Source: TPA_inf: Saccharomyces
Lineage: Eukaryota
Reading direction: 5' to 3'
Length of the DNA stretch: 64,000 bases
NCBI GenBank assembly: GCA_000146045.2
Contig: BK006948.2
Location: forward strand, 128,001-192,000
The notes below the pieces were generated by a model. The model searched no databases. It was not told the DNA's origin and saw nothing but the letters and a program-made list of their open reading frames with translations. Made by a program: the position numbers and the translations under genes. Below, piece after piece: positions 1-64,000 of the stretch. How positions within the stretch are numbered: position 1 is the first letter of the stretch; the number at the start of each line of letters is the position of its first letter.

Positions 1-1236
1 TTTTTCATTTTTATTTTACTTCTGCGTCCATATATCCGGACCATATATATGAGTGTAAATCATTTAGCTGTTGACACCATTGAGTATTTACAATTAAAAC
101 CAATTGAGCTCAACAGGCTTGCGTTGAATAATGTTGAGCTGCCCAACGAGCCCTTTTCTCGCGGAGTGCTGTCCGAATTGTCCGAGTTTTTATACGGACA
201 GAACTATCGCTTCTTTGAAGTATATATAAGAATAGACCGGCTGTTCACCCCGTATCCTCCTTTTCTATCTCTTGGCTTGCTATGTTTCAATGTCAGCCTT
301 TGCTTTTATGTGCCCTTGCATACACGTGAATATGTCTATTTTATGTAAACTATAACAGCTGGTACTGCCCGTACATATGCTTAAATTAAATAGCTATTGA
401 CGAAGGCCCATTTTCTCGTAGAATATCAGGGTAACATATGGAATAATCATTTTTCTCTGTCTATAAGTAGTAAGACTATTGCTTCTGATCCTTCTGTCAA
501 TCGCCTGTCTCCAGTTTTATTTCTTGTCACCTAGAGAAACATACGCTGGAGTTCCCTGTACTATCAAAAGTTGTTTCGGTCCCGCCATTTCCGACTAGCT
601 CTATAGCTAATGGTTGAGACTCAAATAGTTCTGTAGCAATGGAAGCTGATGTACCCCAAATACGAAAAGTCTAAGGCTCAAAAATATATGGTGGGCCCAT
701 ATATGCCTAGAATAAGGTATGAAACATGACAGATGGTTAACGATCGACTCGACACATTGTTGATGGAATAATTGGTCCCTAGTTAAACAGCGGAGAAATA
801 GCCGCCCAGGATAATCGGAGAAAAGTCACGTGCAAAAAGAAATCATATTCGACGAAATAAACTAGAATAACTTTTGACGTTTAGCAATAATAACCCCAAA
901 TGGAAGCGAACATTTCCCGATCCTTTTAGTTTTCTTTAAGGCGCTATTGGCATTCATCTTCAAAGCTTCCGCAACACAGAAATTATATATTCACATTTCT
1001 GAGGCAGAGAATAGTTTTGACAACGAAACTGTTAATATTTTTACTCCAGTTACCGCCTTTGAAGTCTGATATTGGTGTACAAAGGTACTTAGGGGTATTT
1101 AAGAACAAGAAACTACATAAAATAGTTCGAAAAGGGAAAACAAAAGTAACATCTTGATGAACCGAGAAGCCACTAACTAGTTTTTAAAAAGCAAAAGAAA
1201 TTAAATCTCTCCTTTTTTTTTTTTCATTTCAACCAA

Positions 1237-4200
1237 ATGTATTTTGATAAGGATAATTCCATGAGCCCTAGGCCGTTATTGCCAAGTGATGAGCAGAAGC
1301 TAAACATTAATCTTCTAACGAAAAAGGAGAAATTCTCGCATTTAGACCCCCATTATGACGCAAAAGCCACTCCACAAAGAAGCACTTCGAATAGAAACGT
1401 TGGCGATTTACTTTTGGAAAAAAGAACCGCTAAGCCTATGATTCAAAAGGCCTTGACGAATACGGATAATTTCATTGAAATGTACCATAATCAGCAGAGA
1501 AAAAATCTTGATGATGACACTATTAAAGAAGTAATGATTAATGATGAAAACGGAAAAACTGTCGCTAGTACCAACGACGGCAGATATGACAACGATTACG
1601 ATAATAACGATATTAATGACCAAAAAACTTTGGATAATATAGCGGGAAGTCCCCACATGGAAAAAAATCGAAACAAAGTAAAGATTGAACATGACTCTTC
1701 ATCTCAAAAACCAATAGCTAAAGAGTCATCCAAAGCCCAAAAAAATATAATCAAAAAGGGAATCAAGGACTTTAAATTTGGTAGTGTAATAGGTGATGGC
1801 GCGTATTCTACTGTAATGTTAGCGACGTCGATTGATACCAAAAAGAGGTACGCCGCAAAAGTACTAAACAAAGAATATTTAATACGCCAGAAGAAAGTCA
1901 AATACGTCAGCATAGAAAAAACCGCCCTTCAAAAGCTCAATAATTCTCCTAGTGTTGTGCGATTATTTTCCACTTTTCAGGATGAATCAAGCCTATACTT
2001 TCTCTTAGAGTATGCCCCCAATGGGGACTTTCTTTCTTTAATGAAAAAATACGGTTCATTAGACGAAACCTGCGCACGATATTATGCTGCGCAAATAATA
2101 GATGCCATAGACTACTTACATTCCAACGGTATTATTCATAGAGATATAAAACCAGAAAATATTCTTTTAGATGGAGAAATGAAGATCAAACTGACTGATT
2201 TTGGTACTGCGAAGTTACTGAATCCTACAAATAATAGCGTTTCGAAACCAGAATACGATTTATCAACAAGGTCGAAATCTTTCGTTGGAACTGCAGAATA
2301 CGTATCTCCAGAACTTTTAAATGACAGTTTTACAGACTATCGTTGCGATATTTGGGCCTTCGGATGTATACTTTTCCAGATGATTGCCGGAAAACCACCA
2401 TTCAAAGCTACCAATGAATACTTGACTTTCCAAAAGGTAATGAAAGTTCAGTACGCCTTTACACCAGGTTTCCCACTTATTATCAGAGATTTGGTTAAGA
2501 AAATCTTAGTAAAAAACTTAGACCGAAGATTGACGATAAGCCAAATTAAGGAACATCATTTTTTCAAAGATTTGAATTTTAAAGACGGCTCTGTTTGGTC
2601 AAAAACGCCTCCAGAGATCAAACCATATAAAATCAACGCCAAATCCATGCAGGCAATGCCAAGCGGAAGCGATAGAAAACTGGTGAAGAAATCAGTCAAC
2701 ACACTTGGCAAATCGCATCTAGTGACTCAAAGGTCAGCTTCAAGTCCCTCTGTTGAGGAAACTACTCATTCAACCCTATACAATAACAATACTCACGCTT
2801 CTACTGAAAGTGAAATATCAATAAAGAAGAGACCCACTGATGAAAGAACAGCGCAGATACTTGAAAATGCAAGAAAGGGTATAAACAATAGGAAAAATCA
2901 ACCAGGCAAGAGAACACCAAGTGGTGCAGCTTCTGCTGCCCTAGCAGCTTCTGCTGCTTTAACCAAGAAAACCATGCAAAGCTATCCAACTTCTAGTTCG
3001 AAAAGTAGCAGGTCAAGCTCTCCTGCGACAACATCAAGACCAGGAACTTATAAGCGTACTTCTTCTACAGAAAGTAAACCATTTGCCAAATCTCCACCTT
3101 TGTCAGCATCAGTTTTATCGTCAAAAGTCCCAATGCCTCCATACACACCTCCAATGTCGCCCCCTATGACACCATATGATACATATCAAATGACACCTCC
3201 CTATACGACAAAACAGCAGGATTATTCTGATACCGCAATTGCCGCACCTAAGCCTTGTATTAGTAAGCAAAATGTTAAAAATAGCACAGATTCTCCCTTG
3301 ATGAACAAGCAAGATATTCAATGGTCCTTTTACCTGAAAAACATCAACGAACATGTACTAAGGACGGAAAAACTGGATTTTGTTACCACAAATTACGATA
3401 TCTTAGAGAAGAAAATGCTTAAACTAAATGGTTCATTGTTAGATCCTCAACTGTTTGGTAAGCCTAGACATACTTTTTTATCCCAAGTAGCTAGGAGTGG
3501 GGGAGAGGTTACAGGTTTTCGAAATGATCCAACTATGACTGCTTATTCCAAAACAGAAGATACGTACTATTCGAAAAATATTATCGATTTGCAGCTCTTG
3601 GAAGATGATTATCGAATTGAAGGAGGTGACTTATCGGAGTTGCTTACTAACAGAAGCGGAGAAGGGTACAAATGCAATCAAAACAGCTCACCAATGAAAG
3701 ACGATGATAAATCCGAATCTAACAATAAAGGAAGCTCTGTTTTTTCTGGCAAGATTAAAAAATTATTTCACCCTACCTCAGCAGCTGAAACGCTCTCTTC
3801 CTCTGATGAAAAAACCAAGTACTATAAACGAACCATTGTAATGACATCATTTGGAAGGTTTCTAGTATTTGCCAAGAGGAGGCAGCCAAATCCAGTTACA
3901 AATTTAAAGTATGAACTAGAATATGACATAAATTTGCGTCAACAGGGTACCAAAATAAAAGAACTAATCATTCCCTTGGAAATGGGAACTAATCATATAG
4001 TTGTGATTCAGACACCTTACAAGTCATTTCTTTTGAGCACTGATAAAAAAACCACGAGCAAATTGTTTACTGTTCTCAAAAAAATTCTTAATTCGAATAC
4101 AAATAAAATAGAGAAAGAACTGTTGCAAAGAAACCAAAAGGTAATTGAAAGAAGAACATCATCATCCGGAAGAGCCATACCTAAAGATCTTCCAACTTCC

Positions 4201-4482
4201 AAGTCTCCTTCGCCAAAACCCAGGACGCATAGCCAATCTCCATCAATTTCAAAGCACAATTCGTTTTCTGAATCGATTAATAGCGCTAAGAGCAACAGAT
4301 CAAGCAGAATTTTTGAAACCTTTATCAATGCCAAGGAACAAAATTCAAAAAAACACGCTGCTCCAGTACCGTTAACCAGTAAATTAGTTAACGGATTGCC
4401 AAAAAGACAAGTTACCGTGGGATTAGGTCTAAACACAGGAACAAATTTCAAAAACTCATCTGCAAAATCGAAGAGGTCGTAA
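1237..4482 (+). CDS. PKH2: Ser/Thr protein kinase, PDK1-like (Pkh family), 1081 aa
   Basis: ATG at 1237. Kinase motifs are present: G-loop GSVIGDGAYSTV, VAIK-like AAKVL, HRDIKPEN, DFG, SPE. A long Ser/Pro-rich C-terminal tail follows. Length 1081 aa equals PKH2 (YOL100W). A poly(dT)14 run sits at -24..-11. Confidence 0.93.
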   Translation: MYFDKDNSMSPRPLLPSDEQKLNINLLTKKEKFSHLDPHYDAKATPQRSTSNRNVGDLLLEKRTAKPMIQKALTNTDNFIEMYHNQQRKNLDDDTIKEVMINDENGKTVASTNDGRYDNDYDNNDINDQKTLDNIAGSPHMEKNRNKVKIEHDSSSQKPIAKESSKAQKNIIKKGIKDFKFGSVIGDGAYSTVMLATSIDTKKRYAAKVLNKEYLIRQKKVKYVSIEKTALQKLNNSPSVVRLFSTFQDESSLYFLLEYAPNGDFLSLMKKYGSLDETCARYYAAQIIDAIDYLHSNGIIHRDIKPENILLDGEMKIKLTDFGTAKLLNPTNNSVSKPEYDLSTRSKSFVGTAEYVSPELLNDSFTDYRCDIWAFGCILFQMIAGKPPFKATNEYLTFQKVMKVQYAFTPGFPLIIRDLVKKILVKNLDRRLTISQIKEHHFFKDLNFKDGSVWSKTPPEIKPYKINAKSMQAMPSGSDRKLVKKSVNTLGKSHLVTQRSASSPSVEETTHSTLYNNNTHASTESEISIKKRPTDERTAQILENARKGINNRKNQPGKRTPSGAASAALAASAALTKKTMQSYPTSSSKSSRSSSPATTSRPGTYKRTSSTESKPFAKSPPLSASVLSSKVPMPPYTPPMSPPMTPYDTYQMTPPYTTKQQDYSDTAIAAPKPCISKQNVKNSTDSPLMNKQDIQWSFYLKNINEHVLRTEKLDFVTTNYDILEKKMLKLNGSLLDPQLFGKPRHTFLSQVARSGGEVTGFRNDPTMTAYSKTEDTYYSKNIIDLQLLEDDYRIEGGDLSELLTNRSGEGYKCNQNSSPMKDDDKSESNNKGSSVFSGKIKKLFHPTSAAETLSSSDEKTKYYKRTIVMTSFGRFLVFAKRRQPNPVTNLKYELEYDINLRQQGTKIKELIIPLEMGTNHIVVIQTPYKSFLLSTDKKTTSKLFTVLKKILNSNTNKIEKELLQRNQKVIERRTSSSGRAIPKDLPTSKSPSPKPRTHSQSPSISKHNSFSESINSAKSNRSSRIFETFINAKEQNSKKHAAPVPLTSKLVNGLPKRQVTVGLGLNTGTNFKNSSAKSKRS

Positions 4483-4724
4483 TTAGTAATTTTATCTAAT
4501 GTTTTCATCAAGCTACTTAAATACTCTAAAAATAAATATATGAGGAATTTCAAGTACTCATATAAATATAATAATAATTCTCGATCAATCAAATGAAAGA
4601 GCGCCGTAAGGCAGAATCCCAGAATTCGAAAAGAATGAGACAATGCTCCTTTTGCTATTTATTGAATGCAGATAATACGCACTGTTTCTGTGTTGAAAGT
4701 GAAGCTGAAATGGAGGTCATGTAC

Positions 4725-7700
4725 TCACGCATTTTCGTCTTCTTCACTATCAATTTCGTCATCGTCATCTTCTAGCTCTTCTATTTCGACAGTGAAACCT
4801 TGAGTTTCAAAGAATTCTTGAACTGATTCCAATTTAGCTGGATGACAGCTCACAAAGGCAACGCTTTTATTGGAATCAAACATGTTGACAAAATATTTCT
4901 GCATGGCATTTTTCAGATCTGTTTTGGTAACATTCTGCAACCTTTCCAAATACAATTCATTGAAGTTGTTCCCCCTTTGCAAACAGAATTCATCAACATA
5001 TTTGGACAGGGCTGTTTCAAAGTATCCGCATTCGATAGTAGCCAGCCTGTTAATAATACTACTGATGGCACCTTGGATTAACTGCTCATCAAATTCCAAG
5101 GCACCTGATGCATAATCTTGAACAATCTGTTTTCCAACTTCATAACATTTAATAATATCAGCGCCGCGGTAAATATTGAATCCCCAAGAATTTATCTCAC
5201 ATAATTTTAACATGCTGGCACCATAGGCCAATCCGGCACCACGGATTCCCTTCCAAAATGGACCTTCAACACATTCTAGATATTCGGAAGCCAATGAGAC
5301 AATAGCGTATTCGGGATCATGGTAGTCCAAGTTAAATGGGATAGACGTTATTAGATTCATATAAGCAGATTCTGAGGCGGGAGTAGTTATTATAAAGGCC
5401 TTTTCACCAGGTGTTCTGCAAATCGATGAAATGGTATCTAGGGCTCTTGGAACTGGTGGAATTTTTAACTTCTCAACTGGATGTGCAATGTTCAAGCACT
5501 TAATTAAGGGATTCCATGGTTCATAAACGTCATCGATCTTTGAGATGTCACCAAGAACCAAAATATGAAACTTGTTGAAATTTGCTCTCAGTTGCTTTCT
5601 CATTGTTTCTATTCTTGGCAAAATTTCTTTCTCAAAGTTGCCATTCTCAATTTCTGCAAAAATCTCTTGTAATTTTGCTTCAACAAATAATGGATCGGTG
5701 GATTTTTTCAGCGATCTTGCCGAATAGAGATTTCTGTTAGTTAAAGAACTTAACATAACATTACCATTTCTTTTCCATTCTACAATAGAATTCAAATAAT
5801 TCTCCAGCAGAATACGAACACGATTTTCATCAAAAACCATGTCAAATAGGCAGTGCTTGATCCATTGAACAGAGTTAGAGTAACCCCCAGCTCTACATTG
5901 AATTTTAAAATTAATAAGGTCAGGACAAGAACCCTTCAAACCTTGGTTGATCTGTGCGTCAATAGTTTCTGATTTTAACTTGGCGACAACTTCCTCAAAC
6001 GAGAGCATAGTTTCTACATTACTCTCCTCATCAAGGATTTTCATTGGCATGGAAAATAGCTCGTCAAACATATTAAAATATGGTAAAAGCGAGGTATCCT
6101 TAATAGATGCGGAGTTGACCAAAAAATGCAGCTCTATAAATTGAGACGGGAAATGATTTAAGTGAATGAAAAGAGGAAAATTGTCTGGCCTCGTTTCTAA
6201 AATTTTTTTGGTCAGCGGATCACTAACATTATTGTATTTATACGAATCGACAGTTGCAATGCTTTTCGTGTTGACAAATTCAACACTCTTTGAAGGATTA
6301 TCAATCTCAAATTTCTGTAGTAGAGATTTCGGAATTGGCCTATCATTAATATTTTTTGCATTGTTCAATCTTTTCAATAAAACCAGTTTCTTTTCATCAT
6401 CAAATTCAGCTTCTCTTTGTTTGATCAAATCCGATTTTTCTTTCTCTAGTTGTTCATACATCAAAGCGCTTGGTTTAGCGGTAACTATGATAGGTTTGTT
6501 GTCTACGAATATTCTGTTCAGCAAAGATTGCCAGTCCTTTTGGGACCATTGTAATAAAGCATCAAAATCACTTAAATCCTTGAGAGAAGACACTAATGAA
6601 GAACCATCTTCATTACCATAAATATAGTCGGTAATCACAGCACTAGAAAAACGACTCTCGCCATTTTTTTCATAGTTCAGCAAATATTCCCATTTAGTAT
6701 TTTCAACTACCTGTCTAACTCTTGATAAATCAATGGTATGGGTTTTCAAAATCTCCAGTACCTTGGTCTTTGTTGCTGCTATTTTTTCTGTTGGGACACC
6801 TTGGATACGAAGATCAATTATGGTTCTCATGAAATAATCAGTGCAACAATCAGTGGAATTTGCCATGGGATCGTCAATTTCAACCAGTTCTCTTGTAAAC
6901 ACTGCCAATGCAGAGTCAGTAAAGTAATCTAATAGCACATCAACCGCTAGGTCATTACGAAAATCTGAGTAGGGAACACCAATCCAAGAAAAGAGTAATT
7001 CACCCTGACTTTCATCAAGTTCAGGAAATTCTACAGTAGATTCCGTAACTTTATCTCTAGATTGCGGTATGTGCGAAAGCTTGTTGTCCAAAAATGGTCT
7101 TTTCTTTGGTATATTCGATGGAATCTCCGGCAATTTGTTATCCCATTCTTCCATGACGGTTAACAGTTCATCTGTTGGTACGTTACCACAAACAATGACA
7201 CAAAGATTATCAGAAGAATACAGAGATTTGTGAAATTGTCTGATTTCGTCGTTGGTTAAGGTTCTTAAATTTTTCGTTAGCCCACCAGTTTCTGACCGAT
7301 AGCCACTTCCTTCAGGAAACATTAATCGCTGCTTTTCTAACCCTGAAATGTACCAGCCCTGAGTTTCAATGGCTTCCATTTCACTAAATACCACACCTTT
7401 ATCACCCAAATTTTCCGGGTCGATGTGATAAACCTCAGTTAAACAAGCCTCGTCTGTTAAAGTTGGATGTAGGATGTGATCTAGATAAGCAGGTAGCAAC
7501 TTTGAGAATCCCTTCCAGCCAGCACTGCTTAATGTATAAACAGTTTGGTCGGTATCAGTCCAAGCATTGGTGTTAGACAAAGACAGATTACCAGCTGTGT
7601 CTAATAAACCTTTGTATGGGTAAGATTTAGAACCCATGAAGATCAAATGCTCCAAGGTATGCGGAGCACCTGAATCATTAAGACATTCTGTAGGAACAGC

Positions 7701-7838
7701 AAAGTAACCGTGAACCAATGGGGAGGTTTTGTGGTTTATATGTACCAGTTGCAGTTTAGTTCGTTCCGAGATATATTTAGTTATATGGTATTGTGGGACA
7801 TAATCCGGTTGGAATGATACGAGCTTCTTGAACCCCAT
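4725..7838 (-). CDS. YOL098C: M16-family (inverted zincin HxxEH) metalloprotease-like protein, 1037 aa
   Basis: HTLEHLIFMGS inverted zinc-binding motif near the N-terminus. The first ATG is at 7838 (MGFKKLVSF...). The track's 1061-aa version starts at a TTG at 7910, which I regard as an artefact. Position between PKH2 and WRS1 matches YOL098C (SDD3). Confidence 0.85.
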   Translation of the reverse strand: MGFKKLVSFQPDYVPQYHITKYISERTKLQLVHINHKTSPLVHGYFAVPTECLNDSGAPHTLEHLIFMGSKSYPYKGLLDTAGNLSLSNTNAWTDTDQTVYTLSSAGWKGFSKLLPAYLDHILHPTLTDEACLTEVYHIDPENLGDKGVVFSEMEAIETQGWYISGLEKQRLMFPEGSGYRSETGGLTKNLRTLTNDEIRQFHKSLYSSDNLCVIVCGNVPTDELLTVMEEWDNKLPEIPSNIPKKRPFLDNKLSHIPQSRDKVTESTVEFPELDESQGELLFSWIGVPYSDFRNDLAVDVLLDYFTDSALAVFTRELVEIDDPMANSTDCCTDYFMRTIIDLRIQGVPTEKIAATKTKVLEILKTHTIDLSRVRQVVENTKWEYLLNYEKNGESRFSSAVITDYIYGNEDGSSLVSSLKDLSDFDALLQWSQKDWQSLLNRIFVDNKPIIVTAKPSALMYEQLEKEKSDLIKQREAEFDDEKKLVLLKRLNNAKNINDRPIPKSLLQKFEIDNPSKSVEFVNTKSIATVDSYKYNNVSDPLTKKILETRPDNFPLFIHLNHFPSQFIELHFLVNSASIKDTSLLPYFNMFDELFSMPMKILDEESNVETMLSFEEVVAKLKSETIDAQINQGLKGSCPDLINFKIQCRAGGYSNSVQWIKHCLFDMVFDENRVRILLENYLNSIVEWKRNGNVMLSSLTNRNLYSARSLKKSTDPLFVEAKLQEIFAEIENGNFEKEILPRIETMRKQLRANFNKFHILVLGDISKIDDVYEPWNPLIKCLNIAHPVEKLKIPPVPRALDTISSICRTPGEKAFIITTPASESAYMNLITSIPFNLDYHDPEYAIVSLASEYLECVEGPFWKGIRGAGLAYGASMLKLCEINSWGFNIYRGADIIKCYEVGKQIVQDYASGALEFDEQLIQGAISSIINRLATIECGYFETALSKYVDEFCLQRGNNFNELYLERLQNVTKTDLKNAMQKYFVNMFDSNKSVAFVSCHPAKLESVQEFFETQGFTVEIEELEDDDDEIDSEEDENA

Positions 7839-8219
7839 TGTGAAGATTCGACGAACTGTGTTGAAAGTGCGTATAATTGGTCTTCGTGCCGTTTTTTGGG
7901 TCACTTTCAACTTTTCAGCGAGTAGTTTCTCTCACTATATCTTACGCTCTGTTAAAATCTTTTGCCACTACTTCAAAATTACGATCTATGGGATGAAAAA
8001 TTTACATGAATTTACCAATACTCGGAAAAATGCAGGACAAGAAATAAGAACATTTGTATAATACAAGAGACGCATATACACATACCTACTCAGATAAGTT
8101 TAACGAGTTTCTCTTCCATAGGAGGGTCTAATCTCCTTCAGAAGTCTAACGTCTAAAAGTTCGTAAAGAATATCATCATAAAGTATGGTATACAAAATTT
8201 ACTGTGCAACAACAGCACA

Positions 8220-8405
8220 ATGCAGTCCATGATCTGCTCATCTGAGCACGAAAACCTAACCTGCAAGTACTGGCCTGTTAGCTTCCTCGCTTCTTGGTGT
8301 GAGAATGGGTCTGGCACACTGATGCAGAAAGATGGTAGTCTTTTATATGCCGTGAAAAATTTTTCCCATATATTTGAAAAAAAAATTTTTCATACCAATC
8401 TATAG
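8220..8405 (+). CDS. small ORF (61 aa) in the YOL098C/WRS1 intergenic region; possible annotated smORF, function unknown
   Basis: ATG-initiated 61-codon ORF MQSMICSSEHENL... with no recognisable domain. I faintly recall a small YOL097W-A-type ORF annotated here but cannot confirm it. Confidence 0.2.
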   Translation: MQSMICSSEHENLTCKYWPVSFLASWCENGSGTLMQKDGSLLYAVKNFSHIFEKKIFHTNL

Positions 8406-8526
8406 AAATAGTGAGGTCAGGAGACATCGCAACACTATTGTTCTATTGCATTATTTTTTTAGTGTTAAACTACAATTTCGGATTCTATATCATTGTATAT
8501 AATAGCGTCAGAATAAGCGTGACTAC

Positions 8527-9825
8527 TTACTTCTTTTCTTGCTTAGTTTTTGGCTTAGGTGCGACAAGTCTTTCCTTTTCGCCCCAAACCAACTTATGTG
8601 GGACCATGAATTTGTCCAAGGTCTCTTCGTCCACCTGAGCTCTGCGTTCCTGGAACGCCTTAACGAATTCTTGCAGAGTCTCGATACACAGTTTCTTCAT
8701 TTCACCTGATAGTAATTCACCGGACTTATATTTGTCATAGCATTCCTTCAAGAAAACATCGTCATCCTTGAAAAATGACAAGTATTGGTATGCAACATCG
8801 ACATCGGGATTACCACCTAATTCTCTATGTAGGTCGGCGGACACTTGACCACCGCTGAATGCGTACTTGTTAATTTTCTTTTGAATTTGCTTTGGTGTAT
8901 CGGTCATGAAAATGGCAGTGGTATCATCAGAGGCTGACATTTTGGTCGTGGAACCTTGCAAAGCTGGAAAGAATCTGGAATGAAGCAAAGCAGGTTTGGA
9001 GTACTTCAATTTATCCGCGACATCCCTACAAACTCTGAAATATGGATCTTGGTCAATTGCACATGGAATCAAACATGGTGTCTTATCAGGCAAGCCTAAC
9101 ACATTAGGAAATGAGCTTGGGAATGCGGTAGCAATTTGAATGGAGGCAAAATGGAACTTACCAATACAGTCGGAGTCATTAAACCCGAAAACAGCCTTTG
9201 CAGTGGATCCTGTAATTTGTCTGGAAACTCTTACTACAGTTTCGTAAAATGCACCACCCATGTATTGCAAATCAGAAAAGATAAAGGTGTTCTTTGGATC
9301 AAAGCCAACAGCAATGATATCCTTGGCATTTTCACGGGCAAAATTCTTAACGTCATTGATGGTCAACTTGTGTTTGAATAAAAATTTTTCGTCATCTGTC
9401 AACTCTATGACTAATGGTACGTCAAACACTTCCTGTAACCATTTGGTGAAGACAAAAGGGATCATATGACCCAAGTGCATAGAATCGCTCGAAGGACCTC
9501 TACCAGTGTATAGGAAAAATGGTTTGCCTTGTTCGTAAAGGTCTAATATTTTAGTGAAGTCACGCTCACTGAAAAACAATCCCTTACGCAAAAAATGATG
9601 TGGTTCACGACCCGTCACTTGCTTGAATCTCTTCAGGGTTTCTTCGTTGACCGGCTTAGTACCGAATTGTTTGATCAATTTGTCGTAATCAATATTTTGG
9701 GCTCTACCTTGTTCATCAACCCCACCTTCCACATCCCAAGGTGTAACTACTTGCTCTTTAACATCTGTGCTTTTTAGTTCCGACACTTGTTGGGTGACTT
9801 TCTCTACAGTTTCGTCGTTGCTCAT
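8527..9825 (-). CDS. WRS1: cytoplasmic tryptophanyl-tRNA synthetase, 432 aa
   Basis: Class I aaRS motifs are present: HLGH (SDSMHLGHMIPF) and KMSAS. ATG at 9825. Length 432 aa equals WRS1 (YOL097C). Confidence 0.95.
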   Translation of the reverse strand: MSNDETVEKVTQQVSELKSTDVKEQVVTPWDVEGGVDEQGRAQNIDYDKLIKQFGTKPVNEETLKRFKQVTGREPHHFLRKGLFFSERDFTKILDLYEQGKPFFLYTGRGPSSDSMHLGHMIPFVFTKWLQEVFDVPLVIELTDDEKFLFKHKLTINDVKNFARENAKDIIAVGFDPKNTFIFSDLQYMGGAFYETVVRVSRQITGSTAKAVFGFNDSDCIGKFHFASIQIATAFPSSFPNVLGLPDKTPCLIPCAIDQDPYFRVCRDVADKLKYSKPALLHSRFFPALQGSTTKMSASDDTTAIFMTDTPKQIQKKINKYAFSGGQVSADLHRELGGNPDVDVAYQYLSFFKDDDVFLKECYDKYKSGELLSGEMKKLCIETLQEFVKAFQERRAQVDEETLDKFMVPHKLVWGEKERLVAPKPKTKQEKK

Positions 9826-10106
9826 CGTTGTTCTACGACTATTTTTTGTTATTGAGTTTTATTTCTGATACCTCAATGACTAAAAAAAATTTTTCAACGT
9901 TTTGATCTTTTTTCTCTCTTTTCCATTATAAGCGGAAAAGAGATACTGTATTGAATAAATTACTGGCGTCTTGAAAAGGATACATCATTTAATAAACGCA
10001 GGACCATGCCATTGCTTTTTGAACTCATGCTGTACGTGAAAAAGTGTATATATATATATTTATATAAGAAGATATTTACAGTCAGATACCTACTTTTCGT
10101 TTGATT

Positions 10107-11045
10107 TCAATTCAGTCTCTGAATAGCCATAAAATAATTACCGACATCGGAACAATCGTGCTCAACCCACCCTTGATATGGGAGGTACATGGTCCCCTTG
10201 AGATCCAACAAGCGAAATTGGCCACTGTAGTTGTCATTGAACCAGGCAAGGATTTCCTTTGAGTTTATGTATTTGCTCAAATGATGAGTACCCTTTGGGA
10301 CGATCTTCAAGACGTTTTCACCCATAAAAATTGTAGTAAACCATGAGATGAGATCTCTGTTTATAGTACTTAAAAAGAGTATACCTTTTTCGGGATTTAA
10401 CCTCGACCAACAATGCCTTAAAATTTCACTAGGCATATCCACGTGCTCTAGCATTTCCATACAGGTGATAATATCAAATTGTCCAGTAACATCCTCCAGA
10501 GCCTTGCACTCATAATTTATCTTTCCCTCCAGCATGGGGTCTTTCTTGGCATGCTCTTTTGCTACCATGATACAATCGCGAGTCAGATCGATCCCTTGAA
10601 CATTCTTCACCCATTTTAGTCTCGCGAGCGATTCACTCAAAATGCCACCACCGCATCCAACATCCAAGACGCTCACTTCTGGCCTCTTATCTAGATTAGT
10701 CTCTATGCTTTCCTGCATTTCCCGCTGAATATTGTCGCAGACGTATTCTGGTAGAAACTCCTTGTAATTAAATCCAGGGACAAATATTTCAGGATTCTGA
10801 ATTTTAACCTGGTTCCTCACAGTCCTCTGCACAAAATCTAACCTAGTTAGATTCATTTTGTGTAGAATTCTTTGTGATCCGTCTGTATCCCACCAAGTAG
10901 GGGCTAGCTCCTGGAAATGCTTCACTTCATCTTCAGAAGCATCTGTGCTCTTACATCTCGTTTGTGTTTGAATTGCAAATCTTGAACAGGCGCTCAATTG
11001 TTTCCTCACATGAATAACCTTCAAAAATCTAGATCTTAACAACAT
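10107..11045 (-). CDS. COQ3: 3,4-dihydroxy-5-hexaprenylbenzoate O-methyltransferase (ubiquinone biosynthesis), mitochondrial, 312 aa
   Basis: SAM-binding motif VLDVGCGGGIL. The N-terminus MLLRSRFLKVIHVRK is presequence-like. Two in-frame ATGs lie 4 codons apart (11057 and 11045); I chose the downstream one to match the recalled 312-aa COQ3 sequence. Confidence 0.85.
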   Translation of the reverse strand: MLLRSRFLKVIHVRKQLSACSRFAIQTQTRCKSTDASEDEVKHFQELAPTWWDTDGSQRILHKMNLTRLDFVQRTVRNQVKIQNPEIFVPGFNYKEFLPEYVCDNIQREMQESIETNLDKRPEVSVLDVGCGGGILSESLARLKWVKNVQGIDLTRDCIMVAKEHAKKDPMLEGKINYECKALEDVTGQFDIITCMEMLEHVDMPSEILRHCWSRLNPEKGILFLSTINRDLISWFTTIFMGENVLKIVPKGTHHLSKYINSKEILAWFNDNYSGQFRLLDLKGTMYLPYQGWVEHDCSDVGNYFMAIQRLN

Positions 11046-11226
11046 TATGAATCCCATAAGACTTCGCTGTACCTGTTTCCCTTTAATTGTTTTGTATGCC
11101 TTTTAGCATACTTTACCATCCCTCTTTTTGAACAATGGAAATGAAAAAAATAAAAATATCTGCTTCTAAAACTTGTATTATGTAAAAGGGTGATAATACA
11201 TTATGAAAGGTAAGTAAAAAACTATT

Positions 11227-22397: not shown

Positions 22398-25300
22398 TTA
22401 TTCATAATCCCTAAAAGTGTTCACGAAAGAATAATCTCTGTCATAGATCAATTTTCCTAAAGGCAATAAGGCTCTAAAAGCTTCGAAATCTTCCTTTATT
22501 CCACTGTCACTATTAAAATTAGAATTTTCAGGGGTCTCTAGACCACTGGAAAGAGTATCTCCGGTATCAGAACTATGGATGGGATAAACAAGAGATGTTA
22601 GGTCCGAACGAATTGGGTACAAAGATGAGTCATCAGATATTCCTTTCCTATTTGAAGATGGCGATAGGTCTCCAAAATTTGAGATGGGGGAGTGAGATTT
22701 TAATAGTTTTAAAATTTCGACTGATAACTCTCCAAATAAGTTTATTGGTGCTTCCTCCGCAAAGTCTTCTGAAGAAATATCATTCGTATTCAGTCCATCA
22801 TCGGCGAGATCGGCTTCGTTGCCCTTTTGTAAAGAATGGAGAGAACCATATGATTTTAGACTCATAATTAGTTGATCGACTGTTTCATCTTTTATCTTTC
22901 TTGAATGCATAATAACTTTCGTTATCGTTTCATCATAAGGTTTAGAATCAAATATTGACGTAGAATCGTTCAAAGCATGATAACGTTGCAAAACGTATTT
23001 CAAAAAGTGGCTGTAGAACACAATCAAAGTGTTCCATTTGACATTGTCAAACAGTAACTGCTCATCATTTTCTCCCACTAATCGATCATAAGATTTTTTT
23101 AGGATATCGATGATCTCTTTTACCTCACCTTTCTTTTTTAGATCGTTCATATTATCCACAACGTAAAAGAAGAGAACAAACATAGCAGTAGAGAACTGAT
23201 ACATAACCTCGTTATACATATGCGCCTGGTAATTGATGCCTTGAAACAGCTGTAACATTTCTTTACTGGCGTTTAAGTATTGACTTGAAAAAAGAATGAA
23301 TAGCTGAGGAATATCATGGCGAGAACCTTTGTATAGGCGTTCGTTATCAATCAATAAGGATGTAGTCATCATGCTCAAAATCACTTTAGAATATAGCGCC
23401 CTAAAATGACAATTCAAAACACGAGAGCATGCAATCTCAAAACTTAAAGCCGGATTTTCTTGGGATTTTTGAGCGTAAAGTACCGATAAATACTGTTTAT
23501 AACTTTTTAGTTTCATACTTACGTGCAAGTTGTCTCTCCAATTGTTCAAAGAATCATTGAGATCTTTGATTTTATCAAGCATGGCATCGAATGAAAGATC
23601 TAGAGTACTTCTGACAGCAAAACAAGTAGAGTATATTTTACTCTCAATACTAACCAATTTTGAAACATAATATGATATGAAAAGGGATATGTGCTGACAA
23701 AAATTTACAACTACATTCAATGCAGAGTTGACATCAGTAATTTTATCGAGATCTTCCTTTTTATCAATAAGATCAGGTAGAATATTAGTTTTTATCACTT
23801 CATAATAATTTTGATCTGTTAGCATATCCATATCGCGTTCCCCCACAATAGGGGGTCTGGATAACATTAAAGAATATAGTTTATCTGTACAAAAACAATG
23901 CCACCACATTCTTCTTCTCCTTATGGCTTCTTCAAAGTCTAGTGACTTGTAAGAGGATTTTCTATTTAATTCCATGTCAACCGCCAATCTAATCGCGGTT
24001 CCTAAAATACAATTTGCTAGTTCAGTATCGTAGGTAAGTTGAAAATATCGGTTCAGTAGTAATAAAGCTTGTAGTGTTCTTGTACCTGAACAGATGGTGG
24101 ACAGCTTATGATAATAATACATGGCATTTAGTAAGGCAACGTTTTCGATTTTTTTTAACTCTTGGGAGGTTGGATCATATCTATCTTTCCTTAGAAACTT
24201 TGAATCACCTCTTATAATTGATTGAGTGGCAGATGCACCCGAGCAGAGACACACGTTTAATAATAAATGTTCAGGATATGTGAGTTTTTCGCCGCTTTCG
24301 CTGTAGTACTTTTCTGCTAAGTCTAGACATTCTTTTAACGATATTATACCAGTTACAGAGGATAATAAGGTAGCATGAAAATTCTCAAGAAGTCTCTTTG
24401 CTTGCTTTTTCGGAGGTAATGAGTATAATATTATTTCGCTGGAGAAGAAAGCCGGAGATGACAAATCCATAAATTTTTTCATTTGAGTTGCATACCATTT
24501 TAAAGATATGCTTAATATTTCGCTGATTGGAGAAAGAAACTCCTCATTGGACGCTTTCACTCCTAAACTTTGTTTGAACCAATAGAGTTTTTGAGCAGTT
24601 AAAAGTGCCGTAGAGTATATTTTTCTCGCTGGTTTGGGCAAATTGTTCTTTTCCTTGTATTTGCCTTCCTGCTTTTTAACAGCCTTGTCCAATAACCACT
24701 CAAGTCTAGCCACACTGTCAATAATGTAAGACATTTTTCTATCCAATTTTTCAATCTTTGAATTCATTTTTTTGTTAAGATTATTTTGAATATTGGAGAC
24801 TTTATCGATGATATTGCTTTCTAAGGGGGAATTACCGTTTAAAAGTTCAAACCTTCCACTGTTCGGTACTGAAGAAGACGCTACAGGATTGCTAATACTA
24901 TTTGAGGTTTGAAGTGATTCCCCTGGTGTTGCATGATGTTTGATTTCTAATTTTCTTTTCTTCTTAAGAATCTCATCACGATGTTTGAAAGTGCAAGGCA
25001 ACTGAAACTTAATACAGTTTGAACATTTTTTGGTCTGCTGGTCCACTTCATCACATCTGATTTTTCTTTTTCGGCAATGGTCACAGGCCTTTGATACACG
25101 TTTCTTGAGATTTTTACCAGAGCCGCTCATATCATTACTGTTAGTGTGTTCCATCATCGTGCTGATGTCACGGTTCTGTTGTGTCTGAAATTGCGACTGA
25201 TGCTCTGTTGGCGAGTATATTGTATTGGGATAAGCCACATTCATGGGGATATTTGGACCTATTGTACTACCTGTCATAAGGGTGTTTTCTCTGTTAGGCA

Positions 25301-25490
25301 TCGTCATCAGTTGATCTGGCACAGGCATCGACCATATTTGAGTTTCAGGAACCAGACGTGGGGTACCAGTTTGATGGTTTACATTTGAAATGTCACTTCT
25401 ACCGGTGATTTCATTGTTAAAAACCGCATTCATATTGCTTGCTGAGTTTGAAAACCCATTTGGGCTGTAATCTCCACCTTGATTTTCCAT
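22398..25490 (-). CDS. HAL9: Zn2Cys6 binuclear-cluster transcription factor, 1030 aa
   Basis: CDHCRKRKIRCDEVDQQTKKCSNCIKFQLPC Gal4-type zinc cluster plus a fungal TF middle homology region. 1030 aa equals HAL9 (YOL089C). Confidence 0.9.
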   Translation of the reverse strand: MENQGGDYSPNGFSNSASNMNAVFNNEITGRSDISNVNHQTGTPRLVPETQIWSMPVPDQLMTMPNRENTLMTGSTIGPNIPMNVAYPNTIYSPTEHQSQFQTQQNRDISTMMEHTNSNDMSGSGKNLKKRVSKACDHCRKRKIRCDEVDQQTKKCSNCIKFQLPCTFKHRDEILKKKRKLEIKHHATPGESLQTSNSISNPVASSSVPNSGRFELLNGNSPLESNIIDKVSNIQNNLNKKMNSKIEKLDRKMSYIIDSVARLEWLLDKAVKKQEGKYKEKNNLPKPARKIYSTALLTAQKLYWFKQSLGVKASNEEFLSPISEILSISLKWYATQMKKFMDLSSPAFFSSEIILYSLPPKKQAKRLLENFHATLLSSVTGIISLKECLDLAEKYYSESGEKLTYPEHLLLNVCLCSGASATQSIIRGDSKFLRKDRYDPTSQELKKIENVALLNAMYYYHKLSTICSGTRTLQALLLLNRYFQLTYDTELANCILGTAIRLAVDMELNRKSSYKSLDFEEAIRRRRMWWHCFCTDKLYSLMLSRPPIVGERDMDMLTDQNYYEVIKTNILPDLIDKKEDLDKITDVNSALNVVVNFCQHISLFISYYVSKLVSIESKIYSTCFAVRSTLDLSFDAMLDKIKDLNDSLNNWRDNLHVSMKLKSYKQYLSVLYAQKSQENPALSFEIACSRVLNCHFRALYSKVILSMMTTSLLIDNERLYKGSRHDIPQLFILFSSQYLNASKEMLQLFQGINYQAHMYNEVMYQFSTAMFVLFFYVVDNMNDLKKKGEVKEIIDILKKSYDRLVGENDEQLLFDNVKWNTLIVFYSHFLKYVLQRYHALNDSTSIFDSKPYDETITKVIMHSRKIKDETVDQLIMSLKSYGSLHSLQKGNEADLADDGLNTNDISSEDFAEEAPINLFGELSVEILKLLKSHSPISNFGDLSPSSNRKGISDDSSLYPIRSDLTSLVYPIHSSDTGDTLSSGLETPENSNFNSDSGIKEDFEAFRALLPLGKLIYDRDYSFVNTFRDYE

Positions 25491-25911
25491 TATTTCAAAC
25501 CGAAGATTTGGAGTGGAGAGTGCTGATTTCCTAAGTTGAATTAAAGTACGATAATAAGCTCCCTAAGACATTTATTCTTTTTTCGAATTAAAGGCTTTTT
25601 ATATAAAGCCATCTTTCATGTACGTAATTGGAGATTATACCAAAACCAAACAGGGTAAGAGATGTTTCTCTAATGAATAAAATAACAGTGTTACCTTAGC
25701 ACAAGCCAATATTCAAAACACATGTGGTAGACCTTCTGTAATATTTATGTATATCTCCATAATCTTTCACCTACACAATCTCACTTATATTGCGGCTAAC
25801 GTACATTGTTAAATATATATGTATCTGTGTATTTGTTGTACCTCAGGGTGAGGGTCCCGCTTCCGTCTGTAGTCGGTATTCGTAAAGTAAAAGACAGAGC
25901 GAAGCTTATGT

Positions 25912-26745
25912 TCAAAGCTCGTCATGACTACTGGTATCTTCTAACTGGTCTTCTATGTGTGATAATAGGCTCAATTGTAGACGAATGATTTTCAGTTTTT
26001 CTTTAACTTCTTTACTCAAGTCATCTCCATTTTGCTTAATTAAAGCTTCTAGTCTTCGCCTTTCCTTTTCCAGCCCATTCACGTCACCGTATAATTTAGA
26101 TAAAGTATCAGAGTAGTATTCTTTACCAGCTTTACACAGAAGCTGTTGAGAACGTAATTCTTCATTGCAATTCCTAGAATCATCGAAAATATGTTCTATG
26201 AATCTTTCTTCTGTATCTTTACTTCTTACAGTATCGATAAAGTTGCTTAAACTCTTTAGGTTCCTACTCCCTTCAAAACGAACAACCCTAGACGTATCCA
26301 GTTGGTACTTAGGATTGTTGAACCACGTCTTGATTCTTTGCCATAGTCTTTCATGAAATTTCATAGACGACCAATCGAGCTTCGGAAGAACTAAGGGCTT
26401 AGTACGAGGTTTGACCAGTTCAATTATTGGAAATCCAGGCAAGTCGGTACATAAAGTTGGCCCGAAGAATTCACAGTTAACTTCAAGGAAGTTAATTGGG
26501 GTATCATCTTTATTAGCTTTTTTGGCGTATAGCTCACCAAGCTCTTCGTATACTGGGGCCAGAGTTTTACAATGTTGGCACCAAGAAGTGTAGTATTTTA
26601 TCATTGTGTAAGAATCATTCCTATTGCAGATATCGAAGTACTGCTCAATCGACTTGACCATCGTGACAGCTTCACTGTAGGCCAACGCTGGTAAAATGAC
26701 GACGCATGTTGATAATACGGAAAATAAAAAGCCGTGCAATTTCAT
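25912..26745 (-). CDS. MPD2: ER protein disulfide isomerase family member, 277 aa
   Basis: N-terminal signal peptide, thioredoxin active site WCQHCK and C-terminal HDEL retrieval signal. 277 aa equals MPD2 (YOL088C). Confidence 0.92.
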
Positions 26746-27286
26746 CTCCTTTGTGTTTTACTTTGCCGACGTACTTGCACTAGACTCGCTGTGTTTTTTT
26801 TCTGTTGTTTTGTTGTTATGCTGTTCTTTAGCTCAAAAAATTGGCCACTGTTCCCCGCTCTGTAAATTAATTGCTCTTAAAGAAACAAAAATGATTAAAA
26901 AAAATTAGAAATATTTGAGATAATAAGAACATCATTCAGGTCGCCCATATTCACAATTATTTACAGACTGTATTTTAATGAAGAATGTGTGCATAACTTG
27001 ATGGTACCTATTCAATATAAAATTTGATAAATAAATAATATTATAAAAATGTCTATGTAATTATTATAAAGCTCTAGAGTATGTATGAGTTGTTACACAT
27101 AGCATTCCAATGAGTACTTGCTTTTTTCTTCGTTCTTTAGACATTTCAGAAGAATATTCTTTATCTTGTCATTGTTACTGCAACTACTATTATAGTATTA
27201 TTAGTATTATTGTTGGTATTGTTACTATATATTTACGCTTAAAAACTCCAAATTCAGACCCCAAAATATAATTTAAATAAACATTA

Positions 27287-30200
27287 TCATTTCCCCTCAT
27301 TCCCGTTGACCTCATGAACTAGCGGTGAATTATGTACTTTTCTTCTGTATTCTAGAACTATGTCACCCTGAGATTTCCAGTAAAGTGTTCTAACGGTATT
27401 TAAAGTCATATCGTTATCAAGCACTTGGCCCCTACATAGTAGATCCAACCAAAGACTAGGTTCCATTTTTGCTTTCATTTCAGGAGTTTTCGTTTCAAAT
27501 CTGTCAGCGACGTAAAGTTTAATTTTTTTCACCCTAATCATTCCAGGCGCAACCAGCTTGACATTCGCCTCAGAGATTCTCGGTAAATCTGTGGGGTTTA
27601 ACTCCTGCTCGCTGGTCTTCGGACGGCCAAACTTTAGCATATTATGGAACTGTTGCTGTGTTGATGGGGAAACGGCTTCATTACCATTTCCAAGGCTGCT
27701 ATCGCTACTATCGTTGCCAGAAGATTCTGTGGTATCTGATGCACTAATAAACTTCTTCTTGTTTTCATTGCCAGCTGCCTCACTCCCACCAACAGAAGAC
27801 CATGGCATGATTAAGAAGTTCAACTTTGGTTGCTCTTCCACCGTCTTAATATCTCTAAATAAAGCTTTTGCAAACCAGTAGGGCAAATTTTCCTCCAATT
27901 GCTCAAAAATTTGCCTTCTGTTGAGTCTGCTTCCTAACTCGCCATCAATAAGATCATATTTTCCTAATTTGTCATCATCTACAGCTTGAAGGTCTACTTC
28001 TTCATCATCTGGCGGTTTGGAATTTTCTTTGCCGCCGCTGACGGTTTCATTATCGACATGAGATGGCGGTAATAGGGTGGAAAATAATACCCTGCCACCA
28101 CATGAGCCTTCCTTCCAAAGATGGACCAAAACTAACGTGGCAGATTTTACTCTAATAATTGGACATGAACTAGCCTTGATTATCTTGGTGACTGGAAGCC
28201 TCTTCGTCAGGTATTTTAGAGAAGAAGTATTCATATATTGTTGCTTGTAAGACTCTTGAATTTGCTCCAGTAAATCGGGCATGAACTCAGGCTTCTTCTT
28301 TTCGTTGCCTTCCAAGGTTGACGTGGAATTCGCCCTTGAGTTTTCAGATGATCTTAGTTTGTTATGAGTGTTGTTACTCGGTAAATCTTGTGATGAAATA
28401 GCGGATAGTTTTTGCTCTAGCTTGAAAGGATGATTCCATAACATAGATTCTGGAGTTGCATCCTTAGACTGCTGAGTTGTATTGATAGCTTGAGGGAAGG
28501 CCGAGTCATCATTAATAACGTGCGGAGTATCTGGCAGAATTCCTTTGGGCTCCTCTGGAGTGTTTAACCCTGTTGTGGCACGACCAGAAGTAGACCTAAA
28601 TGATTTGAACTTTCTACTTAACAAGGAGCCAGAGCTCTGCGTTCTAAAATATGGCTTTTTGGATGCAGGCAATGGTTGCACGAGTTCTAAAGAGTCATCT
28701 ATTGCTTTATCAGAAGCTGACTGCAACAATGGTTGTTCTTCTAATACTATAGTCTCTGCCATTACCGGGGTTGCAGGTGCCGAATTTGGTGGAGTTCCAC
28801 TGCTGTTGGTATTTCCAATGGACAGAGTTGAACTAATTTTGAAGGTTGATTTTCTCTTTTTATCTTTATTATTCTTTTTTGATTCACTGTTATATCCCGT
28901 ATCCAAGGTTAATGAATTGGTTAAGTCTTTTTTCTTCAAACTAAAAATTTTCTTCCTTAAAAGTTTATCCTTTTGGACTTCATATGATATGAACTCATTG
29001 AAAAGCGAATTAATAACAATTTTACCCAAATTATATCTCTCATCTGAGTTAATTTCAATATTGTTCACAACCTGATAATCCTTTAGCGCGGATCCATAAA
29101 CTTCAGTTTTCAGAAATTTTGGGTTTATTTTTACGAACAGCATACCGACCTTAACGGAAACAGTACACCAATGAGATAGAATTTCCTTTGAGGTGTATTT
29201 CATTACAATATCATCAAATGAACCTTCTGATGAATCAAAAGTATTCAAAAGCTCACATGAAACGATATCCCATCTCTGCATTTGGCCTTTAGTGTTTTCC
29301 GTTATTACATGCCTCCTGTTGGTTAGCAGTGAGCTTCTGGTCAGTGCGAACCCACCTTCGTTGACACTGAAATGGTTATTAGTTAAATCGAGCACGTTTA
29401 GATTTGAGTCAGTACAAAAAGAAAACAACAATTTTTCATTAGGTAAAAGGGCAATATCAAGGATACCACCATATTTTTTTACTTTCGCATCTGTAGTTGA
29501 TATATTTTGCTCTTCGTGTTCATGGTGATGATGATGATGGTGGTGATGATCAGGCTTGAAAATTCTTGTAAGTTTAGCATCTTCATAACTGGATAAGTTT
29601 GCTCTCATAACATTGCCCTGAGAGTCACCAAAATACAACTTATCAAGGCTCGTTCCTTGGACACACCATATGGAAGAATCCCAGGACCAAGATCCAATTT
29701 TTTTGGGAAGCTGAAGGGCACCAGTAGTCTGATCATGCCTACAATTCAAGTCCCATACATTTATTACACCATCTGAGCTGGTACTGATTAGTCGTGTGGA
29801 GTCATCAAGAGTTCTTACTACTTTTATATTTGTTCTGTGGGCGTTTTGAATTCTTATCACCTCCTTACGATATTTACACGAATAAAAAATCAAATCACCA
29901 TTACAGTCTCCGGCAACAAAATCAAAGGGACGAGACGTTTGATTGTCATCAAAACTGTATTTTGGGATGATGGGACTCATGGAGTATATTGAGCCTGTGT
30001 CGTTTGATTGTGCATTATCAAATGTGTGTAGTAGCGTAGCCATTTTTTCTGGCCCGCTGCTCAGGCACCAAAGTTTGATTTTTCTATCTAGACCACCTGT
30101 CACAAAAAGAAAGTTGTTCTGTTCATCAACAACAATGCCATTATTTATTCCATCGTGTACATTATCAGGACCACCCTCTTGTTCTTCCAATTCATAGTCA

Positions 30201-30637
30201 TTTGACATTTCATAATGTATGGGCACTATGCACTTGATATAATCGTCGTGGTCACCGATTATTTTCTTATCCCAGGTAGTTAACTGCGCATTCACACTAA
30301 TTAATACTATCGAAAAATCGTGACTTACTGATATGAATGTGTCCCCTGCAGATGGGTCTGAATTTTTCATATTAACATGTATTAGATCGCTTGCCCAATC
30401 GCTATGAACTTGCATTCTTATCGCATCGTTTTTTATGGTAGTTGCAGCAGTCTCAGGCTCGTTCGAGAGCTGTGTGTTCTTGTGCAAAATTATGGAACCA
30501 TCCCTTCCTGAAGTAAGAAAATAGTTTTTACCAGGTATATCCGGGTACAGAATCTTTGTTATCGGTAAGATGTGCGCATCTTGGGAAGTGCAGTAATCTG
30601 GGGAAATTAGGCCATAACTCACTGTCAACTGATTCAT
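27287..30637 (-). CDS. DUF1: WD40-repeat ubiquitin-binding protein, 1116 aa
   Basis: WD repeats in the N-terminal half, a His9 tract, and a Ser/Thr-rich middle. 1116 aa equals DUF1 (YOL087C). Confidence 0.88.
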   Translation of the reverse strand: MNQLTVSYGLISPDYCTSQDAHILPITKILYPDIPGKNYFLTSGRDGSIILHKNTQLSNEPETAATTIKNDAIRMQVHSDWASDLIHVNMKNSDPSAGDTFISVSHDFSIVLISVNAQLTTWDKKIIGDHDDYIKCIVPIHYEMSNDYELEEQEGGPDNVHDGINNGIVVDEQNNFLFVTGGLDRKIKLWCLSSGPEKMATLLHTFDNAQSNDTGSIYSMSPIIPKYSFDDNQTSRPFDFVAGDCNGDLIFYSCKYRKEVIRIQNAHRTNIKVVRTLDDSTRLISTSSDGVINVWDLNCRHDQTTGALQLPKKIGSWSWDSSIWCVQGTSLDKLYFGDSQGNVMRANLSSYEDAKLTRIFKPDHHHHHHHHHEHEEQNISTTDAKVKKYGGILDIALLPNEKLLFSFCTDSNLNVLDLTNNHFSVNEGGFALTRSSLLTNRRHVITENTKGQMQRWDIVSCELLNTFDSSEGSFDDIVMKYTSKEILSHWCTVSVKVGMLFVKINPKFLKTEVYGSALKDYQVVNNIEINSDERYNLGKIVINSLFNEFISYEVQKDKLLRKKIFSLKKKDLTNSLTLDTGYNSESKKNNKDKKRKSTFKISSTLSIGNTNSSGTPPNSAPATPVMAETIVLEEQPLLQSASDKAIDDSLELVQPLPASKKPYFRTQSSGSLLSRKFKSFRSTSGRATTGLNTPEEPKGILPDTPHVINDDSAFPQAINTTQQSKDATPESMLWNHPFKLEQKLSAISSQDLPSNNTHNKLRSSENSRANSTSTLEGNEKKKPEFMPDLLEQIQESYKQQYMNTSSLKYLTKRLPVTKIIKASSCPIIRVKSATLVLVHLWKEGSCGGRVLFSTLLPPSHVDNETVSGGKENSKPPDDEEVDLQAVDDDKLGKYDLIDGELGSRLNRRQIFEQLEENLPYWFAKALFRDIKTVEEQPKLNFLIMPWSSVGGSEAAGNENKKKFISASDTTESSGNDSSDSSLGNGNEAVSPSTQQQFHNMLKFGRPKTSEQELNPTDLPRISEANVKLVAPGMIRVKKIKLYVADRFETKTPEMKAKMEPSLWLDLLCRGQVLDNDMTLNTVRTLYWKSQGDIVLEYRRKVHNSPLVHEVNGNEGK
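29521..29550 (-). repeat. DUF1: in-frame (CAT/CAC)n tract encoding His9 within DUF1
   Basis: The plus strand catggtgatgatgatgatggtggtgatgat encodes ...DHHHHHHHHHEHEEQ... on the minus strand. Confidence 0.85.
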
Positions 30638-31172
30638 TATTACCTTTCTATTTTCTCCGGCTTTTTATTGGCTTGCTCTTCTAAAGTCAGAAAAGCGTAG
30701 ATTTGCTAGAATGTATCGTTTCCTCGTTAGGAATGGCTTGAACTAATTCCTGTATCTATGCAATTGCAATCCAACTACACTTATACGACGTCAAAAGGAA
30801 GGGGCGGAGCGTTCTAATTGTAGTTGCAAAAAGCGATGTAGTCGTTCTTCAAGTAGTAATTAATACCAGGATAGGACACGGTGTTATGGTGCTGGTAGTT
30901 ACTTGTTATAATGTTATTATTGGGCAAAAAGAGAGTTCACTGTTTAACAATAGCAATGGGGTTTTTTTCAGTATACATTTGAACTGCAATGGAATTTGGG
31001 CGGAGGGAGCAGTAAAGGGGCGATCAGAGTTGAAAAAAAAATGCTGCCGTAAAAAAAGCATGCACGTATACACTTGAGTAAATATATTTATGTATTCATA
31101 TCTCAAGATAAGATCATGATACATAAAAGCGATATAACGTCTTGAAGCTCAGGTAAGGGGCTAGTAGATGCA

Positions 31173-31445
31173 ATGAATGACGATGAAGATAGAGCCCAAC
31201 TGAAGGCTAGGCTGTGGATCCGTGTGGAAGAACGATTACAACAGGTGTTGTCCTCTGAGGACATAAAATACACACCGAGATTCATCAACTCATTGCTGGA
31301 GTTAGCATATCTACAATTGGGTGAAATGGGGAGCGATTTGCAGGCATTTGCTCGGCATGCCGGTAGAGGTGTGGTCAATAAGAGCGACCTCATGCTATAC
31401 CTGAGAAAGCAACCTGACCTACAGGAAAGAGTTACTCAAGAATAA
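31173..31445 (+). CDS. MHF1: histone-fold protein of the MHF (CENP-S-like) complex, 90 aa
   Basis: 90 aa with histone-fold character. The position between DUF1 and ADH1 matches YOL086W-A. Confidence 0.8.
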   Translation: MNDDEDRAQLKARLWIRVEERLQQVLSSEDIKYTPRFINSLLELAYLQLGEMGSDLQAFARHAGRGVVNKSDLMLYLRKQPDLQERVTQE

Positions 31446-31547
31446 GAATTTTCGTTTTAAAACCTAAGAGTCACTTTAAAATTTGTATACACTTATTTTT
31501 TTTATAACTTATTTAATAATAAAAATCATAAATCATAAGAAATTCGC
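31446..31547 (-). terminator. ADH1: ADH1 3' UTR / transcription terminator (the familiar ADH1t region)
   Basis: The sequence gcgaatttcttatgatttatgatttttattattaaataagttataaaaaaaataagtgtatacaaatttt (read on the minus strand) is the widely used ADH1 terminator. It is shared convergently with the 3' end of MHF1. Confidence 0.85.
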
Positions 31548-32594
31548 TTATTTAGAAGTGTCAACAACGTATCTACCAACGATTTGACCCTTTTCCATCT
31601 TTTCGTAAATTTCTGGCAAGGTAGACAAGCCGACAACCTTGATTGGAGACTTGACCAAACCTCTGGCGAAGAAGTCCAAAGCTTCTCTGGTGTCAGCTCT
31701 GTTACCGACGTAAGAACCAACAATAGAGATGGACTTGACGACTTGGTTGAAGACATCAGAACAACACTTGGCACCAGCTGGCATACCGACCAAAACGGTG
31801 GTACCGTTAGCTCTAACGTATCTGGTAGAAGCTTCAATAGCGGCTTCGGAAACGGAAACGTTGATGACACCGTGAGCACCACCGTCAGTGGCCTTTAGAA
31901 CAGCACCGACAATGTCCTTTTCCTTAGTGAAGTCAATGAAGACTTCACCACCGATGGATCTGAATAATTCTTCCTTACCTTCACCACCGTCAATACCCAA
32001 GACTCTGTAACCCATAGCCTTGGCGTATTGAACAGCCAAAGAACCTAGACCACCAGCAGCACCGGAGATAGCAACCCAGTGACCGGCCATCAAGTTAGCA
32101 GACTTCAAAGCCTTGTAGACGGTGATACCAGCACACAAGATGGGGGCGACTTGGGCCAAGTCGGTACCTTGAGGAATGTGAGCGGCTTGAACAGCGTCAG
32201 CGGTAGCGTATTGTTGGAAAGAACCGTCGTGGGTGTAACCAGACAAGTCAGCGTGAGGACAGTTGGATTCGTTACCCAATTCACAGTATTCACAGGCCAT
32301 ACAAGAACCGTTCAACCATTTGATACCGGCGTAGTCACCGATCTTCCAGCCCTTAACGTTTTCACCCATGCCGACAACGACACCGGCACCTTCGTGACCA
32401 CCGACTAATGGTAGCTTAACTGGCAATGGCCAGTCACCGTGCCAAGCGTGCAAGTCAGTGTGACAGACACCAGAGTATTTAACGTTGATCAACAATTCGT
32501 TGGCCTTTGGCTTTGGAACTGGAATATCTTTGTATTCCAACTTACCGTGGGATTCGTAGAAGATAACACCTTTTTGAGTTTCTGGGATAGACAT
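31548..32594 (-). CDS. ADH1: alcohol dehydrogenase I (zinc MDR family), 348 aa
   Basis: [30 protein letters not shown]..., zinc ligands GHEGAGVVV, and NAD fold [14 protein letters not shown]. The codon usage is strongly biased. The classic ADH1 promoter and terminator sequences flank it. Confidence 0.98.
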
Positions 32595-32714
32595 TGTATA
32601 TGAGATAGTTGATTGTATGCTTGGTATAGCTTGAAATATTGTGCAGAAAAAGAAACAAGGAAGAAAGGGAACGAGAACAATGACGAGGAAACAAAAGATT
32701 AATAATTGCAGGTC

Positions 32715-32722
32715 TATTTATA
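32715..32722 (-). promoter_or_regulatory. ADH1: ADH1 TATA box (TATAAATA on the minus strand), about -125
   Basis: ctatttata on the plus strand corresponds to TATAAATAG on the gene strand, followed by a poly(dT) run. This matches the classic ADH1 core promoter. Confidence 0.8.
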
Positions 32723-33245
32723 CTTGATAGCAAGACAGCAAACTTTTTTTTATTTCAAATTCAAGTAACTGGAAGGAAGGCCGTATACCGTTGCTCATTA
32801 GAGAGTAGTGTGCGTGAATGAAGGAAGGAAAAAGTTTCGTGTGCTTCGAGATACCCCTCATCAGCTCTGGAACAACGACATCTGTTGGTGCTGTCTTTGT
32901 CGTTAATTTTTTCCTTTAGTGTCTTCCATCATTTTTTTGTCATTGCGGATATGGTGAGACAACAACGGGGGAGAGAGAAAAGAAAAAAAAAGAAAAGAAG
33001 TTGCATGCGCCTATTATTACTTCAATAGATGGCAAATGGAAAAAGGGTAGTGAAACTTCGATATGATGATGGCTATCAAGTCTAGGGCTACAGTATTAGT
33101 TCGTTATGTACCACCATCAATGAGGCAGTGTAATTGGTGTAGTCTTGTTTAGCCCATTATGTCTTGTCTGGTATCTGTTCTATTGTATATCTCCCCTCCG
33201 CCACCTACATGTTAGGGAGACCAACGAAGGTATTATAGGAATCCC

Positions 33246-33280
33246 GATGTATGGGTTTGGTTGCCAGAAAAGAGGAAGTC
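33246..33280 (-). promoter_or_regulatory. ADH1: ADH1 UAS: Rap1 (UASrpg-like) site plus adjacent Gcr1 CT-box
   Basis: gatgtatgggttt is the reverse complement of AAACCCATACATC, a Rap1-type ACCCATACAT site, at about -652..-664 from the ATG. A GGAAG/CTTCC CT-box lies about 15 bp away. Confidence 0.6.
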
Positions 33281-33589
33281 CATATTGTACACCCGGAAAC
33301 AACAAAAGGATATCCGAAATATTCCACGGTTTAGAAAAAAATCGGAAAAGAGCGCGGAGGGGTGTTACCCCCCTTCTCTACTAGCATTGGACTTTAATTA
33401 ATATATGTGCATAGGAGAAGTGTAAAGTTCCCTTCCATATTGTAACATAATAAAGTGCACACCCAAATGAATTGAAAGCGTACTCAAACAGACAACCATT
33501 TCCAGTGTTGTATGTACCTGTCTATTTATACTGGTAGCAACCCTATTGCTGTTTCCTCTTCAAAGTACTCTAGCGGTTATGCGCGTCTC

Positions 33590-33600
33590 ACCTTCAAGGT
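33590..33600. promoter_or_regulatory. Zap1 zinc-responsive element (ACCTTCAAGGT, perfect 11-bp ZRE palindrome) about 1 kb upstream of ADH1
   Basis: It is an exact match to the ZRE consensus ACCTTNAAGGT. Its position upstream of the ADH1 UAS fits the Zap1-driven ZRR1 intergenic transcript that represses ADH1 in zinc deficiency. Confidence 0.7.
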
Positions 33601-34355
33601 CATGGTCGCTCTATTGTTCGCACCACCGGCAAACTCGCGTCTCGCAAGTCTTGGCTCATTCTTCTAGTATACTCATGTTGCAAATGCACTCAGGTTCTTT
33701 CGGCAACTTAAATAATGACACCAGTTGTCGTGGTCGTCATCATCGCAACCCCAACCGGCATTCTTATTGCTTCTCCAATCTCGCCCCTTAGCGCAGGGTA
33801 AACCTTGGAAAATGCAGGCGCAAAAAACTCCGCCGGGCACAGCCTCACGCCCAGCGTTATCGCCGGGCCGGCAAGAGCGCGGGTCCGCCACAGAGTCAGC
33901 ATGATTGTGCAATTGCGTAAACTCGTTTTTTCGGCGCCGCAAAGCCAAATACATCATATCAACACTTTTCACTTTATTTTTCGTTCGACCCTTATATTTG
34001 TCTTTTGCCTTCATGCTCCTTGATTTCCTATTTCATTTACCATCATTTCTTCGATCCCCCTCATCGTGATGTAGTCAACCCTCTTCTTGTTTTAATACGT
34101 TAATCTCCCTGAAATACTTTAAATACGTATGTGCGCAAGTGCTTAGAAACATGTATACATCGAGTATATATATATGTATGTATTCGCTTGATGTGGGTTC
34201 TTGGTTATCTATCCTTTATTGTATTTACTATGTCTACTACGTCTACGATATTTAGCAAATAGTACTCCTTTTTGTTATACTATTATATTAAGTTATATTT
34301 GAGCACATCATATTCAAAGCAGCGAAAGGTTAGATATTTATAGCACATACGTACT

Positions 34356-37331
34356 ATGGCTGACAGTTCTTCGACTTCGGCGTTCATTTCAACCCTGATT
34401 ATCTACGGTCTTACCGCCGTCGTGTTTGTCTGGCTCTTTTTGCTATTGCGGCCCAAGAATAGAAGAGTATACGAGCCACGGTCTCTTAAGGACATTCAGA
34501 CTATTCCGGAGGAAGAGAGAACGGAACCAGTTCCTGAAGGCTACTTCGGGTGGGTTGAATATCTACTCTCGAAACCGCACTCGTTTCTCATCCAGCACAC
34601 AAGCGTGGACGGCTATTTTCTGTTAAGATATATCGGTATCGTGGGTTCACTTTCGTTTGTGGGCTGTTTGCTTCTTTTACCGATATTGCTTCCCGTGAAC
34701 GCTACCAACGGTAACAACCTTCAAGGCTTTGAACTGCTATCATTTTCAAATGTTACCAACAAGAACAGGTTTTACGCGCACGTTTTCCTCTCGTGGATCT
34801 TTTTTGGCCTGTTCACCTATGTCATCTACAAGGAGCTGTATTACTACGTCGTGTTTAGACATGCTATGCAGACAACACCACTCTATGACGGACTGCTGTC
34901 TTCTAGGACGGTTATCGTCACAGAATTGCACAAGAGCATCGCTCAAGAGGGGGAGATGCAAATGCGTTTCCCCAAGGCTTCCAATGTGGCCTTCGCGTAT
35001 GATCTCTCAGACTTGCAAGAATTGTGTAAAGAAAGAGCTAAGAACGCTGCGAAGTACGAAGCTGCGTTGAATAAGGTTCTAAACAAGTGCGTGAAAATGA
35101 CCCGAAACAAGACCCAAAAGCAACTTGACAAGTTGTACAATAACGGTACCAAGCCAAAGGACGATTTAGAGACATACGTGCCACATAAAAAGCGCCCTAA
35201 ACATCGTTTGGGAAAATTGCCGCTTTGTCTAGGCGGCAAAAAAGTTAATACGTTGTCTTATTCTAGTAAAAGGATTGGGGAATTGAACGAAGAGATTCAT
35301 GAAAAACAAGCCGATTGGGCCAGTAATGATAGGCAACCTGCCTGCTTTATCCAGTTCGAGACTCAATTGGAAGCGCAAAGATGCTACCAATCTGTGGAAG
35401 CAATCTTGGGTAAGAAAAATTTTGGTAAGCGTCTTATTGGCTACTCGCCAGAAGACGTTAACTGGGGCAGCATGCGTCTCAGTTCAAAGGAGAGACACTC
35501 CAGGAGAGCTGTGGCAAATACAATCATGGTGTTATTGATTATCTTTTGGGCTTTCCCCGTTGCTGTGGTTGGTATCATCTCCAACGTCAATTTCCTTACC
35601 GATAAAGTTCCCTTCTTACGTTTCATCAACAACATGCCCACCTTCCTGATGGGTGTCATTACTGGTTTGTTGCCTACTATTGCGTTGGTCGTTTTGATGT
35701 CTCTAGTGCCACCTTTTATCGTAATGTTGGGGAAACTTAGTGGTTGCGTCACTAGGCAAGAAACGGATCTATACTCCCAAGCATGGTATTACGCTTTCGC
35801 TGTGATTCAAATCTTTTTAGTTGTCACCGCTACCTCTTCTGCATCTTCCACCGTTGACTCGATTATTGACAGACCAAGATCCGCCATGACACTATTGGCA
35901 AATAACTTGCCAAAGGCATCCAACTTTTATATCATGTACTTCATATTGAAAGGTTTAACTGGCCCCACATGGACGATCTTGCAGGCAGTTAACTTGCTGC
36001 TAAGTAAAGTCCTAGGTAGAGTGTTGGATTCTACCCCAAGGCAAAAATGGAACCGCTACAATACTTTGGCCACGCCGCGCATGGGCATTGTTTACCCAGG
36101 CATTGAAATTCTGGTTTGCATTTATATCTGTTACTCGATTATCGCCCCTATACTGCTATTTTTCAGTACCGTAATGTTGACGCTACTTTATGTGGCGTAT
36201 TTGTACAATTTAAACTACGTGTTTGGCTTCTCCTTCGATTTAAAGGGGCGCAATTATCCAAGAGCACTTTTCCAGATTTTTGTTGGAATTTACTTGAGTG
36301 AAGTATGTCTGCTTGGACTGTTTATCATGGCAAAAACCTGGGGTCCTTTGGTCCTGGAAGTGTTTTGGATCGTGGTCACTGCCCTAGCTCATATATATAT
36401 GAAGAGGAAATTCATACCGCTATTCGACGCAGTTCCTTTAAGCGCCATCAGACATGCAAGAGGTGAGCCCGGCTATTCCTATCCTACATCGGACTTGGGT
36501 CTCCAGGAAATCAAGGACATTGCAGATGAAATGAAGGGCAAATACGAACAAGACAATACACACGGGATTTTGACGCCCGTGACCAAGGATGATTTGAAAA
36601 AGGCCAATCTGATACCAGATAACGATGGCAGCTCAGAGAACGGTACTCCTAGTAACCCCTTTGAGTCTGGTTCTGAACGTGCCTCTCTCTCTGGATCGAA
36701 CGCAGAGAGTGACTCGATCAAGAAATTAAATGATACTGTTATCAAAAAATCAAGCACTCTCTCCTCCTCTACCAAGGACAACAACGAATCTACTTTTGTT
36801 CCAGAGGGTGAAAAGTTTCGCAAGTTTCACTACAGCGATGTTGAGGCATTGAGAAATAAGCGCCCTTATGATGAGGATGATCATAGTAAACATGGACCTG
36901 AAGGTGCCGTGCCAGTAAACGCTGACGCGGGAGTTATTTACAGTGATCCGGCAGCTGTCATGAAAGAGCCTCAGGCATTTCCTCCGGATGTTTTGGAAAC
37001 CAATACTTGGACAAGAAGAATTCTACAATTCTTCAACCCAAGAAGGTCGTATCCTTTCGACAGTGTCAGGATGAGATTCCCACTTGTTTTCAACACCAGC
37101 ATCGAATACGATGAAGAATATTTGAGCTCTGCTTATACCGATCCATGTGTCAGAGAGAAAGATCCCATTGTGTGGTGCTGTAAGGATCCGTTAGGAGTTT
37201 CAAAACAGCAAATTCAAGAGGCTAGGTCTAATGGCTTAGATGTAAGAGATGATTTCACAAGGTACGATGAAAAAGGAAAAGTCATATTCACTTACAACCC
37301 TCCTGATTATGAACCTGAGGCTAAAAAATGA
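34356..37331 (+). CDS. PHM7: CSC1/OSCA/TMEM63-family multi-pass membrane protein (putative calcium-permeable channel), 991 aa
   Basis: N-terminal TM helix, then a cytosolic domain and a C-terminal RSN1_7TM-like multi-TM block. 991 aa equals PHM7 (YOL084W). Confidence 0.88.
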   Translation: MADSSSTSAFISTLIIYGLTAVVFVWLFLLLRPKNRRVYEPRSLKDIQTIPEEERTEPVPEGYFGWVEYLLSKPHSFLIQHTSVDGYFLLRYIGIVGSLSFVGCLLLLPILLPVNATNGNNLQGFELLSFSNVTNKNRFYAHVFLSWIFFGLFTYVIYKELYYYVVFRHAMQTTPLYDGLLSSRTVIVTELHKSIAQEGEMQMRFPKASNVAFAYDLSDLQELCKERAKNAAKYEAALNKVLNKCVKMTRNKTQKQLDKLYNNGTKPKDDLETYVPHKKRPKHRLGKLPLCLGGKKVNTLSYSSKRIGELNEEIHEKQADWASNDRQPACFIQFETQLEAQRCYQSVEAILGKKNFGKRLIGYSPEDVNWGSMRLSSKERHSRRAVANTIMVLLIIFWAFPVAVVGIISNVNFLTDKVPFLRFINNMPTFLMGVITGLLPTIALVVLMSLVPPFIVMLGKLSGCVTRQETDLYSQAWYYAFAVIQIFLVVTATSSASSTVDSIIDRPRSAMTLLANNLPKASNFYIMYFILKGLTGPTWTILQAVNLLLSKVLGRVLDSTPRQKWNRYNTLATPRMGIVYPGIEILVCIYICYSIIAPILLFFSTVMLTLLYVAYLYNLNYVFGFSFDLKGRNYPRALFQIFVGIYLSEVCLLGLFIMAKTWGPLVLEVFWIVVTALAHIYMKRKFIPLFDAVPLSAIRHARGEPGYSYPTSDLGLQEIKDIADEMKGKYEQDNTHGILTPVTKDDLKKANLIPDNDGSSENGTPSNPFESGSERASLSGSNAESDSIKKLNDTVIKKSSTLSSSTKDNNESTFVPEGEKFRKFHYSDVEALRNKRPYDEDDHSKHGPEGAVPVNADAGVIYSDPAAVMKEPQAFPPDVLETNTWTRRILQFFNPRRSYPFDSVRMRFPLVFNTSIEYDEEYLSSAYTDPCVREKDPIVWCCKDPLGVSKQQIQEARSNGLDVRDDFTRYDEKGKVIFTYNPPDYEPEAKK

Positions 37332-37713
37332 TGAATTAGCTTCATTCTTCACTTCTATCTTTTTCTTTGATTTTTTTTTCCCTAATGCATACATGATTTT
37401 TACGTCTTTATATAATACTGTTCTATTCATATTCTAGCCTAGTTTAATTATAATAATATCTATAATGTTTTTTTATATATCCGCATATCTGTGAGCTTGG
37501 GTATACAGAAAAAAATGGCACACGCACCCCTAAAGTAGGTGGGGAGGAAAAAGGAAGTAAGAGAAGGGAAAATCATATGAGAGCATCCAAATAGATCACT
37601 CTAAAAAATATAAACAGGCATGAAACTCAGTCAGTCAAATCAGAGTTAATATTGTAATTATCTGAAACTAGTTCCTATAGGTTGAGTGTCTATCAAAAAT
37701 TTACGGAGACGCG

Positions 37714-38952
37714 ATGAAAATTGCGGTAGAAACGACACTATTCGACTTCTTTGTCATCGATCAGTTTAAAAAATCTACTTTTTCAGCGCCAAACACCAAA
37801 GTTGACACTATTAAGGGTTGTATTAACAAGTTTATTGAACAATTTAATGTATATGATGAGCAACACATATTTTGGCAACCTCCTGGAAAATCAAACGTCA
37901 GATTGCTGTCAAACGCCAATGACTTTGGCCAATTGGGAAACTTTTTGCATAAGAAAATCAAATGTAACATTTTTATTGGAGAAGAAGCATTAAGGAAATA
38001 CGATTTAAATATCTGTGGACCTTATGACAAATTTGTAGAAAATTCTGACCCTAGTGTTAAAAAGGTTGTGAACAGAGATGATGTCATGTTGTCGCGCAAA
38101 TGTTTAAACATCATATCGGAACAACTCTCTATACTTGAGAAGTCCATAAGTAAGGCTCAAAACCAAGTGTTGCAGTCAAGTGAGGTTGAAGGAAAAAAAT
38201 GTATTATCTTGCCGGAAGATAAACCAGAACTCATCAAGTTTTTTTCTAAATTTGAAACGAGTGTTCAGTTACAGGAGGTTTACGAGGGCTATAAGGTATA
38301 TGAAAAGCTATTACAAAAATTTGGTGGGCAAAAAAAAAGAATGGAGTCTTTCTTGAATGAAAACACGCCAATGTCAGGTGCCGAAGCTATCAAGCAAATA
38401 AATATATCTGAGGAGCTCAAGGAAAAAGGGGAACGTTTAACAACACCAAACGATCCGTTATTACACGTTGAGGTGAGTAATGAGGATAACTCGCTGCACT
38501 TTATATTGTACAATAAAACGAATATCATAATTCCAGGAAATTGTACATTTGAATTTTCTAGCCAAATCTCCGAGGTATTCAGTATCAAAATGGGACCGCA
38601 TGAGATAGGCATAAAGGGTCAGAAAGAGCTATGGTTTTTTCCATCATTACCTACTCCTCTCTCCAATTACACAATGAAAGTCGTAAACCAGGATGGAGAA
38701 ACTATTCTGGTTGGTAAATGTGCTGACTCCAATGAAATAACTCTAAAATCTCCACTAGCCTCATTTTCGACAGGCAGTTTCCAGACAGGCAGTTTCCACA
38801 CTTTGCAAGATCCTACTAATGTTTTCCGGGCAGACGCGCTTTCTTCCCCTGATGAATCAAGCATCATGAGCACTCCCTTTCTAGGCGAGACAGATGAAGT
38901 TTATAATTCTGGCTCTACATTAAGTAGGCCATTTACTTGGGAAGAAATATAA
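37714..38952 (+). CDS. ATG34: selective autophagy (Cvt) receptor for alpha-mannosidase, Atg19 paralog, 412 aa
   Basis: It shares with the downstream ATG19 an N-terminal block (FWQP..KSNVR) and MGPHEIGIK (Ams1-binding domain). It ends in FTWEEI, a W-x-x-I/L Atg8-interacting motif. 412 aa equals ATG34 (YOL083W). Confidence 0.9.
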
Positions 38953-39005
38953 ATGCTTTTTTATATTCTTCCAGTTTCTTTGGCTATAGTACTTATTTAA
39001 CTTTT

Positions 39006-39016
39006 ATTTATGTTTT
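39006..39016 (+). other. candidate ARS consensus sequence (ATTTATGTTTT, 11/11 match to WTTTAYRTTTW) in an AT-rich gap
   Basis: A perfect ACS match sits in the 1.77-kb non-coding gap 3' of ATG34, with flanking A/T-rich, easily unwound sequence. I have a vague recollection of an ARS (ARS1511) in this neighbourhood but cannot verify it. Confidence 0.4.
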
Positions 39017-40726
39017 CGTTATATTTTCAACATTTCCGGAAAATAAAAAAGCGACTTTTTGAGGATATTATCCTATCATCTGTTGAGAAACCTAAGACAG
39101 TTAGTTTCTATGATAATACCATCTGAAACGTAAACAGTTTTAAATTTAGCAATAAAAGCTAGGTAAGAAGCCGTGAAATTTCAGTCAACATACAGAAACG
39201 GTATATGTGGCTCCAATCAGAAAGTTCCAATACTATTAAGATGCTGACACAATTAATGTTGGTTTTAAAATAGCCTTGAAGTAAAAGAATTCCCTTGCAA
39301 TAGTAAGTGCAGTTAAGGGAAAATGTGGTAACATATTGTAAACTAGGAAGTTAAAAATATTCCAAATAAATCTGAGTGATAGTCCTTGCAACAACGCCGT
39401 TGGAGTTTTCTTCACACAAAGAAAAGGGTAATGAGAACGAATGAAGAGTACCGAGTAGTGTTAATTCACCATTTCGAACACACCCTCTCATATTGCAGTA
39501 CAAACAACGCAACTATGTATTTCCAGGATTTTAGTGCAATCTCTGGCTCTCCCCATTCACAATACAATGTGAGAATAGTTAAAGCGTTATACACATATAC
39601 TAAATAGTAACTCGAAATAAGCTTTTGTCCGCTTTGAGAAAGTTTACTATTGTTTACTAGACAATAGCAAATAAACAAGAAGTTAGCATCAATAAAATAT
39701 TATTAAAATTTACTTTATGCGACAAAACACCCTGTTGGTTTACGAGAAACGTTAGGTTTTACAGTAATTACACATTAACGCTTTTCCTCTCAAACATGGT
39801 TTAATTGCTGAAGTCCTTGACATTCAAAGCGACAACTTTGGCCAAAAAAGTAAGCAGACAGCGCTTTTTATGTGACATATTTCTAGCAAATCTATTATTT
39901 TTTCAGTTTACATATTTTCATCTCCAAAAATACTATCAATTTAACAATCCTCATTTACGTATAAAATTACAATGCTCTTGTTTTCACATTTTTCGAATAT
40001 GTTTCGTAATTGTTACGCGTTCCATTTGAGAAGCAATTGTGAGTTAATCACTGTCAAAAGGAACTCAGAACGAACAAAATACCTTTTTCGGCATATTTTT
40101 CTGTTCGTAAATGTTTCCAGTTTGTTACATTATCCTTTCTTGTTATAAATGAAGTCTCAAACTTTTCTGACTTGGTAAACTTAAATATAGGCACGGGTGT
40201 TTAAAGCCGCCCACACATCACATTGAGAACGAGGTTATTAGTAGTTTGCACATTTCATTAATAAAAGCACGTTAAACAATTCTTATTATTTACTAAAAAC
40301 CTACTGATGTAACGTAACCATGTGTCAAGCATCTATAAATTCTTGCCAAATATTGTCTTTTGCTATCCATAGACCTCTGTAAATGTTGGGCAACTCGTAT
40401 CTTAAAAAACAATATCCCGTATATTCGTGATGTAGATGCTTCCTTTATAGAGAAACATATAGCACGCTGAGAGTATCATCCATTATAGCGGTTCCATGCG
40501 GAACATAGCACCAAAGAGGTTATTATTTTCTTAATTCTTATTGTATGACCCGGAAAAGGGGCGTGTGACATTGCATAGTATATGTTTACCTGAGGAAAAA
40601 GGAATTCAAGGCTCACGTAAATCTCCATGATATGAGTTTGATAAGGTGTATCAGACGAAAGAAGACTGAATCGAGGTAATTGCGGCGGCACTTGCTTCAG
40701 TAACGCCCAAAGGAGAGTTCTGGTAA

Positions 40727-41974
40727 ATGAACAACTCAAAGACTAACCAACAGATGAACACCTCAATGGGGTACCCCTTAACCGTCTACGATGAATGTAA
40801 CAAATTCCAACTAATTGTGCCAACTTTAGATGCAAATATCATGCTTTGGTGTATTGGACAACTTTCACTGCTGAATGATTCTAACGGTTGTAAGCATTTG
40901 TTTTGGCAACCGAATGACAAGTCAAATGTCCGAATCTTACTAAATAATTATGACTATGGTCACTTGTTCAAATACTTGCAATGTCAAAGAAAATGCTCAG
41001 TTTATATCGGAGAAGGAACGCTTAAGAAATATAATTTGACTATTTCTACATCCTTTGACAACTTTTTGGACCTGACGCCCTCCGAGGAGAAGGAAAGCTT
41101 ATGTAGAGAAGACGCACACGAAGATCCCGTATCTCCAAAGGCTGGTTCCGAAGAAGAGATAAGCCCTAATTCCACCTCTAATGTGGTTGTGTCAAGAGAA
41201 TGCTTGGATAACTTCATGAAACAACTCCTTAAGTTGGAAGAATCGTTAAATAAGTTGGAATTGGAGCAAAAGGTCACAAATAAAGAACCTAACCACAGAA
41301 TAAGCGGTACGATTGACATACCAGAAGATAGGTCCGAACTAGTGAACTTTTTCACAGAGTTGAAAACAGTCAAACAACTTGAGGACGTTTTTCAACGTTA
41401 CCATGACTATGAGAGGTTATCACAAGAATGTGACAGTAAGACGGAAATCGCCTCTGACCATTCGAAAAAGGAAACTAAAATAGAAGTGGAACCCCCAAAT
41501 GAGCGCTCATTGCAAATCACAATGAACCAAAGGGACAATTCATTGTATTTCCAGTTGTTTAACAACACAAACTCTGTTTTGGCAGGCAACTGCAAACTGA
41601 AGTTTACTGACGCTGGCGATAAGCCAACCACGCAAATTATTGACATGGGTCCTCATGAAATAGGAATAAAGGAGTACAAGGAATACCGATACTTTCCATA
41701 CGCACTTGATTTAGAGGCCGGCTCCACTATCGAGATTGAAAATCAGTATGGAGAAGTGATCTTCTTGGGCAAGTATGGCTCTTCTCCAATGATTAACTTA
41801 AGGCCACCTTCAAGATTATCTGCAGAAAGTTTACAGGCATCCCAAGAGCCATTTTACTCCTTTCAAATCGATACGTTACCAGAACTGGATGACTCTAGTA
41901 TCATCAGTACATCCATTTCACTCTCTTATGACGGTGACGACAATGAAAAAGCCCTGACTTGGGAAGAACTCTAG
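40727..41974 (+). CDS. ATG19: selective autophagy (Cvt) receptor for prApe1/Ams1, 415 aa
   Basis: The coiled-coil region is followed by MGPHEIGIK and a C-terminal LTWEEL AIM. 415 aa equals ATG19 (YOL082W). Confidence 0.92.
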
Positions 41975-43069
41975 GTCAAACTCTATTTTTATACAGCAAT
42001 GAGTACCTTTTCACATACACATAAATATATTAAATATAATAAATACAATAAATATAAAATAACCCTTTTCGAAACTCTTTACTTCCTAAGGCCTCTCATT
42101 ACTTATCACCTAGCATCATGCTCTTCATACATGCCATCTACTTTCAAACGATATACGGCTAACCAGAAAAGTACGGACAATCAGGGACGAGCAGGGACAT
42201 GACGCCTTCCGCACAGATCCCAGAGAAAAGCAGGGAAACAAGAAAATAAGAAAACAAGAAAAACAGTAGTTACCCTTGTAAGTGTCATCCACAACAGAAC
42301 CAATACTCTTACTCTTCCGCTCATTCCCCGCAGAATGATAGAACTATTCTAAATCCCCTTGCCTTGCTTGGCCTTGACTTGGGTTGGGACTTGGACCTCT
42401 AGAACCGATGTGCCTTCAAACATCTTAGCGAGATAAGAGTCTGCCATTAATGCATCGAGCCAATATCTTGGACTAGTACGAGGTTCACGTAGCCTTTCTT
42501 GCACGGCACCAGCGTCCCACCCCAAGTTCTTTGCTATACTGACCGCCTTACACATTTTAGTGTGATTCCAACCCAAAGTAGCTCCTCAAAAAGGGTCACC
42601 CGATCGGTGAATCAATCCGCGGCGCAGAAATGTTCGTAGAGCTCTCGTTTCTTCTAGAACGCTCCCTTGATGAAACGAAAATTTCCATCACAATAAAGCT
42701 CGCACGCCTTTTTGAAAACCCCAAGCTTTGCTGTGTCTTCTTGTGAAAAGTTTTGCCCAACGATTATCTATTCTACATATAACCGGGGAGTTAAGCACAT
42801 CCTATTGCCCTACATTCTCTCCGCTTACTTCATTGTCTAGAGCTCCTGGGAAACAAAAGACCGAAAAAGCGAAAACAAAATCAGAACAAGGCTTAAGTAC
42901 TTTTTCACCAATTGTAGCAAACATTTAACCACATTTTAGCACACTAGCATATAGCATTGTCCTCTGTTATTCGTTTTGCTTTTCTCCTTTAGTGTTACTT
43001 TTCCCCCAACGTTACACCATTTTTTGATATCAACTAAACTGTATACATTATCTTTCTTCAGGGAGAAGC

Positions 43070-46000
43070 ATGTCCCAGCCCACTAAGAATAAGAAGAAAG
43101 AACACGGGACCGATTCCAAGTCATCCCGCATGACTCGGACGTTGGTTAATCATATTCTTTTTGAAAGAATTCTCCCGATCCTTCCGGTGGAGTCTAATCT
43201 AAGTACCTATTCGGAAGTGGAAGAGTATTCCTCATTCATTTCATGCAGATCTGTGCTCATTAACGTTACCGTTTCCCGAGATGCAAATGCTATGGTGGAA
43301 GGCACCTTGGAGTTGATAGAATCGCTTCTTCAAGGGCACGAAATCATTTCAGATAAGGGTAGCAGTGACGTTATTGAATCAATACTGATTATACTAAGAT
43401 TGTTAAGTGATGCGCTAGAGTATAATTGGCAAAATCAAGAAAGCCTTCATTACAACGACATTTCGACTCACGTAGAACATGACCAAGAACAGAAGTACAG
43501 ACCAAAGCTTAACAGTATTCTGCCCGACTACTCGTCGACTCATTCCAATGGCAACAAACACTTTTTCCACCAGAGCAAACCTCAGGCACTGATACCGGAA
43601 CTGGCATCGAAATTGCTTGAGAGTTGCGCGAAGTTGAAGTTCAATACAAGAACTTTGCAAATTTTACAAAATATGATCAGTCATGTTCATGGAAACATTC
43701 TAACGACTTTGAGTTCCTCGATTCTTCCCCGCCACAAATCCTATCTGACAAGGCACAACCATCCTTCTCATTGTAAAATGATTGACTCTACTCTAGGCCA
43801 TATTCTCCGATTTGTAGCGGCTTCCAATCCGTCCGAGTATTTTGAATTTATCAGAAAGAGTGTGCAAGTGCCCGTAACACAGACACACACGCATTCACAC
43901 TCCCATTCACACTCTTTGCCATCTTCCGTTTATAACAGCATAGTGCCCCACTTTGATCTTTTCAGCTTCATCTATTTAAGCAAGCATAATTTTAAGAAAT
44001 ACTTGGAACTCATCAAAAACTTATCGGTGACGTTAAGGAAAACGATTTATCATTGCCTACTTTTGCATTACAGCGCCAAAGCAATAATGTTTTGGATAAT
44101 GGCTAGGCCTGCGGAATATTATGAACTCTTCAACTTATTAAAAGATAATAACAATGAACACTCGAAATCCTTAAACACGTTAAACCATACACTTTTCGAG
44201 GAGATCCATTCGACTTTTAATGTGAATAGCATGATAACCACCAATCAAAATGCTCATCAAGGCTCATCTTCCCCTTCGTCCTCCTCGCCATCGTCACCAC
44301 CTAGCTCATCATCATCGGATAACAACAATCAAAACATAATAGCAAAATCCTTAAGTCGTCAGCTTTCTCACCACCAGTCATACATTCAACAGCAGTCTGA
44401 AAGAAAACTACATTCTTCATGGACTACAAACTCTCAATCCTCTACTTCACTGTCATCTTCAACGTCTAATTCAACAACAACTGATTTCTCTACTCACACT
44501 CAACCAGGAGAATATGACCCTTCCTTACCAGATACTCCCACGATGTCTAACATCACTATTAGTGCATCTTCATTATTATCTCAAACTCCAACTCCAACAA
44601 CACAATTGCAACAGCGGTTGAACTCAGCAGCTGCAGCCGCCGCCGCAGCTGCTTCACCATCGAATTCCACCCCAACTGGATACACAGCAGAGCAACAAAG
44701 TCGCGCTTCATACGATGCACACAAAACTGGCCATACTGGTAAGGATTATGACGAACATTTTTTGTCTGTCACTCGTTTGGATAATGTTTTGGAGTTATAC
44801 ACGCACTTTGATGATACTGAGGTACTACCACACACATCCGTACTGAAGTTTTTAACTACTTTGACAATGTTCGATATTGACCTTTTTAATGAATTAAACG
44901 CTACATCATTCAAATATATTCCTGATTGTACTATGCATCGTCCAAAAGAAAGAACAAGTTCTTTCAATAATACTGCACACGAGACAGGTTCCGAAAAGAC
45001 TTCGGGTATAAAACATATTACACAAGGCTTAAAGAAATTAACTTCTTTACCTTCCTCAACCAAAAAAACTGTAAAATTTGTGAAGATGTTGCTAAGAAAT
45101 TTAAATGGGAATCAAGCTGTATCAGATGTTGCCCTCTTAGATACAATGAGGGCCTTACTATCATTCTTTACAATGACTTCTGCGGTCTTTCTCGTGGATA
45201 GAAACTTACCCTCAGTACTTTTTGCCAAGAGACTCATCCCCATAATGGGGACAAATTTAAGCGTCGGTCAAGACTGGAATTCAAAAATAAATAACAGTTT
45301 GATGGTTTGTTTGAAAAAAAACTCCACCACGTTTGTTCAATTACAATTAATATTCTTCTCTTCAGCTATTCAATTCGATCATGAATTATTACTGGCACGT
45401 CTGAGCATCGATACAATGGCCAACAATTTAAACATGCAGAAGCTATGCCTTTATACTGAAGGATTCAGGATATTCTTCGACATACCAAGTAAGAAGGAAT
45501 TGCGGAAGGCAATTGCGGTTAAAATTTCTAAATTTTTCAAAACATTATTCTCCATTATAGCAGATATTCTTTTACAAGAATTTCCGTATTTTGATGAGCA
45601 AATCACCGACATAGTTGCTTCCATTCTTGACGGTACAATTATCAATGAGTATGGTACGAAGAAACATTTCAAGGGGAGCTCACCCTCTTTATGTTCGACA
45701 ACCCGGTCAAGATCAGGATCTACATCTCAAAGTTCAATGACACCAGTTTCTCCGCTGGGACTGGATACTGATATATGTCCAATGAACACCCTGTCTTTAG
45801 TTGGTTCAAGTACTTCAAGAAATTCTGACAACGTTAATTCATTAAACAGTTCACCAAAGAACTTGTCTTCTGATCCATACTTGTCACATCTTGTGGCCCC
45901 AAGAGCGCGTCATGCTTTAGGTGGGCCATCTAGTATTATAAGGAATAAAATACCGACTACATTGACTTCACCTCCAGGAACGGAAAAATCTTCACCAGTA

Positions 46001-49000
46001 CAACGTCCGCAAACGGAAAGCATCAGTGCCACACCAATGGCCATAACAAATTCTACTCCATTATCGTCGGCAGCATTCGGAATTCGATCGCCTTTGCAGA
46101 AAATAAGAACGAGGCGTTATTCCGATGAAAGTTTAGGAAAATTCATGAAATCAACAAATAATTACATTCAAGAACATTTGATACCAAAAGATTTGAATGA
46201 AGCAACTCTTCAAGATGCTAGAAGAATAATGATTAATATTTTCAGTATTTTTAAGAGACCGAATAGTTACTTCATCATTCCTCACAATATAAACTCGAAT
46301 TTACAATGGGTTTCGCAGGATTTTAGAAATATTATGAAACCGATTTTCGTCGCCATCGTAAGTCCGGATGTAGATTTACAGAATACTGCTCAATCATTCA
46401 TGGATACCTTATTATCGAATGTTATTACTTATGGTGAATCAGATGAGAATATCAGTATTGAAGGGTATCATCTTCTTTGCAGTTACACTGTAACATTATT
46501 TGCAATGGGCCTTTTCGATTTGAAAATTAATAATGAAAAGCGTCAAATTCTCTTGGATATAACTGTCAAGTTTATGAAGGTTAGATCACATTTAGCAGGG
46601 ATCGCGGAGGCCTCACACCACATGGAATACATAAGTGATTCTGAAAAACTCACCTTTCCGCTGATTATGGGGACTGTTGGTAGGGCCCTATTTGTTTCAT
46701 TATACTCTAGTCAACAAAAAATTGAAAAGACTTTAAAGATTGCTTACACAGAGTATCTTTCTGCAATCAATTTTCATGAGAGGAATATTGATGATGCTGA
46801 TAAAACTTGGGTTCATAATATTGAGTTTGTAGAAGCGATGTGTCATGACAACTACACAACTTCTGGTTCAATTGCTTTCCAAAGGAGGACAAGAAATAAT
46901 ATTTTACGATTTGCTACTATTCCTAACGCTATCTTACTTGATTCTATGAGGATGATCTATAAGAAGTGGCATACTTACACACACAGTAAAAGTTTAGAAA
47001 AACAAGAACGGAACGACTTCAGAAATTTCGCGGGTATTTTAGCCTCTTTGTCGGGTATCCTATTCATCAATAAAAAGATATTGCAAGAAATGTATCCATA
47101 CCTACTCGACACCGTTTCAGAATTGAAAAAAAATATAGACTCTTTTATCTCAAAACAATGCCAATGGTTAAACTATCCGGATTTATTAACGAGAGAAAAT
47201 TCAAGAGATATTCTAAGTGTAGAACTGCATCCTTTGTCTTTTAACTTACTTTTTAATAATTTGAGGCTCAAGTTAAAAGAACTTGCTTGTTCAGACTTAT
47301 CAATACCAGAAAATGAAAGTTCCTATGTTTTATTAGAACAAATAATCAAAATGCTGCGGACAATCCTAGGTCGTGATGATGACAATTATGTAATGATGCT
47401 TTTTTCCACAGAGATTGTAGATCTTATTGATTTATTGACAGATGAAATAAAAAAAATACCAGCCTATTGTCCAAAATATCTCAAGGCAATTATTCAAATG
47501 ACCAAAATGTTCAGTGCCTTGCAGCACTCAGAGGTTAATTTAGGTGTCAAAAATCATTTTCACGTTAAAAATAAATGGTTGAGGCAAATCACTGATTGGT
47601 TTCAAGTGAGTATTGCGAGAGAGTACGATTTCGAAAACTTGTCAAAACCTCTAAAAGAAATGGATTTGGTAAAAAGAGACATGGATATTCTATACATAGA
47701 TACGGCAATCGAAGCTTCAACCGCTATTGCGTACCTCACGAGACATACTTTCTTAGAGATTCCACCTGCCGCGTCAGATCCCGAACTATCTCGATCTAGG
47801 TCTGTGATATTTGGGTTTTATTTCAACATCTTAATGAAAGGCCTTGAAAAAAGTAGTGATCGTGACAATTACCCAGTATTCTTGAGGCACAAAATGAGTG
47901 TCCTCAACGACAATGTAATACTTTCATTAACAAATCTTTCAAACACCAATGTTGATGCGAGTTTGCAGTTCACCTTACCGATGGGCTATTCCGGAAATCG
48001 AAACATTAGGAATGCATTTTTGGAGGTCTTCATTAATATCGTTACGAACTATCGGACATACACGGCTAAAACTGACCTTGGAAAATTAGAGGCAGCAGAC
48101 AAATTTTTGCGATATACGATTGAACATCCCCAGCTATCGTCCTTTGGAGCAGCGGTTTGTCCCGCTAGCGATATTGATGCTTATGCTGCTGGCTTAATAA
48201 ATGCATTTGAAACGAGGAATGCCACCCACATTGTAGTGGCACAGTTGATTAAAAATGAAATTGAAAAATCTTCCAGACCTACGGATATCCTTAGAAGAAA
48301 TAGCTGTGCTACGAGATCATTATCTATGCTAGCCAGGTCCAAGGGTAACGAATATTTGATTCGCACTTTGCAACCATTACTAAAAAAAATTATCCAGAAC
48401 AGAGATTTTTTTGAAATTGAGAAACTAAAACCGGAAGATTCAGATGCTGAACGTCAAATAGAGCTCTTCGTTAAATACATGAATGAATTATTGGAATCCA
48501 TATCCAACTCCGTATCTTATTTTCCCCCTCCTTTATTTTATATTTGCCAAAACATTTATAAAGTTGCGTGTGAAAAATTTCCGGATCACGCAATTATCGC
48601 CGCTGGGTCTTTCGTGTTTTTACGGTTTTTTTGTCCTGCTTTAGTCAGCCCTGATTCTGAAAATATCATAGATATTTCTCACTTGAGCGAAAAGCGTACC
48701 TTCATCAGCTTGGCTAAAGTTATCCAAAATATTGCCAATGGCTCAGAAAATTTCTCCAGATGGCCAGCTTTGTGTTCCCAAAAGGATTTTCTTAAGGAAT
48801 GTAGCGATAGAATTTTCAGATTCCTAGCTGAACTTTGTAGAACAGATCGCACGATAGACATCCAAGTGAGAACAGACCCAACGCCAATTGCATTTGACTA
48901 TCAATTCCTTCATTCCTTTGTTTACCTTTACGGTCTTGAGGTGAGAAGGAATGTGCTAAATGAAGCAAAACATGATGATGGTGACATTGATGGTGACGAT

Positions 49001-52000
49001 TTCTATAAGACCACATTTTTACTTATTGATGATGTTCTTGGCCAATTAGGCCAACCTAAAATGGAATTTTCCAATGAAATACCAATATACATAAGAGAAC
49101 ATATGGACGACTATCCGGAACTGTATGAGTTCATGAATAGGCACGCGTTCAGAAACATTGAGACTTCAACAGCGTACAGCCCAAGCGTTCACGAGTCCAC
49201 CTCAAGTGAAGGCATTCCAATTATTACGTTAACAATGTCAAATTTCTCAGACAGACATGTGGACATTGATACAGTTGCTTACAAGTTCTTGCAAATTTAT
49301 GCTCGAATCTGGACCACCAAACACTGTTTAATAATCGACTGTACAGAATTTGACGAGGGAGGGCTTGATATGAGGAAATTTATTTCTTTGGTTATGGGAC
49401 TATTACCAGAAGTTGCACCCAAAAATTGTATAGGCTGTTACTACTTTAACGTAAACGAGACATTTATGGATAATTATGGAAAATGTTTGGACAAAGACAA
49501 CGTATATGTTTCCTCGAAAATTCCTCATTATTTCATTAATAGTAACTCTGATGAAGGACTTATGAAATCTGTGGGTATAACTGGACAAGGGTTGAAGGTT
49601 CTGCAAGATATTCGTGTCTCTCTGCATGATATCACGCTTTATGACGAAAAAAGAAATAGATTTACGCCGGTATCGTTGAAAATAGGCGATATTTACTTTC
49701 AAGTCTTGCATGAAACTCCTAGGCAATATAAAATAAGGGACATGGGTACTTTATTCGACGTAAAATTCAATGATGTCTACGAAATTAGCCGAATATTTGA
49801 AGTACATGTTTCGTCAATAACTGGAGTGGCAGCTGAATTTACAGTAACTTTTCAGGACGAGAGAAGGTTGATTTTTAGTAGTCCGAAATACCTTGAAATT
49901 GTGAAGATGTTCTATTACGCACAGATCCGGTTAGAAAGTGAATATGAAATGGATAATAATTCGAGTACCTCCTCCCCAAATTCAAACAACAAGGACAAAC
50001 AGCAGAAAGAGAGAACAAAACTATTGTGCCACCTACTGTTAGTATCTCTTATTGGTCTGTTTGATGAGAGTAAAAAAATGAAAAACAGTTCGTATAACCT
50101 AATAGCTGCCACTGAGGCGTCATTTGGTTTGAACTTTGGCTCCCATTTTCATCGCTCTCCCGAGGTGTACGTCCCCGAAGATACTACAACATTTTTAGGT
50201 GTTATTGGAAAGTCTCTTGCAGAGTCTAATCCAGAACTCACAGCCTATATGTTTATCTATGTTTTGGAGGCATTGAAGAACAACGTAATTCCTCACGTTT
50301 ACATCCCTCATACCATTTGCGGTTTGTCTTATTGGATCCCTAATTTATACCAACATGTGTATTTGGCTGATGATGAAGAAGGCCCCGAAAACATATCTCA
50401 CATTTTCCGAATTCTTATCAGGCTCTCTGTGAGAGAGACTGACTTTAAAGCCGTATACATGCAATATGTTTGGTTGCTACTTTTAGATGATGGCCGCTTA
50501 ACTGACATTATCGTTGATGAAGTTATTAATCATGCGTTAGAAAGAGACTCCGAAAACCGCGATTGGAAGAAAACAATATCGTTACTGACTGTCCTACCCA
50601 CTACTGAGGTTGCTAATAATATTATTCAAAAAATATTGGCAAAAATTAGATCATTTTTACCGTCATTGAAGTTAGAAGCTATGACCCAAAGTTGGTCTGA
50701 ACTAACAATATTAGTTAAGATAAGCATCCACGTTTTTTTTGAAACTTCTTTGCTGGTACAGATGTACTTACCAGAGATCCTGTTTATCGTATCCTTATTA
50801 ATTGATGTTGGTCCAAGGGAACTCAGATCATCACTACACCAGCTATTAATGAATGTATGCCATTCCTTGGCTATTAACTCAGCTTTACCACAAGATCATA
50901 GAAATAATCTAGATGAAATAAGTGATATATTTGCACATCAAAAGGTGAAGTTTATGTTTGGGTTCAGCGAGGACAAAGGACGAATTTTACAGATTTTTAG
51001 CGCTTCTTCTTTTGCAAGCAAGTTTAATATTCTGGATTTCTTCATCAATAATATATTATTGCTGATGGAATATTCTTCAACGTACGAAGCAAACGTGTGG
51101 AAGACAAGATACAAGAAATATGTCTTGGAATCTGTGTTTACAAGTAATTCTTTTCTTTCGGCACGTTCAATCATGATTGTTGGTATAATGGGTAAATCTT
51201 ACATAACTGAAGGGTTATGCAAGGCTATGTTAATTGAAACCATGAAAGTTATCGCCGAACCAAAGATTACTGACGAGCATCTTTTCTTAGCCATATCTCA
51301 TATTTTTACTTATTCCAAAATTGTTGAAGGTTTGGATCCCAACCTTGACTTAATGAAGCACTTATTTTGGTTTTCAACACTCTTCCTTGAATCACGTCAC
51401 CCGATAATTTTTGAGGGTGCCCTTCTCTTTGTGTCAAACTGTATAAGGCGCCTATACATGGCCCAGTTTGAAAATGAAAGCGAAACATCATTGATAAGTA
51501 CTTTACTTAAGGGGAGAAAGTTTGCTCATACCTTTTTAAGCAAGATAGAGAATCTTAGTGGTATTGTTTGGAATGAAGATAATTTTACACACATTCTGAT
51601 TTTCATCATTAATAAAGGACTATCCAATCCTTTCATTAAGAGTACGGCTTTTGATTTCTTGAAGATGATGTTTAGAAACTCCTACTTTGAGCATCAAATC
51701 AATCAGAAATCTGATCATTATTTGTGCTATATGTTCCTATTGTATTTTGTTTTAAACTGCAATCAATTTGAGGAACTTTTAGGTGACGTTGATTTTGAAG
51801 GAGAAATGGTTAACATTGAAAACAAGAACACCATTCCTAAAATTTTGTTAGAGTGGTTGAGTTCGGATAACGAAAATGCAAACATTACCCTCTATCAAGG
51901 TGCGATACTGTTCAAATGTTCAGTTACGGATGAACCAAGTAGATTTAGGTTTGCGTTGATTATTAGGCATCTATTGACAAAGAAACCCATTTGTGCATTG

Positions 52001-52309
52001 CGTTTTTACAGTGTTATTCGTAACGAAATAAGAAAAATATCAGCATTTGAGCAAAATTCGGATTGTGTTCCACTTGCTTTCGATATTTTAAACTTATTAG
52101 TGACGCATTCAGAGTCTAATTCGTTAGAAAAACTTCACGAAGAATCCATTGAACGTCTAACCAAAAGAGGTTTATCGATTGTGACTTCTTCTGGTATATT
52201 TGCGAAGAACTCCGACATGATGATACCTTTAGATGTAAAACCTGAAGATATCTATGAACGTAAGAGAATAATGACAATGATTTTATCAAGGATGTCATGT
52301 TCTGCTTAG
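43070..52309 (+). CDS. IRA2: Ras GTPase-activating protein (neurofibromin homolog), 3079 aa
   Basis: Giant ORF with the RasGAP signature FLRFFCPALVSP at about 48604-48651. Low-complexity N-terminal region ((HS)n, polySer, polyAla). 3079 aa equals IRA2 (YOL081W). Confidence 0.95.
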   Translation: MSQPTKNKKKEHGTDSKSSRMTRTLVNHILFERILPILPVESNLSTYSEVEEYSSFISCRSVLINVTVSRDANAMVEGTLELIESLLQGHEIISDKGSSDVIESILIILRLLSDALEYNWQNQESLHYNDISTHVEHDQEQKYRPKLNSILPDYSSTHSNGNKHFFHQSKPQALIPELASKLLESCAKLKFNTRTLQILQNMISHVHGNILTTLSSSILPRHKSYLTRHNHPSHCKMIDSTLGHILRFVAASNPSEYFEFIRKSVQVPVTQTHTHSHSHSHSLPSSVYNSIVPHFDLFSFIYLSKHNFKKYLELIKNLSVTLRKTIYHCLLLHYSAKAIMFWIMARPAEYYELFNLLKDNNNEHSKSLNTLNHTLFEEIHSTFNVNSMITTNQNAHQGSSSPSSSSPSSPPSSSSSDNNNQNIIAKSLSRQLSHHQSYIQQQSERKLHSSWTTNSQSSTSLSSSTSNSTTTDFSTHTQPGEYDPSLPDTPTMSNITISASSLLSQTPTPTTQLQQRLNSAAAAAAAAASPSNSTPTGYTAEQQSRASYDAHKTGHTGKDYDEHFLSVTRLDNVLELYTHFDDTEVLPHTSVLKFLTTLTMFDIDLFNELNATSFKYIPDCTMHRPKERTSSFNNTAHETGSEKTSGIKHITQGLKKLTSLPSSTKKTVKFVKMLLRNLNGNQAVSDVALLDTMRALLSFFTMTSAVFLVDRNLPSVLFAKRLIPIMGTNLSVGQDWNSKINNSLMVCLKKNSTTFVQLQLIFFSSAIQFDHELLLARLSIDTMANNLNMQKLCLYTEGFRIFFDIPSKKELRKAIAVKISKFFKTLFSIIADILLQEFPYFDEQITDIVASILDGTIINEYGTKKHFKGSSPSLCSTTRSRSGSTSQSSMTPVSPLGLDTDICPMNTLSLVGSSTSRNSDNVNSLNSSPKNLSSDPYLSHLVAPRARHALGGPSSIIRNKIPTTLTSPPGTEKSSPVQRPQTESISATPMAITNSTPLSSAAFGIRSPLQKIRTRRYSDESLGKFMKSTNNYIQEHLIPKDLNEATLQDARRIMINIFSIFKRPNSYFIIPHNINSNLQWVSQDFRNIMKPIFVAIVSPDVDLQNTAQSFMDTLLSNVITYGESDENISIEGYHLLCSYTVTLFAMGLFDLKINNEKRQILLDITVKFMKVRSHLAGIAEASHHMEYISDSEKLTFPLIMGTVGRALFVSLYSSQQKIEKTLKIAYTEYLSAINFHERNIDDADKTWVHNIEFVEAMCHDNYTTSGSIAFQRRTRNNILRFATIPNAILLDSMRMIYKKWHTYTHSKSLEKQERNDFRNFAGILASLSGILFINKKILQEMYPYLLDTVSELKKNIDSFISKQCQWLNYPDLLTRENSRDILSVELHPLSFNLLFNNLRLKLKELACSDLSIPENESSYVLLEQIIKMLRTILGRDDDNYVMMLFSTEIVDLIDLLTDEIKKIPAYCPKYLKAIIQMTKMFSALQHSEVNLGVKNHFHVKNKWLRQITDWFQVSIAREYDFENLSKPLKEMDLVKRDMDILYIDTAIEASTAIAYLTRHTFLEIPPAASDPELSRSRSVIFGFYFNILMKGLEKSSDRDNYPVFLRHKMSVLNDNVILSLTNLSNTNVDASLQFTLPMGYSGNRNIRNAFLEVFINIVTNYRTYTAKTDLGKLEAADKFLRYTIEHPQLSSFGAAVCPASDIDAYAAGLINAFETRNATHIVVAQLIKNEIEKSSRPTDILRRNSCATRSLSMLARSKGNEYLIRTLQPLLKKIIQNRDFFEIEKLKPEDSDAERQIELFVKYMNELLESISNSVSYFPPPLFYICQNIYKVACEKFPDHAIIAAGSFVFLRFFCPALVSPDSENIIDISHLSEKRTFISLAKVIQNIANGSENFSRWPALCSQKDFLKECSDRIFRFLAELCRTDRTIDIQVRTDPTPIAFDYQFLHSFVYLYGLEVRRNVLNEAKHDDGDIDGDDFYKTTFLLIDDVLGQLGQPKMEFSNEIPIYIREHMDDYPELYEFMNRHAFRNIETSTAYSPSVHESTSSEGIPIITLTMSNFSDRHVDIDTVAYKFLQIYARIWTTKHCLIIDCTEFDEGGLDMRKFISLVMGLLPEVAPKNCIGCYYFNVNETFMDNYGKCLDKDNVYVSSKIPHYFINSNSDEGLMKSVGITGQGLKVLQDIRVSLHDITLYDEKRNRFTPVSLKIGDIYFQVLHETPRQYKIRDMGTLFDVKFNDVYEISRIFEVHVSSITGVAAEFTVTFQDERRLIFSSPKYLEIVKMFYYAQIRLESEYEMDNNSSTSSPNSNNKDKQQKERTKLLCHLLLVSLIGLFDESKKMKNSSYNLIAATEASFGLNFGSHFHRSPEVYVPEDTTTFLGVIGKSLAESNPELTAYMFIYVLEALKNNVIPHVYIPHTICGLSYWIPNLYQHVYLADDEEGPENISHIFRILIRLSVRETDFKAVYMQYVWLLLLDDGRLTDIIVDEVINHALERDSENRDWKKTISLLTVLPTTEVANNIIQKILAKIRSFLPSLKLEAMTQSWSELTILVKISIHVFFETSLLVQMYLPEILFIVSLLIDVGPRELRSSLHQLLMNVCHSLAINSALPQDHRNNLDEISDIFAHQKVKFMFGFSEDKGRILQIFSASSFASKFNILDFFINNILLLMEYSSTYEANVWKTRYKKYVLESVFTSNSFLSARSIMIVGIMGKSYITEGLCKAMLIETMKVIAEPKITDEHLFLAISHIFTYSKIVEGLDPNLDLMKHLFWFSTLFLESRHPIIFEGALLFVSNCIRRLYMAQFENESETSLISTLLKGRKFAHTFLSKIENLSGIVWNEDNFTHILIFIINKGLSNPFIKSTAFDFLKMMFRNSYFEHQINQKSDHYLCYMFLLYFVLNCNQFEELLGDVDFEGEMVNIENKNTIPKILLEWLSSDNENANITLYQGAILFKCSVTDEPSRFRFALIIRHLLTKKPICALRFYSVIRNEIRKISAFEQNSDCVPLAFDILNLLVTHSESNSLEKLHEESIERLTKRGLSIVTSSGIFAKNSDMMIPLDVKPEDIYERKRIMTMILSRMSCSA
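43878..43915 (+). repeat. IRA2: (CAC/CAT-TCN)n dinucleotide-codon repeat encoding THTHSHSHSHS in the IRA2 N-terminal region; further polySer (about 44260-44320) and polyAla (44627-44653) tracts
   Basis: acacagacacacacgcattcacactcccattcacactct and gcagctgcagccgccgccgcagctgct are read directly from the sequence. Confidence 0.8.
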
Positions 52310-52557
52310 AGGTGTTACATAAACTAATGAAAGAAATATCAATATCTATCTGTAAGCATGAATGTACATATCTCATGTTAGGGTTTTCTTATCGCTAATT
52401 TTTCGCAATTTGTTACGTGGGTTGCTTTTATACAGCTACAATTTTTATATATTCTATCGTGTAATGAATGGCTCAGTAAATTCAAGCGCCACATAGACTA
52501 ATGTACATACCAATGCATTTTAATTGTAAGAATAAAAGGGGCCATTCATCTACCGTC

Positions 52558-53427
52558 TTAGTTGAAAGTGTTTCTGTGAATTTTTTCAAATTCCGTTTTT
52601 TCCTTTTTATATAATAGCATGGTGGCACGAGCATCTTCGACTGAAGAATGCTCACCTTCTTGAATGGAAATTTTTAAAACCTCCCTGGTTAATTTCTTTA
52701 AGCTGGGTGTTTTACCCTTAGCATACAACTTCCTGAATGGGAGGTGTCTTGAAGTGTCCCTGAGTAGTGACTTTGGGTGGGATAACATCAATGCTTCGAG
52801 ATCATGCTTTAAAGCGTGCCCTACAAGAATTCTACCTTCCAGAATATCCGCAGTCTTTTTTTGAGCTTCTTTGAATGTAATGGCATTTTTCATATGCTCT
52901 GGTTTAATACCACTAACCCAAGTTCTCCATTCTACAACTTTCTCTCTTGGCTTAACAAATTCATCGAGGACGACATGTCCAAAATAATTTACGATTGATA
53001 TTCTAGCTAACGCAGACTCTTTACCCTCGGGACCAACGCCTACAAATTCACAATCCATGGCGATGTATTTCCCAATTTCTTTACTCTTATTACTATTAAT
53101 ACGAGTATCTTCCGAAATACCCACTTTTACTGGCTCTTTAATAGTAGTACTAGTATTTGCTTTATTTGGGTTGAATTCAAACACTTTTCCCTCGAGCTTG
53201 TCTTTCTCATGCTTACTAATCTCCTTGTTCATGTTATATACCATGTCCATAATTTTACTGCCGTTTTTGCGCTTTCGAGGGGCATATTGGGTTGTACTAC
53301 TGACATTTACTGTTTTGCTAACTTTCTTAACGTTTCTGATTTTCCTATTTGATTGCTTATTCTTTCCATTGGAGGTAGGATTGCTTTCGGAGGCTAATAG
53401 TGCCTGCCAGTTTGAAGAGAGAGCCAT
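52558..53427 (-). CDS. REX4: DEDDh 3'-5' RNA exonuclease involved in pre-rRNA processing, 289 aa
   Basis: Exonuclease motifs ([20 protein letters not shown], and the H-x4-D region with SSVEDARAT) and a basic N-terminus. 289 aa equals REX4 (YOL080C). A PAC+RRPE pair lies in the promoter. Confidence 0.9.
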
Positions 53428-53508
53428 TAAAACTGTACGCTATCTACTTTATTAAATCTGTAAACGTCTATGAAGCCTCTAGAACCAGGCTTTAAATGGA
53501 TTGTGGTT

Positions 53509-53541
53509 GCGATGAGGTTAGTTTAACTTTTGAAATTTTTC
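53509..53541. promoter_or_regulatory. REX4: PAC (GCGATGAG) + RRPE (TGAAATTTTTC) pair in the REX4/AVO1 divergent promoter
   Basis: GCGATGAG is at 53509-53516 and tgaaatttttc at 53531-53541, about 85-115 bp upstream of the REX4 ATG. This is the canonical ribosome-biogenesis regulon motif pair. Confidence 0.65.
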
Positions 53542-53681
53542 TTTTTTTTAGCCGACCTTACATATCAGCCCGCGTCAAAAAATATACGGTATAATAATTC
53601 TCAATAGATACAGGCTACTGAACAGGAAAACTAAATAAAACAGTGTTTGTAAAACCCCCACCACACCATAATAAGACGATA

Positions 53682-56600
53682 ATGGACACGGTGACGGTAT
53701 TAAATGAACTGCGGGCTCAGTTTCTACGAGTGTGTCCGGAGAAAGATCAAATGAAAAGAATAATAAAACCGTACATACCCGTAGATGAATTCAACACAGA
53801 GCAGTGCTTAGATTCTTCTATCCGTGAATTATATATGAACTCAGACGGCGTAAGCTTGTTACCTGAACTAGAGTCTCCACCGGTATCTAAGGATTTTATG
53901 GAAAACTATGCTTCATTAGGGAAAATGAGGATAATGAGGGAGAATGAAGGCCAAAAAGGAAAGGCTAACCAGAATTTAATAGGAGCAGAGAAGACTGAAA
54001 GAGACGAGGAAGAAACACGAAATTTGCAAGATAAAAGTGCAAAAAATACTCTGATAGTTGAAGAAAATGGAACACTTCGTTATAATCCACTTAATTCATC
54101 TGCGTCGAACTCTCTTTTAAATGATGACGACCATACCAGTGGAAAACATCACAAAACTTCCTCAAAGGAAGACTCATATTTAAATAGTTCGATGGAAATG
54201 CAGAAGAAATCTAGTAAGAGATCGTCGCTTCCTTTCGTGAGGATATTCAAAAGTCGAAGGGACCACTCAAATACTTCTGGAAATAAAAATGTCATGAATA
54301 CAACTAATACAAGAGCAAAATCATCTACTTTGCATCCACCTGGTGCTCGCCATAATAAGAAAGGCAGTAAATTCGATATGAACTTCGATTTCGATGAAAA
54401 CTTAGAAGAAGAAGATGATGACGACGACGATGACGAAGAAGGTGACGATATACACTCTCAATTTTTTCAGTTAGATGATGATTTTGATGCTAAGGGTTCT
54501 GGAGCAAGTCCAGCCCACAAAGGCATCAACGGCATGTCCAACAATAAAAACAACACCTACACAAATAACAGAAACAGCATCAGCATTCTTGATGATCGAG
54601 AGAGTTCAAATGGCAATATAGGAAGTGCTTCAAGGTTAAAATCTCATTTCCCCACAAGTCAAAAGGGGAAAATTTTTTTAACTGACAATAAAAATGATGG
54701 ACAAAAATCTGATTCACTGAATGCCAATAAAGGTATACATGGAGATGGAAGCAGCGCCAGCGGTAACGGATCGGTGAGTAGGGACGGTTTGACGGAAACG
54801 GAAAGCAACAATATTTCCGATATGGAATCTTATATCAATGAAAAAGATTTAGATGATTTGAATTTTGATACAGTGACCTCAAACATAAACAAAACAGTAT
54901 CTGATTTGGGAGGACATGAATCTACAAATGATGGAACGGCGGTCATGAACAGGGATTCAAAAGACAGCCGCAGTAATAGCAATGAATTCAATGCACAAAA
55001 TCGTGACCGAATCACTCCTGGCTCATCATATGGGAAGTCCCTTTTAGGATCTGAATATTCCGAAGAACGTTATTCTAATAACGACTCGTCAACCATGGAG
55101 AGCGGTGAAATGTCTCTTGATTCAGACATGCAAACTAATACTATACCCTCTCATTCCATACCAATGTCTATGCAAAAATATGGCATCTATCATGGCGATG
55201 ATGACTCTACCTTAAACAATGTCTTCGATAAAGCCGTACTGACTATGAATTCATCGCGACACCCAAAAGAAAGGCGCGATACTGTTATATCAGGAAAGGA
55301 GCCAACATCCTTAACCAGTTCTAATAGAAAATTTTCTGTTAGCTCGAATTTAACTTCAACAAGGTCTCCTCTTTTACGAGGACATGGAAGAACTTCATCG
55401 ACGGCCAGTAGTGAACACATGAAAGCCCCAAAGGTTTCTGACAGTGTATTGCATAGGGCAAGGAAGAGCACGTTGACGTTAAAGCAGGACCATTCTCAAC
55501 CTAGTGTTCCATCAAGTGTCCATAAAAGCTCGAAAGAGGGGAACATCCTTATTGAGAAAACCACCGATTATCTAGTGTCGAAACCGAAGGCCTCACAGTT
55601 ATCGAATATGTTCAACAAAAAGAAAAAGAGAACAAATACTAATTCTGTAGATGTGTTAGAATATTTTTCATTTGTTTGCGGAGATAAAGTACCAAATTAT
55701 GAATCAATGGGTCTCGAAATATACATTCAAGCTTCCAAAAAATATAAAAGAAATTCCTTCACTACCAAAGTCCGAAAATCGTCTACCATCTTCGAAGTTA
55801 TTGGATTTGCTTTATTTTTGTATTCTACTGAGAAAAAACCGGACAATTTTGAAGAAGATGGATTGACAGTTGAAGACATTTCTAATCCTAATAACTTCTC
55901 TTTGAAAATTGTCGATGAAGACGGTGAACCTTTTGAGGATAACTTTGGTAAACTAGATAGAAAAAGCACTATTCAATCAATTTCGGACAGCGAAGTTGTT
56001 TTATGTAAGGTTGATGATGCCGAGAAGTCTCAAAATGAAATTGAAACACCTTTACCATTTGAAACTGGTGGGGGCCTAATGGATGCTTCTACTTTGGATG
56101 CTAACAGCAGTCACGATACAACTGACGGAACCATCAACCAACTAAGTTTCTACAAACCTATTATAGGTAATGAAGACGACATCGATAAGACAAACGGTTC
56201 GAAAATCATTGATGTAACAGTATATTTGTATCCTAACGTGAATCCCAAATTTAACTATACTACCATAAGTGTTTTAGTGACCTCACATATAAACGATATT
56301 TTGGTAAAATATTGCAAAATGAAAAATATGGATCCTAATGAATATGCATTAAAAGTTCTAGGAAAGAACTATATACTGGACTTGAATGATACGGTATTAA
56401 GGCTCGATGGTATTAATAAGGTGGAACTCATCTCTAAAAAAGATGCAAGGGAGTTGCATTTGGAAAAAATGAAACCTGACCTAAAGAAGCCCGTTTTGCC
56501 AACGATCCAAAGTAATGATCTAACTCCGTTAACTTTGGAGCCTCTGAACTCTTATCTCAAAGCAGATGCTGGAGGGGCTGTGGCTGCCATTCCTGAAAAC

Positions 56601-57212
56601 ACGAAAGTTACATCCAAAGCTAAGAAGATATCCACGAAGTATAAGCTGGGCTTGGCAAAGCAGCATTCGTCATCAAGTGTTGCTAGTGGAAGTGTTTCAA
56701 CGGCTGGCGGTCTCGCCAATGGAAATGGGTTTTTCAAGAACAAGAATTCATCCAAATCCTCTTTGCATGGGACACTGCAGTTTCATAATATAAACCGTTC
56801 TCAGAGTACGATGGAGCACACGCCTGACACTCCAAATGGAGTTGGAGATAACTTCCAAGATCTTTTTACCGGAGCGTATCATAAATATAAGGTATGGAGA
56901 AGGCAGCAAATGTCATTTATAAACAAGCATGAAAGAACACTAGCCATTGATGGCGACTACATATACATTGTACCCCCGGAGGGACGTATACATTGGCATG
57001 ATAATGTAAAGACTAAGTCGTTACACATTAGTCAAGTGGTTCTTGTCAAAAAATCCAAAAGAGTCCCTGAGCATTTCAAAATTTTCGTAAGAAGAGAGGG
57101 GCAAGATGATATCAAAAGGTACTACTTTGAAGCAGTTTCAGGTCAAGAGTGTACTGAGATCGTGACGCGATTACAAAACTTATTAAGCGCTTATAGAATG
57201 AATCATAAATAA
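53682..57212 (+). CDS. AVO1: TORC2 subunit (Sin1 homolog) with CRIM and C-terminal PH-like domain, 1176 aa
   Basis: The first ATG at 53682 gives [13 protein letters not shown]...; the track's start at 53643 is a GTG. Acidic tract [15 protein letters not shown]. 1176 aa equals AVO1 (YOL078W). Confidence 0.88.
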
Positions 57213-57437
57213 GTAAAACCCATTATACTGCATCTTACCAGCATTAATTTTGGTTTATATCTAAATATGGTATAGAAAATACTTCATCGCGATCTCGATG
57301 GTGATTGGTCAGAGTCCGCTTCTCGATGCAAAGGGAAAAAAAAGAGCTTTTTAGGAGCAAGTCCCCCCATAGAGCACATAACTCGTTAGCATTGAATAAG
57401 GCCAGGTGACTTCAAATAATAATTTATAACTACGACA

Positions 57438-57644
57438 ATGGGTGCTGCTTATCATTTCATGGGGAAAGCTATCCCTCCACACCAACTAGCCATTGGGACA
57501 TTAGGACTGCTAGGTTTATTGGTTGTTCCAAATCCTTTTAAAAGCGCAAAGCCAAAAACAGTCGACATCAAAACAGACAACAAAGACGAGGAAAAATTCA
57601 TTGAAAACTACTTAAAGAAACATTCGGAAAAGCAAGATGCGTAA
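57438..57644 (+). CDS. ATP19: F1Fo ATP synthase subunit k, 68 aa
   Basis: 68-aa ORF MGAAYHFMGKAIPPHQLAIGTLGLLGLLVV with a single TM segment. Matches ATP19 (YOL077W-A) in size and position. Confidence 0.85.
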   Translation: MGAAYHFMGKAIPPHQLAIGTLGLLGLLVVPNPFKSAKPKTVDIKTDNKDEEKFIENYLKKHSEKQDA

Positions 57645-57847
57645 ATATAGCTTGATTGCTGCGCGGTTGAAGATCTTTTGTACATACAATAAATATTCTT
57701 TATATATACAGCTTTCGATATTCAAGATTTAAACATTAAATTATTAAAAAGAGGTCTATAACTAGACAGTTGCTACATCCACTCTTTTCTTGTTATATCT
57801 TTTTAATATACAATGTTATGTAAAACTCTCTGATAGTATTATGCTTA

Positions 57848-58723
57848 TTATTTAAACAAGGCATCGTTTGATAAAGGATCGGCGGCAAGAACATTCTCTC
57901 TTCTCTTAATTTTTCTTTCCACAGCAGCTTCAGCTCTAGACTTTGCCTCCTCAGCAGCTTGTTGTTTAATTTGAGCTCTTACGACGTTTGGCGAAACATA
58001 TTGTTTATTTTCATAGATCTTTGGACCACCAAATGAACCTTCTAGGATCAAAATGACAGTCATAACAAACCTAGGGCCAATTTCCACTAATGATATGTCT
58101 TCTTCGCCATCTTCATATTCTTCTTTGTTCTTAGTACTGTGTGAGATCTCATATGTCCTCACCCATATTTTATCATCTACAATACTGAAGGACATGACGT
58201 GATCAATAAATGGCTTAGATTTTCTAGCATTTGGTGGTACACCAAAATTATGCACTAGCAACTCCTTAATTAATTGGTAGTGTGGGGAGGATTCGAAACG
58301 TTGATCAAACGACAATACCGGACGAGAACCCTTTAAACAGTTACCTGTAAAATTCAACTCATCCATAGTATGCAAGTTTTGAATGTAAAATTTTATAGTT
58401 GGCCCATTTGGCGGCTTGGATAACCATAGATACAAATCTTGGTGTTTTCTGGCCTCAAAGAATAGAACATTATTACAATTGTACAACTCAGCGATTTCGT
58501 TCAACTGTTGAAGATCCTTTTTAGTATCCAATTTTGGCTCCTTTCTGGAATGAGGCAATAATCCGCTTAAGTCTTGAATTAAATGACGATGTCTATAGTT
58601 AACACCTCTACTCGAAATCAGAAGAGTTCTTTGCTTGTTCATAAATTGCTTGACATTGCCTTGCTTCTTTTCAGATTTATTATCTTTGCTCTTTCCTGCG
58701 AGGGCTTTGTAGATAGAAGACAT
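57848..58723 (-). CDS. BRX1: Brix-domain 60S ribosomal subunit biogenesis factor, 291 aa
   Basis: Brix domain with a basic N-terminus. 291 aa equals BRX1 (YOL077C). PAC+RRPE lie in the promoter. Confidence 0.9.
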   Translation of the reverse strand: MSSIYKALAGKSKDNKSEKKQGNVKQFMNKQRTLLISSRGVNYRHRHLIQDLSGLLPHSRKEPKLDTKKDLQQLNEIAELYNCNNVLFFEARKHQDLYLWLSKPPNGPTIKFYIQNLHTMDELNFTGNCLKGSRPVLSFDQRFESSPHYQLIKELLVHNFGVPPNARKSKPFIDHVMSFSIVDDKIWVRTYEISHSTKNKEEYEDGEEDISLVEIGPRFVMTVILILEGSFGGPKIYENKQYVSPNVVRAQIKQQAAEEAKSRAEAAVERKIKRRENVLAADPLSNDALFK

Positions 58724-58861
58724 CTTTGGTTGAACTCTTTCAACACCTGACGAATGTATAAAGAAAGACGTGAAGCAAAATAAGGCTAAGTAACCTTCTA
58801 ACTCGTAAATATTATAGCAATTTCTGTATCTTTTTAGGTGATAGATTCTTTGAGAACCATC

Positions 58862-58884
58862 GCGATGAGCATCTAAAATTTTTC
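58862..58884. promoter_or_regulatory. BRX1: PAC (GCGATGAG) immediately followed by RRPE (TAAAATTTTTC) in the BRX1/MDM20 divergent promoter
   Basis: catcGCGATGAGcatcTAAAATTTTTcag sits 140-160 bp upstream of the BRX1 ATG. This is the classic ribosome-biogenesis motif pair. Confidence 0.7.
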
Positions 58885-59023
58885 AGTCACCTTTAACGAA
58901 AATCACTGTCCACGGACCGCCGAGGGCTTTAGGAAAATAAATAATAAATGTCAGCTGCAACAGAATTCATTGGCGAAGCAACGATACATAACGAGCTCGG
59001 TACAGCAATCATCGCATCGAAGC

Positions 59024-61414
59024 ATGTCCGACAAGATACAGGAGGAGATATTAGGACTAGTAAGCAGGTCCAACTTCAAACAATGCTATGCAAAACTGGG
59101 GCAATTGCAAAAACAATTTCCCAATGCGTTGTACTTCAAGATTTTGGAAACCTATGTTAAATTCAAGCAGTCACCTGGTAAGTTCGATTACAATAAACTG
59201 CTAGAAGAACCATATGGGCTGAAAGGGACAACGATTACGGGCGACACGCGTTCCTTGGAGTTTTTGCACAACTTCTTCGTAGAGTTAGGGAAATACGACG
59301 AAGCATTGCACGTGTATGAAAGAGGAAATTTCAAATTCCCTAGCTACGAATTGTCTTATCACTGGTTTATGAAAGCATTGGAAGATTCCAATTATAACCA
59401 AATGAGCAAAGCATCTCTACAGCTAGCTAAATACAGTGACAGTGGAAACCTGCCTAAAAGAGCATATTATTTTTGGAATGCAATCTCGATTTTAGCCGTA
59501 TCAAGGTTTCAGGAAAACACTCTTTCAGATCCCAAGAAAATTTTGCTCTCCAGGCTAGCGCGCCAGTCTTTGTTAGACTTGAAACCATTTCAAAATGTTC
59601 AAGAGATTATAGTTTATTGTTTGGTGTTGGATGAACTATTCCCTCAATCTAGAGAAATCTCGGAAGAGATTGTTGCGATTACCTTTGCCAATTTTGATAC
59701 TTCAGTAAACTTGTATTTGAAAAACTTTATCTTGAAGCATACCAAGTTATTGAATTCTCCACAAAAACTTTTTGAAGTTTGTTCAAAACTTATTGAAAAG
59801 GGCCTTGATGATTATGAATTGATCACAAACTTGATTGATGCTGCCTACAAACTTTCTAAATCTAAAGACGAAGTCAAACAATGGATTGATGAAAATTTGG
59901 GAGACTCAAGGAATACTCGATTGGCGCGCTTGAAACTTGATATAATGTACACCGATTCGGTTTCGGAATCATCTTTGTCGTACTATTTATCAAAGTACCA
60001 TAACAAACCTTGTTGTTCAATCGATTTGAATCATTACAGCGGCCACATTAACATAGATATGCTTAAGAGCATTATGTCTAAGTACGATCCAGAGGATAAG
60101 GATTTGATTCATCATTGTAATATTCTAGAATTGGGACTTATTGGAAGCGACTCAATCAATAACTATAACAAGTTTAAGGGGACCCTGGAAAAAAAATCGG
60201 TAACGGATTATTCCTCCTGTTCTACATTCTTATTAGAAATAGTCAAGGACAAGTGCAAGAAAACTAATCCTGAATTGAAAGACGTGCTTTTGTGTATAAC
60301 GATATTGGAAAATTACCAAGCCAAGGACCCTCATAACTTCGATACTATGTGCTGGCTGATTGTTTTATACATGTACCTGGGTTTAGTTCCCGATGCTTAT
60401 TTCCATTTCATAAACCTAAAGATTAAAAACGTTCAAACAGATTCCCTAGATTACATGATATTCTCGAGATTTTCTACTTTGTTCCCGAATAAACAGAGCG
60501 ATTTTTACTCCAAGACATTCCATGAACATAATAATTTATACGATACATCACTGGCTAATTTACCAAGATATATTCAGGTGGCATTCGAAAGAAATTCATA
60601 TAGCAAAATACTAGGAATGCTCGAGATGAGGGATAAACTAATGAAATCCTATACAAGATGGACCAAAACTTTAGAAAACTTACAGTTCTCACGTTTATGC
60701 AACGACAAGCGCGGCCACCTACTACAAAAATTACACGAAGATTGGAGATCTTTAGAAATGACGCAAAGTGTATCATTTTCTGACAATAGAGACTTTTCCA
60801 TATTAGATGAAAATTTTGCCCAATTTCTTAACCGTGGTAAAATTTTGGAATATGCTAACTTGAATGAAGAATCAATTTTTCTAACTTTGATAAGAGAACT
60901 TATTATTGAAGCTTTGCCAAATGGGGAGAAAACGGAACAAATAAGTGCGCTCTTAAAAAAACTTCCATCAATTAACCTTGAAGAGTTGTTGAATAATAAT
61001 TTAACTGAAGTGGAGTCAGCGTCATTTCTGATTTTTTTCGAAATTTACGAAAATAACGGTAAAAATCTACATGATTTAATTTCTAGGTTGATGAAAGTCC
61101 CAATAAATGCAAAACAAAACTGGATGGTATCCCATACTTACCTTACTAAAATGGCAACCTTAAAAACACTAGACAGTTTGAAGAGAATCAAAGATAAAGA
61201 AATTCAAAAACTAATCAAAAACTCCCTCAAGGAGTTGAGGAGTTGTTGCGATGATGTATTTAAAGGTTATTCTAAAGCTTTAGTACAAGCATATGAAGAA
61301 TTAAAAAAAGATGAATGTGGCAACTTGTTAAAAGAACTTGATGTTAAAGCTGAAAATGTCAAGAACATTAAAAATTCATTACTAGGCATCCAAAAAAGTG
61401 TAAGAAATTTATGA
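59024..61414 (+). CDS. MDM20: NatB N-terminal acetyltransferase auxiliary subunit (TPR-like helical repeats), 796 aa
   Basis: The first ATG is at 59024 (MSDKIQEEILG...); the track's ORF begins at an upstream TTG. 796 aa equals MDM20 (YOL076W). Confidence 0.88.
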   Translation: MSDKIQEEILGLVSRSNFKQCYAKLGQLQKQFPNALYFKILETYVKFKQSPGKFDYNKLLEEPYGLKGTTITGDTRSLEFLHNFFVELGKYDEALHVYERGNFKFPSYELSYHWFMKALEDSNYNQMSKASLQLAKYSDSGNLPKRAYYFWNAISILAVSRFQENTLSDPKKILLSRLARQSLLDLKPFQNVQEIIVYCLVLDELFPQSREISEEIVAITFANFDTSVNLYLKNFILKHTKLLNSPQKLFEVCSKLIEKGLDDYELITNLIDAAYKLSKSKDEVKQWIDENLGDSRNTRLARLKLDIMYTDSVSESSLSYYLSKYHNKPCCSIDLNHYSGHINIDMLKSIMSKYDPEDKDLIHHCNILELGLIGSDSINNYNKFKGTLEKKSVTDYSSCSTFLLEIVKDKCKKTNPELKDVLLCITILENYQAKDPHNFDTMCWLIVLYMYLGLVPDAYFHFINLKIKNVQTDSLDYMIFSRFSTLFPNKQSDFYSKTFHEHNNLYDTSLANLPRYIQVAFERNSYSKILGMLEMRDKLMKSYTRWTKTLENLQFSRLCNDKRGHLLQKLHEDWRSLEMTQSVSFSDNRDFSILDENFAQFLNRGKILEYANLNEESIFLTLIRELIIEALPNGEKTEQISALLKKLPSINLEELLNNNLTEVESASFLIFFEIYENNGKNLHDLISRLMKVPINAKQNWMVSHTYLTKMATLKTLDSLKRIKDKEIQKLIKNSLKELRSCCDDVFKGYSKALVQAYEELKKDECGNLLKELDVKAENVKNIKNSLLGIQKSVRNL

Positions 61415-61657
61415 ACAAAAATTACATCTCCATTATAGAGCAGTCGCAGATAGACAATTTTCTTTTATTTTTTTTTTTTTAGGTAGATAAAATAACATGT
61501 ATCGCAAGACTTTTATATCAGCAGCCTTTTCAAGCTCCATAATTTCTGAAAGAAAAAGTAGTATATGATTTTTGAGGAGAATAAATTTCAAAAAATCATA
61601 GGAAAATAATAACGATGTTCCTCCCGTTAATTTACAGGTCTATAAGTATTTTTCCAA

Positions 61658-64000
61658 TCACCATTTTATCCACTCCAATTTTGCTTTTAAAATAAAAAAT
61701 GCAATAAGGCGATAAATTATGGCTACGCACACAATGATTCCCAGGTACTTTTGCGTATTTCTGACTAAACCATAAGAAACCAACACATCATGGCCATTCG
61801 CAAATTCACAAGTACCGTCTGAATTTTTCCCGCCATCTTCGCAGGTTAATTTCAAATTACCTGGGAATGCGAAATTAATGATGATCATAGATGTATACCC
61901 TACAGGGTTCAAATAGTTAAAACCCTTTAATACTCTCGACATGCCTAGTGACATTAACCCTGACATCTGAGTACCAATGGATAAAATAATGGAAATGCAG
62001 TTAACGACGAAGCCTGGCCTTTCGAAAAATGTATTTGTCATTATACCAAGAGCTTCGCCACAACAGGTAACAATAAAGGAACAGTAGACGGTTGCAAAGA
62101 AGTTGCCTGCAGTTCTTGGTAACCCACATGCCAGTACTGTAAATACCGCGTATAACACTGAAGCTAATGCGGATAGCGGCAACTCTAATGTCATATAAGC
62201 TAAGAAAAAAGGTGCTATACCATAAACATTATCATTATATTCTTCGTAAAAGTAATCTCTTTCAGTTGGATAACATGCCAAGTTCCCCAGCATGCCCACA
62301 AAATATAGTGCTGTAGATTCTTGTGCCAATCCTAGACGATTGCTAATACTTGTATAATTATGCTTGACTGGGGCAAAGAATAATGCGAAAATAACACCTA
62401 ATCCTGGAATTTGTGCAATACGCGCCATCAAAGAGTCAAAACTTCTCCTTGTCGTAGTAAATTGCCTTTTAACGTTCACTATGTACGCCAAAACCAAATT
62501 AGCTGGTTTTCTTACAAACTCGCTGTATTCTGTGAAAAATGACTCCTGAGAGTATTGTTGTTTTTCAGAAATTGGGGTTGGTGAAAGGCTTTCGTTATCC
62601 ATATTAGCTTTCCATGCACTAAGTATCTTTTCTACTCGTGCCCTTGAGCTTATTTCATTCTGTTCGTTCTGGGTATTAACTGAAATTAAATCAAGAAAGA
62701 AATCTGCCACGTTCGTAAACGAAGGACAGTTATATCCCAATTCAGTGAAATAAGCAATCATTTCATCTGGTGATCCATTGAAAGCAGTTCTACCCGATTT
62801 AGCTAATAGCAAAACATTACCAAATCTCTTGAATAATTCTGACCTTGGTTGATGAATGGTAATGATGATCGTCTTGCCCTGTTCCCTACATAACTTCTCC
62901 AAAATTTCCAGTATAGTAGCGGATGTGAAGCTATCTAACCCTGAAGTTGGTTCATCTAGCAATAATATCGGAGGATCGTTTAATAATTGCACACCCATAG
63001 TTACTCTTCTTTTTTCACCACCGCTTATACCTTTAACAAATTCATTACCAATGATATTGTTTTCACAATGCTTTAAACCCAAAGACCTTATTAGGTTGTC
63101 AGTTCTCTCCATTCGTTCTGCCTCAGTCAGATGATGCAATCTTAATGCAGCGGCATATTTCAGGGTTTCTTTAACGGTTAAAGCTGCCAAAAGGTGGTCA
63201 TCATCCTGCGAGACATACGAGCATACATTTTTAAACATAAGCTCTGAAACTTGAATATCATTGAACATTATTGAACCTGAAGTGTCAAATTTGGCAAAGA
63301 CCGAAGATTTTAATCTTCCGGAGATTAGGTTTAACAGAGAAGACTTTCCAGACCCTGATGGCCCCATAATTGCATTAATCATTCCAGGTTTGAAAATGGC
63401 ATTAACTGATTGTAGAATTTCTTTTGTTTCATGGTGGAAGTTGCCTTCTTTCCAGTTTGAGAAAGGGGCAGAAAAAATGACTCGTAAGTCTATATCTTCT
63501 AATTTTATAGTAATATGTATATTTTTTCCTTTCTCCGCTTCCAAATCTTTCTGATGATACACGTCATCTAGCAGCTGAATCTCGGGTTTCATTCCTGTTG
63601 GGGATTTCTTTTTGATTTTTTTTTGCTTCGATTTCACTTCATTTTGTAAAGTTATATCAATCTTGTGCAAATATAAAATAATTGCACCTACTACAAAATA
63701 TCCCACAGACCAGCAAAGTAAGACAACGGCAGGTACGGTTATCCAATTCCTAGGAAACCCGTAAACTTCCAATATCTGGTTACCCAAGCACTCATCGAGA
63801 TTATCTGTAGTACAGTACGAATTCGTAAAGGTGCTTGACATGAGAGTACCGAATGAATACCACGTAAAGGCAATATATTTAATCCAACGAACATACACGG
63901 GCATTACTTTAGCATTAACGAAAAAACCACATCCCATCGATAATACCGTAAATGTCATATTTCCTACTAATGAAGCTTTAGAAAAATCTCTCGATACCGC
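61658..64000 (-). CDS. YOL075C: ABC transporter (full-size, ABCG/PDR-like), C-terminal about 780 aa; N-terminus lies beyond the window edge
   Basis: Walker A GPSGSGKSSLLN, ABC signature ISGGEKRRV, Walker B LLLDEPTSGLD, followed by a 6-TM domain. The reading frame continues open past position 64000; the known protein is about 1294 aa. Confidence 0.85.
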   Translation of the reverse strand, partial: AVSRDFSKASLVGNMTFTVLSMGCGFFVNAKVMPVYVRWIKYIAFTWYSFGTLMSSTFTNSYCTTDNLDECLGNQILEVYGFPRNWITVPAVVLLCWSVGYFVVGAIILYLHKIDITLQNEVKSKQKKIKKKSPTGMKPEIQLLDDVYHQKDLEAEKGKNIHITIKLEDIDLRVIFSAPFSNWKEGNFHHETKEILQSVNAIFKPGMINAIMGPSGSGKSSLLNLISGRLKSSVFAKFDTSGSIMFNDIQVSELMFKNVCSYVSQDDDHLLAALTVKETLKYAAALRLHHLTEAERMERTDNLIRSLGLKHCENNIIGNEFVKGISGGEKRRVTMGVQLLNDPPILLLDEPTSGLDSFTSATILEILEKLCREQGKTIIITIHQPRSELFKRFGNVLLLAKSGRTAFNGSPDEMIAYFTELGYNCPSFTNVADFFLDLISVNTQNEQNEISSRARVEKILSAWKANMDNESLSPTPISEKQQYSQESFFTEYSEFVRKPANLVLAYIVNVKRQFTTTRRSFDSLMARIAQIPGLGVIFALFFAPVKHNYTSISNRLGLAQESTALYFVGMLGNLACYPTERDYFYEEYNDNVYGIAPFFLAYMTLELPLSALASVLYAVFTVLACGLPRTAGNFFATVYCSFIVTCCGEALGIMTNTFFERPGFVVNCISIILSIGTQMSGLMSLGMSRVLKGFNYLNPVGYTSMIIINFAFPGNLKLTCEDGGKNSDGTCEFANGHDVLVSYGLVRNTQKYLGIIVCVAIIYRLIAFFILKAKLEWIKW

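Follow-up and report, generated by a model that had tools for sequence, protein, structure and literature searches.

A consensus zinc-responsive element (ZRE) for Zap1, situated between ADH1 and PHM7 on Saccharomyces cerevisiae chromosome XV, and an ADH1-facing TATA box 60 bp away from it very probably constitute the promoter from which Zap1 drives the intergenic RNA ZRR1 and so represses ADH1 in low zinc. The present analysis established the motif and that it is unique, the direction in which the TATA box faces, the absence of coding capacity, where the Rap1 and Gcr1 sites are located and the conservation across the genus; that ZRR1 exists, that it depends on Zap1 and that it acts by interference are statements of the literature. 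The ZRR1/ADH1 pair serves as a textbook example both of 'zinc sparing' and of a gene repressed through non-coding transcription. The feature at positions 33590-33600 of the window (that is, the whole 64-kb stretch of DNA that was analysed) is the published ZRR1 promoter and, consequently, already known. Its rediscovery from raw sequence indicates that the motif reading behind the original prediction was reliable, and adds no new biology. The additions made here are modest: the ZRE and the TATA box are conserved throughout the genus, the ZRE is absent from three outgroups, and the ZRE of ZRR1 is the one listed for PHM7.

In 2006, Bird, Gordon, Eide and Winge (EMBO J 25:5726) reportedly described a Zap1-induced intergenic RNA, ZRR1, upstream of S. 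cerevisiae ADH1, and they are said to have shown the DNA-binding domain of Zap1 bound to the ADH1-upstream ZRE. Because 33590-33600 is the sole candidate in the region, we infer it to be the site of Bird et al. 2006. The locus is the same as the one analysed here, with nothing differing between the two: PHM7 and MHF1-like flanks, a ZRE upstream of the Rap1/Gcr1 upstream activating sequence (UAS) and, leading into the ADH1 promoter, an oriented TATA box with non-coding sequence behind it. Zap1-activated transcription of ZRR1 through the ADH1 promoter is described in a series of papers (PMC2535606, PMC8860598, PMC3335523, PMC3614515 and PMC3852481), all of which cite Bird et al. 2006. ZRR1 has been listed among Zap1 targets as an ADH1-upstream unit (Wu et al. 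2008, PMC2535606), was seen to go down while ADH1 went up when Zap1 levels dropped (PMC8860598), and was found to be fairly stable, yet partly recovered among cryptic unstable transcripts (PMC3335523). Concerning the mode of repression, ZRR1 transcription was reported to dislodge Rap1 and Gcr1 (PMC3852481), and modelling preferred nucleosome occlusion over factor dislodgement (PMC3614515). The ZRR1 regulatory-RNA arrangement recognised in the original prediction is supported, both by the sequence features that it led one to expect, all of which were found, and by these independent papers on Zap1-activated ZRR1.

The intergenic region, its ZRE and the promoter elements toward ADH1

The window carries the gene order DUF1-MHF1-ADH1-PHM7-ATG34 of S. 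cerevisiae chromosome XV, which recurred in the orthologous loci of named Saccharomyces genomes. Between the divergently transcribed ADH1 and PHM7 lies an intergenic region of 1761 bp (32595-34355). The product of the ADH1 ORF, 348 aa in length, matched PDB entry 4w6z 'Alcohol dehydrogenase 1' with E = 8.3e-237 and contained the Pfam domains ADH_N and ADH_zinc_N. The features of the locus are as follows:

31173-31445, plus strand: CENP-S-fold (MHF1-like) protein of 90 aa, neighbour of ADH1
31548-32594, minus strand: ADH1 coding sequence, zinc-dependent alcohol dehydrogenase and target of repression (PDB 4w6z and Pfam)
32715-32722, minus strand: ADH1 TATA box TATAAATA at -128 (motif scan)
32730-33480, minus strand: putative body of the non-coding ZRR1 transcript, ends approximate, placed by the yeast TATA-to-start spacing
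33247-33259, minus strand: Rap1 site AAACCCATACATC, which fits the consensus RMACCCANNCAYY (motif scan)
33274-33278, minus strand: Gcr1 CT-box CTTCC (motif scan)
33523-33530, minus strand: ADH1-facing TATAAATA box, 60 bp from the ZRE, putative core promoter of ZRR1
33589-33602, minus strand: extended conserved block TGACCTTGAAGGTG of 14 nt, made up of the ZRE and flanking bases (k-mer test)
33590-33600, no strand assigned: consensus Zap1 ZRE ACCTTCAAGGT, an exact match to ACCTTNAAGGT
34356-37331, plus strand: coding sequence of PHM7, the divergent neighbour, 991 aa (Pfam RSN1_7TM, PHM7_cyt and PHM7_ext)

An exact ZRE had been predicted about 1 kb upstream of ADH1, and 33590-33600, at -996 to -1006 from the ADH1 ATG (32594) and at -766 from the PHM7 ATG, is indeed the single exact match to ACCTTNAAGGT in the 64-kb window. 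This 11-bp motif is the ZRE consensus as given by Wu et al. 2008 (PMC2535606), and the RSAT score of the sequence at 33590-33600, 11.7, equals the value stated for the consensus in that paper. The site had also been called a perfect palindrome, which is correct for its two 5-bp arms, these being fully complementary, and incorrect for the C/G centre, the reverse complement, i.e. the reading in the direction of ADH1, being ACCTTGAAGGT. Within the 1761-bp intergenic region it was both the sole site at up to two mismatches from the consensus and the sole occurrence of ACC-N5-GGT.

After dinucleotide shuffling of the window (n = 100), exact matches to ACCTTNAAGGT occurred at a mean of 0.08, with at least one in 7/100 shuffles, so that the window-wide count on its own is mildly improbable and only suggestive. 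ZRE-like sites with up to two mismatches numbered 35 in the window against 35 expected, without enrichment, and those with one or two mismatches outside 33590-33600 were set aside on account of this chance-level frequency. One such site with a single mismatch, ACCTTCAAGGC, was seen at 34717-34727 within the PHM7 coding sequence, approximately 360 bp past its ATG, one-mismatch sites being at chance level.

TATA boxes were searched with the pattern TATAWAWR in the ADH1-PHM7 intergenic region, and from the ZRE to the ADH1 ATG two minus-strand matches were obtained, at 33523-33530 and 32715-32722. Along the minus strand the order is therefore the ZRE, TATAAATA after 60 bp, the Gcr1 and Rap1 sites, the ADH1 TATA box and the ATG, in other words an activator site and a core promoter that face the target and lie upstream of the target's own activator sites. 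The distal TATA box would, as judged from the sequence, be the core promoter of ZRR1. A Rap1/Gcr1 UAS at 33246-33280, with the ZRE distal to it, had formed part of the original prediction, and the sites located by motif scan (Rap1 at 33247-33259, CTTCC at 33274-33278) agree with it.

It was further observed that both minus-strand TATA boxes are embedded in an identical 13-mer, AGTATAAATAGAC (33520-33532 and 32712-32724); in most sister species both copies read ...ATACAC instead, and the likeness may be due to chance. As in a repeat search the likeness around the two boxes stopped at 13 nt, a duplication of the promoter is without evidence.

From 33590 to 32595, minus-strand ATG ORFs reached at most 47 aa, and an Rfam scan of 32400-34500 returned no family even at E = 1. 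With ORFs this short, no Rfam family and a sequence that, outside the conserved motifs, is rich in indels across species, the stretch is devoid of coding potential and does not correspond to a known structured RNA. The non-coding character of a minus-strand unit running from 33590 to about 32600, as had been proposed, is thus upheld; its end, however, is not readable from the sequence, the counts of minus-strand Nrd1/Nab3 and poly(A)-like motifs being too sparse for placing the 3' end of ZRR1. A start just downstream of 33590, which had likewise been proposed, needs refining, since transcription would have to begin past the TATA box, roughly within 33400-33480.

The more distal sequence of the 1.5-kb ADH1 promoter reportedly gives rise to a longer RNA and lowers expression in late growth; the literature citing Ruohonen's ADH1 promoter truncations provided no detail on an upstream transcript. 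The 1.5-kb 'full-length' ADH1 promoter of expression vectors presumably spans about -1500 to -1, and over such a span it would carry the zinc-responsive silencer.

Conservation within Saccharomyces and in outgroups

Orthologous loci were retrieved via PHM7 and ATG34 homologues from S. kudriavzevii (L001), S. eubayanus (L002), S. uvarum (L005) and S. arboricola (L008), together with a second copy of the S. eubayanus locus from S. pastorianus (L003) and one from a metagenome scaffold (L004), and with a locus from a close relative of S. cerevisiae (L006; PHM7 nucleotide identity 88.6%). Each retrieved Saccharomyces locus contained exactly one ACCTTNAAGGT, always in the form of ACCTTCAAGGT including the central C and always between ADH1 and PHM7, at a distance of 771-1086 bp from the ADH1 ATG (771-868 bp in S. 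uvarum and S. eubayanus) and of 612-861 bp from the PHM7 ATG.

The Saccharomyces ADH1-PHM7 intergenic regions ranged from 1382 to 1936 bp in length, and their alignment was gap-rich. Conservation was assessed with an alignment-free test, in which S. cerevisiae k-mers were looked up in all five other genomes of a six-genome comparison (S. cerevisiae, S. kudriavzevii, S. arboricola, S. eubayanus, S. uvarum and L006). Across the 1761 bp this test yielded five blocks of at least 11 nt common to the six genomes, among which TGACCTTGAAGGTG was the sole fully conserved block distal to -420. The remaining four are ADH1-proximal and lie at -419, -296, -134 and -31, the one at -134 being the TATA box of ADH1, which sits within the fully conserved 14-nt block ATCAAGTATAAATA. 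As to the sequence of two of these proximal blocks, that at -419 to -409 reads TAGGCGCATGC (33003-33013) and that at -296 to -283 reads CACCAACAGATGTC (32877-32890) and holds an E-box-like CAGATG.

The identity of the ZRE in six Saccharomyces genomes amid poorly conserved DNA points to purifying selection, and by literature evidence the element lies upstream of Zap1-dependent units induced in low zinc (PHM7 and ZRR1). It is its position and conservation that place the ZRE beyond chance. We regard the 11-mer at 33590-33600 as a putative high-affinity Zap1 binding site, with the same high confidence that is attached jointly to the explanation of which it forms part.

In the alignment the distal TATA box appeared as GTATAA(A/G)TA in 6/6 genomes, 55-75 bp from the ZRE, S. 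eubayanus and S. uvarum differing from the others by one base; its 10-mer match is confounded by the identical TATA sequence of ADH1, and its conservation consequently rests on the alignment. The Rap1 site reads AACCCA(T/C)(A/G)CA(T/C)CGG in the six species, and the surroundings of the Gcr1 box are conserved as G(C/A)CTTCC. On the PHM7 side of the ZRE, conserved non-coding blocks were noticed at approximately 33836-33906 and 33786-33800, with the minus-strand sequence ...CTGACTC...GGCCCGGCG(A/T)TAACGCT..GCGTG(A/G)GGCTG and, in addition, a CCCCTTAGCGCAGGG element; these blocks are probably upstream elements of PHM7.

Outside the genus, the divergent ADH-PHM7 pair is kept in N. glabratus (L011) and in a relative (L010), and in N. 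dairenensis (L012) another gene adjoins PHM7. A ZRE with up to two mismatches was absent at the comparable position in all three, and no ACC-N5-GGT occurred in the PHM7-upstream intergenic sequence of L011 (3698-5000), L010 (886-2173) or L012 (3446-5000). Judging by this small sample of three outgroups, the ZRE appears to have been gained only in the genus Saccharomyces.

Shared use of the ZRE by PHM7 and alternative readings

YOL084W/PHM7 is itself a Zap1 target, with a 9.7-fold induction in low zinc (Wu et al. 2008 Table 1, PMC2535606). In the same study, PHM7 was 2.1-fold higher in wild type than in the zap1 deletion, constitutive Zap1 raised it 2.5- and 2.3-fold, and induction was found in experiments E1, E2 and E3 (Wu et al. 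2008, PMC2535606); induction of PHM7 along with the zinc regulon was also described elsewhere (PMC3128112). A single ZRE is listed for PHM7, at -766, with the sequence ACCTTGAAGGT and a score of 11.7 (Wu et al. 2008 Table 1, PMC2535606). Since 34356 minus 766 equals 33590, and since the listed sequence is the reverse complement, the PHM7 ZRE and the ZRR1 ZRE are one and the same site, a point absent from the original prediction. This ZRE was assigned to PHM7 by scanning for motifs computationally rather than by mutagenesis.

The nearest plus-strand TATA-like run, at 34165-34176, is approximately 570 bp from the ZRE, as against 60 bp for the TATA box of ZRR1, and 766 bp (or approximately 570 bp to that run) is far for a yeast upstream element. 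Given its listing for PHM7, the element is probably common to two divergent Zap1-activated units and bidirectional, and the sharing of the site by PHM7 and ZRR1 bears on the interpretation of ZRE mutants. For the broader proposal that Zap1, by a single binding event at one consensus ZRE, switches in both directions, turning PHM7 on and silencing ADH1 through ZRR1, and that this switch is an innovation of the genus Saccharomyces, we see the chances as evenly balanced.

The listing of the site as PHM7 ZRE (Wu et al. 2008, PMC2535606) and the induction of PHM7 by Zap1 could also be taken to mean that the ZRE is a mere upstream activating element of PHM7, and that whatever transcription heads toward ADH1 is a by-product without regulatory consequence. 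We consider this improbable, as on the ADH1 side the conserved TATA box is 60 bp from the ZRE, versus some 570 bp to the plus-strand TATA-like run, and ZRR1-dependent repression of ADH1 is described in several papers (PMC8860598, PMC2535606, PMC3614515, PMC3335523 and PMC3852481); moreover, the roles of the ZRE for PHM7 and for ZRR1 are mutually compatible. Far less credit still is due to the view that the 11-mer occurs by chance and is functionless. The exact matches in 7/100 shuffles and the chance-level frequency of sites with one or two mismatches speak for it, and they are outweighed by a 14-nt block that is identical in six species amid heavily diverged intergenic DNA, as one of five such, and by the fact that a Zap1 target site has been published at this very position (Wu et al. 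2008, PMC2535606).

Just as unlikely, in our estimation, is a reading of the ZRE as part of a protein-coding unit, be it the minus-strand ORF of 113 aa at 33673-34014 or a short ORF downstream of the ZRE. The 113-aa ATG ORF does adjoin the ZRE, and in S. eubayanus-type loci gene callers annotated ORFs of 176-178 aa at the equivalent position. Nevertheless, the 113-aa ORF contains no Pfam domain, and tblastn against sister species gave weak and frame-split matches, so that it does not represent a conserved coding sequence, and on these two grounds it was rejected as a coding explanation. Being on the PHM7 side of the ZRE, it cannot be driven by the ZRE/TATA pair, and past the TATA box the longest minus-strand ATG ORF has 47 aa. 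The Zap1-driven transcription of ZRR1 toward ADH1 is the reading that we prefer.

Proposed mechanism and comparison with known systems

In zinc-limited cells Zap1 would, according to the literature and to the identity of the motif, bind to 33590-33600 and activate the minus-strand TATA box at 33523-33530, a step that the spacing, orientation and conservation of the box suggest. RNA polymerase II would then start approximately 40-120 nt past the TATA box, at about 33400-33480, and, as the literature has it, ZRR1 transcription would traverse the Gcr1/Rap1 UAS (at about -660) and enter the ADH1 core promoter. Such traversal is reported to remove the activators or to lay nucleosomes over the UAS and by either route to switch ADH1 off. 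In the published interpretation, zinc would be spared in this way, ADH1 being among the most abundant zinc proteins of the cell. Zap1 would most probably also use the palindromic ZRE to induce PHM7 on the other strand, as that gene's upstream element; this shared use and the exact ends of the transcript are what we infer from the arrangement.

ZRR2, a Zap1-induced transcription through the ADH3 promoter (PMC8860598, PMC2535606), is reportedly akin to ZRR1 in that the promoter of a zinc alcohol dehydrogenase gene is crossed by transcription that Zap1 induces. ADH3 loci were retrieved with the Adh3 protein (L013 from S. cerevisiae, L014 and L015), and the 3 kb upstream of ADH3 contained no ZRE within one mismatch of the consensus. 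A degenerate GCCCATAGGGT was found there at -755 (L013, 2246-2256), followed 68 bp later by TATAAATG (2314-2321), and a second species preserves both, S. eubayanus having weaker versions of them. This pair may be a candidate ZRR2 promoter, with the same ZRE-then-TATA layout as that of ZRR1; the ADH1 ZRE, in contrast to the degenerate site of ADH3, matches the full consensus.

The SRG1-SER3 system (Martens, Laprade and Winston 2004) resembles ZRR1 in having a regulated upstream non-coding RNA that crosses the promoter and represses in cis, a comparison drawn in PMC3335523. It differs in its signal, which is serine and not Zap1/zinc, and in its geometry, for SRG1 starts much nearer to its target, whereas ZRR1 would start approximately 900 bp upstream and have a distal UAS to cross. 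RTC4 and GIS2 (Taggart et al. 2017; PMC6162548) are similar to ADH1 inasmuch as Zap1 activates an upstream promoter and the output of the downstream gene falls; there, however, the long-leader or bicistronic RNA contains the ORF and is poorly translated, whereas what has been reported for ADH1 is promoter interference.
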